NCBI RefSeq assembly: GCF_004010195.1
Contig: NC_057749.1
Location: forward strand, 8,573,423-8,637,422
Direction of reading: 5' to 3'
Origin: Chiloscyllium plagiosum
Lineage: Eukaryota
Length of the DNA stretch: 64,000 nucleotides
In this document: in pieces, positions 1 through 64,000 of the stretch
How positions within the stretch are numbered: position 1 is the stretch's first letter
Layout: each line of letters starts with the position of its first letter
Made by a program: the position numbers and the translations under genes
Notes under the pieces: model-generated
Databases searched by the model: none
Told to the model about the DNA's origin: nothing
What the model saw: the letters and a program-made list of their open reading frames with translations, nothing else

Positions 1-469
1 TCATAGTTTGCATCTTTGGATTCAATCATGACAGTCGAACAAGGGAACTCATATTCAATGCAATGAAAGTCCATTTTCGGGCTGCATTGGTAATACATGC
101 TTTAAACAGGGTTTCGAATTGTAATGAATGTGCACACATACAAAAGGTACCTGAAATTCCCCAGATATAGTGAGGAGCGAAGGTGAGGAGTGTGAGGTGC
201 GTTACAAATGTGTAGAGGTTCTTAAAAGCTGAAATCTCAACCAAAACAAATGGCAGCTGAATTCATTGTTAAGCTTTGGACACTGTAGTGCCTGGTCTTT
301 TGACACCATTTGCATTGCCATTACAGTAGAATAACAACATTGACTGTGGGGATTTAAATTTGAAAATAAAACAGTTCTTAGCATCAATGCCCCATTGCTG
401 ATTCAATTACTGAGAGTGTGGTCTTGCTCCAGTCAATATGAGCCAAGCAAGTGGAACAAACGGAATATA

Positions 470-1000
470 AAAAACGCTGGAGACCACTGCAGGTCAGGCA
501 GCATCCATGGAGAGACAGCAAGCTAATGTTTCGAATCCAGATGTCTCTTCATCAGAGCTGATATGAAGTGTGGAGGGGGCAACATTGTGTGGGGTGGTGG
601 GTGTTGGAGGGCTGAGGGGAGAAAAGATGTTGATATTCAGATTAAGTGATTGGAATGCAAAAATGGCAGAACAATGGTGTGTCAGACTGGAAAGAACAGA
701 CAGTCCCATTGGGGTCGGTAGGGTGGGGAGGTGGGGGAACATGGTGACAGAGAATGTAAAGCAAAAAGAAGGGGAAGGAATGGTTTCACAATCTGAAGGT
801 GTTGAGTTCAATATTGAGTCCAGGAGTTTGTAAAGTGCCGAGTTTGAAGATGAGATGTTGCTCCTCCAGTTTGTGCTGTGATTCCATGGAACACTATGGC
901 ATGAGGACAGACATGTGGCATACAAGCAGGATGCTGTGTTAAAATGACCGGATACGGGAAGGTCAGGGTCATGCTTGCACATGGAATGGATATATTCTCC
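470..1000 (-). mobile_element. Penelope-like element 3' remnant (GIY-YIG end plus terminal repeat with a decayed hammerhead)
   Basis: The minus-strand translation includes PDLPVSGHFN-like PLE endonuclease sequence. The core CTGATGA-AGAGACATCTGGATTC-GAAACATT lies at about 525-555. Confidence 0.7.
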
Positions 1001-1558
1001 AATTGGAACTAACTGTCAGTTCTCAAACGATGTAGAATAACCCTCCAAGCTTCTGGACACATTACACATGGTTTCGAGGGGAAACAACAGAGAACGTAAT
1101 CTTGGAGTTAGAAATAGTAAATAGTCACTTTCAAGGTCCATGGAAAATAAAGACTTGCATTTCTAAAGTGTCTTTCATGACCCTAGGTCACCTTAAAGTA
1201 TTTTACACCCAATAAAGTACTTATGAAATTCCGTCTCTATTGTCACATAGGATGGTTCTTGTAATTGTGTGTACATAAATATTTTTAATGAATGCAATAT
1301 AGTTTTGTAATTTAAAAGTATGATTCTTGTAATATTATCCTGGTAATGGTGAGTTCAACATGCGCTTTTCCATGCATGTTGCTATCTGGAATTATGATTA
1401 GTGACAGTAGAGGCTCCAATCTTCTTTTCATTGCATTGGTTGACCTGGGGTCAGTCTTGCTATTATCTCTTGCTGTTTGGGTATGTCGACAAAGATTCGC
1501 AGGCTGACATTTTTTGTCCGGCTGCATTATGAATGCACCTTCCTTGGCAATCAAGCCA

Positions 1559-1846
1559 GGCGGTACGGTGGATCAGTGGTTCGATTCCAGCCTTGGGCGA
1601 CTGTCAGTGTAGAGTTTGCACGTACTTTGTGGGCTTCCATTGGGTGCTCTGGTTTCCTCCCACACCGAAAAAATTGGATGCTAAAATTGTCTGTAGTGTG
1701 TAAACTCGTCATGATGGATTAGTCATGGTAAATATGGGGCTATGGGGATATGGTGGAGGGCTGGGTCTGGGTTGGATACTCTTGGGAAGATCCATGCAGA
1801 CTTTATGGGCTGAATGGATTCCTTCTGCACTGTAGGGATTGTATGA
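1559..1846 (+). mobile_element. HE1/V-SINE-like tRNA-derived SINE (partly deleted)
   Basis: tRNA-like head, GAGTTTGCAC..GGTTTCCTCCCACA core and a CR1-like tail. Confidence 0.8.
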
Positions 1847-1951
1847 TCAGTCAGAGACTTGAGGATGCAGTGGTGCACAAACGGATGCAGATAAAATCGC
1901 AGAAAACAGAAGGGGAACCTTCAGCCCATTAAGGATATGCTGGTTCTGTTT

Positions 1952-2265
1952 TAGATTAGATTAGATTACTTAGTGTGGAAACAGGCCCTTCGGCCCAACA
2001 AGTCCACACCGACCCGCCGAAGCGCAACCCACCCATACCCCTACATTTACCCCTTTAACCTAACACTACGGGCAATTTAGCATGGCCAATTCACCTGACC
2101 CGCACATCTTTGGACTGTGGGAGGAAACCGGAGCACCCGGAGAAAACCCATGCAGACACGGGGAGAATGTGCAAACTCCACACAGTCAGTTGCCTGAGTC
2201 GGGAATTGAACCCGGGTCTCTGGTGCTGTGAGGCAGCAGTACTAACCACTGTGCCACCGTGCCAC
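1952..2265 (-). mobile_element. HE1/V-SINE-like SINE, near full length and young
   Basis: A box TGGCACAGTGG, B box GGTTCAATTCC, V-domain core and (AATCT)n tail. Confidence 0.9.
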
Positions 2266-2667
2266 CCACAAACCAACTCATCTCACTCTCTTACACTGTC
2301 CCATTAACCTCTTCTTCAATATTGATTGAATTCCATTCGAAAAAGGAAAGTTGTTTATGAACCTGCTTCCACTATCTTATCAGATCACAACACATTGAAC
2401 AGAAGAAAGGATTTTAACCTTGGTCACTAGACCCAAAATGTTAACTCTTTTTCTACCTCCGCAGATGCTGCCAGGCCTGCTGTGTTTCTCCTGCATGTTT
2501 TGTTTTTAGTTCAGATTTCCAGCACCTGCAGTATGCTGTTTTTTATTTGAGAGTCCATAACCGGTGGTGTTTTACAATCATAGCCCTGTACCCAGAGTTA
2601 CGAAGAGCAGGAGGATCTCTTCATTAACTCCCTACAACCTCAGCTGGAGGGAAGCCAGGCTCCAAGA

Positions 2668-2890
2668 AACAGAGTCCAAAGAGTGTGGCGCTGGAGAAGC
2701 ACAGCAGGTCAGGCAGCATCCGAGGTGCGGGAGGGTCAACGTTTTGGGCATAAGCTCTTTATCATTCTCGATGAAGGGTTTATGCCTGAAACGTCAACTC
2801 TCCCATGGATCATGCCTGACCTACTGTGCTTATCCAGCGCCACATTTTTTGACTCTGACTCCTCAACATCTGCAGTCCTCACTTTCTCCA
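2668..2890. mobile_element. Palindromic PLE terminal-repeat element (decayed)
   Basis: Inverted arms of the GCTGGAAAAGCACAGCAGGTCAGGCAGCATCC family around a degenerate hammerhead. Confidence 0.7.
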
Positions 2891-4575
2891 AGAAACATAG
2901 CGGGGGGGCCAACCAAAGGATGAAAATTAATCCAAGGTGTTAACCTCCTGTGATCGTCTTACAATTTACAGCAATTTGTTTTTTTTTTCTGATTTCCAGC
3001 ATCTGCAGTGCTTCGTTTCTTTTTTACTGTTAATTATTCTGCTAATTACCTGAAGTCTATGATCCCCGGTTACAAATCGTCCTGCCAGTGGTAACACTTT
3101 CTCACATCCACTCTATTGGTATCCCTCCTCATTTTGAATATCTGCCTTCCATCGCTCCTTCACCTTCTTTGCTCTGAAGAGTGTTATGGTCCTGAACCTG
3201 ACAACAAAATTTATCTTATGATCTGGCTAGGTTCCAGTTTTATTTTTAAAGTAGATATTGTTTGAGATCCTATGTCCTTACTTAGAGAATGAAGCTACAA
3301 TATTTCAAAGTTTTGAGCAAACAAAGAGCAGATTTTATCAGACAAAGTTACAACTGTTATGCAACTCACAGGACATGGATACAACTTATATTCTAACATT
3401 CAGAATTAACAAGAGGCAAATGTGAGGTAACTGTGTTGGAACATTCTACAGAATGCATCAGAAAGCAAGCGTTCTCAAGACAGATCGCATAAAGATGTTT
3501 ATAAATCTGTTCTGAAGAAGGGGCACTGGACTCAAAATATTGGCTTTCACTCCATAGATGCTACCATACCTGCTGAGTTTCTCCAATTTCTGTTTTTGTT
3601 GGACGAATGTGGTAAGTCTTACTTGAGTTTCTTAATGAAATAAAAGTCATTATTATAGAAAAAACTGATCCTGTTTCAACACTGAATGGTAACTTCACTC
3701 AAAAGGACCAGGTGAAACCAGGTGAAGGAAATGGAAAATGACCAATCAAGAGATGAGAAGACCTTATATATATATAATGCTCCCGATGATTTACGATCGC
3801 TGTCCTTGTCAGAAACTGGTCTGTTCACTTTTTTTTATTCATTCAAAGGATGAGGGCTTTGCTGACTCTGTCAGCATTTATTGTCCATCCATAATTGCCC
3901 AGAGGGCAGTCAAGAGTCAACTACATTACTGTGGGTTTGGAGTCACGCGTAGGCCAGACCAGGTAAGGATGGCAGTTTCCTTCCCTAAAGGACATTAGTG
4001 AACTATTGCTGTCTTACTTGACCGTCCGGCATTGTCCCTCTGTTCTCTCAAGATCGTTTCAGGGAAAAAGTCTCCTGATGAACAAATCTCAAGGCATGGG
4101 AATGAAAAAAAATGTTCAGAATAAAAAAATTTATGGAGGAGCTGGATAAACACATGAGGGAGGAGGGCGGAAATGACTCAAAGTTTACACTGTAATGGTC
4201 AGGTGAAGGAGGCTCAAACAGCTCACAAACACGGACATAAACCAGTTGGACTAAATTGCCATGCTATTGATAATAAACCGACCGACTCCCACAGCTACCT
4301 GGACTACACCTCCTCCCATCCTGCCGCCTGTAAAAACGCCATCCCATTCTCCCAATTCCTTCGACTCCGCCGCATCTGCTCCCAGGAGGACCAGTTCCAA
4401 AAACGCACAACCCAGATGGCCTCCTTCTTCAAGGACCGCAATTTCCCCCCCGACGTGGTCGACGATGCCCTCCACCGCATCTCTTCCACTTCCCGCTCCT
4501 CCGCCCTTGAGCCCCGCCCCTCCAACCGCCACCAGGACAGAACCCCACTGGTCCTCACCTAACACCCCACCAATC

Positions 4576-4995
4576 NNNNNNNNNNNNNNNNNNNNNNNNN
4601 NNNNNNNNNNNNNNNNNNNNNNNNNNNNNNNNNNNNNNNNNNNNNNNNNNNNNNNNNNNNNNNNNNNNNNNNNNNNNNNNNNNNNNNNNNNNNNNNNNNN
4701 NNNNNNNNNNNNNNNNNNNNNNNNNNNNNNNNNNNNNNNNNNNNNNNNNNNNNNNNNNNNNNNNNNNNNNNNNNNNNNNNNNNNNNNNNNNNNNNNNNNN
4801 NNNNNNNNNNNNNNNNNNNNNNNNNNNNNNNNNNNNNNNNNNNNNNNNNNNNNNNNNNNNNNNNNNNNNNNNNNNNNNNNNNNNNNNNNNNNNNNNNNNN
4901 NNNNNNNNNNNNNNNNNNNNNNNNNNNNNNNNNNNNNNNNNNNNNNNNNNNNNNNNNNNNNNNNNNNNNNNNNNNNNNNNNNNNNNNNNNNNNNN
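4576..4995. other. Assembly gap (N run); a second short gap lies at 25862-25874
   Basis: Ns in the sequence. Confidence 0.99.
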
Positions 4996-5148
4996 TGCAA
5001 TCTTCTTCCCGCCCTCTCCGCCCCCACCCCAGTCTGACCTTTCACCCTCACCTTGACCTCTTTCCACCTATCACATTTCCGACGCCCCTCCCCCAAGTCC
5101 TTCCTCCCTACCTTTTATCTTAGCCTGCTGGACAAACTTTCCCCATTC

Positions 5149-5176
5149 CTGAAGAAGGGCTTATGCCCGAAACGTC
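5149..5176 (+). ncRNA. Minimal hammerhead ribozyme core in a PLE terminal repeat
   Basis: CTGAAGA-A-GGGC-TTAT-GCCC-GAAA-CGTC: CUGANGA and GAAA boxes, a 4-bp stem II, palindromic ACGT and a GUC cleavage triplet. Confidence 0.8.
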
Positions 5177-5799
5177 GATTCTCCTGTTCCCTGGATGCTG
5201 CCTGACCTGCTGCGCTTTTCCAGCAACACATTTCCAGCTCTGATCTCCAGCATCTGCAGACCTCACTTTCTCCTCCATGCTATTGATAATATCCAATTAT
5301 GAAAATGGAGCCAAGTAATCACTAATCACACTGTTCATCTTGTGTAAATGGCTGGAATCACTCTTTGTTTTTAAGATTATCCAAAACCCTCGATTGGATA
5401 ATATTCTTGTAACTCATCAATATCCATTTGCAGAATAATTATGTTAAATGAAGAAAAATCACTCCAAGATGCCAAACCTGTGCAGCACATAAATAATCTT
5501 CACTCGACAAGGCATGTCATTTATTTTCATTATACTCATCGAAAGGGTATTGTAAAAAGAGGAAGAATATTTTTGTGGTGTTTAACGTGGTGTAGTAGCA
5601 GAATTGACAATTATTTCCTACCCTATCCTTAATGGGCTCGGCAGTATAACAAAGTTATAACATATCTCCATCAATGCTGTCATCATCAAAGTTCACTCTC
5701 TCGTTGGGGAGAAAACCGTGGAAAGTGTAACCTGAGGATCACTATATGTCAGGTGAGATTGAGGACTGTCATGGTGATCTCAGCCAGTATAAAGTTATG

Positions 5800-6022
5800 T
5801 TGGAGATCAGAGTCGAGAGTGTGGTGCTGGAAAAGCACAGCCAGTCAGGCAGCATCCGAGGAGCAGGAGAATCAATGTTTTAGGCATAAGCCCAAAGCTC
5901 AGGAATGAGGCTGGTTCCTGATTCCTCATTCCTGATGAAGGGGTTTTGCCCGAAATGTTGATTCTCCTGCTCCTCGGATGCTGCCTGACCTGCTGTGCTT
6001 TTCCAGTACCACACTCTCGACC
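5800..6022. mobile_element. Palindromic PLE terminal-repeat element inserted in a tRNA-derived SINE
   Basis: Inverted arms, with CTGATGAAGGGGTTTTGCCCGAAATGTT at 5932-5959. Confidence 0.75.
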
Positions 6023-6850
6023 CTAACCTCAGTCAGTGTGGGATTGAAGCCTGTTGGTGGCATGAACTCAAGATCACAAACCAGCATTCTGCCAACTGAG
6101 CTAACCCACTCAATGTACAAACAAGCACTGATCCATTTTCTCTCACCATTTGATGGGTCCCTGGCTTATTTTGTGTAGATATCAGACCCTGTAATACATA
6201 AGTACCAGGAGAAGGAATTGCCCATCTTGGGCCCTTAAGTCATTTGATAAAAGCTGGAAGATTTGATTGTGACCTTAAATCTACACAGAAGGGGGTGAAG
6301 GGTGGGCCATTAAATATTTTTAAGGCAGAGATAGATGGAGTTCTATTTGGCAAGGGAATTAATAGTTATTCGGGGTAGATGAGAATGTGGAATTTGAAAC
6401 ACAAACAGGCCAGCCATGATCCTATTGAATAGCAGAACAGGCTTGAGGGACAAAATGTTTGATTTCTGTTCCTATTTTCTATGATTGTAGTTCTCCGTGG
6501 TGTCCATGTGAACATTTAATCCCCTCAATCCCATGCCAATCGGTAAAGTGGGAAATCAGGTACTAAATACTTTTCTTGATAATAGGTTTATTCATAGAAA
6601 GCAGCATTACATGGCTCTGCTCGCTTCCTACCAACCTAGTGTCCCAGCATTCTCTCCTTCTGTTATTAGAAGCAGAGTTTCAGCCACCCACTGTAGGCCT
6701 TTTTTCACTATCCTCCTCCACCCCTATTCACTCCCTCCCAGAAACTCCCAAGGAGATCAGTGGCATCCTCACCAATGTCAAACCAATTTCCAGGTTTCGA
6801 TTGGTTATGTTTTTTCCCCCTCTTAATCAACCTGTTCAGAGATGTTATTA

Positions 6851-7052
6851 CAGTTAGTTATTCTATAACGCAATGGTTGTGTTCTTGTGCAACCCCATGT
6901 TATAGAAAAATCCTAAACTGTCGACGATGTAATCACATTACACCCAACACACGTTTTAAAAGTTCGCGCTCCAGAAACAGATTTCCCCAATTTGTCAATC
7001 ACATGACAGCGAATTTGCATTAACGAAACTTACACCATAGCAGAACGGCCTG
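6851..7052. mobile_element. Tc1/mariner-Tigger-type MITE (decayed) splitting a tRNA-derived SINE
   Basis: TA-CAG...CTG-TA ends. Homologous along its length to 49390-49571. Confidence 0.65.
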
Positions 7053-7723
7053 TACACACCTCTGGAGCAGATAGGACTTGAACCCAGACATGAACACTCC
7101 CAAATGACATTCTATGGAGAGATAACTGCATATTTCAAAGGTGTAAATTGACCAAGATTTCTTTGATTATAGCCTTCCCCACCCCCATAACAATCCTACT
7201 CCCCCCACCACCACCCCCACAGCCCCTGCCCCCACAAATAAAAATATAATTCTGTCTTACCAATAGTTCAGAGATGGATGAGAGGTTGCAGCTGACTCAG
7301 AGGTAAGGACACTACCATTGCACCAGAAGATCCCTCTAGCAACATTGCCTTCTGGGGTGGAAAGTAATCTTGTGTACAATGATATTGCGTTTATAAATGA
7401 ATTGGAGAACAGGATGCTTTTTACAGTTCATGTTTCTGCATTGTACATCTCCAAGACTGTATGACGTACTTGCGTGTAACGATCTCTCTCACACTGCAGT
7501 GCAGTCATCTCCCAGTGTTGGTTAAAGTGAGCTGTGATTACAAACTGCTCCTATTACAAGAATGTTTTGCAGTCTTTCAGTACAGCCAGCTCCGTTCGAA
7601 CCTGCACAGATGAGTGTCAGGATCACTTGCTTAAACTTGACCATGGATCCACAATGGGTTCCTGGTCAACACCCAAAAGGGAGCATCCGCTTGGCCAGGC
7701 AAGTAATCCGGAGGGACCCAGAT

Positions 7724-8070
7724 GGGGACAGCACAGTGGGTCACTGGTTAGCACTTCTGCCCCACAGCGTCTGTGTTCAATTCCAGACATGGGTGACTGT
7801 GTGGACTTTGCATATTCTGCCCGTGTCTGCGTGGGTTTCCTCTGGGTGCTCCGGTTTCCTCCCACAGTCCAAAGATGTGCAGGCTCGCGTGGATTAGCCA
7901 CACTAAACAAAAATCTCTGTGGTGTCCAGGGATGCGCAGATCAGGGTTAGGGTTTGCCATGGTAAAAGCCCCATGTGGGGTTATGGCAATGGGGTGGGAT
8001 GTTCTTTGGAGGTTCGGTGCAGACTCAATGGGCCAAATGGCCTCTTTCTGCACTGTAGGGATTCAATGGT
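7724..8070 (+). mobile_element. HE1/V-SINE-like SINE
   Basis: Same core as 1952-2265. Confidence 0.85.
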
Positions 8071-8439
8071 TCTAGTGGCAATGATGCCTCATTTCTCCCC
8101 TCCTGGGACTGAGCTTGTGGAGAGAAAGGGAGGAATAAAGATTTGACAGTAAGGCTCAGATCAGTGAGCTGCTCACGACAGCCTGAACATCAGCTCAAAA
8201 GAACCAAAAGTAATTTAAAATGCAGTCTATCAACAGAATGGTGGTGGTTTATTCCTTTTAAAGCTACTCTTGTGAAATGTTATTTCCTTAAAATGCTTCC
8301 ATGGTCACTGAGGAAGAAGCAGAGCAGATCAGCACATAGTAGGCATATATCCTTCACTCCAAGAGCAATAAGCAGCCTGGTACATGTGGGCAGGACAAGC
8401 TGCTATCATTCTCTGTTATTGGTAATTCAAGTGAACTTC

Positions 8440-9105
8440 AGTAGGCTCAGGGTAATACTATTTGCTTTTGGCATTTTCGAGTCTACTCTGCCATTCAAAG
8501 TTCATGGCATATCCTTTCGTGGGCTCAGCTCCACTTACCCACCCTCTCACCATAACCCTTAACTCCTTTACTGTTCAAGAAAGGTCTACCTTAGCTTTAA
8601 AAATGTTTACTGAAGTAGCATCAACTATTTCACTGGGCAAGGAATTCCATAGATTTACAACCCTCCGGGTGAAGAAATTCCTTTTCAATTCAGTCCTAAA
8701 TCTGCTGTCTCTAATTTTGAGGCTATGCCCTCTTGTCCTAGTTTCACATACCAGCGGAAACATCCACTCTATTTCTATCTTACCTATTTCCTTCATAATT
8801 GTATATGTTTCTATTAGATCCCCCGCAAATTCTTCTGAACTCAGTCTCTCCTCATAAGTCAATCCCCTCAACTCTGGAATCAACCTAGTGAACTTCCTCT
8901 GTATCCGCTCCAACACCAGTACATCTTTTCTAAAGTAAGGATACCAAAACTGTACGCAATACTCCATGCGTGGCCTCACCAGCATCCTATACAGCTGCAA
9001 CATAACCTCCCTGCTTTTAAACTCAATCCCTTTAGCAATGAAGGATAAAACTCCATTTGCCTTCCTAATTACTTGTTGTACTTGCAAACGAACCCTCTGT
9101 GATTC
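8440..9105 (-). mobile_element. CR1 LINE 3' fragment
   Basis: ORF 8575-9087: LVRPRMEYCVQFW..GDLIETY..RTRGHSLK..FFTRRVVNLWNSLP. Confidence 0.9.
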
Positions 9106-10149
9106 AAGATGTTATGACACACCACTGGAGCAGGTGCGACTGGAACTTGGGTCTCTTGGCTCAGAGGTAAGGGCACTACCAAAGCACTGTTATTCGCTCT
9201 ATGCCCCGTGGACAAATAGACTTTGGATGTCACTGGTTATGAAGAGCCTCTGCAGGGTAGCCTTACCTCTGTCCAAACTGACTGCGAAGATTATGTGAGC
9301 AAATTTCAGTGTCCCTCTGTGAATCCCCTACAAGGTATTCATTGTATCTTCATTCAGATTTATTTGAGTTTTCAGATAATGGAAACATTGTACCTCCCAA
9401 GTCACATTCTGTGGAGGGCTAACTGCATATTTCAAAAGTATGAAGTGATCACAATTTCTTTAATTCCAAACTCCCCCCAAGCACTAGCAATCCTACCAAC
9501 CCCCAACATAAGATATAATTCTGTTTTATCAATATCCCAGACTCTGACAGAAGGTTGCAGCCAACATTAATGTGGATTGGGAACAGTGGAATGCTTTTTT
9601 AAGCAGTTTACTTTTAAATATTTTCCTTCGTGCTGCTGAGAAATGTTTTAATAGTGGTGGATTGTCATGCCTTCCATCATTCCCCAGCTAGGCATAACTG
9701 GGTATTATTGTCTTCCTTATCTCCTGACTTCCAGGAGAAGCTGAGAGGTTTACATTACCTCTGGACTAAGCTTATCTAAACATTCCATCACTTATTATCA
9801 CTTTGCAATTCCCTCTTCAATTTTATACAAGCCATGATATAAACACTGTAGAAACTCACAAAAAAATCAATTCTACATTAGTATGACCAACCTCCATATC
9901 GAGAAATGATGACTCATAAAGCTGCTTTTAGGCTTAAACATGTTTAGCATTTCTGATTCCATATACACGAAGGCTCAAACAATTCAAAAACGAGGATCTG
10001 TCATGCTGAGGATGGCTATTTATTGCAATATTCATTCCCTCCTTACTGAGGTTTTTAAGCTTCATACAACCTCCAATAAAATGGGAAACTACAGGAAACT
10101 GCACTAAAATGGAAACTACTTCCATAATTGAAATCATGGAAGAAGGGGG

Positions 10150-10540
10150 AGGTAATGGCCTCATCATATTATTGCTGCACTGTTTCCAGCAAAATTGACA
10201 TATCCGCAAGCACCCTTCATCAGGAATGATAGGCTCTATTAATCCAGAGACCCAGGTAATGTTCTGGGGACCTGGGTTCAAATCCCATCATGGCAGATGG
10301 TGGAATTTGAATCTGATTTTAAAAGAAAACCTGGAACTATATGAATCTAATGATGACCATGCCAATTGTTGGAAAAGCCCAGCTGGTTCACTAAAGTCCT
10401 TTAGGGAAGGAAGCTGCCATCCTTACCCAGTCTGGCCTACATGTGACTCCAGACCAATGTGGTTGACTCTTACCTGCCCTCTGGGTAATAAATACTGGCC
10501 TGGCAGGTGACATCCATGTCTCATGAATGAATAAAAAAAA
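10150..10540 (+). mobile_element. Second tRNA-derived SINE family sharing the LINE tail (other copies at about 3825-4000, 16790-17115, 35665-36450, 51180-51420, 56345-56920)
   Basis: GGGTTCAAATCCC B box, GGCAGATGGTGGAATTTGAAT core and ATGAATGAATAAAAAA end. Confidence 0.75.
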
Positions 10541-11429
10541 CCTTTGTATCTTCCACACCTCATGGTTGTTTCTTGATTGAGGACAACTTCCATTCTTCAC
10601 TGAGTTTTTAAATTTGAAAAAAATCTCATCCTATGTTTCCAAATTCCTAGTTGACCTCAAGTTCCATTTCTTAGAGAGTTCCTCCACGCCAACATCAGTC
10701 CTCAGCTCACTGCCAGGATGGAACTTATTGCCCAATACATTTTGCTACTTTTTAACCATTCTCCAGAATTTAATCTCTCCATCACTGGCATTCTGTGACT
10801 CTGGAATTCTCTCTCTACACCTGTGAAAACTCTTCTTAAAAATTTACCTCTGTAACCAAACGTTTGGACTAACAATTCTTTATGTGGTTCTCCATCAAGG
10901 TGTGTTGCACACATCTGTGTATCGGAAGAGGTTTTTTTTTGTTCTTCCACATGATGTGAGTGTTACTAGCTGGGTCAGTATTTGTTGCCCATTCCCTCAT
11001 TGCCCTGGAGAAAATAGAGCCGAGTAGCTTTCTTTAACTTCCGCAGTCCACCCGGTGTAGGACTGTTATGAGGGAAGCTCAGGACTTTGGTCCTGAGGCG
11101 GTGAAGATATAGCTGATATGGTTCCAAGTCAGGACGGTGTGTGACTTGGAAGGAATTTGAAGTTGGCAATGCCTCTATGTCCCTCTAAATGGTAGAGGTG
11201 ACAGGTTTGGAGGGTGCTGTCAGAGGAGTTTTAATGAGTTGCTGCAATGCATCTTCTAGATGGTCGGAGGTGGAAGAAGTGAATCATTAGGTGGCACTTG
11301 GAGGGGTCACATCAATAATGAAAGGTTTCATTGAATTAACAAATAGCAATTATTTTCAGCTGGTAAATTTACATCTGACATGCAAATTGTATTTTAGTAC
11401 TAGCATCAGCACTCACAATTTTATCATAC

Positions 11430-11860
11430 GCTGTATGTCCGTATATAAAGTGGCACAAAAATAGGTGGTAAGGCAAGTGGTGACGATGGTACAAAGAATC
11501 TGCAAGAGACTATAAACAGATTAAATGAGTGGGCAAAAACGTGGCAGATGGAAACAAGATTGGGAAAATGTAATGGTTCTGCACTTTGGCAGGAGCTGAA
11601 TATTACTTAAATGGGGGAAGTCAGCAGAAAGCTACATCTCAGAAGGATTTGGGAGACCTCATCCATGAATCAGAAAAGGCCAGCATACAAGTTCAGCTGC
11701 TCACTTGGCCTTTATTTCAAAAGGTATCTCGTACAGTAGGGAGGTTCTGCTAAACCTATACAAGGCACTATTCAGACCACAGCTGGGATAGTGAACAGTT
11801 TTGCTCCCCTAAGATAATATTTCATTGAAGGTGTTCAGAGAGGTTCACTAGGTTGATTCC
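11430..11860 (+). mobile_element. CR1 LINE fragment (old)
   Basis: Degenerate TKIGG..EWAKTWQM and RPQL segments. Confidence 0.65.
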
Positions 11861-11973
11861 TAATGAAGGGCTTTTGCCCAAAACGTCGATTTTCCTGCTC
11901 CTCGGATGCTGCGCTTTTTCCAGCGCCACTCTAATCTAGACTTACTAGGCTAATACCTATCTTGCTAACAGGC

Positions 11974-12295
11974 AATGGCATGGTGGCTCAGTGGTTAGCA
12001 CCTCTGCCTCAGCACCAGGGACCTATGTTTGAAACCTGCCTCAGGCGACTATCTGTGTGGAGTTTGCACATTCCCCCTGCATCTGCATGGGTTTCTTCCG
12101 GGTGCTCTGGTTTCCTCCCACAGTCCAAAGATATGCAGGCTAGGTGAATTGACTGTGCTAATGTACCCATAGTGTTAGGTGCATTAGTCAGGGGTAAATG
12201 TAAGAGGGTGGGTTGCTCTTCAGAGGTTCAGTGTGGACTTGATGGGCCAAATGGACTGTTTCCATACTGTAGAGAATCTAATCTAAATCTAATCT
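11974..12295 (+). mobile_element. HE1/V-SINE-like SINE
   Basis: Same core and (AATCT)n tail. Confidence 0.85.
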
Positions 12296-12762
12296 TACAA
12301 GGAACTGTCTTATAAGGAGATATTAAATAGGCTGAGTCTATACTCATTGGAGTTTCAGGAGGAAAGCCTTCTCTCTGAGGTTGCGACTTTGTAGAAGGCA
12401 TTGCTGCCAAGAAGTTAGGTCATTAAATGGATTCAAGGCTGACAGCAACTTTTAATCAGTAAGGGAATCAATACTAATGGGGAAAAGACAGGGGACTGGG
12501 GATTCCCGAGGAACGATGATTTCATGAATTGTGGAGCAGACTCAATGGGCTGAAAGGCCGACATCCTACATCTTAAGAACTGTCACCAATGATGCAAGGA
12601 TGCCATTACATCATGACAAATTAACGTGGGCCATTTTCAGTGAGAATGGGGAAGGCTTCATGCTGAACATGAACACTGGCATTGACCAGCTGGACAAATG
12701 GCCAATTTCAACACTATAAATACTCAGCAATTCTATGTAACTGGTTATGATAAAATGCCTAC

Positions 12763-13343
12763 AGTATAGAAACAGTCCACACCGAGCCTCCGAAGAGTAT
12801 CCCAACCAGAGCCATCCCCCTACCCTATTACTCTACATTTACCCCTGACTAATGCACCTAACTGTAGTATAGGCCTACAGTATGGTTAGCACTGCTGCCT
12901 CACAGCGCCAGAGACCCGGTTCAATTCCCGCCTCAGGCGACTGACTGTGTGGAGTTTGCACGTTCTCCCCGTGTCTGCGTGGGTTTCCTCCGGGTGTTCT
13001 GGTTTCATCCCACAGTCCAGAGATGTGCAGGTTAGGTGAATTGGCCATACTAAATTGCCCGTAGTGTTAGGTAAGTGGTAAATGTAGGGGTATGGGTGGA
13101 TTACGCTTCAGCAGGTTGGAGTGGACTTGTTGGGCTGAAGGGCCTGTTTCCACACTGTAATGTAATGTAATCTAACCTTCACATCCCTGAACACTATGGG
13201 CAATTTCCCATGGTCAATTCACCTGACCTGCACATCTTTGGACTGTGGGAGGAAACCAGAGCACCCAGAGTAAATCTGTTGCCCGAACTGGGTCCCTGGC
13301 GCTGTGAGACAGCAGTGCTAACCACTGAGCGACCATGCCACCC
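12763..13343. mobile_element. Nested HE1-like SINEs (outer on minus, inner on plus at about 12882-13174)
   Basis: A plus-strand copy interrupts a minus-strand copy, forming an inverted pair. Confidence 0.85.
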
Positions 13344-13534
13344 CATATATATATATATATAATCATTATAATTGTAGACTATACATTATTTAATTCAATC
13401 TGTAAAAAAGTAAACTCGATATAATCCAACAACCTACTTACTGCTAATTAATGAAACCCAACATTCATTTGTCACGTGAAATATTCTCCAAACTTAATGC
13501 TTCAAAAAGCTTTAATCAATTACTCTCAACACTT

Positions 13535-13770
13535 ACAAGATGATTAGGGGTTTAGATAGGGTTGACCGTGAGAACCTTTTTCCACGTATGGGGTCAGCTA
13601 TTACGAGGGGGCATAGCTTTAAATTAAGGGGTGGTAAGTATAGGACAGATGTTAGGGGTAGGTTCTTTACTCGGCGAGTCGTGAGTTCATGGAATGCCCT
13701 GCCAGTAGCAGTGGTGGACTCTCAGGGCCGAAGGGCCTGTACTGCGCTGTATTCTTCTATGTTCTATGTT
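13535..13770 (+). mobile_element. CR1 LINE 3' end
   Basis: MIRGLDRVD..TRGHSFKL..FFTRRVVSSWNALP with a (TTCTATG)n tail. Confidence 0.85.
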
Positions 13771-14604
13771 CTTCCAGGGTTCAGCTTCTGACTACCATTT
13801 TCAAATTGCCTTGGACTATTACCTTCCATTGAAAGCATTACAGAGAAAATGCCAATTGTCATTCTGGTTGTTATTTCCTCCAATCTGACATGCTACACTA
13901 ATCCAAAGTATCGTTAAACATCAGAGTCTGTACAATGAGAAATGTTAAGCAGCAAGGCTTGGACTATAATACGGCAGGCAGCCTTCAGAAGGAACCTGCA
14001 TTTATATTGTACCTTTCATAATCTCTGGGACACATTACAGACAATGATTTGCCACACAGTATGCTGTTTTAACATAAACAAACACAGAAGCCAATTTGCA
14101 CACAGATTGGCCCCGCAATTAATTAAATACCCAGACAGTTATTTGGTGTGATTGTTTGAGGGATAAATATTGCCCAAGACATTGAGGAAGAACTTCCCTT
14201 TTTTTCTTCGAAATAGTTGATTTAACAGATCCCAATCCACCAAGGCTGTCTCGGTTAATCATCTCAAGAACACGGCATCTCTGACAGTGCAGCCCTCCTT
14301 CATTCCTAAGATAGTGAGTGACGATTGCAAACTCACTACCTTATGACATAGGAATGCTACTAGGAAGTCAAAGTCTACACCATGAGTATCTGTTGCTCTG
14401 TCAGAAACATAATGGCAAGAGTAGGCCATTCAGCCCTTCAAACCTGCTCCAACATCCTGAATCATCTACCTCAATGTCATATTCCTATATCACCAACACA
14501 TTTTTGGATACCACAGTAGAGAAAAACACAGTCTGCAAATTTTTTAAATCATTTATCTAATGATAGAGAACTAATTAGATTTTACATAGGTTTCAACGTT
14601 TTAA

Positions 14605-14950
14605 TAAGCATGCCCCTGGTATGATGGGACTAAAATATAAAGAGAAGCTGGATGGGTTAGGATTGTATAAGATAGAGTTTAAAAGAATTTGAGAGGGATC
14701 TCATAGAAACCTATAAATCCCTAACACGACTAGATAGTGTAGATGCAGGAAGGATGGTCCTGATAACAGGGGAGTCCAGAACCAGGGGTCACAGTCTAAG
14801 GATAAGGCCTTAAGTCAGAGATGAAATTTCTTTTCCCCAGAGAGTGGTGAGCCTGTGGAATTCTGAGTCCCAGGTAACTGTTAGAAGCCAAAACATCGAA
14901 GACTTTAAGGAAAGATGTATATCTGATGTTTATCAGCAAAGGAATAAAGG
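14605..14950 (+). mobile_element. CR1 LINE 3' fragment
   Basis: DLIETYK and RTRGHSLR segments. Confidence 0.7.
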
Positions 14951-15300
14951 AAAGAAAAATTCCAGTTTTTTAAAAACTTGCTATTTGTGAATTCAAAGAA
15001 AGCTTGCATTATTGACATGAACCCTCCAAGTGCCACCTAATCATTCACTTCTTCCACCACCTATATACAGCAACATGTACCATTTAAAAGATGCTTTGCA
15101 GCAACTCATTAAAACTCCTCTGACAGCACTCACCAAACATGTCACCTCTACCATATAGAAGGATAGAGGCACCAACATCTACAAATTCCTTCCTAGCTGC
15201 ACACTGTCCTCACTTGGAGCAATAGTGTAGCAGACTCAAAGGGCCAAATGGCCTCTCCTGCTCTTATATTCCATGTTAATATTTTTCATAAATAGGTACT

Positions 15301-16428
15301 CAATTGTAAACCTCAATCTGGTCCCCCATCTCATTATTTCTAATAAAAACAATCCTAACCTACTCAACCTGTCTTCATAGCTAGCACCTTCCGTACAAGG
15401 CAACATCCTTGTAAACCTTCTCTGCACCTACTCCAAAGTGTCCACATCCTTTTGGTAATAAGGCGACCAGAACTGTACACAGTATACATAGTATTCTAAC
15501 TGTGGCCGAACCAAATTCTTGTACAATTTTAGCAATAACCTGCCAGCTCTTATGATTAATACCCCGTCCGGTGAAGGCAAGCACACCATCTGCCTTCTTG
15601 ACCACTCTATCCAGCTGTGCATCCACCTTCAGGGTACAATGGACCTGAACTCCCAGATCTCTCTGCTCAACATTTCCCAAGACTCTTCCATTTACAGTAT
15701 AGTTCGCTCTAGAATTAGACTTTCCAAAATGCATCACCTCACATTTGCCTGGATTGAACTCCATCTGCCACTTCTCCACCCAACTCCCCAGTCTATATTC
15801 TCCTGTATTCTTTGACACTCCCCTATGCTTTCTGCTACTCCACCAATCTTCATATCATCTGCAAACTTACTTATCAAACCAACAATGCCCTCTTCCAGAT
15901 CATTTATGTATATCATGAAGGGTATAGATAGGGTGGATAAAGATAAGCTTTTTCCCAGGGTGAGGGATTCAATAACGAGAGGTCACGTGTTCAAGGTGAA
16001 AAGTTTAAGGGGGATACATGCTGAAAATACTTTACACAGAGAGTGGTAGGTGCCTATTCCCAGGGTGAGGGATTCAATAACGAGAGGTCACGTGTTCAAG
16101 GTGAAAAGTTTAAGGGGATACATGCTGAAAATACTTTACACAGAGAGTGGTAGGTGCCTAGAAAGCGTTGTCAGCAGATATATTAGAGGCAGGCACGGTA
16201 GATTCACTTCAAGGTGCATCTGGACAGATGCAAAATAGATGAGGAGCATGTTTTGAGTCACATGTAGACCAGACCAGATAAGGATGACTAGTAAATCGGA
16301 GTGGTTTTTCCAACAATACAGATTCTTAGGAATTGAGCGATACGTTTAGACAGTGGATTTCAATTGGCACAGGTTCGGAGGCCGAAAGGCTTGTTCCTGG
16401 GCTGTAAATTTTCTTTCTTCTTTGTTCG
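15301..16428 (+). mobile_element. CR1 LINE with a 5' inversion (15301 to about 15911 antisense; about 15912-16428 sense)
   Basis: The antisense part encodes IYINDL..ISKFADD..KWQMEFN and ends at EVYK-like codons. The sense part resumes at IMKGIDRVDK. 7-bp TSD AGGTACT (15294-15300, 16429-16435). Confidence 0.85.
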
Positions 16429-18849
16429 AGGTACTGTAAGGAACTGATTATTCAGCACAGGGAAAACATTTTGTACATCCCAGAAACAGGTTATTCATCC
16501 CAATGTTTTGCTATGGCAGTTCTTACAGTCTACTTTTGAAAGGTAAATTTATACAGACTGAATAAAACTCTTCTGGACTATATGCAGCTCTAATTAATTA
16601 TCACAGAAAGTTGATATAGAATACACTTTAAGTCCAAATTGGAAAACTGTTTCTCACAGTATCCATGTGTAAATAGTCTTCTGTTCTTCATCAATGCTCC
16701 TGGTTTCCCCCACGGTAATGGAACCAGTGTCCTGAATTGCAAACCCCAAGCCCACTTGAGATTTGCACCTCCCACAGTTCCCAAAGCTGTCTTTATTTTT
16801 CATTCATGAAATGTGGACATCACTGGCTATGTCAGCATTTATTACCCATCCCCAAATGACAGTTAAGAGTCAGTCATATTACTGTGGGTTTTGAGTCACA
16901 TGTAGACCAGACCAGATAAGGATGACTAGTAAATCGGAGTGGTTTTTCCAACAATTGGCAGTGAATTCATGGACATTATTAAACTTTTAATTCCAGATTT
17001 TGTTATATGGAATTCAAATTCCACCATCTGCGGTGGCAGGATTTGTACCCAGGTCCCGAGACCATTATCTGGATTAACAGTCCAGCAATAATGTCACTAG
17101 GCCATCGTCTCCCCTTCTTTTCAAAGTTGTATTATCCAGTTTTTCAGCTTTGTGGAAGTGCAGTAGCTCTGAGGTGAGAGACGCTCTGAACTTTTTAATA
17201 AAAAAGAAAATGAAAAGACATGCAAACTGGAACAGAAATTATCATTACTGGGTTTTAATATCTACATCATGAAATAAAGTATAATTCTAAAAGCATAGAA
17301 AATAGGAACAGGAGTGGGCCATCTGGCCCTTCCAGTCTGTTCTATCCTTCAATACAATTATGGCTGATCATTCAACACAGTCCCCATACTCTCTGATTCA
17401 TTTAGCTCTTAGTCCTATATCTCGTTCCATCTTGAAAATATTAAATGTTTTGGCCTCAACTATTTTCTGGGGCAGAGAGTTCCACAGGCCCACTACTCTC
17501 GTGAGTGACAAAATTGCTCCTCATCACAGTCCTGAATGGCCTATCCTGTATCTTTAGACAAGAAACTAAAATCATTAAACATTCATCCTGAAGAACTGAT
17601 ACTTGAAGGAACTGACTGCACTCAAAACATTACAACTTCGGGACAATCTCATTCAGACCAGTTAACAAGACTATCTATGTTCAATGAGCCTTGCTGTTCG
17701 ATAAATGAGTTGTGTTTTTATAGCTTTAATTCATTATAGATCCTGATGGTTATACAATACGTAACTCTAAGGTTACTTACCAATCAAGTTAGAAGATTAT
17801 GTTTCAATTTGGCCACGTGACATATAATTCCCACATGGATGTAATTAACGTTTGTTCTTCTTGTGACTATACTTTGCATAGATGTGCACATCCACACACA
17901 TACTTACACACACATAAGCTCATCTTTACAGGCTCCACACTTACATATAGTTGAACACATATCTCACACCCATATACGTCTGCAATGCACACACACACAT
18001 AAACTCAACCTTTCACTCTTCTGTATATACAAAAATCAGATAATGCCCTCATCATTCTTATTGAGCATGCATTAATGATTTACTAACCCAGTGTAACCAT
18101 ATCAGGTTCTAATACCAAAACAACTGAAGTAACTGCCTGTAGAACAGGAGAATTTCTGCTCCCGATGCAACAGAAATTGGCACCCAAAAGCGCACTTTAA
18201 ATTGCACCCTTAGATTACATGTTGAGTTTATGTTCAAATGCATTTGCATTTATCATAATCACATGCAAATAGTGTAATAAGAGTGATTATTTTATGCTTT
18301 CCTTCCAATTAAATAATATTCCCTTGATGTACTTACAAATGCTAACCTGGTGCAGTTTTATTAAGACGTGAAATAGGATTCTCACAGAAAATAAGCATTT
18401 TGAAAAGGACATAAAACCAGCAGAAACATCTCTATGACTCCCTTTCCCAACCTGCTATCTTTACAGATGCAGGCAGCAATCAATACAGTTGAACATGGTA
18501 TCCCACCTCCCTCATGCTGATTAAGAATATAGCTGACTAAAAAGACTGGCCACTCTGAGCATGAACAATGCCCTCACGTTTGGCAAAAGTTAATGGTTGT
18601 GGTAAGTAATGCATCACTTCAGTAATATCTCTATTTCTAGACACTACTCAGCTCTTTGTCAGCTAGCAGACTGCAGCATGATAAATACAACATTTAGATC
18701 TCTAATTTCAATGGCAGTGAAAGGAAAATATTTGGCCTCTGTAAATAAACTCTACTAAATGGAATGATTAATACAAACATGATGAGCTCCAGTATTGAGA
18801 ATTGATGTGACTAAAAGAAAAAAAAATGAGAAAAACACTAAATATGCTA

Positions 18850-18855
18850 TTTATT
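18850..18855 (-). promoter_or_regulatory. Candidate polyadenylation signal AATAAA (distal)
   Basis: The minus strand reads TGTACAATAAATAGC, followed by a GT/T-rich tract (TTAGTGTTTTTCTCATTTTTTTTTC). Confidence 0.4.
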
Positions 18856-20144
18856 GTACATTAAGAGTGCTATATATTTATATATATATATATAGTTTGT
18901 ATTCAGAATGTCAGTCAATTCTTGCAGAGAAAATTATGCATAACAGATTTCCAAGAACACACAAATATGCATTTAAGCACATTATAGCACTAATTTCTCT
19001 CTGGATTACTAATTTCACTCATTTATTTGCTAAATATATTGGATCTGAAAATAAAAATGAGCACTACCAAACTTGCAGCTGGCGTCTGACCCTCTCCCAG
19101 ATGTAGTTTGTAAATGATCACTGAAGTTTCAAAATTGGCTGTGTCACAAGTGACTAAGGGCAAATTTATTGGCTCAGCTTGAGAAATGGCATCCCTGGGG
19201 CAATTGTATTCACAGCCAACCTCTTGTTTCCATGTCACTGGCTGCACACAAACATGACATGGTTCAGCCAAAGCGTTTGGGCGGCCGGTTTCGTGGAGAT
19301 CACCGTCGTCATTATCAAACCACTTGTTAAAGCAAAGCACTGCGAATGCTGGAGATCTGAAATAAAAGCCGTGAAAGGGCTGAAGAAACCCAGCAGGCCT
19401 GGCAGTGCCTGTGGAGAGAGAAACAGCGTTAACATTTCAAATCCTTACTTTGGAACTTAAGAGAGATAGAAAATGTGATTGGTTTTACACCATTGGAGAA
19501 AGGGGACAAGATCAGGGTAACACAAACAGAAAATTAGGGTCAGGTTAGAAGGCAGCACATATTAGTGACAAGTTCTCGTGAAACAAAAGCAATGGCAATG
19601 GTTGTAATTAAGGAACAAAGTATTGGTCCACTGTTAATGGAGTAGTAGCAGAAATAAAACACTACCATTAAAAGAGACTAATCTTGAAAAGAGAGCTTTT
19701 GTAGTTGCAAATAGATAGCAACATTAAAGAATTATGGATATATCATACACATGGGCACACCATTTGTCTGTACATCCATTGTAAATATCATGATTGTATG
19801 GTAACGTGCACTCAGGGCTTACTGATATCTGAGTTTGTATAGTGTACCGAGACTTATAAATATGCACACAAGCTTGCCGAATACAATCTAGAATGGAACT
19901 GCATAGAAATAGGGACAATTGGCATGTCGCATTCTTGCAGATTCGTTGAATGCACTGTCCAACTTATTCCCAGGCCTCAGTTTTCCCTATAAACCTGCCA
20001 ATTTGCACAAATGCATACCGTATTCACTTCCTTACCCTCTCCAGGGAGGGTCGCCTTCTCTATAACAGCGCAGATGGAATTAACCTCTAATAAAACAAGC
20101 AGAATTCAGTGAAACTCATTGCGTGCAATACAGTATTCTTCACT

Positions 20145-20150
20145 TTTATT
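20145..20150 (-). promoter_or_regulatory. Candidate polyadenylation signal AATAAA for RPP25 (proximal)
   Basis: The minus strand reads TTTTGTAAAATAAAAGTG (UGUA then AAUAAA) in non-repeat sequence about 2.2 kb downstream of the stop codon. Confidence 0.4.
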
Positions 20151-21375
20151 TTACAAAACGGTTTAACCAACAAGGGTATAAGGTGCTCCTTACTTAAGAG
20201 AAAGGCTACAATTCTAAAGATTTATCAGGAGAGCGTCCTACTCTGTTACATCCCTTGGCACTGATGCTTAAATGGTCAATAGCAGGATTTTGCTCATATA
20301 CTATATTCCACTTTGAAAACTCTGTAGGTTAAGATAAGAACCGGGTGTCAATTTAAGCTCAGTAATATCGAAAAGAGTCGAAGCTTTGCACTGTCAATGT
20401 TGACAACAATGTACAGAAGTCACGAGCTTTCCATAAATCCTTGCTCTATCACATTCTTATTTGAACACACAATCCTTCCGTTTTATAGTGGAGCAAATAA
20501 ATCTCTACAGACTGTTTTGAGTTCATTTGAAACAGCAGCCTCTATCTGCTGGGAGACAGGGGATAAACACACAGGCAGGTTTCTGAAAAGGGATAAAATT
20601 AAGCAAAGGACATCGCAGAAATCTCTCATTAAAAAAGGAGCTAATTACTTGAATTTGTACAGCAGCTGGGAGCAAGGAAAATCAAAAGAGGCAGCAATGG
20701 AGATTGATAAAACTCACAAACTCTAAGGAAGGGCACTCGATGGAAATTAAATGCAATTCTATTCTTTTTTTTTAACCCTTTTTACCCACATGGTGAGATT
20801 TGAGGAGGCAATGATAGAGCCTAGTTCCATTCTAAAATAAATTATTAATTAACAAGAGCTGGGCTTCCCTGTTTACTCGGAGTCACGTCCAAAGACATTA
20901 TGGAGAGACAAAGATAAAAATTAGAACACCCACCTTTCTGGTTAACCAAGCAAATTAAATTGAAAACAAAAACACTAAGAACTGCAGATGCTGGAAACAG
21001 AAAGGGCTAGAGAAACTCAGCAAGTCTGGTAGCATCTATGGAGAGAGAAACAGTTAATGTTTCAGGTCGAGTGACCCTTCTTCAGAACTGGACCGAATAC
21101 ATTTCTTGCTAAATCTCTTATCCAGTCTGTGATCTTTGGGAACTTTGCTTCCATGTGGATTTTGAAGTTGCAATAAAATTTCCCTTCTTAAATGTCCTTT
21201 TTTCATTATGTGTTCCAAAGACTTCATAATGTTCAGGGACTTAACAATGCATCTTTGTTGTAACATAACATACCCACACAGTAATACTTCTCTTTGTGCA
21301 TTTTACAAAGTGCTCTATAATTGTATAGATTTGTATGTGTATATAGACCTCTATATATAATTGATATTTTACATC

Positions 21376-22364
21376 AACCTCTGTTATGGCACATCTCTGG
21401 AGCAGGTGGGACTTGACTGGACCTCCTGGCCCAGCAGTAGGATCACTACCACTGTGCCACACTGAGCCCCTGCTGTAATTCCTATTCTATTTCAACCTGT
21501 TCGGAGATGGTATCACACACCTCTGGAGCAGGTGGGACTTGAATTCGAGCCACCCAGTCCATAGGTAGGGACACTACTACTGCACCAGACAGAAGAGGTT
21601 TTCTTGGCAAATTGATTTTCTTTACAACTTGTTCAGGAATGTTATGACACACACTCCCAGTCCAGCAATAGGGACATTACCACTATACCACAACAGGACC
21701 ATGATTGTAGTGATTTTCTTCTAACCTGTTTGGACATGGTATGATGTACACTCCCGGTCCAGGGCTGGATACACTACCAGTGTATCATGAGGACCCTCAT
21801 GGCAAAGTGATATTTTTTAATCTGTTCGGAGATGGTATAACCCACACTCTAGAACAACTTGAATCCAAGCCATCCAGTCCTGGGGTAGGTCCAGTACCAT
21901 TGCACCACAAGAGATCCCACAAAATGATTTTTTTAACCAGTTAAGACATGATGTAACACACTCCCAGTCCATGAGTGAGGATACTACCACTGTACCACAA
22001 GAGGACCCTCAGGGCAATTTCATTTTTAACCTGTTTAGAGATGTTATGACACACACTCCCAATCCAGCAATAGGGACACTACCACTGTACCACAAGAGGA
22101 ACCTCAGTGCTATATTTTTTAACCTGTTTAGAGATGTTACGACACACAGTCCCAGTCCATGAGTGGGGATACAAGCACTGTATCACACAGACCCTCAGGG
22201 CAATTTCATTTTTAACCTGTTTAGAGATGTTATGACACACACTCCCAGTCCAGAGGTGCGGATACTGTCATTGTACTACAAGAGGACCCTCAGTGATATA
22301 TTTTTTAACCTGTTTAGAGATGGTATGACACACTCCCCTGGTCCGGGGTAGGGACACTACCACT
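21376..22364 (-). repeat. Tandem array of 10 units (93-132 bp) derived from a tRNA-like SINE head, in the RPP25 3' flank/UTR
   Basis: Anchor AACCTGTT(T/C)AGAGATG..ACACAC..GGGACACTACCACTG recurs at about 21376, 21494, 21626, 21723, 21819, 21935, 22028, 22121, 22214 and 22307. Dispersed monomers of the same sequence occur at about 6828-7330 (split), 9108-9185, 47400-47485 and 52960-53015. Confidence 0.9.
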
Positions 22365-22384
22365 TGTGTCCTGCGGTCTGTGAG

Positions 22385-23038
22385 TTACTGCTGGGGGTTC
22401 AGGAGGTAAGTATAGTTGGGGAAGGGAGGGGTCTCACTGGGCTGTTCCCCTTTGCTGAGCTTCGGGACCATCTCGGGCGACGCTCCGCCGCCACTGTCGC
22501 TTCCCCGGCAGCGGCGCTTGACGCCCCGGCTGGCCGGGCTGAACCCTGGCTCCTCCTGCCCGGCCCGGGCAGCACCGGCGGCACCGGGCTCCGGCCACAG
22601 CGGGGGAGCGGAGTCCGGGGGCTGGTAGCCGGCTTCGGCGGGGTCCAGGGGCTCCTTGGACAGCAGGATGCAGACGGACGGAACGGTCTTGAGCAGGGTG
22701 AGGGCTGCCCCGCTGCCGGCGGTGCTGCTCTGCCAGGTCTCCCGCAGGCTCCTCGGGCGGAGCTTGGTGATCTGGTGCAACCCTCCCAGCCTGCGCTTCA
22801 TAATCTCGGCGCAGGTGATGGTCTTGGTGACCGCCCGGCCCGAACCGCTGAATACTATCCTCCGCGTGCCCTCCAGCTCCATGCGGGCCAGCGCGAAGCC
22901 CATCAGGTTGCGGATCTTGCTGCCCTCCTTCACCCGCATCTCCACCGTGTCCGCCGGCAGGTCAGCGAAAGGCAGCGGGCTCTCCTCCTCCGTCCGCCCG
23001 ATCTTCCGATAGTTCGCCATCTCGCCGCTCCCCTGCAT
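22385..23038 (-). CDS. RPP25: Ribonuclease P/MRP protein subunit p25 (Alba domain), single coding exon; the orthologous start may be the second ATG at 23020 (MANYRK)
   Basis: Intact 217-aa ORF containing PFADLP-MRVKEGSKIRNLM-IVFSGSGRA-TKTITCAEIMKRRL-GLHQITKL-LLSKEPLDP-GYQPP. By recollection these motifs fit vertebrate RPP25 (MRVKEGSKIRNLM, TKTVTCAEILKRRL) better than the paralogue RPP25L (MRVRDGSKIRNLL). The sequence is CpG-rich, and the second ATG has a good Kozak context (gcgagATGG). Confidence 0.9.
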   Translation of the reverse strand: MQGSGEMANYRKIGRTEEESPLPFADLPADTVEMRVKEGSKIRNLMGFALARMELEGTRRIVFSGSGRAVTKTITCAEIMKRRLGGLHQITKLRPRSLRETWQSSTAGSGAALTLLKTVPSVCILLSKEPLDPAEAGYQPPDSAPPLWPEPGAAGAARAGQEEPGFSPASRGVKRRCRGSDSGGGASPEMVPKLSKGEQPSETPPFPNYTYLLNPQQ

Positions 23039-23182
23039 CTCCCCTTTCCAAATGCAACCTCAAACGATGCACCAGCCCCCTGCCATATCACCCATACCAA
23101 ACCCCCAAAGCGTCCGCTCTTGTTCCCTCTTTTGGTTTGGAGTCAGTGCTGCAATAAAACCACCATCCGAAGTCCTTTTTTA

Positions 23183-23975
23183 TTTGCAAAAAAAAAATCT
23201 TTCCTTTGCAGCAATTTTCTTCTCTCGTTGTTCCTTCACAAAACCGGGCAGCGTACTTTCAATTTCCTCCTTTGCAAAAACGGAAGGGCATACTTGTCGG
23301 CGTTTTGCAAAACTAGGCAAGCTTGTTTGATTTTTCTTCTCTGCAAAAAGCTGACAGACTTTTATTTGCCGGTATTTTGCAGAACTGCAAGGCTGCTCCT
23401 TTTGCAAAACCGGGCAACTTCCTACTGTTTCCCTCCTGGGGAAAAGTCGCTGATGCTCTGCAAAGCTGCAAGGCTGTTGCTTTGCAAAACTGGGTAAAAG
23501 TCCTTACGGTTTTCCTCCTGCTGAAAAGGTGAAAGACTTTTTGGTGTTTTGCAAAACTGGGCGAGGTTGTTTCATTTTCCTCCTTTGCAAAATCTGACGG
23601 GTTTTGTCGTTCATGTTTTGCAAAACTGGGCAAAATTGTTCCTTTGCAAAACTGGGTAAAGTCCCATTTTCCTCTTGTGCAAAAGCTGGTTTTTTTTCTA
23701 TCGGTGTTTCGCAAAACTGGGTAGGGTTGTCTTATTTTCCTCCTTTGCAAAATTCAGCGAAGTCCTTTTATTTTCCTTCCTGTGCAAAAACTGACAAAAG
23801 CTCTTCCTTCACGTCGCTGTTTTTGCGAAACTGGGCAAAGTTGTTCCTCCGTCCCCGAGGCAGTCTTATCCTGTTCTTCTGCAAAACTGAGCGAAGTCGT
23901 TTTTCTCTGCACAATAAAAATTGGCAGTTTATTTTTGTCGTTGTTCTGCAAAGCTGGGCAACGTTTTCAAGCAAA
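23183..23975. repeat. Degenerate minisatellite-like array with a TTTGCAAA(ACTGGG) core, upstream of RPP25
   Basis: About 20-25 core variants (for example TTTGCAAA at 23183, 23271, 23304, 23401, 23481) separated by variable pyrimidine-rich spacers at a period of about 25-45 bp. Confidence 0.85.
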
Positions 23976-24399
23976 GGACAAAGTGGGCGAGATTGGTTTC
24001 ATGCTGCAGGACAAGCGGGCTGTTTTCTCATCCTGCTGCACGCTACAGCGTCGGATCGAAACGAGCTCCCCGTGTTTTTGTGTTTTGTACTTTTGCACCG
24101 GCTCCCTCCAACAAGCTGTGACCCATCACTTAACTTCCTTCACCCCTCCCCCGCGAACCTCGGCTGCTCCTACCAACTCATTCCTCAACACAATCCTTGG
24201 AAGCCGACCCGGGAGTTCTCCAGCACGGGGCAGTACTTCCCCATTTATCGAAGCGCCGTCTTATGTGTTTCAACCATGTCCCGAGCTCATCTTCAATTGC
24301 AAAGAGGGAGAGGGCAGAAAACAAAAATAAGCTGCTTCTCCGCTGGTTCCAAGGTAGAAGCTGTCTGCAGCATCTGCACTGAACAGAGAACAGTCAGTG

Positions 24400-24480
24400 C
24401 CTCTGTCTCCCTCTCAGTCGCTGTGACTCGAGGTGCTCATTCAAAGCGATTGGATCTGTCATTCATTTAACCCCTTCAGC
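24400..24480 (-). promoter_or_regulatory. Possible RPP25 promoter region (CCAAT box)
   Basis: ATTGG at about 24449-24453 (CCAAT on the minus strand), at the edge of the CpG-retaining, non-TE region that extends from the CDS. Inference only. Confidence 0.2.
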
Positions 24481-24714
24481 ACCAAGCCCTTCCCCTCAGC
24501 CTGTGCCCCAGACTGGCAGAGACAGACAAGTATTTACTCCGCAGGGGAGGCTGTTCTGCCCCTCGAGTGTGTGCTCGCTGAGTGAAATGAGCCTTTCCAG
24601 CTGAATTCCAGTTCTAGCATCTCCAATTTTTCTTTAAATGAGGGCTTCTGCCTCAGCCACTCCTTCAGACAGCCAGTTCCAGATTCCTACCACTCTCAGG
24701 GTGAAAAACGTACT

Positions 24715-27005
24715 GAAACGCAGGAGGCTGAAGGGTGACCTTATACAGTTTTATAAAATAATGAGGGGCATGAATAGGGTGAATAGCCAAGGTCTTTCGC
24801 CCGGCATAGGGGCGTTCAAAATGAAAGGGCATATGAGAGGGAAAAGACATAAAAGGGACCAGAGGGGCAACTTTCTCACACAGAGGGTGGTGCGTGTACA
24901 GAATGACCTCCCAGAGGAAGTGACAGAGGCAGGTACAATTACAGCATTTAAAACACATTTGGATAGGTACACAAATAGGAAGGGCTTAGAGCAGGGGTGG
25001 GCAATTAATTCTTCCAAGGGGCCGCTTGAGAAACCTGAGTTGTGTTGGAGGGCCAAACCAACAATAAGTTGAACATATTTCTGCTCGGTATTAATTTTCT
25101 CCCATTGTAAAAAGTACTAAATTATATAGTTTTGCACTGAAACTTATAATCAAAAGAATAAGGATATTCTGTTACAATAAAGATATGAAATTGTGGAGTA
25201 GGTCAAATATAGAAGAAATAAACAGTAAAAACAATAATTTCAGTATTTCATTTTATTTTTAACATGTTAATCTCACAAACCAATAATGAAAAGTTGTTTC
25301 ATTATTGTTCAGTATTACAAACAACAAACAACTCTATACAAAAAGCAGTAAGTGCTTTTGATGTTTTTCAGTTCATTTTATTTGTTTAGTGAGAAAACTC
25401 CAGTCTGTTTTGGGCTTGAACAAGTGCACTGTAATCTGGTTGAATGTCTGAGGTGGATATGCGAAGTTCAGCTGAGAGGTGATCATCAGTGATAGAGGAT
25501 CTGTATTTGGATTTGTTGAACTTCATCACAGAATGTCTAGGTAGATCCAAAGAGGACTAGAATCTTCTGAGCATGCCTCCTTTTGTGGAAAGTTTTCCTC
25601 TTTGAGGGAAGAGTAAAAATCAAGCAGTGAGACTGACCTAAAGTACTCTGCCAGAAGTGTGTCAGACTGCAGGTCAATGAGTTCAAGCTGAACATCACTA
25701 GGTGCATTCTCACATTGCATGTAAATGGGTAAAAAATCATGTGCATTTCATTCTCAACCGTTTTAAAGTCTTGAAATCGCCTTAAAAGTTCACCATGCAG
25801 TGCCTCTAACATAGATGAGTACCTGTGGAGGTGATCAGCTGAAGGTGCGGCTTCCTTCAGTNNNNNNNNNNNNNAATCCAGTCTGCATCTGAAAGCTGTG
25901 GAATACCATTCCCTTTCTTCTCTCTGGTCCCATACACCTTTCAGCATGTTGCCCAGGCTGAGCCACCTGACAGCTGTGTGGTAGCCTATGTCACGATGTT
26001 CAGTCTCATTTTCCTCCAAAAATGCAACAAACTGCCTGTGATTCAAAGCTCTTGCCCTGCTGAAGTTAACAATTTTAGCTACAACATCAACCACATGGTT
26101 AATTTTTAACTGACTTACACAACATTTCCTGATGTATAATACAATGCAAAAATACCAATTTCTGTTCAGGGTCAATTTCTGAATTCTCTTTAAGAGTCCA
26201 ACATTTTTTCTGTTAGATTTGTACAACCATCCGTTGTCACACCCACCAGCTTGTCCCATTTTAGTCCCAACGTGTCCAAACATGCATTTACCTCCGTGAA
26301 CAAATCATTACCAGTTGTTGTTCCTTTCATTGACTGCATGGCTGCCAGCTCCTCCATGATTTTAAAGTCCGTAGTTGTCCCATGTACGAAGATGAGTAGC
26401 TGGGCTGTGTCACATACATTGCAGCTCTCATCCAAAGCCAAGGAAAAAAAGTCAAAGTTGACCGCTTTGTGCTGCAGCTGAAGCTCCAGAGATCTCGCGA
26501 TGCCCCCAATCCTTCTCGTTAGAGTGCTTTGGGAGAGGGGCACATTCTCAAATGCCTCCTTTTTCTCCGGGGATATTAGTTCTGCAGAGTCCAACAAGCG
26601 CTCCTTAATAAACTCTCTATCAGAAAATGGTTTACTGTTTCTGGCGATTTTATGGGATATGACATAACTTGTCTTGGCGTGAGCTGACACTTTGAGGGCT
26701 AGCCAGCAAGCATTACATTTAGCTGTTCACGCACGCGCATGTGCATCCACACATAAATAAAGAAAGCATCCTTTTCAAAACAAAAGCAACACAGTTGTAT
26801 TGCGTGCATGGCGTAAATACTTTTTCATTTATGTTCTAATTTAAGATTGACCTCATCCGGTTCGGACAGAACCGCGGGCCGTATCATGCCCAGGTCTGGT
26901 TTAGAGGGATATGGATCAAATGGGACTAGTTTAGGTTGGCAAACTTGGTCAGCATAGATCAGTTGGACCAAAGGGTCTGTTTCCGTGCTGTAAGACTCGA
27001 TGATT
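24715..27005 (+). mobile_element. CR1 LINE 3' end split by the hAT element (24715-24991 and 26899-27005)
   Basis: RRLKGDLIQFYKIMRG..FLTQRVV, with the tail resuming after the hAT TSD. Confidence 0.85.
24992..26898 (-). mobile_element. hAT-Charlie/Buster-type DNA transposon with a decayed transposase (GTF2IRD2-like domain), inserted in a CR1 3' end
   Basis: Termini CAGGGGTGGGCAA and (reverse complement) CAGACCTGGGCAT. 8-bp TSD GCTTAGAG (24984-24991) / GTTTAGAG (26899-26906). Frameshifted ORF pieces carry FSLALDES, VGVTTDG, HTAVRWLSLG and ILVLFGST. Confidence 0.9.
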
Positions 27006-28249
27006 GTATACTCCTCAACTCCCTCCAGTCCTTCTTCCAATTACTTTAACCTGCGGATATTATCCACGGGCAGCATATAATATGTGTTATCTTGTGTGTT
27101 ATACAGAGCTGCTCATTGTCCTCCAACCTGACTTGGAAATATATCACGGCTACTTCACTGTTACTAGGTCAAAATCTTCCTAACAGCACAGTGGTGTGCA
27201 AGGATTCACAAAGGCAGCTCATATCCATCCTCTGAAAGGCAATTAGGATTGGGCAATAAATGCTGGACCAGCCAGTGTTGCCACATCCAATAAACAACTA
27301 AAATAAAATTTGTAACGACAAGTAAATAGGATGGACGTCTAAAAGGTAACCCGTAAAGGGGAATTTTAAATGGGCAACAAGGCCAATATTGATAAATGAG
27401 TTGAAAAGTGTAGTGCTGGAAAAACACAGCACCACATTTTTCAACTCTGGTACTCCAGCATCTGCAGTCCTCACTTTCTCCCAATATTGATATATGGCCT
27501 AATGCGGATGCTGTAAATCAGAAACAAAAACAGAAACTGCTGGAAATGCTCAGCAGGTTTGGCAGCATCTGTGGAGAGAAGTAAGAGTTGACGTTTCAGA
27601 TCAAGTGACTCTTCCTCAGTTCTGAGGCAGGGTCCCTGGACTCGAAATGTTAACTCTGATTTCTCTCCACAGATGCTGACAGACTTCATACATGGCCTGT
27701 TTATTTTTCTGTTACATTTACTGCAAACGTGTGAATAATCAACAGATAATTCAAGCAGTTACTCCATTGCACAAATTTATATTTAACTCCATAACTTCAG
27801 TCTGAAACTGCTGCCAATTGGTAATCTTCAGCTGCTTCATCAAATATGTTTCCTCAATAGGAATTCAGAGGAGACATATCCACTGATGATCACAGAATGT
27901 TCAGCTCCATTAGTAGCTCTTCCGACCAGGCAGCAAGACCTAGACACCATCAGGCTTGGGCTGTTACCTGGCTGATCACATTTGTTCACACAAGTGCGAG
28001 GCAATCACCATCTCCAACAACAAAGAATCTAACCAACAACACTTTACATTTATCAGCTTTACTATTGCTTATCCTGGGGCTTATCATTGACCAGAAACTA
28101 AACTGGACCAGCCACCAGAAACAGTGGCTACAGGAACATGATAGAGACTGGGAATTCTGCAATGTGCTACTCATCTCATTACTTCCCACAGATTGTTCTG
28201 TATTTACAAATCAAGAGTGTCTTGGAATACTCCCCACTTTCCTGGATGC

Positions 28250-29092
28250 ACATAGGAGGTTGAGGAGTGACTTTATAGGGGTATATAAAATCATGAGGGG
28301 CATGGATAAGGTGAATGGCAAATGTCTTTTCCCAAGGGTGGAGGATTTCAAGAGCGGGGGTCATATTTTTAAGGTGAATGGATAAATATTAAAAAAAAAC
28401 ATTAGATTAGATTCCCTACAGTGTTGAAACAGACTGTTCAGCCCAACAAGTCCACAACGACGCTCCAAAGAGTAACCCACCCAGACTCATTTCCCTCTGA
28501 CTAATGCACCTAACTCTATGGGCAATTTCACATGGCCAATTCAGCCCATATTTGGGCTGTGGGAGGAAACCTGCACAGACACAGGGAGACTGTGCAAATT
28601 CCACACAGTCAGTCACCCACGCCTTCTTCCAATTACTTTAACTTGTGGATATTATCCATGGGCAGCATATAATGTATGTTTTCAATATCTCGGATGTATA
28701 TCTTGTGTGTTATACATAGTTGCTCATTGTCCTCCAACCTGACTTGGAAATATATCACAGCTACTTCACTGTTACTAGGTCGCCCAAGGCTGGAATTGAA
28801 CCTGGGTCCCTGGTACTGTAAGATAGTAGTGCTAGCCACTGAGCCACCATGCCACCCTATGAGGCAATTTTTTTTTTACACAGAGAGTTTTCGTGTGTGG
28901 AATGAACTTCCTAAGGAAGTAATGGATGCAGGTACAGTTGCAACATTTAAAAGACATTTGGATAAGTCCATGAATAGGAAATGTTTGGCTGGACATGGGC
29001 CAAGCACAGACAGGTGGGACTAGTTTAGTTTAGAAATATGATTTGTATGGACTGGTTGGACTGAAAAGCCTGTTTCTGTGCTGTATGACTCT
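28250..29092 (+). mobile_element. CR1 LINE 3' end split by a SINE (28404-28857)
   Basis: RRLRSDFIGVYKIMRG, then FRVWNELP after the SINE. Confidence 0.85.
28404..28857 (-). mobile_element. HE1-like SINE carrying a 160-bp local insertion
   Basis: SINE core interrupted at 28622-28781 by a copy of 27030-27170. Confidence 0.85.
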
Positions 29093-29518
29093 AAAACGCT
29101 CACGAATCTCAACACCATCTAGGCCTGTTTAACTTAAACAACCCTTTCACAGTGTGTACCTCCTTTAACATGCACTGCCATAACTTGGCAAGGCTATTTC
29201 GGCAGCACCTCCCAAATTCGGGACCTGCATCACTGAGAAGGACATGGCAGCAGATCTTTGGAAACACCACCATTTGCAAATTACTCTTCAATTCATGAAC
29301 TATATGGGCTTCCCTTCACTATCACTGTGTCAAAACCTAAATTACATGGACTGAAGTCGATCAAGAAAGTGGCTCTACTTCCAGTTGAAGCACAGAGGAT
29401 GTTTGCCACACAGCACAAGCCAGGAGGGCTATTCCAAACCAGCTGCTACACAGCTCTCATTGAAAGATGGACTCTCCATCCTAACCGCCTAGCCATAGGT
29501 GCATTGGAAGGGTTGATA

Positions 29519-29813
29519 AGGTGGCACGGTGTCTAGCACTGCTGCCTGATAGTGCCAGGGCACTAGGTTCAATTCTAGCCTCAGATGACTGTCTGTGTGG
29601 AGTTTGCACATTCTTCTTGTGTATGGATGCTCTGGTTTCCTCCCAAAGTCCAAAGATGTGCAGGTTGGATGAATTGGCTATGCTAAATTGCTCTCCATGT
29701 TCATGTAGGTTAGGTGCAAATATAATGTAGGGGTATGGGTGGGTTACTCTTTGAAGGATCATTGTGGACTTGTTAGGCTGAATGGCCTGTTTCCATGCTG
29801 TTGGGATTCTATG
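29519..29813 (+). mobile_element. HE1-like SINE
   Basis: Same core. Confidence 0.85.
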
Positions 29814-30389
29814 ATTTACAGGTGCAAGCCTAATCTGACTGGCTGCATTAAATACCCATCTACTATGATTACCACATCCTGGAGTGGGATTTGAACTCAG
29901 AGCTTCCAGCTCAGAGGCAGGGCCACTACCCACCATGCCACAAGTACTCCTGCAGAAAATGGTGCACCAATAGCTTTCCAGGGCAATTAGTGACAAGCAC
30001 AAAATGTTAGTCTCTGCCAGCAACACCTACGTCACCTACACCTACAACAAACAAGCCTGCACCAAACTTTCACGCCAAGCACCAATCAAGCAGGAGAGAG
30101 CAGTGAAAATCAAATAACATTTACTGGTTTTGAAAGCTTGAGGAACAAAGATGGGGCAGTGCCCTTTCTGGAGTCTCCGTTGTAGATGAATGAAGATTTC
30201 TTTAATTTTCTGTATTGGCTTATTGCAAATTTTTTCAATTTGGGATTCACCATGCAAATTTTGCTAAACATATGAGAAATCCTGAAATATCAACTTTTCT
30301 ACAGGAAACTCTTCATAGACACCTCCAAGCTCTCAATATATTGGGCAAGCTTTTGCCATACTACACTCTAGACACTGAGTCAGAGCGAT

Positions 30390-30811
30390 AAGTCCAGATG
30401 CAGGAATTCTGTATTGCCAGAAATGCCTTCTTTTAGATGAGATGTGAAAGTAAGGATTTTTCTGGCTTCTCAACTGGATCGTAAACAGCTCGTTTTGAAC
30501 AGAGAGTACTGTCCTGTGTCCTGGCCAAAATGTAACTTTCAACGAACACCATAAGTACAGATTAATTGGTGATTATTTAATTGCTTTTTATAGACTGCCC
30601 TATACTTCCTTACATAACAACGATTCGTGAGTTTTGAGAAGATTTGTAACTCAGGTTGAGGTTCTGGATGTAGGTTTGCTCACCGAACCTTCCAGTTCAG
30701 CGAGCAAACCTACATCCATAACAACGATTGCTACAATCCTATAAACATCTAATTGGCTGTAAAGAACAGGACATTCTGAGGTTATGGAAGGTGCTATACA
30801 AATGCAAGTTA
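30390..30811 (+). mobile_element. Deu-domain SINE (old), host of the PLE micro-insertion and the MITE
   Basis: GTGTCCTGGCCAA..ACAGATTAATTGGTGATTAT..ATTGGCTGTAAAG..GCTATACAAATGCAAGT. Reverse fragments at about 1153-1250, 13995-14310, 50428-50490 and 63724-63970. Confidence 0.65.
30626..30716. mobile_element. 91-bp Penelope-terminus micro-insertion with an internal inversion
   Basis: 13-bp TSD CATAACAACGATT (30613-30625, 30717-30729). Inverted repeat GGATGTAGGTTTGCTC / GAGCAAACCTACATCC. The sequence matches the ends of the PLEs at 37740 and 58940-59000. Confidence 0.85.
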
Positions 30812-31188
30812 CAGTAGTGCCTCGACATACGAACGACCCCATTGACAAACAAATCCATTTACGAACAGGATTGTACGTAAAATGTTGCTTCAACGTACGT
30901 ACGAAATTCAAGGTACGAACGAAGGTACGAACGCAAAAAGCCCGTGTGCGATCACGTGGTTTCATTGTTCAGCTTTGCTACGTGCTTGTTGAACGCAAAA
31001 ACTCTCGGGCCCCGCGAGATCTCATTCAGTTCGTCTTTGGCGCGCGCGTGCTGTGAACAGTGTTCGTTGCTACGTCCAAGCATTCTTACGCTCTCCGAAC
31101 AATTGGAAAAATTGATTCAGTTCACAAACTTTTCGGTTCGCGAACTGGGTCCCGGAACGGATTAAGTTCGTAAGTCAAGGCGCTACTG
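30812..31188. mobile_element. Tigger/pogo-type MITE
   Basis: 23-bp TIRs CAGTAGTGCCTCGACATACGAAC versus CAGTAGCGCCTTGACTTACGAAC (20/23), with TA on both sides. CpG-rich. Confidence 0.9.
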
Positions 31189-31929
31189 TACTTATTTTTG
31201 TTTGCTCAAGAGGTCCCCAAATCTATCAAAACATTCCCCATAAATATCAGCTGAAAAGATAACATAAATCAGGGAATTTGAATCATAACCTTGAAGGAGA
31301 AAGAGAAATAATGAGAAAAAAAAATATCTTTTGTGATCCAAAAGCAGCAGTACAAGTAAGAGAGGTTAAGCTGAAAGTGCAAAAATTCTAGGTTCCTCAA
31401 GGAACCTCTGTAATCTCTTTTAGAATTTGGTGGGAATTGATGGTATATCCTATTTTGAACAATGAAGCATTAGTGCAAATCTCAGTCTTGTGTTTTGGCT
31501 GACTTTATTTCTTTCTTTGATTAACCGGTTAGTTTGCACTTTATGCCATCCACAGTTTTATAGACCAATTGACAATCATAATTGGAGCTGGCAAATTGGC
31601 ACTGAAGAACTACACTGTAGGCCAGTGAGAATTAATAGGGAGCCGGGACAAATGCATCACATGGTTACGACACCTTTATAAATCAAGTGGACAGTGTAGA
31701 GGTGACATGAAGAATAAAAATCAGATCAACGCAGTCAAAGGAAAAGAGGAAAGGGTGAAAGAATTATAGGAAAGGAGATAAAGTGAGAGTGACATGGTAT
31801 AAAAACGTCAGAGGGAGAGTTAAATGGTGACCATTAAACAAGTAGTTGCCGAGACGTAAAACATTTAACATGACTGACATTGGATGAGGTATGTGCTAAT
31901 TCTGGGATTCAGCCTTTTTGTCCATGTTT

Positions 31930-34105
31930 GAATCAAAGCTGCAATAAGATCAGCAGCTAAATGACCTTGGTCGAACTCAAACAGGGCATTAATGAGTGGG
32001 TGATTGTTAAACAAGCTCTGTTCATGACACCTTCCATCACTTTACTGTTGAGTGAAAGGAGACGAATGGGGGTGATAATTGGCCAGGTTGGAATCATCCT
32101 ACTTTTCATGTATAATATATACCTGGGCAATTATCCATATTGTTGGGTAGATGCTGTGTTGGAGCTGTATTGGGACAGCTTAGCTACGGGAGTGGCAAGT
32201 TCTGGAGCACATTTGGGACATATGCCGGAATGTTGTCAGGACCCATAGCCTTTCCAGTAGTCATTGCTATCATGTGGAGGAAATTGAATTGACTGAAGGC
32301 TGGTTTCTGTGATGTTGGGACCACTAGAGGTGCATGGGATGGATTGGCACTTCTGTCTGAAGCTCGTTGCAAGTATTTCAGCTCATCTTTTGCACCGATG
32401 TTCTAGACTTCCACATGATTGAGGATGGGGATAATTGTGTAGCCTCCTTCTCCAGTGAGTTGTTTAATTGCCCAACATCATTCGTAACTGGATGTGGCTT
32501 GACAGCAGAACTTAAATCAGATTTATTAATTGCAGGATCACTTTGCTCTGCTCATCACTTGCTGCCTATACTGTTTGGTACACAAATAGTCCTGTAGCAT
32601 CACCAGATTGATACTTCATTTTCACTGGACTGGAAACACTAACTCTGCTTTCTTCCCACAGATGCTGCCAGACCTGCTGAGTTTCTCCAGCCATTTCTGT
32701 TCCTGTGACACCCCACCACCTAGTCAGGCCTCCTACACTTTCCAATGTGCTGTTCTGTTTGATGTTTATGTATGTTTATGAATCCTTGTAATATGCAATG
32801 TCTTCAGCCGTTTCTTGATATCACGTGAAGTGGTATCTGTGATCTGGAGGAATCTGAGATGTATTACCTTCTTGGCACGTCTGACTGAAGGTGGTTGCAA
32901 ATGCTTCAGCCTTATTTTCTGCATTGATGTGTTGGGCCTTCCTATCATTGATGATGGGAAAATTTGTTGTGTCTTCTCCTCCTGTTAATTGACCACCAAC
33001 ATTCATAACTGATGTGGCAGGACTGCAGGGCTTAGATCTCATCCATGGTTTGTTGAGATGTACAGCTCTGTCTGTCACTTGCTTCCGTCTGCTTGTAGCC
33101 TCGGGTTGTAGCTTTCACCAGGCTGATGCTATAATGACTGTAATAAGGGCAGGCAGGTGTACCTCAGTAGAACGTGAGTTCCCTGATTGGGGCTGTTAGT
33201 CTGGTCCAGCCTGGTTGACAGATATGAACAGGAGTGTCAGATATCCTGTTCACCCCGAGAGCTGGCTCTGTGGGAGCTGGATCAGTGTCAAGGTCTCTCC
33301 ACATGTAAATAAAGGGTGTTTTGGTGATGAGATACCAGCCTCTGTGGAGTTATTTCAATGCCACATGTTCATGTTTGCCTGGTACTCAGCCTGGCATGCC
33401 CTCCTGAACTCTTCATTGAACCAGCTTTGATCCTCTGGCTTGATGGTAATGGTAGAGTGAGGGCTATGCCAGGAACTGAAGGGAGAGGATGAAATTGAAT
33501 ACAATTCTGCTGCTGATGATGATCTACAGTGCCTTACAGAAGTCCAATTTTGAGTTTCTCAATCTATTTGAAATCTATCCCATTTAGCACAATAGTAGTG
33601 CTAGACGACACAATGTAGGGTGCCCTTAATGTGAAGATGGGGCTTCATCACCACAAAGACTTTGTGGTGGTCACTGCTACAAATCCTGACATAGACAGAT
33701 GCCCATGTAACAAATAGATTGGTGTGGGTGAGGTTAAGTAATTTTTTGCTACTTGTTGCTTCCCTCACTACCTGCCACAGGGTCTAGGACAGCATCATTG
33801 TCTTATAGGACACAGCCAGCTTTGTGGGTAATATTGCTACCAAGCCACTCTTGGTGTGGGCGTTGAAGGTCCTTACCCAGAGCATATTCTGTGCCCCTGC
33901 CACTCATAGTGCTTCATCCAGGTAGTGACCAAACTTAGAGGAGAGCTGATTCATTGGCTGAATGGGAGTTGAGGAGTTGGGGAGGTTGGGGGCGTGCGTT
34001 TGGTAGCTGGAAGGGAGAAGTTGTTGTGACTGGTTTACTTGCACAAGATTGACCCGATCCCACCAGATTCCATAGGGCCCAGTGTCAATGTTGAGGATTC
34101 CTAGG
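31930..34105 (-). mobile_element. Old fragmented LINE (EN/RT region) with nested inserts
   Basis: Degenerate KAMGPDNIP and NKAEAFATTFSQ segments, interrupted by a PLE repeat and the solo LTR. Confidence 0.65.
33139..33357 (+). mobile_element. Short solo LTR (219 bp) inserted in a LINE
   Basis: TG...CA ends, internal AATAAA and flanking ATGAC/ATGCC. Related reverse copies at about 40090-41130 (interrupted) and 61612-61790. Confidence 0.7.
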
Positions 34106-34110
34106 GCCAG

Positions 34111-34432
34111 GCCGGCACGGTGGCTCAGTGGTTAGCACTGCAGCCTCACAGCGCCAGCATCCCAGGTTTGATTACAGCCTTGGGTGACTGTCTGTGTGGA
34201 GTTTGCACATTCTTACCGTGTCTGCGTGGGTTTTCTTTGGGTGCTCCAGTTTCCTCACACAGTCCAAAGATATGCGGGTCAGGTGAATTGGCAATGCTAA
34301 ATTGCCCATTGTGTTAGATGCGTTAGTCAAAGAGAAATGAGACTGGGTGGGTTACTCTTCAGAGGGTCGGTATGGACTTGTTGGGCCAAAGGGCCTGTTT
34401 CCACGCTGCAGGGAATCAAATCTAATCTAATC
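34111..34432 (+). mobile_element. HE1-like SINE
   Basis: Same core and tail. Confidence 0.85.
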
Positions 34433-34943
34433 TCTCTCCCCACATGTGGGATTGTACCTCCAACTCTGGTAGGTCAGTGCTGAAGGTGGAATAGCTCATT
34501 CCTAAGAATGGTGATGGCATTGTCTGGGACGCTGTAAGATGCAATTTGCTGAATGTGATGACGCCAGGCCATTGCTTCATTTGTCCATGGGACAGCTTTC
34601 CCACTTTTGGCACTCGCCCCCAGAGGTCGTTGCCAGGTTAACAGGGCTACCTTTGCTGTTGTCATTTCTGGTATTGGGATCAATACCAGAGGGTACATTG
34701 CTTTCATTAATTTTAGATTTCCTACCCAATTAATACAATGGATATACCTGCTAGAGCATTCCAGAGGATATTTAAGAGTCAAACATTGCTTTGCATATAC
34801 AGTCATGCAGAGCAGTTCAGATATGGACAGCAGATTTCTTCCCTAAAGGACATAGTAAACCTGATGGCCTTTCACAACATTTAATAAGGGTTTGTGGCTA
34901 TCACTAGCCCAGGCTTTCATTCCATATTTATTAATTGAATATG

Positions 34944-35140
34944 CAGGCAGTCCCCGGGTTGTGAATAGCTTCCGTGATTGAATCCGTTTGCAGGTCAATT
35001 TGTACGCAAGTCAGAACACAATGCAGGACAATACAAAGCAGCCAAACCTATGTACAGAAAATGTTAATACATCAGATCTTTGAAATTACACCCCTGTTTG
35101 GGATCATGTACATAGGTATGAACGTTCGTAAGTCGGATCC
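34944..35140 (+). mobile_element. Tigger-type MITE fragment
   Basis: Starts CAGGCAGTCCCCGGGTT and has TTCGTAAGTCGG near the other end. Confidence 0.55.
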
Positions 35141-35899
35141 TCTGGTGTATCTGGTCAACCAACCCAAGATCCCAGAACATTAGCCTGTGCCTCTGGATTG
35201 GAGCAATAATATTACCACCATCTCCCCTGTCCTTACCTTAGGGTAGACTTAATTTTACATTTTATTTTGTTTATTGTCACATTGCATATGGTTAACCAAG
35301 TTTACATATGCGCTCCCATTTCTGATAGTCTTGTCTAACCTTGTTTCATACGGAAGACATAATATCATAGTTGCTGCATTAAAAAGAGTCACACACTGTG
35401 AAGCTGGAAGTATGATTCCTTCAACTTCATGTTTGTATTCAACATAACTGCAGTAAATGTATTTAACAAGGTCAAGATGTAAATCTGCAGGTTCAGTACA
35501 GTATACGTAATGTACTCAAAAATGCATAATTTAATTTAAATTGTTACATCATAAATTCTTGTCTAATTCTGACATTAACTGAATGCATTCAGTCAGGGCT
35601 AAACCTCCTGCCCCTTTGAATTTCATGGCCGCAATGCATTAGTCTGGGCTCCAAATTCAAGAGAGAATATGGCCTAGTGGTGTTATTGCTGGATTATTAA
35701 TCCGGAGACGTACGTCCTCAGTTCAAATCCCAGCAATATTAGATTGTCCAATTCAATCAAAATCTGGAATTAAGAGTCTAAAGATAGCCATGAAATTGTT
35801 TCAAAAAAGCTGTTCTTGTTCTGTCAGATGATGGGAACTGCCATCTATATCTGATGTGTCCTATGTGTGACTCCAGACCCATCCAGCAATGTGGTTGAC

Positions 35900-36360
35900 T
35901 GCTATAGGAAGGATATTATTAAATTGGAGACAGTTCAGAAATGATCTACCAGAATGTTGCCAGGACTGGAAGGTTTGAATTATAAGAATAAGTTGGAATG
36001 TAGGAGGTTGAAGGGTGACCTTATAGAGTTACATAAAATCAAGGGGAGGGGGCATAGATAAAGTGAGTAGCAAGGGTCGTTTCCCTCAGCTAGGGAGGGG
36101 GTGGGGGGGCATATCTTTAAGGTGAGAAAATAAAGATTTAAAAAAGACCTGAGGGCAACATTTTCACACAGGGAATGATATGCCAGAGGAAGTAGTAGAT
36201 GCAGTACCCTTATAAGATTTAAAAGACAGGTACATGGATACGGAATGTTTGAAGGGATATGGACCAAATGCAGGCAAGTGGGACTAGGTTAGTTTGGGAA
36301 ATTTGGTTGCCATAAACTAGTTGGATGAAAGGGTCTGTTTCCTTGCTGTATGACACTGAC
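35900..36360 (+). mobile_element. CR1 LINE 3' end inserted in a SINE
   Basis: RRLKGDLIE segment and the typical 3' UTR GGGTCTGTTTCC. Confidence 0.8.
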
Positions 36361-37739
36361 TGTATCTCTTAACTGCCCTCTGGGCAATTAAGGATGGGCA
36401 ACAAATGTTGTCTCAGCCAGCGATGGCCACATCCCATGAATGATTAAAACAAAAGACTTGTTTAGTTACATGGCCAATACCCACCACTGCCCCAAGACAG
36501 AGACAGCAAGTGGCAGAAGTGGGTATTGCAGATGCTGGAGATTAGAGCCAAGGTTAGAGTGAAGCTGGAAAAGCACAGCAGGTCAGGCAGCATCTGAGGA
36601 GCCCGAAATGTCGATTCTCCTACTCCTCAGATGTTGCCTGACCTGCTGTGCTTTTCCAGCACCACCTAATCTAAGAGTGCAAGAGGTAAATTGTTGGTCT
36701 TTCAGGAAATCAAGGATATGGGAACTGGGCAGGAAAGTGGGGTTTAAATCCAAGATCAGCTATGATTGCACTGAATGGTGGAACAGGCTCGATGGGCCGA
36801 ATGCTCTACTGCTGTTCCTACCTCTTGTGACCCAAATTGCAAATCTTTCTCTTCATTCCAACCGACCCAATTTCAATTTAAAAGACATCTGTGTCTTATT
36901 TGCCTCAGTGGTTCCCAGTGATAGCAAGTTCTTCATTTTAAAATTACAATCTGAAAATAATTGCATTTGAACATAAAAAAGCATTACATAAAAATCAAAG
37001 GGCAATGATTACTGCTTTGCAATTCTCTAATAATTGCTCATCTCACAATGACAGTAAGGTTATGGAACAATTCATAACTTCCCTTAATTTTAGCTAATGT
37101 TTGCATCTAATCAGGCTTTCAATATTGGAATATTTCAATGCACGATGAGTTCTTTGATTATGACACCCAATTTAGTTTCTCATGAGGATTTATGTTTGCC
37201 TTTGTGAAGATAACTGAACATTTTGAAATTATAATGGAAGAGACTTGTATTTATGCCACATCATTTTGCATCTTTCAGGGACACTTGTCAAATTGTCAGC
37301 CATGTGAAAGCTATTTTTCACAAAAGGTTCCAGTTTATGGACTCATCAAAAAGATTATTGGAGCTGAACATTATTTAAATGGAAAAACATGGAAAGCTGC
37401 AGCACAGAGAGATTTGGGAGTCCTGCTCATGAGAGGTTGAATAGGTTGGGCATGAGGTCATTGGAGTTGAGGAGAATGAGGGTGACATAATTGAAACATA
37501 CAAGATACTTAGGAAACTTGATAGGATACATGCAGAAAGATTGCTTCTCCTTGTGGGAGAGTCTAAGACCAGAGGGCATCATCTCAGAGAAAGGGATTCC
37601 ACTTAAGACAGCAATAAGAAGGAATTTCTTTGCTCAGAGAGCGGCAAAATTGGAATTCTTTATCATGGAAGGCTGGTTTGTCAAGTATATTGAAGGCTGA
37701 GATAGAATTTTAATCAGTAAGGAAGGGTTATGGGGTAAA

Positions 37740-38574
37740 GGATGTAGGTTTGCTCGCTGAGCTGCAAGGTTCATTTCCAGACGTTTCGTTACCCTACTAG
37801 GTAACATCTTTAGTGAGCCTCAGGCGAAGCAATGCTGAAACTTTCTTCTTTCTATTTATATGTTTGGGTTTCTTTGGGTTGGCAATGTCATTTCCCATGG
37901 TGATGTTATTTCCTGTGATGTCGTCACTTGCTGTTCCTTTTCTCAGGGGGTGGTAGATGGGGTCTAATTCGATGTGTTTGTTGATAGAGTTCCAGTTGGA
38001 ATGCCATGCTTCCAGGAATTCTCATGCATGTTTTTGTTTGGCTTGTCCTAGGATAGATGTGTTATCCCCGTCGAAGTGGTGTCCTTCCTCATCCGTATGT
38101 GAGGATACTAGTGAGAGAGGGTCATGTCTTTTTGTGGCTAGCTGGTGTTCATGTATCCTGGTGGCTAGCTTTCTGCCTGTTTGTCCAATGTAGTGTTTGT
38201 TACAGTCCTAGAACGGTACTTTGTAAATGACATTAGTTTTGCTCATTGTCTGTATAGGGTCTTTCAAATTTATTAGCTGCTGTTTTAGTGTGTTGGTGGG
38301 TTTGTGGGCTACCATGATGCCAAGAGGTCTGAGTAGTCTGGCAGTCATTTCCGAGATGTCTTTGATGTAGGGGAGAGTGGTTAGGGTTTCTGGACGCGTT
38401 TTGTCTGATTGTTTGGGTTTGTTGCTGAGAAACCGGTGGACCATGTTCGTTGGGTACCCATTCGTTTTGAATACACGGTATAAGTGATTTTTCTCTGCTC
38501 TGCATTGTTCCTCTCTGCTGCAGTGTGTGTTGGCTCGTTGAAATAATGTTATGATGCAAATCTTCTCAAAACTC
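37740..38574 (-). mobile_element. Penelope-like element (second family) 3' fragment with GIY-YIG domain, inserted in a CR1 fragment
   Basis: 13-bp TSD GTTATGGGGTAAA at 37727-37739 and 38575-38587. The translation includes TLPYIKDISE..NVIYKVP..HYIGQTGRKLATRIHEH, with stop codons. A hammerhead-like CTAAAGA-T-GTTACC-TAGTAG-GGTAAC-GAAACGTC lies at about 37780-37813. Confidence 0.9.
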
Positions 38575-38906
38575 GTTATGGGGTAAAAGCAGGAAAATGG
38601 ATTTGAGAATGATCAAATCTGCCATGGTCTCATTCATTGGTGGAGCAGACTCAATGGGCTGAATGGCCTACTTCCATCACATCTTATGGTCCAAACAGCC
38701 AAAAAATGAATTCCAGGTTAATCTGATGTTAGTTGAGGGAGGAATGTTGACTGAAACACCAGGAAACCCTGCTTTTGTTCTTTATGTAGTGTCTATACAA
38801 ATGACCTGAGCCATTAAAGACATGAGGTAGCTCAGACCTCAGAACATCTCCAAGGAGAGGAAGCTGATAAATGACTCCCTCAGCACAGTGTGGCATGAGA
38901 CTGCAT

Positions 38907-39210
38907 GATGGCATGGTGGCACAGTTGTCAGCACTGCTGCCTCACAGCACCACAGTCCCTGGTTCGATTCCAGCCTCGGGCAACTGTCTGTGTGGAGTTT
39001 GCACATTCTCCCCGTGTCTGTGTGGATTTCCTCCGGGTGCTCCGGTTTCCTCCCACACTCCAAAGATGTGCAAGTCAGGTGAATTGGCCGTGCTAAATTG
39101 CCCATACTGTTATGTGCATTAGTCAGAGGGGGATGGGTTACTCTTTGGAGGGTCGGTGTGGACTGGTTGGGCCAAAAGGCCTGTTTCCACACTGCAGGGA
39201 ATCTAATCTA
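38907..39210 (+). mobile_element. HE1-like SINE
   Basis: Same core and tail. Confidence 0.85.
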
Positions 39211-40194
39211 AAAACATCTGTACAGTTTGCATTGTGAACTAAAGTCACACGGTGAAGATCATGACCAGAACATTTTGGTTTAGAATTAGATGTCTATCAA
39301 GGAAGCTAATGAGAAACAAAATTAAAAGAGGAAAGAAAGTTGAAACCAATGCAAAGGGAAAGGTGTCTGAAGAGATGATAAGTTCCAATGAAATGTTGAA
39401 GGGAGCCACACTTTAGGAAGGAAATGGGCTTTTGAGGGAGTGTTGCACTGAAGTAACAGAATGATACCAGGGTTCATGAAACTGCAATGTTTTCAGAAAT
39501 CCACAGTTGGTGAGAAATAGTGTAAATGTTTAAAACTCTCCCTTTCAGCTTAACAAAACACAACTGATTTAAGCCTCAAAAATCCTTAATATTTTCTTAG
39601 ATAAGATCTGAAACAAAAATCCATTTGATTGCAAAGGATATATTGCACAGAATAAATCTGAACACAGTCAGTCCATGTCTATATTTATGTTCCACTTCAG
39701 CCTCCTCGTGTAGATAAGGAGTGTTTTTACAACCTAACTCTAAAATTCAAAACCATCTATTCTCTTCTCCATCAAATGCCATGCTCACATAAGTGTACTC
39801 GTAAGCCCTCAGAAAAACATATTAAATAAGGGTTACACTACAGTTTCCTCACTAATGGCCTCACAGATGATTGAGGTGACTATTTAACATTTCAGACCAT
39901 TCACAGGTTCTGCCTGTCTGTGCAAAAATTCATCCGAGTGATTTAAGGAAAATGAAAGCAGATGGGCAGTCAGCAATAACAAATTGTAAAATGCCTTTGT
40001 TTAGCTTGTTCATGACCTTACAATTTGTTATATTTCCATGGAAAGTAAAATAGAGTCACTATACTCCTGCTGGACCATGGGGCTTGGAATAACTGGCCTG
40101 TATCCTATCACCAAGTCACCCTTTAATTACATGTGCATATTACATGGGCTCTGACCAAACAGCTCAGAGCCAGTCCCTCTCTGAACCTCCTGTT

Positions 40195-41034
40195 TTTTTT
40201 TCTTTTTTTAGGAATAAGACGCAGTGAGCGAACAATGAGTGCATAAAACTTTATTCATATTCCGCCACCAGGAAGAAAGGAAACATTTAAGTGGTCAGTG
40301 ACAAGCATTGCTCTCAACAAAGGCAATATGGAGTGATCAAAAAGTGAAAGGGGGGGCAGGGATTAAATCTAAATGGAGTCGGAGGGAGAAGTAACGCACT
40401 CCATACCCCATGGTGCCCACCTCTAAGTCCTGTTTTTTTTAAATGATCCTCTTATTCCCTCAGCACCCATGTTGTGTGTGTACAGATGTACACAGTGAAG
40501 AATGATAAGTGTGTAAATCTTTATTTATATTCCACCACCAGGAAGAAAGGAAGCACCAAAGTGGGCTGTGACCATTGCCCTCCTCAACAAAGGGCAATGC
40601 TGAATGATCAAAAAGTAAAAGGTGGGGTACAGGGATTAAATCAAAATGGAGCCGGAGGGAGAAATAAAGCACTCCACACCCCGCAGTAGCCACCTCTATC
40701 TCCTGTTAATTTCTTTCTTTATTTTTTTGTTCTTTTTTCTTACCCCATACTACCGTCTAAGAGCGGTAGTGCTTATTTTTCCCCAGCACCCATGTCGTGC
40801 GTGTGCAGATGTCGGACACTGTGAAGAACAACAAGTGTGTAAATCTTTATTTATATTCCACTACCAGGAAGAAAGGAAACACCCGAGTGGCCAGTGACAA
40901 GCAGTGCTTTTCTCATCAAAGGGCAATGCTGTGTGATCAAACACTGAAGGGGAGGGCAGGGATTAGATCAAGATAGAGTTGGAGGGGGAAATAAAACACT
41001 CCACTCCCTGCAGTGCCCCCCTCTATCTCCTGTT
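40195..41034 (-). mobile_element. Three head-to-tail diverged copies (about 240, 273 and 327 bp) of an unclassified element inside a solo LTR
   Basis: Shared core TTTATT(C/T)ATATTCC(G/A)C(C/T)ACCAGGAAGAAAGGAA. Each unit ends in TCCTGTT, matching the host site CTCCTGTT at 40187-40194. Confidence 0.8.
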
Positions 41035-41553
41035 TATGTCTGTCAGCCAGGACTCCCCGATTGGACCAGGTTAACTGCCCCAATTATAGTCAATCAGATC
41101 CACCTGGGCCTGGCTCCAATCACCACAGATGTGGAATAAGATAATGGAATTAGATTTGCTGTAACTCTCAGAGAGATGAAGTATATTGGAGAAGGTTCAT
41201 TTACTGGATTGTGAGGAAAGAGATAGGCGAGGAATAGAGGGAAATTGGAAGGAGCTTTCAGATGATCATTTTCAAGATAAGTTGATTTGTCTGTGATATC
41301 AGATTCTATTCTCTCCTGTTCCATTCTGTTCAAAGGGGTTCCCATACCTGTCTGGGAAAGCAGCCTCAATTCTGTTCCGACATTGTCACATTTGACACTG
41401 GGAAATATCATCAATCCTGAAACGTCTTCCAACCACCACCTTTTCAAGTGCAAGGCAAAAGTCAGGACTGCAGACGCTGGAAATCAGAGTCTAGATTAGA
41501 GTGGTGCTGGAAAAGCACAGCAGGTCAGGCAGCATCCGAGGAGCAGGAAAATC

Positions 41554-41581
41554 GACGTTTCGGGCAAAAGCCCTTCATCAG
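41554..41581 (-). ncRNA. Minimal hammerhead ribozyme core in a solo PLE terminal repeat (about 41455-41585)
   Basis: The minus strand reads CTGATGA-A-GGGC-TTTT-GCCC-GAAA-CGTC. Confidence 0.8.
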
Positions 41582-42344
41582 GACTGGCCAGCCAGTGATG
41601 TCAATGTCCCATGAGTGAATTAAAAAGTAGCTGCCCCAATCCCTAAATAAATGTGGACAAATAAATCAAAGGATTATAATTAAGAGTGGTTGAGTACAAA
41701 TGTATTGCATTGTGTGCAATTGCCTGTGGAGTTCTCTGCTACAGCAAGTATTTGAGGCTAAAACATTGTGTGTTCTCAAGAAAGAGTTTGATATAATTTT
41801 TAGGGCTACAGGGATCAAAGAGTATGGGAGAAAGTAGGAAAAGGACATACTTTTTGGATGATAGAGCAGACTCGAAGGGCCGAATGGCCTACTCCTGTTC
41901 CTATTTTCTACATTTCTATGTATCTATTTAAATAGATCTTTGTCTTTTATTCTGAGGACCCAGAACTGGATGGGTATTTGAATAGGAAGGGTTTAGAGGG
42001 ATATGGACCAAATGCTGGCAAATGGGACTAGGTTAGGTTAGGATATCTGGTTGGCATGGGCGAGTTGGACAGAAGGGTCTGTTTCTGTGCTGTACAGCTC
42101 TATGACTGTATGACTCTAACTTTAAAGAGCAAATGTGTTGTAAGTTGTGTTGCTTGCAGCAACGACAGCACTCTAAACATTCATGTAAATGTGTCAAATG
42201 GGGCATTTCATTGTAATATTAACGCATTTCCATAGCCCAATATGGCAAATGACATTATCTTTAAACGAAAGAGATAACATTACATGATGTGACATGTTAT
42301 CACTTCTCTAACAATTTTGAATAAACTAAAGTAAAACTGAATTA

Positions 42345-43870
42345 GCATTGACAGACATCTTTGTATCTTCTATGGCCACAGGTGAGGTCCCAGAGGACTG
42401 GAGAATAGCCAATGTGGCTCCATTGTTTAAAAACAGTAACAGGGATAATCCAGGAGATTACAGACCTGTGAGCCTCACATCAGTGGTAGGGAATTTATTG
42501 GAAAAGATTCTCAGGCACAAGATCTATACGCATTTAGGAGGAAGTGGATATTGATAGACGGCATGATTTTGTGCGGGGGACGTCATACCTCACTAACTTG
42601 ATCAAGTTTTTTGAGGAGATGACGAAGATGATTGATGAGGGAAAAGTGGTTAATGTTGTCAACATGAACTTCAGTAAAGCCTTTTACAAGATCCCTCATG
42701 GCAGACTGGTGCAAAAGGCGAAGTCACATGGTGTCAGGGTGAATTGGCAAGATGGATACAGAACTGGCTTAGTCAGAGTAGACAGTGGGTAGCGGTGGGT
42801 GGATGCTTTTCAGAATGGACGGCTGTGTCTAGTGATGTTCCACAGGCAACAGTGATCAGACTTTGTTGTGCATGTTCTGCACAAATGTTTTGGAGGAAAA
42901 CGTAGCTGGTCTAATTAATAAGTTTGTGATTGATACAAAGATTGGTGGAGTTGCCAATAGTGTGGAAGATTGTCAGAGGATACAGCAGGATATAGATCAG
43001 TTGGAAGCATGGGAGAAAACTCGCAGATGGAGTTTAATCCAGACAAATGTGAGGTGATGCATTTTGGAAGGTCAAGTGGAAATTATACAGTGAATGGCAG
43101 AACCCTTCGGAGTATTGATATGCAGAGGGAGCTGGGTGCTCAGGTCCACAGATCACTGAAGGTGGCAGCACAGGTAGATCAGGCAGTACAAAAGGCCTAT
43201 GGCATGATAGCCTTCATTGGAAGGGGCATTGAGTTTAAGGATAGACAACTTATGCTGCAACATTATAGAACTTTAGTTAGGCCAATATTTGGACTATTGC
43301 ATACAGTTTTGGTCACCAGACTACCAGAAGGATGTGGATGCTTTGGAGAGGGTACAGAAAAAGTTTACCAGGATGTTGCCTGGTATGGGAGATTTTAGCT
43401 ATGAAGAAAGCTTGGATAGACTGGACTTGTTTTCACTGGATTGCAAGAGGTTGAGGGGTGACCTGATAGAAATTTATAAGATTGTGAATGACATGGATAA
43501 AGTGGAAAGTATGAGACTTTTTCCCAGGGTAGAGGGGTCAATTTCTAGGGGACACAGGTTTAAGATGTGAGGGGGTGGGTGGAGGGGTGTGGGGGGGGGG
43601 GGGGGGGGGAGAGATGTTTAAAAGCAATGGCGAGGCACGTTTTTCACACAAAGGGTGGAGAGTGCCTGAGGACATGCTGCCAGAGGAGGAGGTGGAAGCA
43701 GACACAATAGCAGCACTTGGGAAACACCTGGATGAATACATGAACAGGAAGGGAATAGAGGGATACGGATCCTGTAAGTGAAGACAGTCTTAGTATGGAA
43801 GGGCAAAATGTGTCAGCGCTAGCTTGGAGGGCGGAAGGGCCTGTTCCTGTGCTTTATTGTTCTTTGTTGT
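42345..43870 (+). mobile_element. CR1 LINE RT-3' fragment (decayed)
   Basis: VPEDWRIANVAPLFK..YRPVSLTSVVG..QMEFNPDKC..LRGDLIEIYKI..RGHRFK in shifted frames. Confidence 0.9.
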
Positions 43871-44009
43871 TTGTTCTTGAAATATGATATCCTGTGATGC
43901 AGTAGCTATGCTGTACATGTCAAGATCACATAAACGGGGGTGAGAAATTTGACCTGAAAATGCATTTGTAGTTCTGTAGCAAATTATAGCCAATGTACCT
44001 CTCTCCTAT

Positions 44010-44900
44010 TCTTCAAATTTGATTTTATTCACTTGTGAGACTTGAGTATTGTTGACTGGGCTAGCATTTACTGCCCATCCCCAGTTGCTCCTTGAGAAGG
44101 TGGTGGTGAGCTGTGTCATTGAACCACTGCAGTCCACCTGTTGTGGGTTCATCCACAATGCCATTAGGGAGGGAATTTCAGGATTTTGACCCAGTGACAC
44201 TGAAGGAATGGCGATATAGTTCCAAGTCAGGGTGGTGAGTGGCTTGGAAGGGAACTTGCAGGTGATAGTGTTCCCATGTATCTGCTGTCCATGTCCTTCC
44301 AGATGGAAGTGGTCATGGGTTTGGAAGGTGCTGTCTGAGGATGGTGAATTTCTGCAGTGCATCTTGTAGATAGTACACAATCCTGCTACTGACTGTAGAT
44401 GGTGGAGGGAGTGGATACTTGTGAATGTGATGACAATCAAGTGGGCTGCTTTGTTCTGGATGGTGTCAAGCTTCTTGACTGCTGTTGGAGCTGCACTCAT
44501 CCAGGCAAACGGGGCGTATTCCATAGCACTCCTGACTTGTTACTTGGAGATGGTGGAAAGCCTTTGGGGAGACATGAGGTGAGTTACTCACCACAATATC
44601 CCTGGTCTCTGACCTGCGCTTGTAGCCACTATGTTTATGCGATGTGTCCAGTTGAGTTTCTGATCAATGGTAACCCCAAAGATGTTGATAGTGGGGATTC
44701 AGTGATTGTAACACCATTAAATATCAAGGAGTGTTGGTTTGATTGTCTCTTGATGGAAATGGTCATTGCCTGGCCTTTGTGTGGCACGAATATTATTTGC
44801 CACTTGTCAGCCCAAATCTGGATATTGTCCAGATCTTGTTGCATTTGAACATGGACTACTTCAGTATCTGAGGTGAGATGAAAGGTGAATAGTGCCAATG
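44010..44900 (-). mobile_element. Second LINE family (CR1/L2 group), RT-3' end
   Basis: MQQDLDNIQIWADKWQIIF and MEYAPFAWMSAAPT..KLDTIQNKAAHLI. The tail TGGGCAGTAAATGCT recurs across the window. Confidence 0.8.
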
Positions 44901-45589
44901 GGATCATTGGAACCAGTTTCATTTGTTGATTCCTTTGATTGGATGGTGCACAGTGACTCCCGAGCAGCTGAGCGCCAGTACTTACAATGTGGAAGTTGGC
45001 TGAAAGTGGGTCCCTAGTTCTCAAGGGCAACTAGGGATGGGCAAGAAATGCTGACCCTGCCAGCGATGCCCGCATCCTATGAGTGAATAACAAAAATGTT
45101 ATGGAGGTGGAAAGAGGAAACAAGAGATAGGCAACAGCATGAATATGAGGTATGTTAAATGTATCATCAAAGTTATGAACAGACTGCCTTTGTCTCAACA
45201 ATGGCCAGGGAGAACAATGGTATCAGTCACTAAGTAAAGGAACTGGGAATGCAGAGGAAAACAATGGCTTCAATTTTCCAAGTATTTAATCGGAAAAGTT
45301 GTTGTTTTGGGAAATACTGCTCACAGGGGCATTATAAAACAAAAGATGACACTGAGCTACGTAAAGAGATATTAGGTCAATTGACAATTAACTTGGTCAA
45401 AGATTTTGATTTGAAGTCATGTCTTAAGAAAGGAAAGTGTGGTAGAGAAACGAAGCACTGTAAGAAGGGAATTCCAGCGCTTGAGGCTTATAGTGAGCTG
45501 AAAGCCTGACCATCAAACATGGAATAATTAAAGTCAAGAAGTCAGAATTAGAACAAATATTGCTCATAAAGGAGTATAGGCCAGTTAAT

Positions 45590-46050
45590 CGGTTCTCCCA
45601 GATGGTGGCAGAGTGGGAAGCTCCAGCCACAGCTTGTCCACCCTGTCCATTCCTTTTCTTCTTTTTCCATTTTTTGTTTTCTCTTCTGTCTTTTTCCTCT
45701 GCTGGTAGCAGCCTGGAGCAGCAAGGGGCTGGCCACCAGACACAGCAAAGGTGGTTACTGGAATCAGTGCGTCCCATCAGACCACATGGAAATCTTATAG
45801 AAAGACTAATGTCTATCTTTTTAGCTTTATTTCTTATTTTCCTAACCCATACTATGTACATTTGTAACATAATGTCTCTTTTTTTTCTTTATTCTGTCTA
45901 TTTTATGTACCTAAGATTTGTACCTGGGTACTTTGTACCTAAGATGGCATTGTGTATTGGCGACATTGTACACTTTTCACTGTACTGCTGTTCTTTTACC
46001 ACTTGAGTACATGACAATAAACCTAATTCTAATTCTAACTATAATTCTAA
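45590..46050 (+). mobile_element. Non-autonomous non-LTR element with a Rex1/Babar-like 3' tail
   Basis: Ends CATGACAATAAA followed by (ATTCTA)n-like repeats, and starts CAGATGGTGGC. Confidence 0.45.
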
Positions 46051-48429
46051 TGACAAGTGAGAGTACCAAATCCATATCTTCCAGAGTTCACCTCATCTGG
46101 AATGCTGTTCAATGTATTCTCTTCAGAGAGGTAACACAATGCAGGAGGCTGATTTCAAAATGTCACTGCTATATTCCTCTTTGGGCACTCCAGACTGTAA
46201 AGCATGACTCTTTGATGTCTATCTGTTCTGTTAGAATACATGTTAGATTTCACGTTGAAGGTTAGATAAAACAACTCCGATTCCTGAGCATCCATTTTCT
46301 CCATCCACCTCTCACCAATTATTCCATTCCCACAGACTATCAAACCAATTACCACCATGACGCTTGGCAGTTCACTGATGGAACCTTATACTCCTGGAGG
46401 AAAAACAATCCACTGAGCTTCATAAGATGTTGTTAAGAAGCATTTTCCATGTATTCTGGGGAGGGAAGAGCTGGGGTGGAGGTCGGGGGTAGGGCAGTGA
46501 TGGGTGTTGTATCAGGTAATTGTTCTGTTCAACTGTGTTGAATGCTACACAATCTGATGTCTCATAGTCTGTGGACAGAGGAACAATTAGTCTTGCATGC
46601 TGTCCTGTTGGAAACAGAGGTGATATTTCTTACCTCTGATAGATGCCTAACTCATTAATGTTAATTATGCCTCTTGTCATCATACATTAAACTACGCCTT
46701 GATGATCTAGACAAAAAGTTAACAGGCGTTATACAGAGGTCTATCGTCTAATCGTGATAATTAGTCAAGCCCTTAGGGTAGAAAGGTGGATTTGGCCTTT
46801 AGGAAGCAGGGACTGAGGAGGATCATCATCCCAGGTAACGATATTCTGACAAGGTTCGGTTGAAATTTTATAAGTTCCCGTTGACCACTTGATTCTGTTT
46901 TTGTAACAGCCCCCCGACTGCTTTATTTGTTGCAGATTTTATTCATTTAAAAGAGTAGAAGGAAGAATTTAGGATTCATCATCATATCACCACTTTGTGA
47001 TATTTTCATCTGAATATTTCAGTTGAAATTTTACTTCTGCTACATTGTTCCTTCTGGCTGTAAAGGTGCTTTTTATCAGCTTGTCCATATTTGACCCATT
47101 TCTGGGGCAAATGGGATTCAAGCATGGGCTTCATGGCCTAGAGGTGGAGTCACAACCATTGAGTCTCAGGAGGCCTCTTAGAAGCTAATACGGTGTAGAT
47201 ATTGTAATCAATCTGCCCACTGGACTACTACTAGTAAGGCCACTACTAGTGTACCACAACACCATTAGGCGACATCAAGAGACTTCCAGTTGTCCCTGAG
47301 ATATAAGGTTTTAACCAGAGACCACGGTTGTTCAGTTGCTGTCTTGGAGCATCTATGTTAGTGGATGTAGCAGTCGTCCTTTCAGATATTCCGATAACAT
47401 TGGAGATGTTATAACACACCTCTGAAGCAGTTGGGACATGAGACCAGGTCTCCTGATCCAGAGGTAGAGACACCACAAGAGCTCCCTTAGGGGCTGTTGA
47501 TGCTAGCTTTGTTTACCTTCACCCCTTAATTATTTTGAAATAATATAAAACAAGGTTGGTGGCAGTTAACCATCTCAAATACAAGCCATTGGTGAAGATG
47601 ACTGTGGAATTGGGTCGGGGGATGGAGGAGTGGGGCAAACATGAAAGTGTTCTAGTCCCTCGTTCATTTGGAATGGAAAATGTGCTCACTGAGTGAAAGT
47701 TCCTGAGCTGTGCAATTTGCATTCATGCCAAATTACCATTTATTCTGAAAATGTGCATTTCAATCTATACTTAGCCCTCTTAACTTGATTACAGTCCAGT
47801 TCAATTAAAACAAAATCATCATTGAATTAATTGCTTCTGATGCGCATGGTTCTACAAATATTTGATAGCCCTTGAGGGGGGAGAGGGGGTTCCTCTTAAT
47901 TGGTAATGCCAATTAATTGAAGTTTCATAATGTCCTCTGGCTCAGCACTGATGTTTCTTCAGGCGTTTTGTGGGGACAAAAGAATTCAGAGAGTCATTGT
48001 TAGAATTCCAAGTGCATGTAAGATGTTATGTCACAAATTGAAAAGGGATTTTCAAGATGAGCAGCTTTCTGTATGTTTTCCACAGGGAAAATATTAAAAT
48101 TTTCACATTTTCTTGAAGACGATGTGAATCTGCAACTCAAACTGTCACTCTGTAGGATGCTCATTTTGATTTGTAGTTCCCTGAACCGTAATTCCTAACA
48201 GTAATGACTGCAAATTGGCAAAAAAAAGTAACATTGTCAGCAGATTGAAAATGGAAATATTCCAACGTTCCCTTCTGCAAAAGGTCACTCATTCCACAAG
48301 GGGTGAGTTAGCTGGACAGATGGTTTGGCAACACAAAGTGATATCAATCACATGGGTGCAATTCCTGACTAACTGAGGTTACTATGGAAGACTCTTCTCA
48401 GCCCTCACCTGAGGTGTGGTGGCCACCAG

Positions 48430-48995
48430 TCATACAGTCATAGAGATATACAGCACAGAAACAGACCCCTCGGTCCAACATGTCCATGCCGACCAGATAT
48501 CCGAAATTAATCTAGTTCCATTTGTCAGCATTTGGCTCATATCTCTCTAAACCCTTCTTATTCAGATACCCATCCAGATGCCTTTTAAATGCTGTAATTG
48601 TACCATCCTCCACCACTTCCTCTGGCAGGTCACTCCATACGTGCACCACCCTCTGTGTGAAGAAGTTGCCTCTTAGGTCTCTTGTAAATCTTTCCCATTT
48701 CACTTTAAACTAATGGCCTTGAATTTTGGACTCTGCTACCCTGGGGAAAAGACCTTGACTTTTCACCTTATCCATGCCCCTCATGATTTTACAGACCTCT
48801 ATAAGGTCACCCCTCAGCCTCCAACGCTCCAGGGAAAACAGCCCCAGCCTATTCAGCCTCTCCCTGTAGCTCAAACCCTCCAACCCTGGCAACATCCTTG
48901 TAATGTTTTCGGCACCCTTTCAAGTTTAATAGCATCTTTCCGATAGGAAGGAGACCAGAATTAAACATAGTATTCCAAAAATGCCCTCATCAATG
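48430..48995 (-). mobile_element. CR1 LINE 3' end
   Basis: MLPGLEGLSYRERLNRLGLFSLE..FFTQRVVHVWSDLP. Confidence 0.9.
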
Positions 48996-49389
48996 CCATT
49001 TCTCTCTAATGACAGATTGAGACTCTGGCATCTTTATATTCTAATGGGATTTTTAATTCCATCTGATCCAACTTTAGGACACCCACTTTTCTGACATTGA
49101 GTCAATATATTCCTGATATGGCCTCCGGTGGGTTGAAATTCTCTGATTTGTACTGTTGCTTTGGTATCAGTAACTGGTCATATTGAGGGGACGTTGGCAT
49201 GAAAAGAGCCAGTGTCAATTGAATGTGGAGTGCTGAGGTCACAATCAATGGACTGAAGCCAGGTTATGTACAGGCTCCTACAAGGTGACCTTTTATACCT
49301 GGTCCAGTCATCACTGGCTAAATTACAGCTCCCAATCTGTGCAAAGACACATTTTGTAATGTTGGAGAGGCAATTTTGAAACCTTTGTA

Positions 49390-49571
49390 CAGTACCTTCT
49401 GGTATAACATGACAGTTGTGTTCCTCTGCAACTACACACTGGAGAAAACTGCTGTAGAAGGCCGTTGTAGAAAATCGCTCTACCCATTCAGTAGAAAGTT
49501 TGCATTATCCAAACAGTGTCCACAATTCACCAATCATGTTGACAAAACGCTTGCTTTACCAGAGCAACCTG
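49390..49571. mobile_element. MITE of the same family as 6851-7052
   Basis: TA-CAG...CTG-TA ends and shared internal blocks (GTTGTGTTC..GCAAC; AAACAG..CAATT..CAATCA). Confidence 0.65.
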
Positions 49572-50750
49572 TATTTGTGTTCTTGCAATATATAGGATTC
49601 GTATCAGAAGAAGTAGAGATTGCAAGCTCAGTAAGGTCAACTCCATAACTGAGTGTGTTATAATAGCCATCTGATGATTTTTCAACCCAATTGTTTGCTA
49701 AATAGCAACGTTTGGTCAGAATATCTATAGAACTGTTCCTGACGTACAGAAGGATATGTTCCTCTGGACCATTCCTCCAAAAGATAGCAGATTACCAGCT
49801 ACGTAATTTTACCATCAGTGAATCTTTTACGAATACAAGAGAAAAGTCTAATGAATAGTTAATAAAGCCACACCAAGAATAGTTAGGAATACCTGAACGA
49901 AAGTGATGAGGTCGTATCCTTTAAATCGTTGACTTCAGAAAAAAATTATTGGTAGTCAGGATACAGGGTAAGCATTTTTCAGATTTGTACACTGGCTTTG
50001 AAAGTGGTTCTTTGCCATTTGTTATTTTTATAGCACAATTGACTTGTGTCATCATTCTGCTGAGTCAGAGTCTGACAAGTGTGAGAGCAAGCTGCATTGT
50101 AGAGGCATCTTTGAGATGGATTTCCCATTAGAAAATTGCTTTGGAAATTACCAAGGATTGCAGAGTTAAACGAGGCTGTCTTGTACCACTGGTTAGCAAG
50201 AAAACTCTTTCTTTTTGAACGAATGCAGACTTACTACTTAGTATTATCTCAAGATTTCAGTCACGTAAGTTGTTACAGGATACCTTGCAATAATTATCAC
50301 TTATCAAACAGCTTTAGTGTGACAGGGTGTTAAAATCGAGGGTTAAAAAAACAAATAACTGGCAAATCAGATGGGACAGAAGGGGACATAAGGCTGGAGA
50401 AAGTTCGGCAAAATTGAAAAGAAAATATTTGCATTTATATACCACTTTTCAGGAAGCCCCAAAGCTTTTTACAGACAATGAAGTATTTTCGCAGAGTGGT
50501 CAATAATGCTGGCGAGGGACATCTGCCCTGGGATTTGCTCCAGAAACCTCTTTCTTACTCTCTCCTCCTTTAGCATGCACCTTAAAACCTCTCCTTCTGA
50601 CCAAACCTCTGCGCACCTTTGCTCCTATCAGCTTCTGTGTATCAGCATCAAATGTTGTTTTGGGTTTGATCCTGCAAACAGCCTTGGGGCATTTTACTGT
50701 GCTAAAGATATTTTGCAAATCCAAGATGTTGTTTTCGGCTGCGATAGCGA

Positions 50751-50945
50751 GGTAGCATAATGGCTCAGTGGGGTAGCACTGTCACCTCACAGCGGCAGGG
50801 ATGTGGATTCGATTCCAGCCTTGGGGTGACTGTCTGTGTGGAGTTTGCACATTCTCCCCGTGTCTGCGTAGGTTTCCCTTCACAGTCCAAAGATGTGTGG
50901 GTTAGGTGGATTGGCCATGCTAAATAGTCCCCTTAGTATCCAGGG
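50751..50945 (+). mobile_element. HE1-like SINE 5' part
   Basis: A/B boxes and core. Confidence 0.8.
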
Positions 50946-51431
50946 AAGTAAAAATAATAGGATATGGAAGACATCAAGGTAGGTCATGGAGAAACTGATC
51001 AGAAGATGGAAAAGGATAATTAAGTTAGACGTGGAGATAAACATTGTCACAGGAATGAAATGCCAGTGAGAAAAGGTCTAGGCAGGAACATCAATCAACT
51101 GTACCTTGATCAAAGTGTGCTGTAGATTTGATAGAATAACTCAGGCCTGCTATCTTTGTGCAAAAGGAGAAATAGCAGCAGATGGGCAATGTCGTTAGAC
51201 TATTGATCCAGAGACCCAGGCGAACACATCAAGGACAGGAGTTCAAATTCCACCTCTGCAAATGGTAAAATCAAAGTTCAGTTTAGAAAATCTGGAATTG
51301 AAAACTAATCTCTGTAGTCATGACCCTGGAACAATCATTGATGGTTGTCAGAAACAGGTCAACAATTCTCTGATGCTTTTTTTTGGGAACACAATTTGTT
51401 GTTCTCACCTGGTTTGGTCAGGCCCACGGCA

Positions 51432-51692
51432 ACATATAACCCCAACAGTTGGCCTATCAAGTCTGCACTGAGCCTCCAAGGAGCATCTGAACAGACCCAC
51501 CCAATCCCAGTAACCGAGTCTCTACCATGGTCAATCCACCTGACCTGCACATCTCTGGACTGTGGGAGGAAACCGGAGCATCCAGAGGGAACCCACGGAG
51601 AGAATGTACAAGCTACACCCAGACAGACTGGAATTGAACCTGGGTCCCTGGCGCAGTGAGGCAGCAGTGCTAACCACTGTGCCACCATGCCA
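51432..51692 (-). mobile_element. HE1-like SINE
   Basis: Same core. Confidence 0.8.
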
Positions 51693-52244
51693 ACCCAGTT
51701 GACAACATGGTTAACTCTTAAGTTCTCTCAGAAATGGCATTGTAGCTCATTCCATTCAAGGGCAACATGATGCCAACATTTGTGGAAGAGCGAAGAAGGA
51801 AAATGGGAGGTAAACAGTGTGGTTTTATTAAATGGTGACTCTGGCTCAATGGAACAAAAGGACTGTTCCTGCTCCCATGATTTATATTCTTGCATTGTTC
51901 TAAGCAGGTTCTCAAACTGTTCTCAAACCATATCTATGCTATAGTATCTCTTTGTTATTATGCCCAATAATAACATCGAAAACATTTTAGTTCTGGGCTG
52001 ACAAAGATTTCTGACCCATTGAGTTCAATGGGTGTGGATAAGTACTCCAGTCTGCTGTGTAGAAACACAGCAAATCCCTCAGTAAATTGCACTGATTCCA
52101 TCTGCTTAGCCTATAACTGTTCACTAGAAACCCAATCTATCAGCTTACTCTCAAGGATCAGTTGAAAGAACTGATCTTTCTAATCCTTAAAGCCCAATGC
52201 ACCATCTGGAGATATTTTCCAAAACAAGCTGTTCAGAGATATAA

Positions 52245-52936
52245 AATCCCTACAGTGTGGAAAGAGGCCCAACAAGTCCACACCGACCCTCCGAAGAGTA
52301 ACCCGCCCAGATCCATTTCCTCTATATTTACCAGGAGAAAGTGAGGACTGCAGATGCTGGAGATCAGAGCTGAAAATGTGTTGCTGGAAAAGCGCAGCAG
52401 GTCAGGCAGCATCTAAGGAGCAGGAGAATCGACGTTTCGGGCATGAGCCCTTCTTTAGGAATGGCTCTTCTTTAGGAATGGCTCATGCCCGAAACGTCGA
52501 TTCTCCTGCTCCTTGGATACTGCCTGACCTGCTGCGCTTTTCCAGCAACACATTTTCACCTCTATATTTACCTCTGACTAATGCACCTAACCCACACAAC
52601 ACTGAATACTGTGGGCAACTTAGATTAGAGATTAGATTAGATTACTTACAGTGTGGAAACAGGTCCTTCTGCCCAACAAGTCCACACCGACCCTCTGAAG
52701 AGCAACCCACCCAGACCCATTCCGCTACATTTACCCCTTCACATAAACAACGGGCAATTTAGCATGGCCAAATCACCTAACCTGCACATTTAGGAAACCA
52801 GAGCACCCTGAGGAAACCCACGCAGACACGGGAAGAATGTGCAAACTCCACACAGACAGTTGCCTGAGGCAGGAATTGAACCCGGGTCTCTGGCGTTGTG
52901 AGGCAGCAGTGCTGACCACTGTGCCGCCGTGCCACC
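52245..52936 (-). mobile_element. Two adjacent or nested HE1-like SINEs
   Basis: A tail fragment at 52245-52620 (containing the PLE insert) and a fuller copy at 52620-52936. Confidence 0.8.
52333..52558. mobile_element. Palindromic solo PLE terminal-repeat insertion inside a SINE
   Basis: 14-bp TSD CCTCTATATTTACC (52319-52332, 52559-52572). Two inverted arms, each with GCCCGAAACGTC. Confidence 0.85.
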
Positions 52937-53395
52937 CCAATTACCCAGCTCTGGAATTGTTGGGACTTGAACCGTGCCTGCTAGTTCAGAGGCAGGGATG
53001 TTATGACTGCACCACACGAGTCTTTATCCCTCCTCTGGGCAGACTGACTCAGCATCAGCAGCAACTGAAGTGGCATCCGTGATCTCGAGTCTTATAACTG
53101 TATATTCAGAACTGTTATAGAATCATAGTCATGCAGCACAGAAACAGACCCTTCAGTACAACCAGTCCAAGCCGAACATTATCCCAAACTAAACTAGTCC
53201 CATTTGCCTGCTCCTGGCCCATTTCCCTCCAAACATATCCTATTCAGTATCTATCCAAATATCTTTTAAACGTTGTAATTGTACCCATATCTACCACTTC
53301 ATTCCAAACGTGAACCACTCTCTGTGTAAAAAATGTGCCCCTCATGACTTTTTTAAATCTGTAATCTGTCTCCTCTCACTTTAAAATGTACCCCT

Positions 53396-54386
53396 CAAAG
53401 AAGGTGAGGACAGCAGATGGTAGAGATCAGTTGAGAGTGTGGTGCTGGAAAAGCACAGCAGGTCAGGCAGCATGTGTGGTGCTGGAAAAGCACAGCAGGT
53501 CAGGCAGCATCTGAGGAGCAGGAGAATCCATGTTTTGGACGTAAGCCCTTCATCAGGAATTGCGATAGTAGATGAAGGTGAGGGAGAAGGTGATAGGTCG
53601 GGGGGACATGAGCGGATCGATGGGAAAGGTGATGGACAGGTCAGGAGGGCAGTGCTGAGTTGGAGGTTGGGGACTGGGATAATGTGTGGGGAGGAAAATG
53701 AGGAAACTGATGAAATCCACTTAATCCCATGTGGATGCAGGGTCCCAAAGCGGAATATGAGGCGTTCTTTCTCCGGGGATCAGATGGTAAGGGTTTGGCG
53801 ATGGAGGAGGCCCAGGACCTGCATGTCCTTGCTGGAGCGGGAGGGGGACTTGAAGTGTTCAGCCACGGGGCGGTGGGGGTTGGTGGGTGTGGATGTCCCA
53901 GTGATGTTCTCTGAAATGATCCGCAAGAAGGCGTCCTGTCTCCCTGATGCAGAGGAGACCACATCGGGTGCAACAGATGCTGTAGATGACATTGGTAAAG
54001 GTACGAGTAAATTTCTGTTGGATGTGGAAGGATCCTTTGGGGCCTTGGACGGAGGTGAGGGGAGTGGTGTTGGTGGTGGGGTCTGTTTGGAGGTGGCGGA
54101 AGTGGCAAAGGATGATGCGATGTATGCGGAGGTTGGTGGGGTGGAAGGTGAGGACTGGGGGGGTTCTGTCCTTCTTGGACTCCAACTCAGCACTGTCCTC
54201 CTGACCTGTCCATCACCTTTCCCATCTATCTGCTCCACCCCACCCCGATCTATCACCTTCTCCCTCACCTTCATCTACCTATCGCTTTCTCAGCTACCTT
54301 ACCCCCAACCCCAAAACCCTCCTTCAGCCACCTGGCCCACAAGCCTCATTCCTGATGAAGGGCTTATACCCAAAATGTTGATTCAG
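53396..54386 (-). mobile_element. Penelope-like element fragment with an inverted terminal repeat, inserted in a CR1 tail
   Basis: The minus strand encodes DRTPPVLTFHP..NVIYSICCTRCGLLCIRETGRLLADHFREH (GIY-YIG). 54180-54386 is an inverted copy of the terminal repeat. Direct repeat ATGTACCCC at 53386-53394 and 54387-54395. Confidence 0.85.
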
Positions 54387-55354
54387 ATGTACCCCCTAGT
54401 CTACCTCAAAGTCCACTTTACCTGATGAAGGAGAAACATTGCAAAAGCTTGAGATTTCAAATGAACTGGTTAGACTATAATCTGGTGTTGTGACTTTTTC
54501 CACCCATTCCAATACCCAGTCCCAGAGCTAGTGATAGGGATTACGTTGGGACCCAGTAGTTGGTACCCAGGGCTCAAAGGGGCCTGCAGTGCTTGGTCTG
54601 GAGTGGGGTCAGGAGCAGGAATGAGGAACTTGATTTCTGACCCCAGCTCTGCTCCTTCCAATCCCTTCATATTCTTCCCAAAATGTGGCACCCACAACTA
54701 CATGCATTACTTCAGCTGAGGTCTTTGTGTAAGTTTAGCATCACATTTTGTACTCTATGATCCTACTAATAAAGCTCAGGATACTGAATGCTTCATTAAT
54801 TGATCCCCTTAATTATCCCAACCACCTTCAATAACCATTGCATATGTGCACTCAGGTCGCTGCACTCCTGCACCCCCTGAAGACTTATACCCATTATTTC
54901 ATATTGTCTGTCCTTATATTTCCAAGCTCAATAACTTGTGGAGCCGGAATAAGCATAGCAGGTCAGATGGCAACCAAGGAGCAGGAGAGTCAACGTTTCA
55001 GGCACAAGCCTTTCATCAGGAGTCCCTATGAAGAGTCCTGCCTGAAACATTAATTCTCCTGCTCCTCAGATGCTTTTTCCAACACCACACTTTATCAACT
55101 CTGACTCTCCAGCATCTGCAGTCTTCACTATCTACTTACATTTCCAAACAAAGTGCAGAACTTTTGGAGTTCTGCACCACTCATGCTTCGAAGTTTAGTA
55201 TCAGCCACAAACTTTCAACTTGTCCTCTGCACGCTCACTTCTGTGTCATTAAGAAAAAAAGAAGTGTCCCACTACCAACCCCTGGGGAACTCCACTGCAA
55301 CCTTCCTCCAGCCCAAACAACATTCATTAGCCACTGTTCCCAATTTCCCATAGA

Positions 55355-55610
55355 AGTTGTAGATAGAGTCACCGAGTTGTAAGCACAGAAACAGACCCTT
55401 CAGTCCAACTCATCCACGCTGACCAGCCATTCCAATCTGACCAACTCCCATCTGCCAGCATTTGGCCCATATCCCTCTAAACCCTCCCTATTCATGTACC
55501 CATCCAGATGCCTTTTAAATGTTGTAATTGTACCAGCTTCCACCACTTCCTCTTGCAGCTCGTTCCATTCATGCACCACGCTCTGTGTGAAAAGGTCACC
55601 CCTCCGATCT
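55355..55610 (-). mobile_element. CR1 LINE 3' end
   Basis: Near copy of 48430-48680. Confidence 0.85.
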
Positions 55611-56513
55611 TGTAATTTCCCATCTGGAGTGCCAGAGAGAGTGAAAACCTGGTGTTTGAGCAGATCTGTGCATTAACAACCCAATAGCCTTCACAAGTGT
55701 CTTGCCCTGTTCATGCATGCTTTTCCTCTGAAGGTGAAATCGTCTTTGTCTTATTTTTACTGAATCCCTTGCCAAGCTGTGCATTAATGATCCTTGGAAG
55801 CTTCCTGTCCCCTTTATGCTGTGTTTAAGATCCCTTGTGCCCTTCACAGGCCAATGAAGTAAATTGCGATCAAACATTTCCCTTCGTGCGACATGAAACA
55901 TGCCAGCTCCTTGCTGACGGGCAGCTGTTTGCTCGGAGGCATTTTACAAGAATTTTAGCTGAAGAGTACACTTTGCAATGTAACACAAAGGCACAGATGT
56001 CATTGAGGCTAGTTTTAGGTCAGCACTTTATAAAGCTGCTAACCTCATCTGAAATCGCTGTGCTAATGGAGTGACTTGTCCTTGTCCATAATTAGGTCTG
56101 CTGAGTGCTGACTTTGTTTTGTGAGGCTAATTGAGTCTCATGCACGTATATGTATATACAAAGGGATACAGTATACAGAACAGAATGCAGGAGTGTTCTG
56201 ACCGCAGTGCAGTTCTGCAATTGAAGAGACCTCATTAACTCCTGGCATCCATGCTTGACAAACCTACTGGAGTTCTTTGAGGATGTAACTAGTAGAGTTG
56301 ATGATGGCGAGCCAGTGGATGTGGTTTATTTAATTTTTTAAAAAGTTTAATTTATCCACTCATGGGATGTGACTAAGCTGACATTTATTGCCCATCCCTC
56401 ATTGCCCAGAGGGAAGTTAAGAGTTAACCACATTGCTAAGGGTCTGGAGTCACATATGGGCCAGATCAGGTAAGGATGACAGTTTCCTTCCCCTAAAGGA
56501 CTTTAGTGAACCA

Positions 56514-56726
56514 AAAGAGAAAATGCTGGAAAATCTCAGCAGGTCTGGCAGCATCTGTAAGGAGAGAAAAGAGCTGACAAAGCTTTGACAAAGGGTCAGT
56601 TAGACTCGAAACGTCAGCTCTTTTCTCTCCTTACAGATGCTGCCAGACCTGCTGAGATTTTACAGCATTTTCTCTTTTGGCTTCAGATTCCAGCATCCGC
56701 AGTAATTTGCTTTTATCCAGTTTTAT
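56514..56726. mobile_element. Palindromic solo PLE terminal-repeat insertion inside a SINE
   Basis: 14-bp TSD ACTTTAGTGAACCA (56500-56513, 56727-56740). Inverted arms, with GACTCGAAACGTC in one arm. Confidence 0.85.
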
Positions 56727-56959
56727 ACTTTAGTGAACCAGATGGTTTTTCTCCAGCGATTGACAGTGGATTCATGGTCATCATTAGACGCTAAATTCCA
56801 GATTTTTATTGAACTCAAATTCCACCATCTATCACGATGGGACTCAAACTTGGGTCCCCAGGACATTACCTGGGTCCCTAGATTAACAGTCTAGAGATAA
56901 CACCACTGGACCATCTCTTCCCAGAGTTTCTGAATTTGGACTTTCAGAAGTCTTTCATC

Positions 56960-57300
56960 ACACCCACCTAAGAGATCAGTGTACACAAAGCAATGTGGCT
57001 TCTTGCACTTTCCTATCACAAGAAGCAGCAGATATTCAATGCCATCCACATTGCTGCAGACCACAGCAGCAACACCCCGACCCCCGGCTTCATTTTCCAC
57101 CATTGCACGTCCCAGCTTTAAACACTAAAGAATGACTTGGTAAATGACGGCAGTTTCATCTGCGTTACAGATGTCCCCTGATGTGTTCTTGCTCAGGAGG
57201 TGAGAGAGACCAGCTTACAGCTGACACTGCAGACTCACCCATGACTCGGCACTCTCACTCTACAATCAGTTCCGATTGGTTGGCACAGTCATATGGCCAG
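56960..57300 (-). pseudogene. pogo/Tigger DDE transposase relic
   Basis: The minus strand encodes HGESA, DICNADETAVIY and VCSNVDGIEYLLLLVIGKCKKPHCF, matching the pogo-family motifs (NxDETG; CxNxxG..LxVIGKxxxPxCF), in broken frames. Confidence 0.75.
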
Positions 57301-57627
57301 CACACCCAAGTTCCGCTACTCAGGAAATAGCAATCAAGAACTTCATTTATAATGGGTGCCCTTCAAATTGGATGTCTCATCCTGTGGATGGGAATAGCTA
57401 ACTATTTCAGCACATCCAGTTTCTGAATTTGACTCATCAATTTTGCTGTACAGGGGGTCACCGATGCCCAATGTCTTACTAAAGAACATCCGATTTATGA
57501 ACATAATCCAATACAGGCGTGCAATTTAAACAATCTAATATTCAAATGTTTCCTGTAGTAATGAGGGGTCACTATATTCTCCTGCATTGTATTCTGACTT
57601 GCATTCACATCCATTTACAAACGAACT

Positions 57628-58215
57628 TGATTCCAGCCTCGGGTGACTGTTTGTGTGGAGTTTGCACATTCTCCCCATGTCTGCATGGGTTTCCACTTTG
57701 TGCTCTAGCTTCCTCCCACAGTCCAAAGATGTGCAGGTTAGGTGAATTGCCCATAGTGTTCAGGGATGTGTAGGATGGGTGGATTGGCCATGGGAAACAC
57801 AAGGTTACAGAGATGGGGTAGGGGTCTGGGTGATATGTCTTTTTAAAATACATTTATGGGATTGGGTGTTGCTGGCTGGACCAGCATTGATAGCCCATCC
57901 CAATTTGCCTTTGAGAAGGTGGGGGTGAGTTGCCTCCTTGAATCGCGGCAGTCCACCTGCTGTTGGTTGACCCACAATGTTGGTAGGAAGGGAATTCCAG
58001 GATTTTGACCCAACGACTGTGAAGGAACGGCGATGTATTTCCAAGGCAGGATGGTGAGTGGCTTGGAGGGGAACTTGCAGGTGGTGGTGTTCCCATGTAT
58101 CTGCTGTCCTTGTCCTTCTAGATGGAAGTGGCCGTGGGTTTGGAAGGTGCTGTCTTCAGAGGGTCAGTATGGACTTGTCGGGTTGCATGGCCTGGTTCCA
58201 CACTGTAAGGATCCC
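57628..58215 (+). mobile_element. HE1-like SINE interrupted by a minus-strand LINE tail (about 57840-58155)
   Basis: SINE core at 57628-57835 with the tail resuming near 58155. The insert matches 44030-44340. Confidence 0.75.
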
Positions 58216-58734
58216 ATCTATTTGAATGTATGAATAAGAGTAGGCCATTCAGCCCCACGAACCTGTTCCATCTTTCAATGAGATTGTGATTGATCTCGAT
58301 CCCAACACTTTCAATCTGATTTGCCTCCTTGTCTTTTGTTTTAATTCCAGTGGCTGCCAATCTATCAATCAACATGATTTATTGCGCTGACTGCAATGCT
58401 TCTTTTTGCAGGAGAGATTGAGTTCTAGATGTCCACCATTCTTTTCCAAGAAGGAAGCCTTCCTCATTTCTGTCCATGATGCTTTGATCTTAATGTTACA
58501 TCATCTTGTCTTTGACTTCCCAACCTACAGTAATGATCTCTACCCCCATCAATCCCTTTTAAGTTCCTCAATACAAACATAATTAAATTAACCTCTTAAC
58601 CTTCCAAACTCCACAATATATGAACCTGGCCTGTGTATTCTCTCTGTATATTCCAGTTCATTGAACCCTGGTGATCAAATCACCACAGCACATTCTAAGT
58701 GCATGAACTATTGATACAGTTCCAGTTGGAGATC

Positions 58735-59000
58735 CATCTATCAACAAACACATTGACTTGGATCCCATTTACCACTCCCTGAAAAAAAGAACAGGAAATG
58801 ACATCACTACAGGAAATGATATTACGAACCCAAAGAAACCCAAATAGAAAGCAGGAAACACCAGCAGTGCTTCGTCCGGAGGCTCACTGAAGATGTTTCC
58901 TATTATGGTGATGAAGTGTCTGGAAATGAAGCTCCCAGCTCAGCGAGCAAAAATACATCCAGAACCTCAACCTAAGCTACAAATCTTCTCAACATTTGCT
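58735..59000 (+). mobile_element. Penelope-like element 3' end (same family as 37740-38574)
   Basis: Encodes SINKHIDLDPIYH, followed by a decayed hammerhead (CTGAAGATGTTTCC...) and the tail CAAATCTTCTCAA. Confidence 0.75.
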
Positions 59001-59459
59001 AACAGCAGCAGCAGATTTAGGGAACGCCAAAATCATCAACTGGATGCTGACAATTGGAAATGCCAACAGAAATTGCTGGAGAAACTCTGGCAGCATCTGT
59101 GGAGAGAAAGTAGAGTTAATGTTTCAAATCCAGTGACCCTTCAGCAAATGTTAATGCCACCACCTGCAAGTTCCCCTCCAAGCCATTCACTATCCCAACT
59201 TGGAAAGGTATCACCATTCCTTCAGTGTCACTGGGTCAAATCCCTGGAATTCTATCCATAATGGCATTCTGGGTTTACCTACAGCACAGGGACTGCTGCA
59301 GTTCAGATGATAATGCACCACCCCCTTGTTGAGGGCAATTAGGGTTGGGCAATCAAAGCTGGCCCACGTGTGTATCCAGTGATAGGTAAAAATAAAACCC
59401 GATTTCACACAGCAACCTCTTGACTTGACTTGAGGGAAACATAGGAATGAACAAAGAGC

Positions 59460-59950
59460 AAGCATCTGTACAGCACAGAAACAGGCCCTTCAGCCCATCA
59501 AGCCTGTGTTGACACACAATGCCTTTTGCTGTCTCTATCCTTGAGTTCCCTGCGATTCGTGTATCTGTCAAGATGCCTCTTAACTCTTGTATCTGCCTCC
59601 ACCAACTCCTCTGGCAGCACATTCCAGGCACTTAGCACCCTCTGTCTCTCACATCACCATTAAACTTACTCCTTTTTACTTTAAACCCATGTTCCTTAGC
59701 AATTGCCTTTCCATCCTGGGAAAAAGACTCCGATGATCCATTCTATCCCCGCCTCTCATAATTTTGTAAGCTTCTATCAGGCTGCCCCTCACCCTTTGAC
59801 ATTCAAATAAAAACAACCCGAGTTTGTCCAATCTCTCCTTGTAGCTAATATCCTCCAAACCAGGCAGCGTCCTGGCAAACCTTTTCTGTACCCACTCCAA
59901 AGTCTCCACATCATTCTGGTAGTGTGACAACCAGAACTGAACGCAATACT
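59460..59950 (-). mobile_element. CR1 LINE 3' fragment
   Basis: LEWVQKRFARTLPGLEDISYKERLDKLGLF. Confidence 0.85.
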
Positions 59951-60370
59951 ATGTTGCAGATCTGATTAGAAATGCTCTACAAAATAAATTACTTCACCAT
60001 TAACTAATGGAAATTAATTTTGAGACCTTGCTGGAGCCTAGATGGTTACCATAGAGACTGTTGATATGAGGCATCAGCTCCGGTACAGAATGTGAGACAG
60101 TCTAATGCACTGAAGTAAATGTAAATCTACTGTCATTTCTGATATCAAAATCTTTCCTGGAAATTCCATAAAGCTGATTTTTTCAAGTAAAGTCTTTTAT
60201 GCAGAGATTATACATGTTAAACTTGGCAAAAAAAAAACTCCAGCATTGAATGAAAACAGGCTTGTCATTTCTGTTGGACTCACTCCACAAGACCACAGAA
60301 CTTGAGTCTAGATCAGAGTGGTGCTGGAAAAGCACAGTAGTTCAGGCAGCACCCGAGGAGCAGGAAAATC

Positions 60371-60398
60371 GACGTTTCGGGCAAAAGCCCTTCATCAG
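60371..60398 (-). ncRNA. Minimal hammerhead ribozyme core in a solo PLE terminal repeat (about 60305-60430)
   Basis: The minus strand reads CTGATGA-A-GGGC-TTTT-GCCC-GAAA-CGTC, identical to 41554-41581. Confidence 0.8.
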
Positions 60399-60582
60399 GA
60401 ATACAGGCAGAGAGCCTGAAGGGTGGAGACACAAGCAAAAACAGAAATTGCTGGAGAATGCCTCTTTTATGAGCTTTGGCCTTCAGGATCACTAGACCCA
60501 AGTCATCATCTGTTTCTCTCTCCCCCAATCATGGCAAACTTGCTGAGTTTCTCCAGCAATCAGTTTTTATTTATTTCAAATC

Positions 60583-61110
60583 AGGAGTACTGTGACCAAT
60601 TCTGGTCACCTAGTTATACAAAGGATGTTATTAAGTTGGAGAGGGTTCAGAAGAGATTTACTAGAATGTTGCCAGTATGGAAGGTTTGAGTTATAAAGAA
60701 TAGTTGGATAGGCTGGGACATTTTTCCCCAGAGTGTAGGAGGTTGAGAGGTGACCTTATAGTAGTTTATAAAATCATGAGGCACATAGATAGGTTTAATA
60801 GTAGTTGTCTTTTCTCTAAGATGGGGGATGTCAAGACTAGGGGGCACATTTTCAAGGTGACAGGAGAGAGATTTAAAAAAGATACAAGAGGCAAATGTTT
60901 TACACAGAGAGTGGTTCATGGGTGGAATGAATTTCCTGAGGAATTGGTGGATGTAAATACAATTACAATGTTTAAAAGACATTTGGATAAGTACATGAAT
61001 AGGAAAGGTTTGGAGAGATATGAGCCAGGAGCAGGCAGGTGGAACTGGTTTATGTTCGGCATGGACTGGTTAGACCAATAGGTCTATTTCCATGCTGTAC
61101 CACTCTATCT
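60583..61110 (+). mobile_element. CR1 LINE 3' end
   Basis: EYCDQFWSP..RRLRGDLIVVYKI..TRGHIFKV..FTQRVVHGWNEFP. Confidence 0.9.
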
Positions 61111-62454
61111 CCAGCATCCACACTTCTTTTTTTTAACAAAACCTCAACCTGCTTGGGCAGGTGAAGAAAAATCAGGGTAAGCTGTTGTGCCACTTAGCGA
61201 TAACGTGGCCTTATAATTTTCAAAATCTCAAATGTAAATAATGTTTCCCTGGACAAAATATTGTTTGATGATGGAAGAGCATGGTAAGTGAAAATTAGTG
61301 TAAATTAAATATATTATTTGATCAATTTAATGCCCCTTTATGATGATGACTATCACCTCTACATACTCTACTGTGGGCAATGGTCTAGCATTTATTGCAG
61401 TGTGCATTATATTAATAGCTCTCTCAATTGAATCAGTTAGCAATTTCCTTTAAATAGAAGATGTTCCAGTTAATTATATCCATACGTTCTGACTGACTGG
61501 ACACTCAATGATTTAGTGATGAGAAGTTTGTGTGGGAAATGCTTTTACATGCATACTGTTAAATGAAATCCTGACTGGTTATGTGGCACCGAAATGCCTG
61601 TGGATGGTTCCTAAAATAACTCCATAGAGGCCGATATCCCGTAACCAAGTCACCCTTTATTTACACTAATTGCACTGGTTCAGCTCCCTCAGTGACAACT
61701 CCAAGAGTGAACAGAACCTCTGACCCTCCTGATTACATCTGTCAGCCCAGGCTGCCTGATTGTCAGCTCCAATCAGGGAACTCATATTCTCTCCAAACCT
61801 TTCCTATTCACGTCGCAGTCCAAATGTCTTTTTAAATGTTGTAATGGTACTCACATCCACCACTTTCTCAGGAAATTCATTCCACATGCAAACCATTCTC
61901 TGTGTAAAAAATTTTGCCCTCATGTCTTTTTTAAATCTCTCTCCTCTCACCTAGACTATGAGGTCCAGCTATCTGACCTCGTTACAATTACTGCATCTCC
62001 TAAACAAGTTCATGTCTTGACACACAGTGAGGAGTGCTGGCACATTCCTTCTAAGGCATAAAAACAGACAATGAAAAGGAATTTTGCAGGAGATTCTAAT
62101 TGTTATTGATTAGCTAACCAGCACCAAACAATAATGTGTATTGCCCAATATTGCAGGATGGTACAATATTTTTGATTGAACAATGATAATGCACACAAGG
62201 AGTGTGTGCCCTTCAGAAATTAAACACTCCGATCTCAGCAACATTGCAGAATAAAAGCAAAACACTGCGGATGCTGGAAATCTGAAACAAACACAGAGAA
62301 TGGTGGAGAAACTCAACAGGGTCTGGCAGCATCTGTGGATTGAGAGAAACAGAGTTAACGTTTCAAATCTGGCATCAGTCTCCTTCAGAACTAACTGCTC
62401 TTCAGAGTCGAAATTCTGAAGATGAGTACACTGGACTCAAACACAATTCACAAG

Positions 62455-62650
62455 CTTTAGCCAACATTTATCCCTCAGTCAACACTTCAAACAGATTATC
62501 TGGTCATTTATCACATTACTGTCTAGGAGAGTTTGCAGTGCACACATTGGCTGCTACATATGTCACATGACAATGGTGCCTCTATTTCAGAAGCACGTCA
62601 TCTGCAATAAAATACTTTGAAGTCACAAACTCTTCCATAAGACGTAGGTT
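62455..62650 (+). mobile_element. Deu-domain SINE (SacSINE1/AmnSINE1-like) fragment
   Basis: AACAGATTATCTGGTCATTTATCACATT..ATTGGCTGC resembles the Deu domain as I recall it. Confidence 0.65.
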
Positions 62651-64000
62651 TAATTTTTTTAACCCTTATTTTAAGTACGATACATTTTTAAGTTTTCAAG
62701 CAATCGACCTCGATCAAAGAATTAAACATTCGGGCTTTGAGCAAACTTCAGTGTCACTGTCCAAAGCTGACTAACTGCAAGGAATGCCTGAGTGGTGTCA
62801 GAAGAATTCCCCTCCATGTCCTTCCAAGCGTTTCCCTTTCTGTGGCAATTGGTTTCCCCAGTTGAATAGCAATTTCTTACCTTCTGCTTCATTGCAACAA
62901 AGGCATGGGTATATAAGATAGTGGAATTAAATTTTGCTGAGGGAGTCAGTTCCCTTGCCAAACTGCTGAATATTCCTGATTTCTTAACCTGCCACATTCC
63001 TTTACATCCCCTTCAGGAAGTCACCTTAATAAATTGCATCAGGTTCAATAGAATGACAGTCTGACTGGATTGCAAGTCACCACTGAGTCTTTCATGTGCT
63101 GACTTACTAAATCCCAGAGGATGACCCTCTTCTGTTTTTGACATGCCTTCTTCCAATTGCCCCCTGTAATTATTTTTAAATGCACGTTTCCATTGCTGTT
63201 GCATTCAGGTCTGTTTCTTTGATGCTGCTCTTTCTTTGAAGTTATCAATTCAAATTGAAGTGGAGGAGTCAGTGTCAGTAATATGGGGCGAACACAGAGA
63301 ATGCTGTGGAAACTTAGCAGGTCTGGCAGCTTCCTTGGAGAGAGAAATGGGGTTAACGTTTCACGTCCAGTGTGACTCGTCAGAATTTCAACTCTGAAGA
63401 GCAATTAGTCTGAAGAAGACTGATGCCAGATTTGAAACGTTAACTCTGTTTCTCTCATTGCACAGATGCTGCCAGACACTGTTGAGATTCTCCAGCATTC
63501 TCTGTGTTTGTTTCAGATTTCCAGCATCTGCAGTGTTTTGCTTTTATTCTATAATGTTGCTTAGATGGCCGTGTTCAATTTCTGAAGGACACAAAACTCC
63601 TTGTATGCATTATCATTGTTCAATCAGAAAATCCAAATTTTACCATGTACCAATAAGGTCAATCTCGTATTAATCTTATGTCTGCAGCTGTGTATTACTG
63701 TTCCTCCCAGAGTAAGAAAAAGATCTTGCATTTGTATAGTGCTTACATCCTAAAGCTATCCATGACCAGTGCAATACTCAAAAATAGTCAGTGTTCTAAA
63801 GTAGGAAAGTGTCATGGTCATTTTTATGCACAATTTTCCAGAAACAGCAATGTCATAAATGGCTACGTCATTTGTTCTTTTCTCAGGTCTAAATGTTAAC
63901 TCTAGCTATCAAAAATCTGCCTGTTTTTCCCTGAAAAGAGCCAAGAATTTTCTTACATCTGTCCAAGAGGCCCGTAGTGTCTAGATTTAATGGTACTTCT

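Follow-up and report, generated by a model that had tools for sequence, protein, structure and literature searches.

In the 64,000-nt stretch of Chiloscyllium plagiosum DNA analysed here (the window), short units with tRNA-like words are repeated in tandem on the coding strand, immediately downstream of the point where the reading frame of an RNase P subunit gene stops. The mascRNA of MALAT1 and the menRNA of NEAT1 are tRNA-like RNase P substrates within Pol II transcripts. The question raised by this locus is therefore whether the array gives RNase P, or its subunits RPP25-RPP20, a feedback handle on the RPP25 mRNA, as the initial annotation proposed, or is a neutral satellite, which the same annotation named as its own alternative. 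The evidence overall favours the second answer, and the array is very probably a neutral SINE-derived minisatellite in a long RPP25 3' UTR. An ordinary repeat is the most likely reading because the copies are no longer tRNA-like and because the same SINE forms runs genome-wide.

The array and its gene

The ORF 5' of the array was correctly recognized as RPP25: it contains an Alba domain (Pfam PF01918, E 3.5e-17), and it matches human PDB chains designated Ribonuclease P protein subunit p25 (E-values between 6.6e-43 and 1.6e-42; 6ahr_F, 1.2e-42). The TAA stop codon occupies 22385-22387. The array follows directly 3' of this ORF in sense orientation, as had been described, both being on the minus strand (Table 1). 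A second Alba/RPP25-like frame was observed at G000:C1:46284862-46285374, with 49% identity.

Table 1. Coordinates of the gene, the array units and the other features within the window
Feature	Position	Strand	Description and basis
RPP25 (RNase P/MRP p25) CDS	22385..23038	-	217 aa, single open frame; ORF list
Ten-unit head-to-tail array	21371..22381	-	short tRNA-derived SINE copy and spacer in each unit
Units 5 to 1	21919-22008, 22009-22103, 22104-22196, 22197-22289, 22290-22381	-	short form, 90-95 nt
Unit 6	21799..21918	-	120 nt; decayed B-box segment TTCAAGTTG; ATTAAA at 21816-21821
Units 8, 7	21599-21701, 21702-21798	-	short form without B-box segment
Unit 9	21471..21598	-	128 nt; full-length SINE copy; A-box-like TGGTGCAGTAG, then B-box-like TTCAAGTCC
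Unit 10, most distal	21371..21470	-	100 nt; A-box-like TGGCACAGTGG, then degenerate B-box GTCAAGTCC; tail truncated
Remaining probable 3' UTR	18600..21370 (downstream end approximate)	-	contig tiling and depth steps, three runs
Piece of another dispersed repeat of very high abundance	21006..21090	-	within probable UTR; depth spike
AATAAA signals	20145, 19165, 19022, 18850, 18357	-	signal scan
Dispersed single SINE copy	9107..9187	-	blastn of array units against window; alignment
Other SINE copies in window	47402-47476, 52940-53017; three partial in 6827-7327	-	blastn of array units against window

A repeat-family search returned ten copies with successive spacings of 128, 103, 97, 120, 90, 95, 93, 93 and 92. 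The count of ten units given before thus stands; the unit size of 93-132 bp was measured as 90-128 nt, and the offset of about 20 bp from the stop codon has to be shortened, since weak homology of the unit leader extends to 22381, 3 nt past the stop codon. Pairwise identity among the units is 70-87%. They had been described as SINE heads, but each includes the SINE 3' tail and a spacer, with coverage of SINE positions 1 to ~47 and ~77 to 115. One internal deletion of ~27 nt, which spans the B-box/T-arm segment and has identical boundaries, is common to seven of the ten. The earlier statement that most proximal units have lost the T-arm segment is borne out by this deletion; the statement that they keep only the 5' half is not, because the tail is retained. 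The A-box-like and B-box-like words reported for the two distal units were found there, and unit 21799-21918 has to be added as a third that keeps the B-box segment.

For the proximal part of the array, TRF gave periods of 93 and 186. The 186-bp period reaches 88% matches, compared with 78% for 93, and describes a two-unit higher-order repeat. Because of this period and the shared deletion, the RPP25 array clearly grew in place. Its spacers are more alike mutually than shuffled spacers (7.64 vs 5.55, sd 1.27), and their resemblance to the flanks is no better than that of shuffles (7.0 vs 6.68 downstream, 4.67 vs 4.68 upstream). With SINE-derived head-to-tail units and amplification in place, the array is classed as a SINE-derived minisatellite; a satellite proper would not be an apt term, as the genome search described below found no other short-form array and the units are only 70-87% alike.

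Transcript context and related organisms

Contigs of three related organisms, which are probably RNA, extend from the CDS across the array and for a further ~2.5-3 kb, and for this reason the array probably lies in a long RPP25 3' UTR. A single-cell polyA RNA run under the label of the source species (X20) gave 0 reads on the stretch and so carries no weight for or against transcription or processing of the array. Its presence in the mRNA, on which the feedback proposal depended, accords with this co-assembly in transcriptome-like contig sets, whose library type is a guess, and is probable only. Contig 7 of set X1 crosses the RPP25 stop codon into unit 1, and a 1074-nt X1 contig aligns to 21052-22121 (28 differences, 4 gaps). 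Further contigs cover the array in X3 (20717-22052) and X5 (21006-22012). These contigs also bear on an assembly artefact, in which SINE copies would have been collapsed or mis-joined. Repeats are difficult to assemble and N gaps occur elsewhere in the window (4576-4995 and 25862-25874), but the independent X1, X3 and X5 contigs are collinear with the array, and we regard an artefact as extremely improbable.

Joints of the "skip" and "goes back" kind inside the array were considered as splicing and rejected, as their depths do not agree with the local depth and, in most of them, foreign letters separate the two sides. They are read as other SINE loci or assembly forks, and the X3 joint from 22305 back to 21956 could represent extra proximal units in the X3 organism.

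Depth in the array is the same as in the flanking UTR, save for spikes attributable to dispersed copies. In the bin 20992-21178, depth jumps to 484, 3890 and 3865, with numerous loose ends at 21006-21089. The depth of the array weighs against the view that the B-box units work as independent Pol III units or TFIIIC sites, which would provide small RNAs or a chromatin boundary beside RPP25. tRNA-derived SINEs are transcribed by Pol III, and A-box-like together with B-box-like motifs are indeed present in three units. However, these B-box-like motifs are degenerate (GTCAAGTCC, GAATTCAAGTCC, TTCAAGTTG) and the other seven units are without one, and we consider such a role very unlikely.

The array is old: it is retained in the three relatives, where it diverges about as fast as its flanks. 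By coarse per-contig difference counts, on which the neutrality of the array rests, the array and flanks differ at 28/1070 vs 67/2487 in X1, 74/1336 (in a contig that includes 650 nt of flank) vs 63/1771 in X3, and 21/498 vs 61/1625 in X5. Comparison with relatives had been suggested as a check on function; the array is indeed retained, but its divergence is no slower than that of the flanks. These data also concern a 3' UTR module of another kind, namely repeated sites at which an RNA-binding protein, a miRNA or anti-SINE piRNAs would bind and tune the stability, translation or localisation of the RPP25 mRNA. A tenfold sense repeat, probably in the UTR and retained in relatives, would suit such a module, as would the fact that, within the units, the A-box and tail blocks are kept best. 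On the other hand, the dispersed copies keep the same blocks, and keep them better (A-box block 0.82 in the array vs 0.89; tail blocks 0.79-0.86 vs 0.91-0.96), and the divergence of the array equals that of the flanks. Moreover, all SINE copies found in the window share the minus strand, so an inverted partner for double-stranded RNA was not detected there, and a specific factor cannot be named. A module of this kind is considered unlikely.

tRNA character of the units

ARAGORN found no tRNA in the whole window and none in the array at the default setting or at ps95, ps90 and ps85; at ps80 it made a single call in the array, on the opposite strand and without an amino-acid type. There were no Rfam matches at gathering thresholds, which are 29 bits for tRNA (RF00005) and 42.5 bits for mascRNA-menRNA (RF01684). 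When the region 21250-22450 was searched with E up to 10, no tRNA, mascRNA-menRNA, RNase P or MRP family appeared, and only two weak unrelated matches were returned. The covariance-model check that the initial annotation had called for therefore spoke against its proposal, as no array unit scores with the tRNA or mascRNA models at E up to 10. A dispersed copy of the SINE (L021:1648-1710) gave a weak tRNA match of 20.3 bits and a mascRNA-menRNA match of 21.2 bits (E 5.9), both below the cut-offs.

The predicted structures give a similar picture. Folding z-scores of the ten units against shuffles ranged from -2.15 to +1.52, and nine of them fell within -0.60 to +1.52. Unit 21599-21701 folds better than its shuffles (z -2.15; equalled by 7 of 200). 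Unit 21471-21598 (z -0.60) folds into one long irregular hairpin whose tip carries the B-box segment, and a cloverleaf is absent from the minimum-free-energy folds of the array units. To score stem pairing, positions were numbered as in tRNA, the A-box-like and T-loop-like motifs serving as anchors. In unit 21371-21470, two of five T-stem pairs and one of seven acceptor pairs can form. The corresponding counts are 1/5 and 0/7 in unit 21471-21598 (3/5 and 1/7 with the other anchor), and 2/5 and 5/7 in unit 21799-21918. Across units, with 1-3 of 5 T-stem pairs and 0-5 of 7 acceptor pairs, the two stems occur together in none. An acceptor/T-arm structure, the form that RNase P was expected to recognize, is accordingly seen in no unit, either by stem counts or by folds.

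The likeness to mascRNA and menRNA is thus restricted to tRNA-related sequence in sense orientation within the 3' portion of what is probably a Pol II transcript. The array units differ from them in matching neither RF01684 nor RF00005 at E up to 10, and in lacking the combined acceptor and T-arm helix. These results speak against the proposed feedback, in which the units would be recognized by RNase P or putatively bound by RPP25-RPP20, with cleavage, sequestration or small RNAs as the outcome. Its attraction lies in the sense array that begins at the RPP25 stop codon and probably lies within the transcript, in the A-box-like and B-box-like sequence kept in three units, in the sub-threshold matches of the dispersed copy and in the retention of the array in three related organisms. 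Against it stand the empty covariance-model and ARAGORN searches, the stems that never pair together in one unit, folds no better than those of shuffles, the absence of the T-arm segment from seven of the ten units, the tandem habit of the same SINE at many unrelated loci, and conservation that does not exceed that of the flanks or of dispersed copies. Among search-result entries, no literature link between the RPP25 UTR and tRNA-like elements was found. Hence the feedback reading appears highly improbable, and RNase P recognition of the cleavage type is unlikely. That the distal units 21371-21598, or the whole array, might be a putative target of the RNase P holoenzyme or of RPP25-RPP20, not necessarily cleaved, is likewise barely credible. 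If they were bound, the fate of the RPP25 mRNA would be coupled to the free pool of enzyme subunits, in an autoregulatory loop derived from a domesticated SINE multimer.

The SINE family and the origin of the array

The repeated element is a very short tRNA-derived SINE of ~113 nt, for which the genome contains at least 1150-1459 candidates. Its ends are well defined, 40 scored matches stopping near query positions 2-7 and 109-117, and among the copies there are A-rich ends (TAGAAAA...), some with GGTTAAATAAAA. The head motifs TGGTGCAGTGG ... GGTTCAAGTCC are found at tRNA spacing in three units of the array as well as in dispersed copies; the A-box and B-box labels follow what we take to be the consensus of these boxes. 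A literature text search with a 19-nt core of the SINE gave no occurrence and hence no family name. A 100-kb sample of the genome contained one full copy and one 17-nt fragment.

It had been stated that the SINE is arrayed only at RPP25. Within the window this is true, as the copies outside the array are dispersed or fragmentary, but in the genome tandem copies occur at many unrelated loci. With a two-unit query, 17 of 40 non-self matches cover both units, and all nine loci retrieved from this search contain 2-6 copies each in the same orientation. With a one-unit query, another same-orientation copy begins at a distance of 250 bp or less in 9 of 29 loci; these are the best-scoring copies and not a random sample, and the probability of so many neighbours by chance is p < 1e-9 if one copy per 15 kb is assumed. 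Arrays at other loci comprise 5, 5, 4, 4 and 6 units, and elsewhere a 47-nt sub-unit of the SINE is repeated 13 times. An exact three-motif pattern search gave 11 matches, compared with 6 for the reversed control, and was too strict for the counting of arrays; it pointed to four useful array loci. With ten units, compared with at most six elsewhere, the RPP25 array is the largest full-unit array seen. A three-unit short-form query, of which all 31 candidates were scored, found no second short-form array in the genome.

In the genomic multimers, the spacers resemble the upstream flank (local score 7.75 vs 5.16 in the control, Mann-Whitney p 1e-5), and units from one locus resemble each other no more closely than units from different loci do (identity 0.787, n=42, vs 0.792, n=2958). 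Since within-locus identity is not above between-locus identity, in-situ duplication and double insertion are not discriminated by it. Together with the flank-like spacers, it fits repeated insertion at one site, and a duplication soon after insertion fits equally. A double-insertion model of how transposable elements give birth to satellites has been put forward (McGurk and Barbash 2018, Genome Res, PMC5932611), and both properties are in keeping with it; the RPP25 array itself differs in having grown in place.

SINE multimers have been described, as have SINE-derived satellites (sSats) of squamate reptiles (Vassetzky, Kosushkin and Ryskov 2023, Mob DNA, PMC10702118); that work calls the occurrence of such satellites outside squamates uncertain. 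As characterized there, the squamate sSats and the RPP25 array both consist of tandem units from tRNA-related SINEs with near-full-length units at one array end, and an alternating two-unit pattern is seen in some arrays. The proposed origin is also the same: unequal recombination duplicates the element, or it inserts repeatedly at the same locus, and amplification follows. In contrast, the squamate unit is a sub-segment of a SINE, whereas the RPP25 unit is a whole SINE with a spacer, internally deleted in seven of ten cases. The squamate sSats have up to ~1000 units and are present at many homogenised, subtelomeric loci, whereas the RPP25 array has ten units, its short form is found at one locus only and, unlike them, it lies in a probable 3' UTR. 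A parallel for the multimers is the Dip SINE of the Gobi jerboa, nearly half of whose copies are in multimers, with tandems of up to eight (cited in PMC10702118). The large head-to-tail share is similar in the present family (the 9 of 29 best-scoring loci above, with runs of 4-6), and the spacers of its genomic multimers repeat the upstream flank in the manner of a target-site duplication.

We hypothesize that a ~113-nt tRNA-derived SINE originally lay just downstream of the RPP25 stop codon, probably already as a head-to-tail multimer, like many copies of the family. One unit would then have lost ~27 nt including the B box, and this short unit would have multiplied in place via unequal exchange or replication slippage. 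Duplication of the 186-bp two-unit block may have been the final step, after which the units would have drifted to their present identity. The array would be carried passively in the mRNA, without a tRNA-like fold and not as a specific target of RNase P or RPP25. In this account the succession of steps, the mechanism of exchange and the neutrality are what we infer. Some observations count against neutrality. A sense array at the stop codon of a gene for a subunit of a tRNA-processing enzyme is a striking coincidence, and the array is old, retained in three relatives, the largest full-unit array seen and unique in its short form. The fold of 21599-21701 and the hairpin with the B-box tip in 21471-21598 are further points of this kind.

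Had the array been a means of feedback on an RNase P subunit, it would have been remarkable; an ordinary repeat is what the evidence indicates, and for annotation the lesson is that tRNA-like words in a UTR beside a tRNA-processing gene can be coincidence. The SINE family itself is of modest interest: about one third of its sampled (best-scoring) copies are in multimers with flank-repeating spacers, and minisatellites of up to 10-13 units have arisen from it. The family would add another vertebrate lineage to those with SINE multimers and SINE-derived tandem arrays, so far known mainly from squamates and a rodent, and would offer a clean case for distinguishing whether such arrays start by repeated insertion at one nick site or by unequal exchange.

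Unit structure of the array beside RPP25

The ten units that the initial annotation had noticed past the RPP25 stop codon were recovered by repeat search, Tandem Repeats Finder (TRF) and alignment as a head-to-tail array on the minus strand (21371-22381), with units of 90-128 nt each (unit table and MAFFT alignment). A 27-nt core was aligned in all ten copies, with start-to-start spacings of 128, 103, 97, 120, 90, 95, 93, 93 and 92 nt. In the proximal array, TRF gave two periods, 93 with 78% matches and 186 with 88%. The gene was correctly named, since the product of the open reading frame, besides its Alba domain, matches Ribonuclease P protein subunit p25 chains in the PDB (E 6.6e-43 to 1.6e-42). 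Faint similarity to the unit leader extends to 22381, 3 nt beyond the TAA stop, and the distance of about 20 nt proposed earlier applies to the point where unit 1, the most proximal one, becomes recognisable as A-box-like.

Comparison of copies inside the window and in the source genome (3.56 Gb; window = C40:8573423-8637422) showed a very short element of ~113 nt, composed of a leader, TGGTGCAGTGG (A-box-like), ~30 nt, GGTTCAAGTCCCACCTGCTCCAGAGG (B-box-like), and GTGTAATAACATCTCTGAACAGGTTGATTAGAAAA with an A-rich end. With a one-unit query, the matches at 40 scored genomic loci start near query position 2-7 and stop near 109-117. Each array unit consists of SINE positions 1 to ~47 and ~77 to 115, followed by a 10-25-nt spacer. 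Both SINE ends are thus covered, and the units are whole SINE copies, not the "SINE heads" they had been taken for. One ~27-nt deletion with identical boundaries is common to seven of the ten units and takes out the B-box segment, so the reported loss of the T-arm in most units stands; the segment is kept, in decayed form, not in the two distal units alone but in three units (21371-21470, 21471-21598 and 21799-21918). Local amplification of most of the array is shown by this common deletion together with the two-unit period of 186 bp. Identity between unit pairs is 70-87%, and therefore even the latest duplication is old.

Coordinates of features in and around the array and of SINE loci compared with it (window positions, unless a locus, L, or a contig, C, of the source genome, G000, is named)
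Feature	Location	Strand	Details
RPP25 open reading frame, 217 aa	22385-23038	(-)	Pfam Alba domain, E 3.5e-17
ATTAAA	21816-21821	(-)	inside the array
First AATAAA	20145-20150	(-)	well downstream of the array
Further AATAAA	19165, 19022, 18850, 18357	(-)	signal scan
81-bp tandem repeat	23378-23528		1.9 copies, 78% matches; immediately upstream of RPP25 start codon
Second Alba/RPP25-like open frame, 191 aa	G000:C1:46284862-46285374	(+)	49% identity to the window's protein; probably an RPP25L paralogue
Very abundant dispersed-repeat fragment	21006-21090	(-)	depth ~3900, many loose ends
Very abundant dispersed-repeat fragment	~19309-19495		depth ~400, many loose ends
Three partial SINE copies	6827-7327	(-)	all in one orientation inside 500 bp; the first (~7298-7327 onward) seems to be a further short form without the B-box segment
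Longer, different tRNA-related SINE	52780-52940	(-)	adjoins a copy of the ~113-nt SINE (52940-53017); conserved core ...GGAGTTTGCACATTCT...GGGTTTCCTC..., which may resemble Deu-type SINE cores
Near-perfect hairpin, ~90 nt	L003:2666-2759		58.6 bits on mir-627 model (cut-off 86); also matches several other miRNA precursor models, both strands; probably a palindromic repeat, not a miRNA
Five-unit runs of the SINE	L044, L048		
Four-unit runs of the SINE	L056, L062		
Six SINE units in two clusters	L009		
13 x 47-nt array	L059 (G000:C18 ~5572144-5572755; locus coordinates 1498-2109)		82% matches

Tests for tRNA-like structure in the units

The initial annotation had read the two distal units as resembling tRNA genes and had proposed that the array could be a feedback handle for RNase P or RPP25-RPP20 on the RPP25 mRNA, or equally a neutral satellite. 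The structural checks were negative. ARAGORN found no tRNA in the whole 64-kb window and none in the array at the default setting, ps95, ps90 or ps85; at ps80 it gave one untyped call on the opposite strand. Rfam gave no match in the whole window at gathering thresholds. In 21250-22450 at E up to 10, none of its matches belonged to the tRNA, mascRNA-menRNA, RNase P or RNase MRP families; the only two were weak and unrelated, bxd_7 and, in the coding region, snoU82P. Among 12 other loci with SINE copies, a single copy (L021:1648-1710) reached 20.3 bits for tRNA (cut-off 29) and 21.2 bits for mascRNA-menRNA (cut-off 42.5). Thus, the tRNA ancestry of the family can be faintly seen elsewhere and is not visible in the array. 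Against dinucleotide shuffles, the folds of the ten units had z-scores of 0.04, -0.60, 0.46, -2.15, -0.41, 1.52, -0.02, 0.23, 0.17 and -0.49, and none of these single-unit folds was a cloverleaf. When the three B-box-bearing units were numbered as tRNAs, starting from their A-box-like and T-loop-like motifs, the T stem reached 1-3 of its 5 pairs and the acceptor stem 0-5 of its 7, and in no unit were both stems formed. RNase P feedback, which would act chiefly by binding rather than cleavage, has the identity of the neighbouring gene in its favour, and with this structural record it is highly improbable. Pol III or TFIIIC roles would draw on the A-box-like motifs and the three decayed B-box segments; with that segment deleted from the other seven units, they are very unlikely.

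Transcript context and related organisms

None of the listed runs that cover the stretch is recorded as RNA, and a raw RNA run of the source species placed no reads on it, which speaks neither for nor against transcription. Contig sets of three related organisms (X1, X3 and X5), taken by guess as RNA, tile the stretch at ~94-97% identity. The depth of X1 is ~29-32 over 18595-23600 and 3.6-4.5 below 18560, and that of X3 is 93-192 over 18947-23600 and 0-10 below. X5 has a depth of 17 beginning at 18297, later rises to 44-59 and has 23-26 over the coding sequence; above 23049-23236 it drops to 6 and finally to 0. These profiles argue that the libraries are RNA rather than genomic DNA. In X1, contig 7 (22293-23598) spans the stop codon, contig 5, 1074 nt long, covers 21052-22121 (28 differences, 4 gaps), and contig 4 leads onward to 18595. 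No joint excising the entire array was found among 15 of 50 joints. It is probable that the array lies within the first kb of a 3' UTR of ~3.5-4 kb, with the library type of the runs guessed and the contigs showing neither strand nor transcript ends. The same probable UTR holds other repeat fragments, with depth spikes at 20992-21178 and 19309-19495. Upstream, X1 and X3 contigs run ~800 nt past 23598 at unchanged depth and X5 coverage ends near 23092-23235, so the position of the transcript 5' end is ambiguous.

The array was found in all three relatives, and its absence there, which would have spoken against a function in the initial annotation, was not observed. That these similar units are an artefact of assembly is, with the same array in X1, X3 and X5, scarcely credible. 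An X3 contig returns from 22305 to 21956, 350 nt inside the proximal array; this may represent extra 93-bp units in that organism, and hence array-length variation between relatives. By per-contig counts, the array has accumulated differences at roughly the per-base rate of the flanking UTR: 28/1070 vs 67/2487 in X1, 17/538 and 21/498 vs 61/1625 in X5, and 74/1336 (a contig that also covers 650 nt of flank) vs 63/1771 in X3. Moreover, conservation among array units is no higher than among dispersed SINE copies. Nothing in these comparisons indicates constraint on the array, and other UTR-level roles, with which its probable place in the mRNA would agree, are unlikely.

Tandem SINE copies in the genome and proposed origin of the array

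The element had been described as arrayed only here, which is true within the window but not in the genome, where tandem copies occur at many loci. A first look gave 1150-1459 candidates for the family, a lower bound. A two-unit query gave 40 non-self genomic matches, 17 of them spanning both units, and all nine loci fetched from this search carry 2-6 same-orientation copies at spacings of 125-200 bp. Because a two-unit query favours dimers, the search was repeated with one unit. A second same-orientation copy then started within 250 bp at 9 of 29 other loci, a tandem fraction estimated from best-scoring rather than random copies, and one locus of the 29 had an inverted neighbour. The chance of at least nine such loci is ~7e-10 at a density of one copy per 15 kb; a single full copy turned up in a random sample of 100 kb, and the real density could therefore be lower. 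The units of the L059 array are built from SINE positions ~14-61, the A-box-to-B-box part, so that this minisatellite does consist of "SINE heads", in contrast to the whole-SINE units at RPP25. With a three-unit short-form query, no other short-form array was found in the genome (31 of 31 candidates scored), and the short-form unit is arrayed at the RPP25 locus only; L047 has one single copy with a similar deletion of independent origin.

The multimer observations are drawn from loci L002-L010, L014, L016, L021, L022, L028, L030, L031, L036, L039, L044, L048, L056 and L062. In 12 clean multimers, the spacer resembles the first unit's upstream flank (local score 7.75 vs 5.16 for spacers paired with flanks of other loci, Mann-Whitney p 1e-5) and, more weakly, the last unit's downstream flank (7.19, p 0.017), and the pattern is therefore flank-SINE-flank-SINE-flank. 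These flank-like spacers, resembling target-site duplications, suggest either that the element inserted more than once at a single site or that unequal exchange took place between such duplications. Unit identity is equal within loci (0.787, n=42) and between loci (0.792, n=2958), so the two routes are not told apart; a few pairs of higher identity (0.93 at L056; 0.86-0.87 at L044, L048 and L058) are later local duplications. Spacers of the RPP25 array are similar to each other (7.64 vs 5.55 for shuffles) and match the outer flanks no better than shuffles do.

We hypothesize that a SINE, or a SINE multimer of this habitually multimerising family, would have inserted beside the RPP25 stop codon, that one unit would have shed its B-box segment and been amplified in place, and that the array would have drifted afterwards, carried passively in the RPP25 mRNA. 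We consider it likely that the array is a minisatellite that arose from a SINE multimer and evolves neutrally. The coincidence with RPP25 would be less striking than it looks, because the SINE family numbers thousands of copies at the least, about one third of the sampled copies sit in multimers, and many genes have some tie to tRNA biology. According to one study, SINE-derived satellites are known from squamates and of uncertain existence beyond them, and full SINEs can multimerise, as with the Dip SINE of a jerboa, in which nearly half of the copies lie in tandems with as many as eight members; that study considers unequal recombination, or insertion at a locus already occupied, the likely start (PMC10702118). 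Satellite birth from transposable elements has been modelled as double insertion (PMC5932611). The RPP25 array fits this known kind of SINE multimers and SINE-derived satellites, and differs from the squamate satellites in that its unit is a whole SINE with an internal deletion and in that it occupies a single locus, in a probable 3' UTR (PMC10702118).
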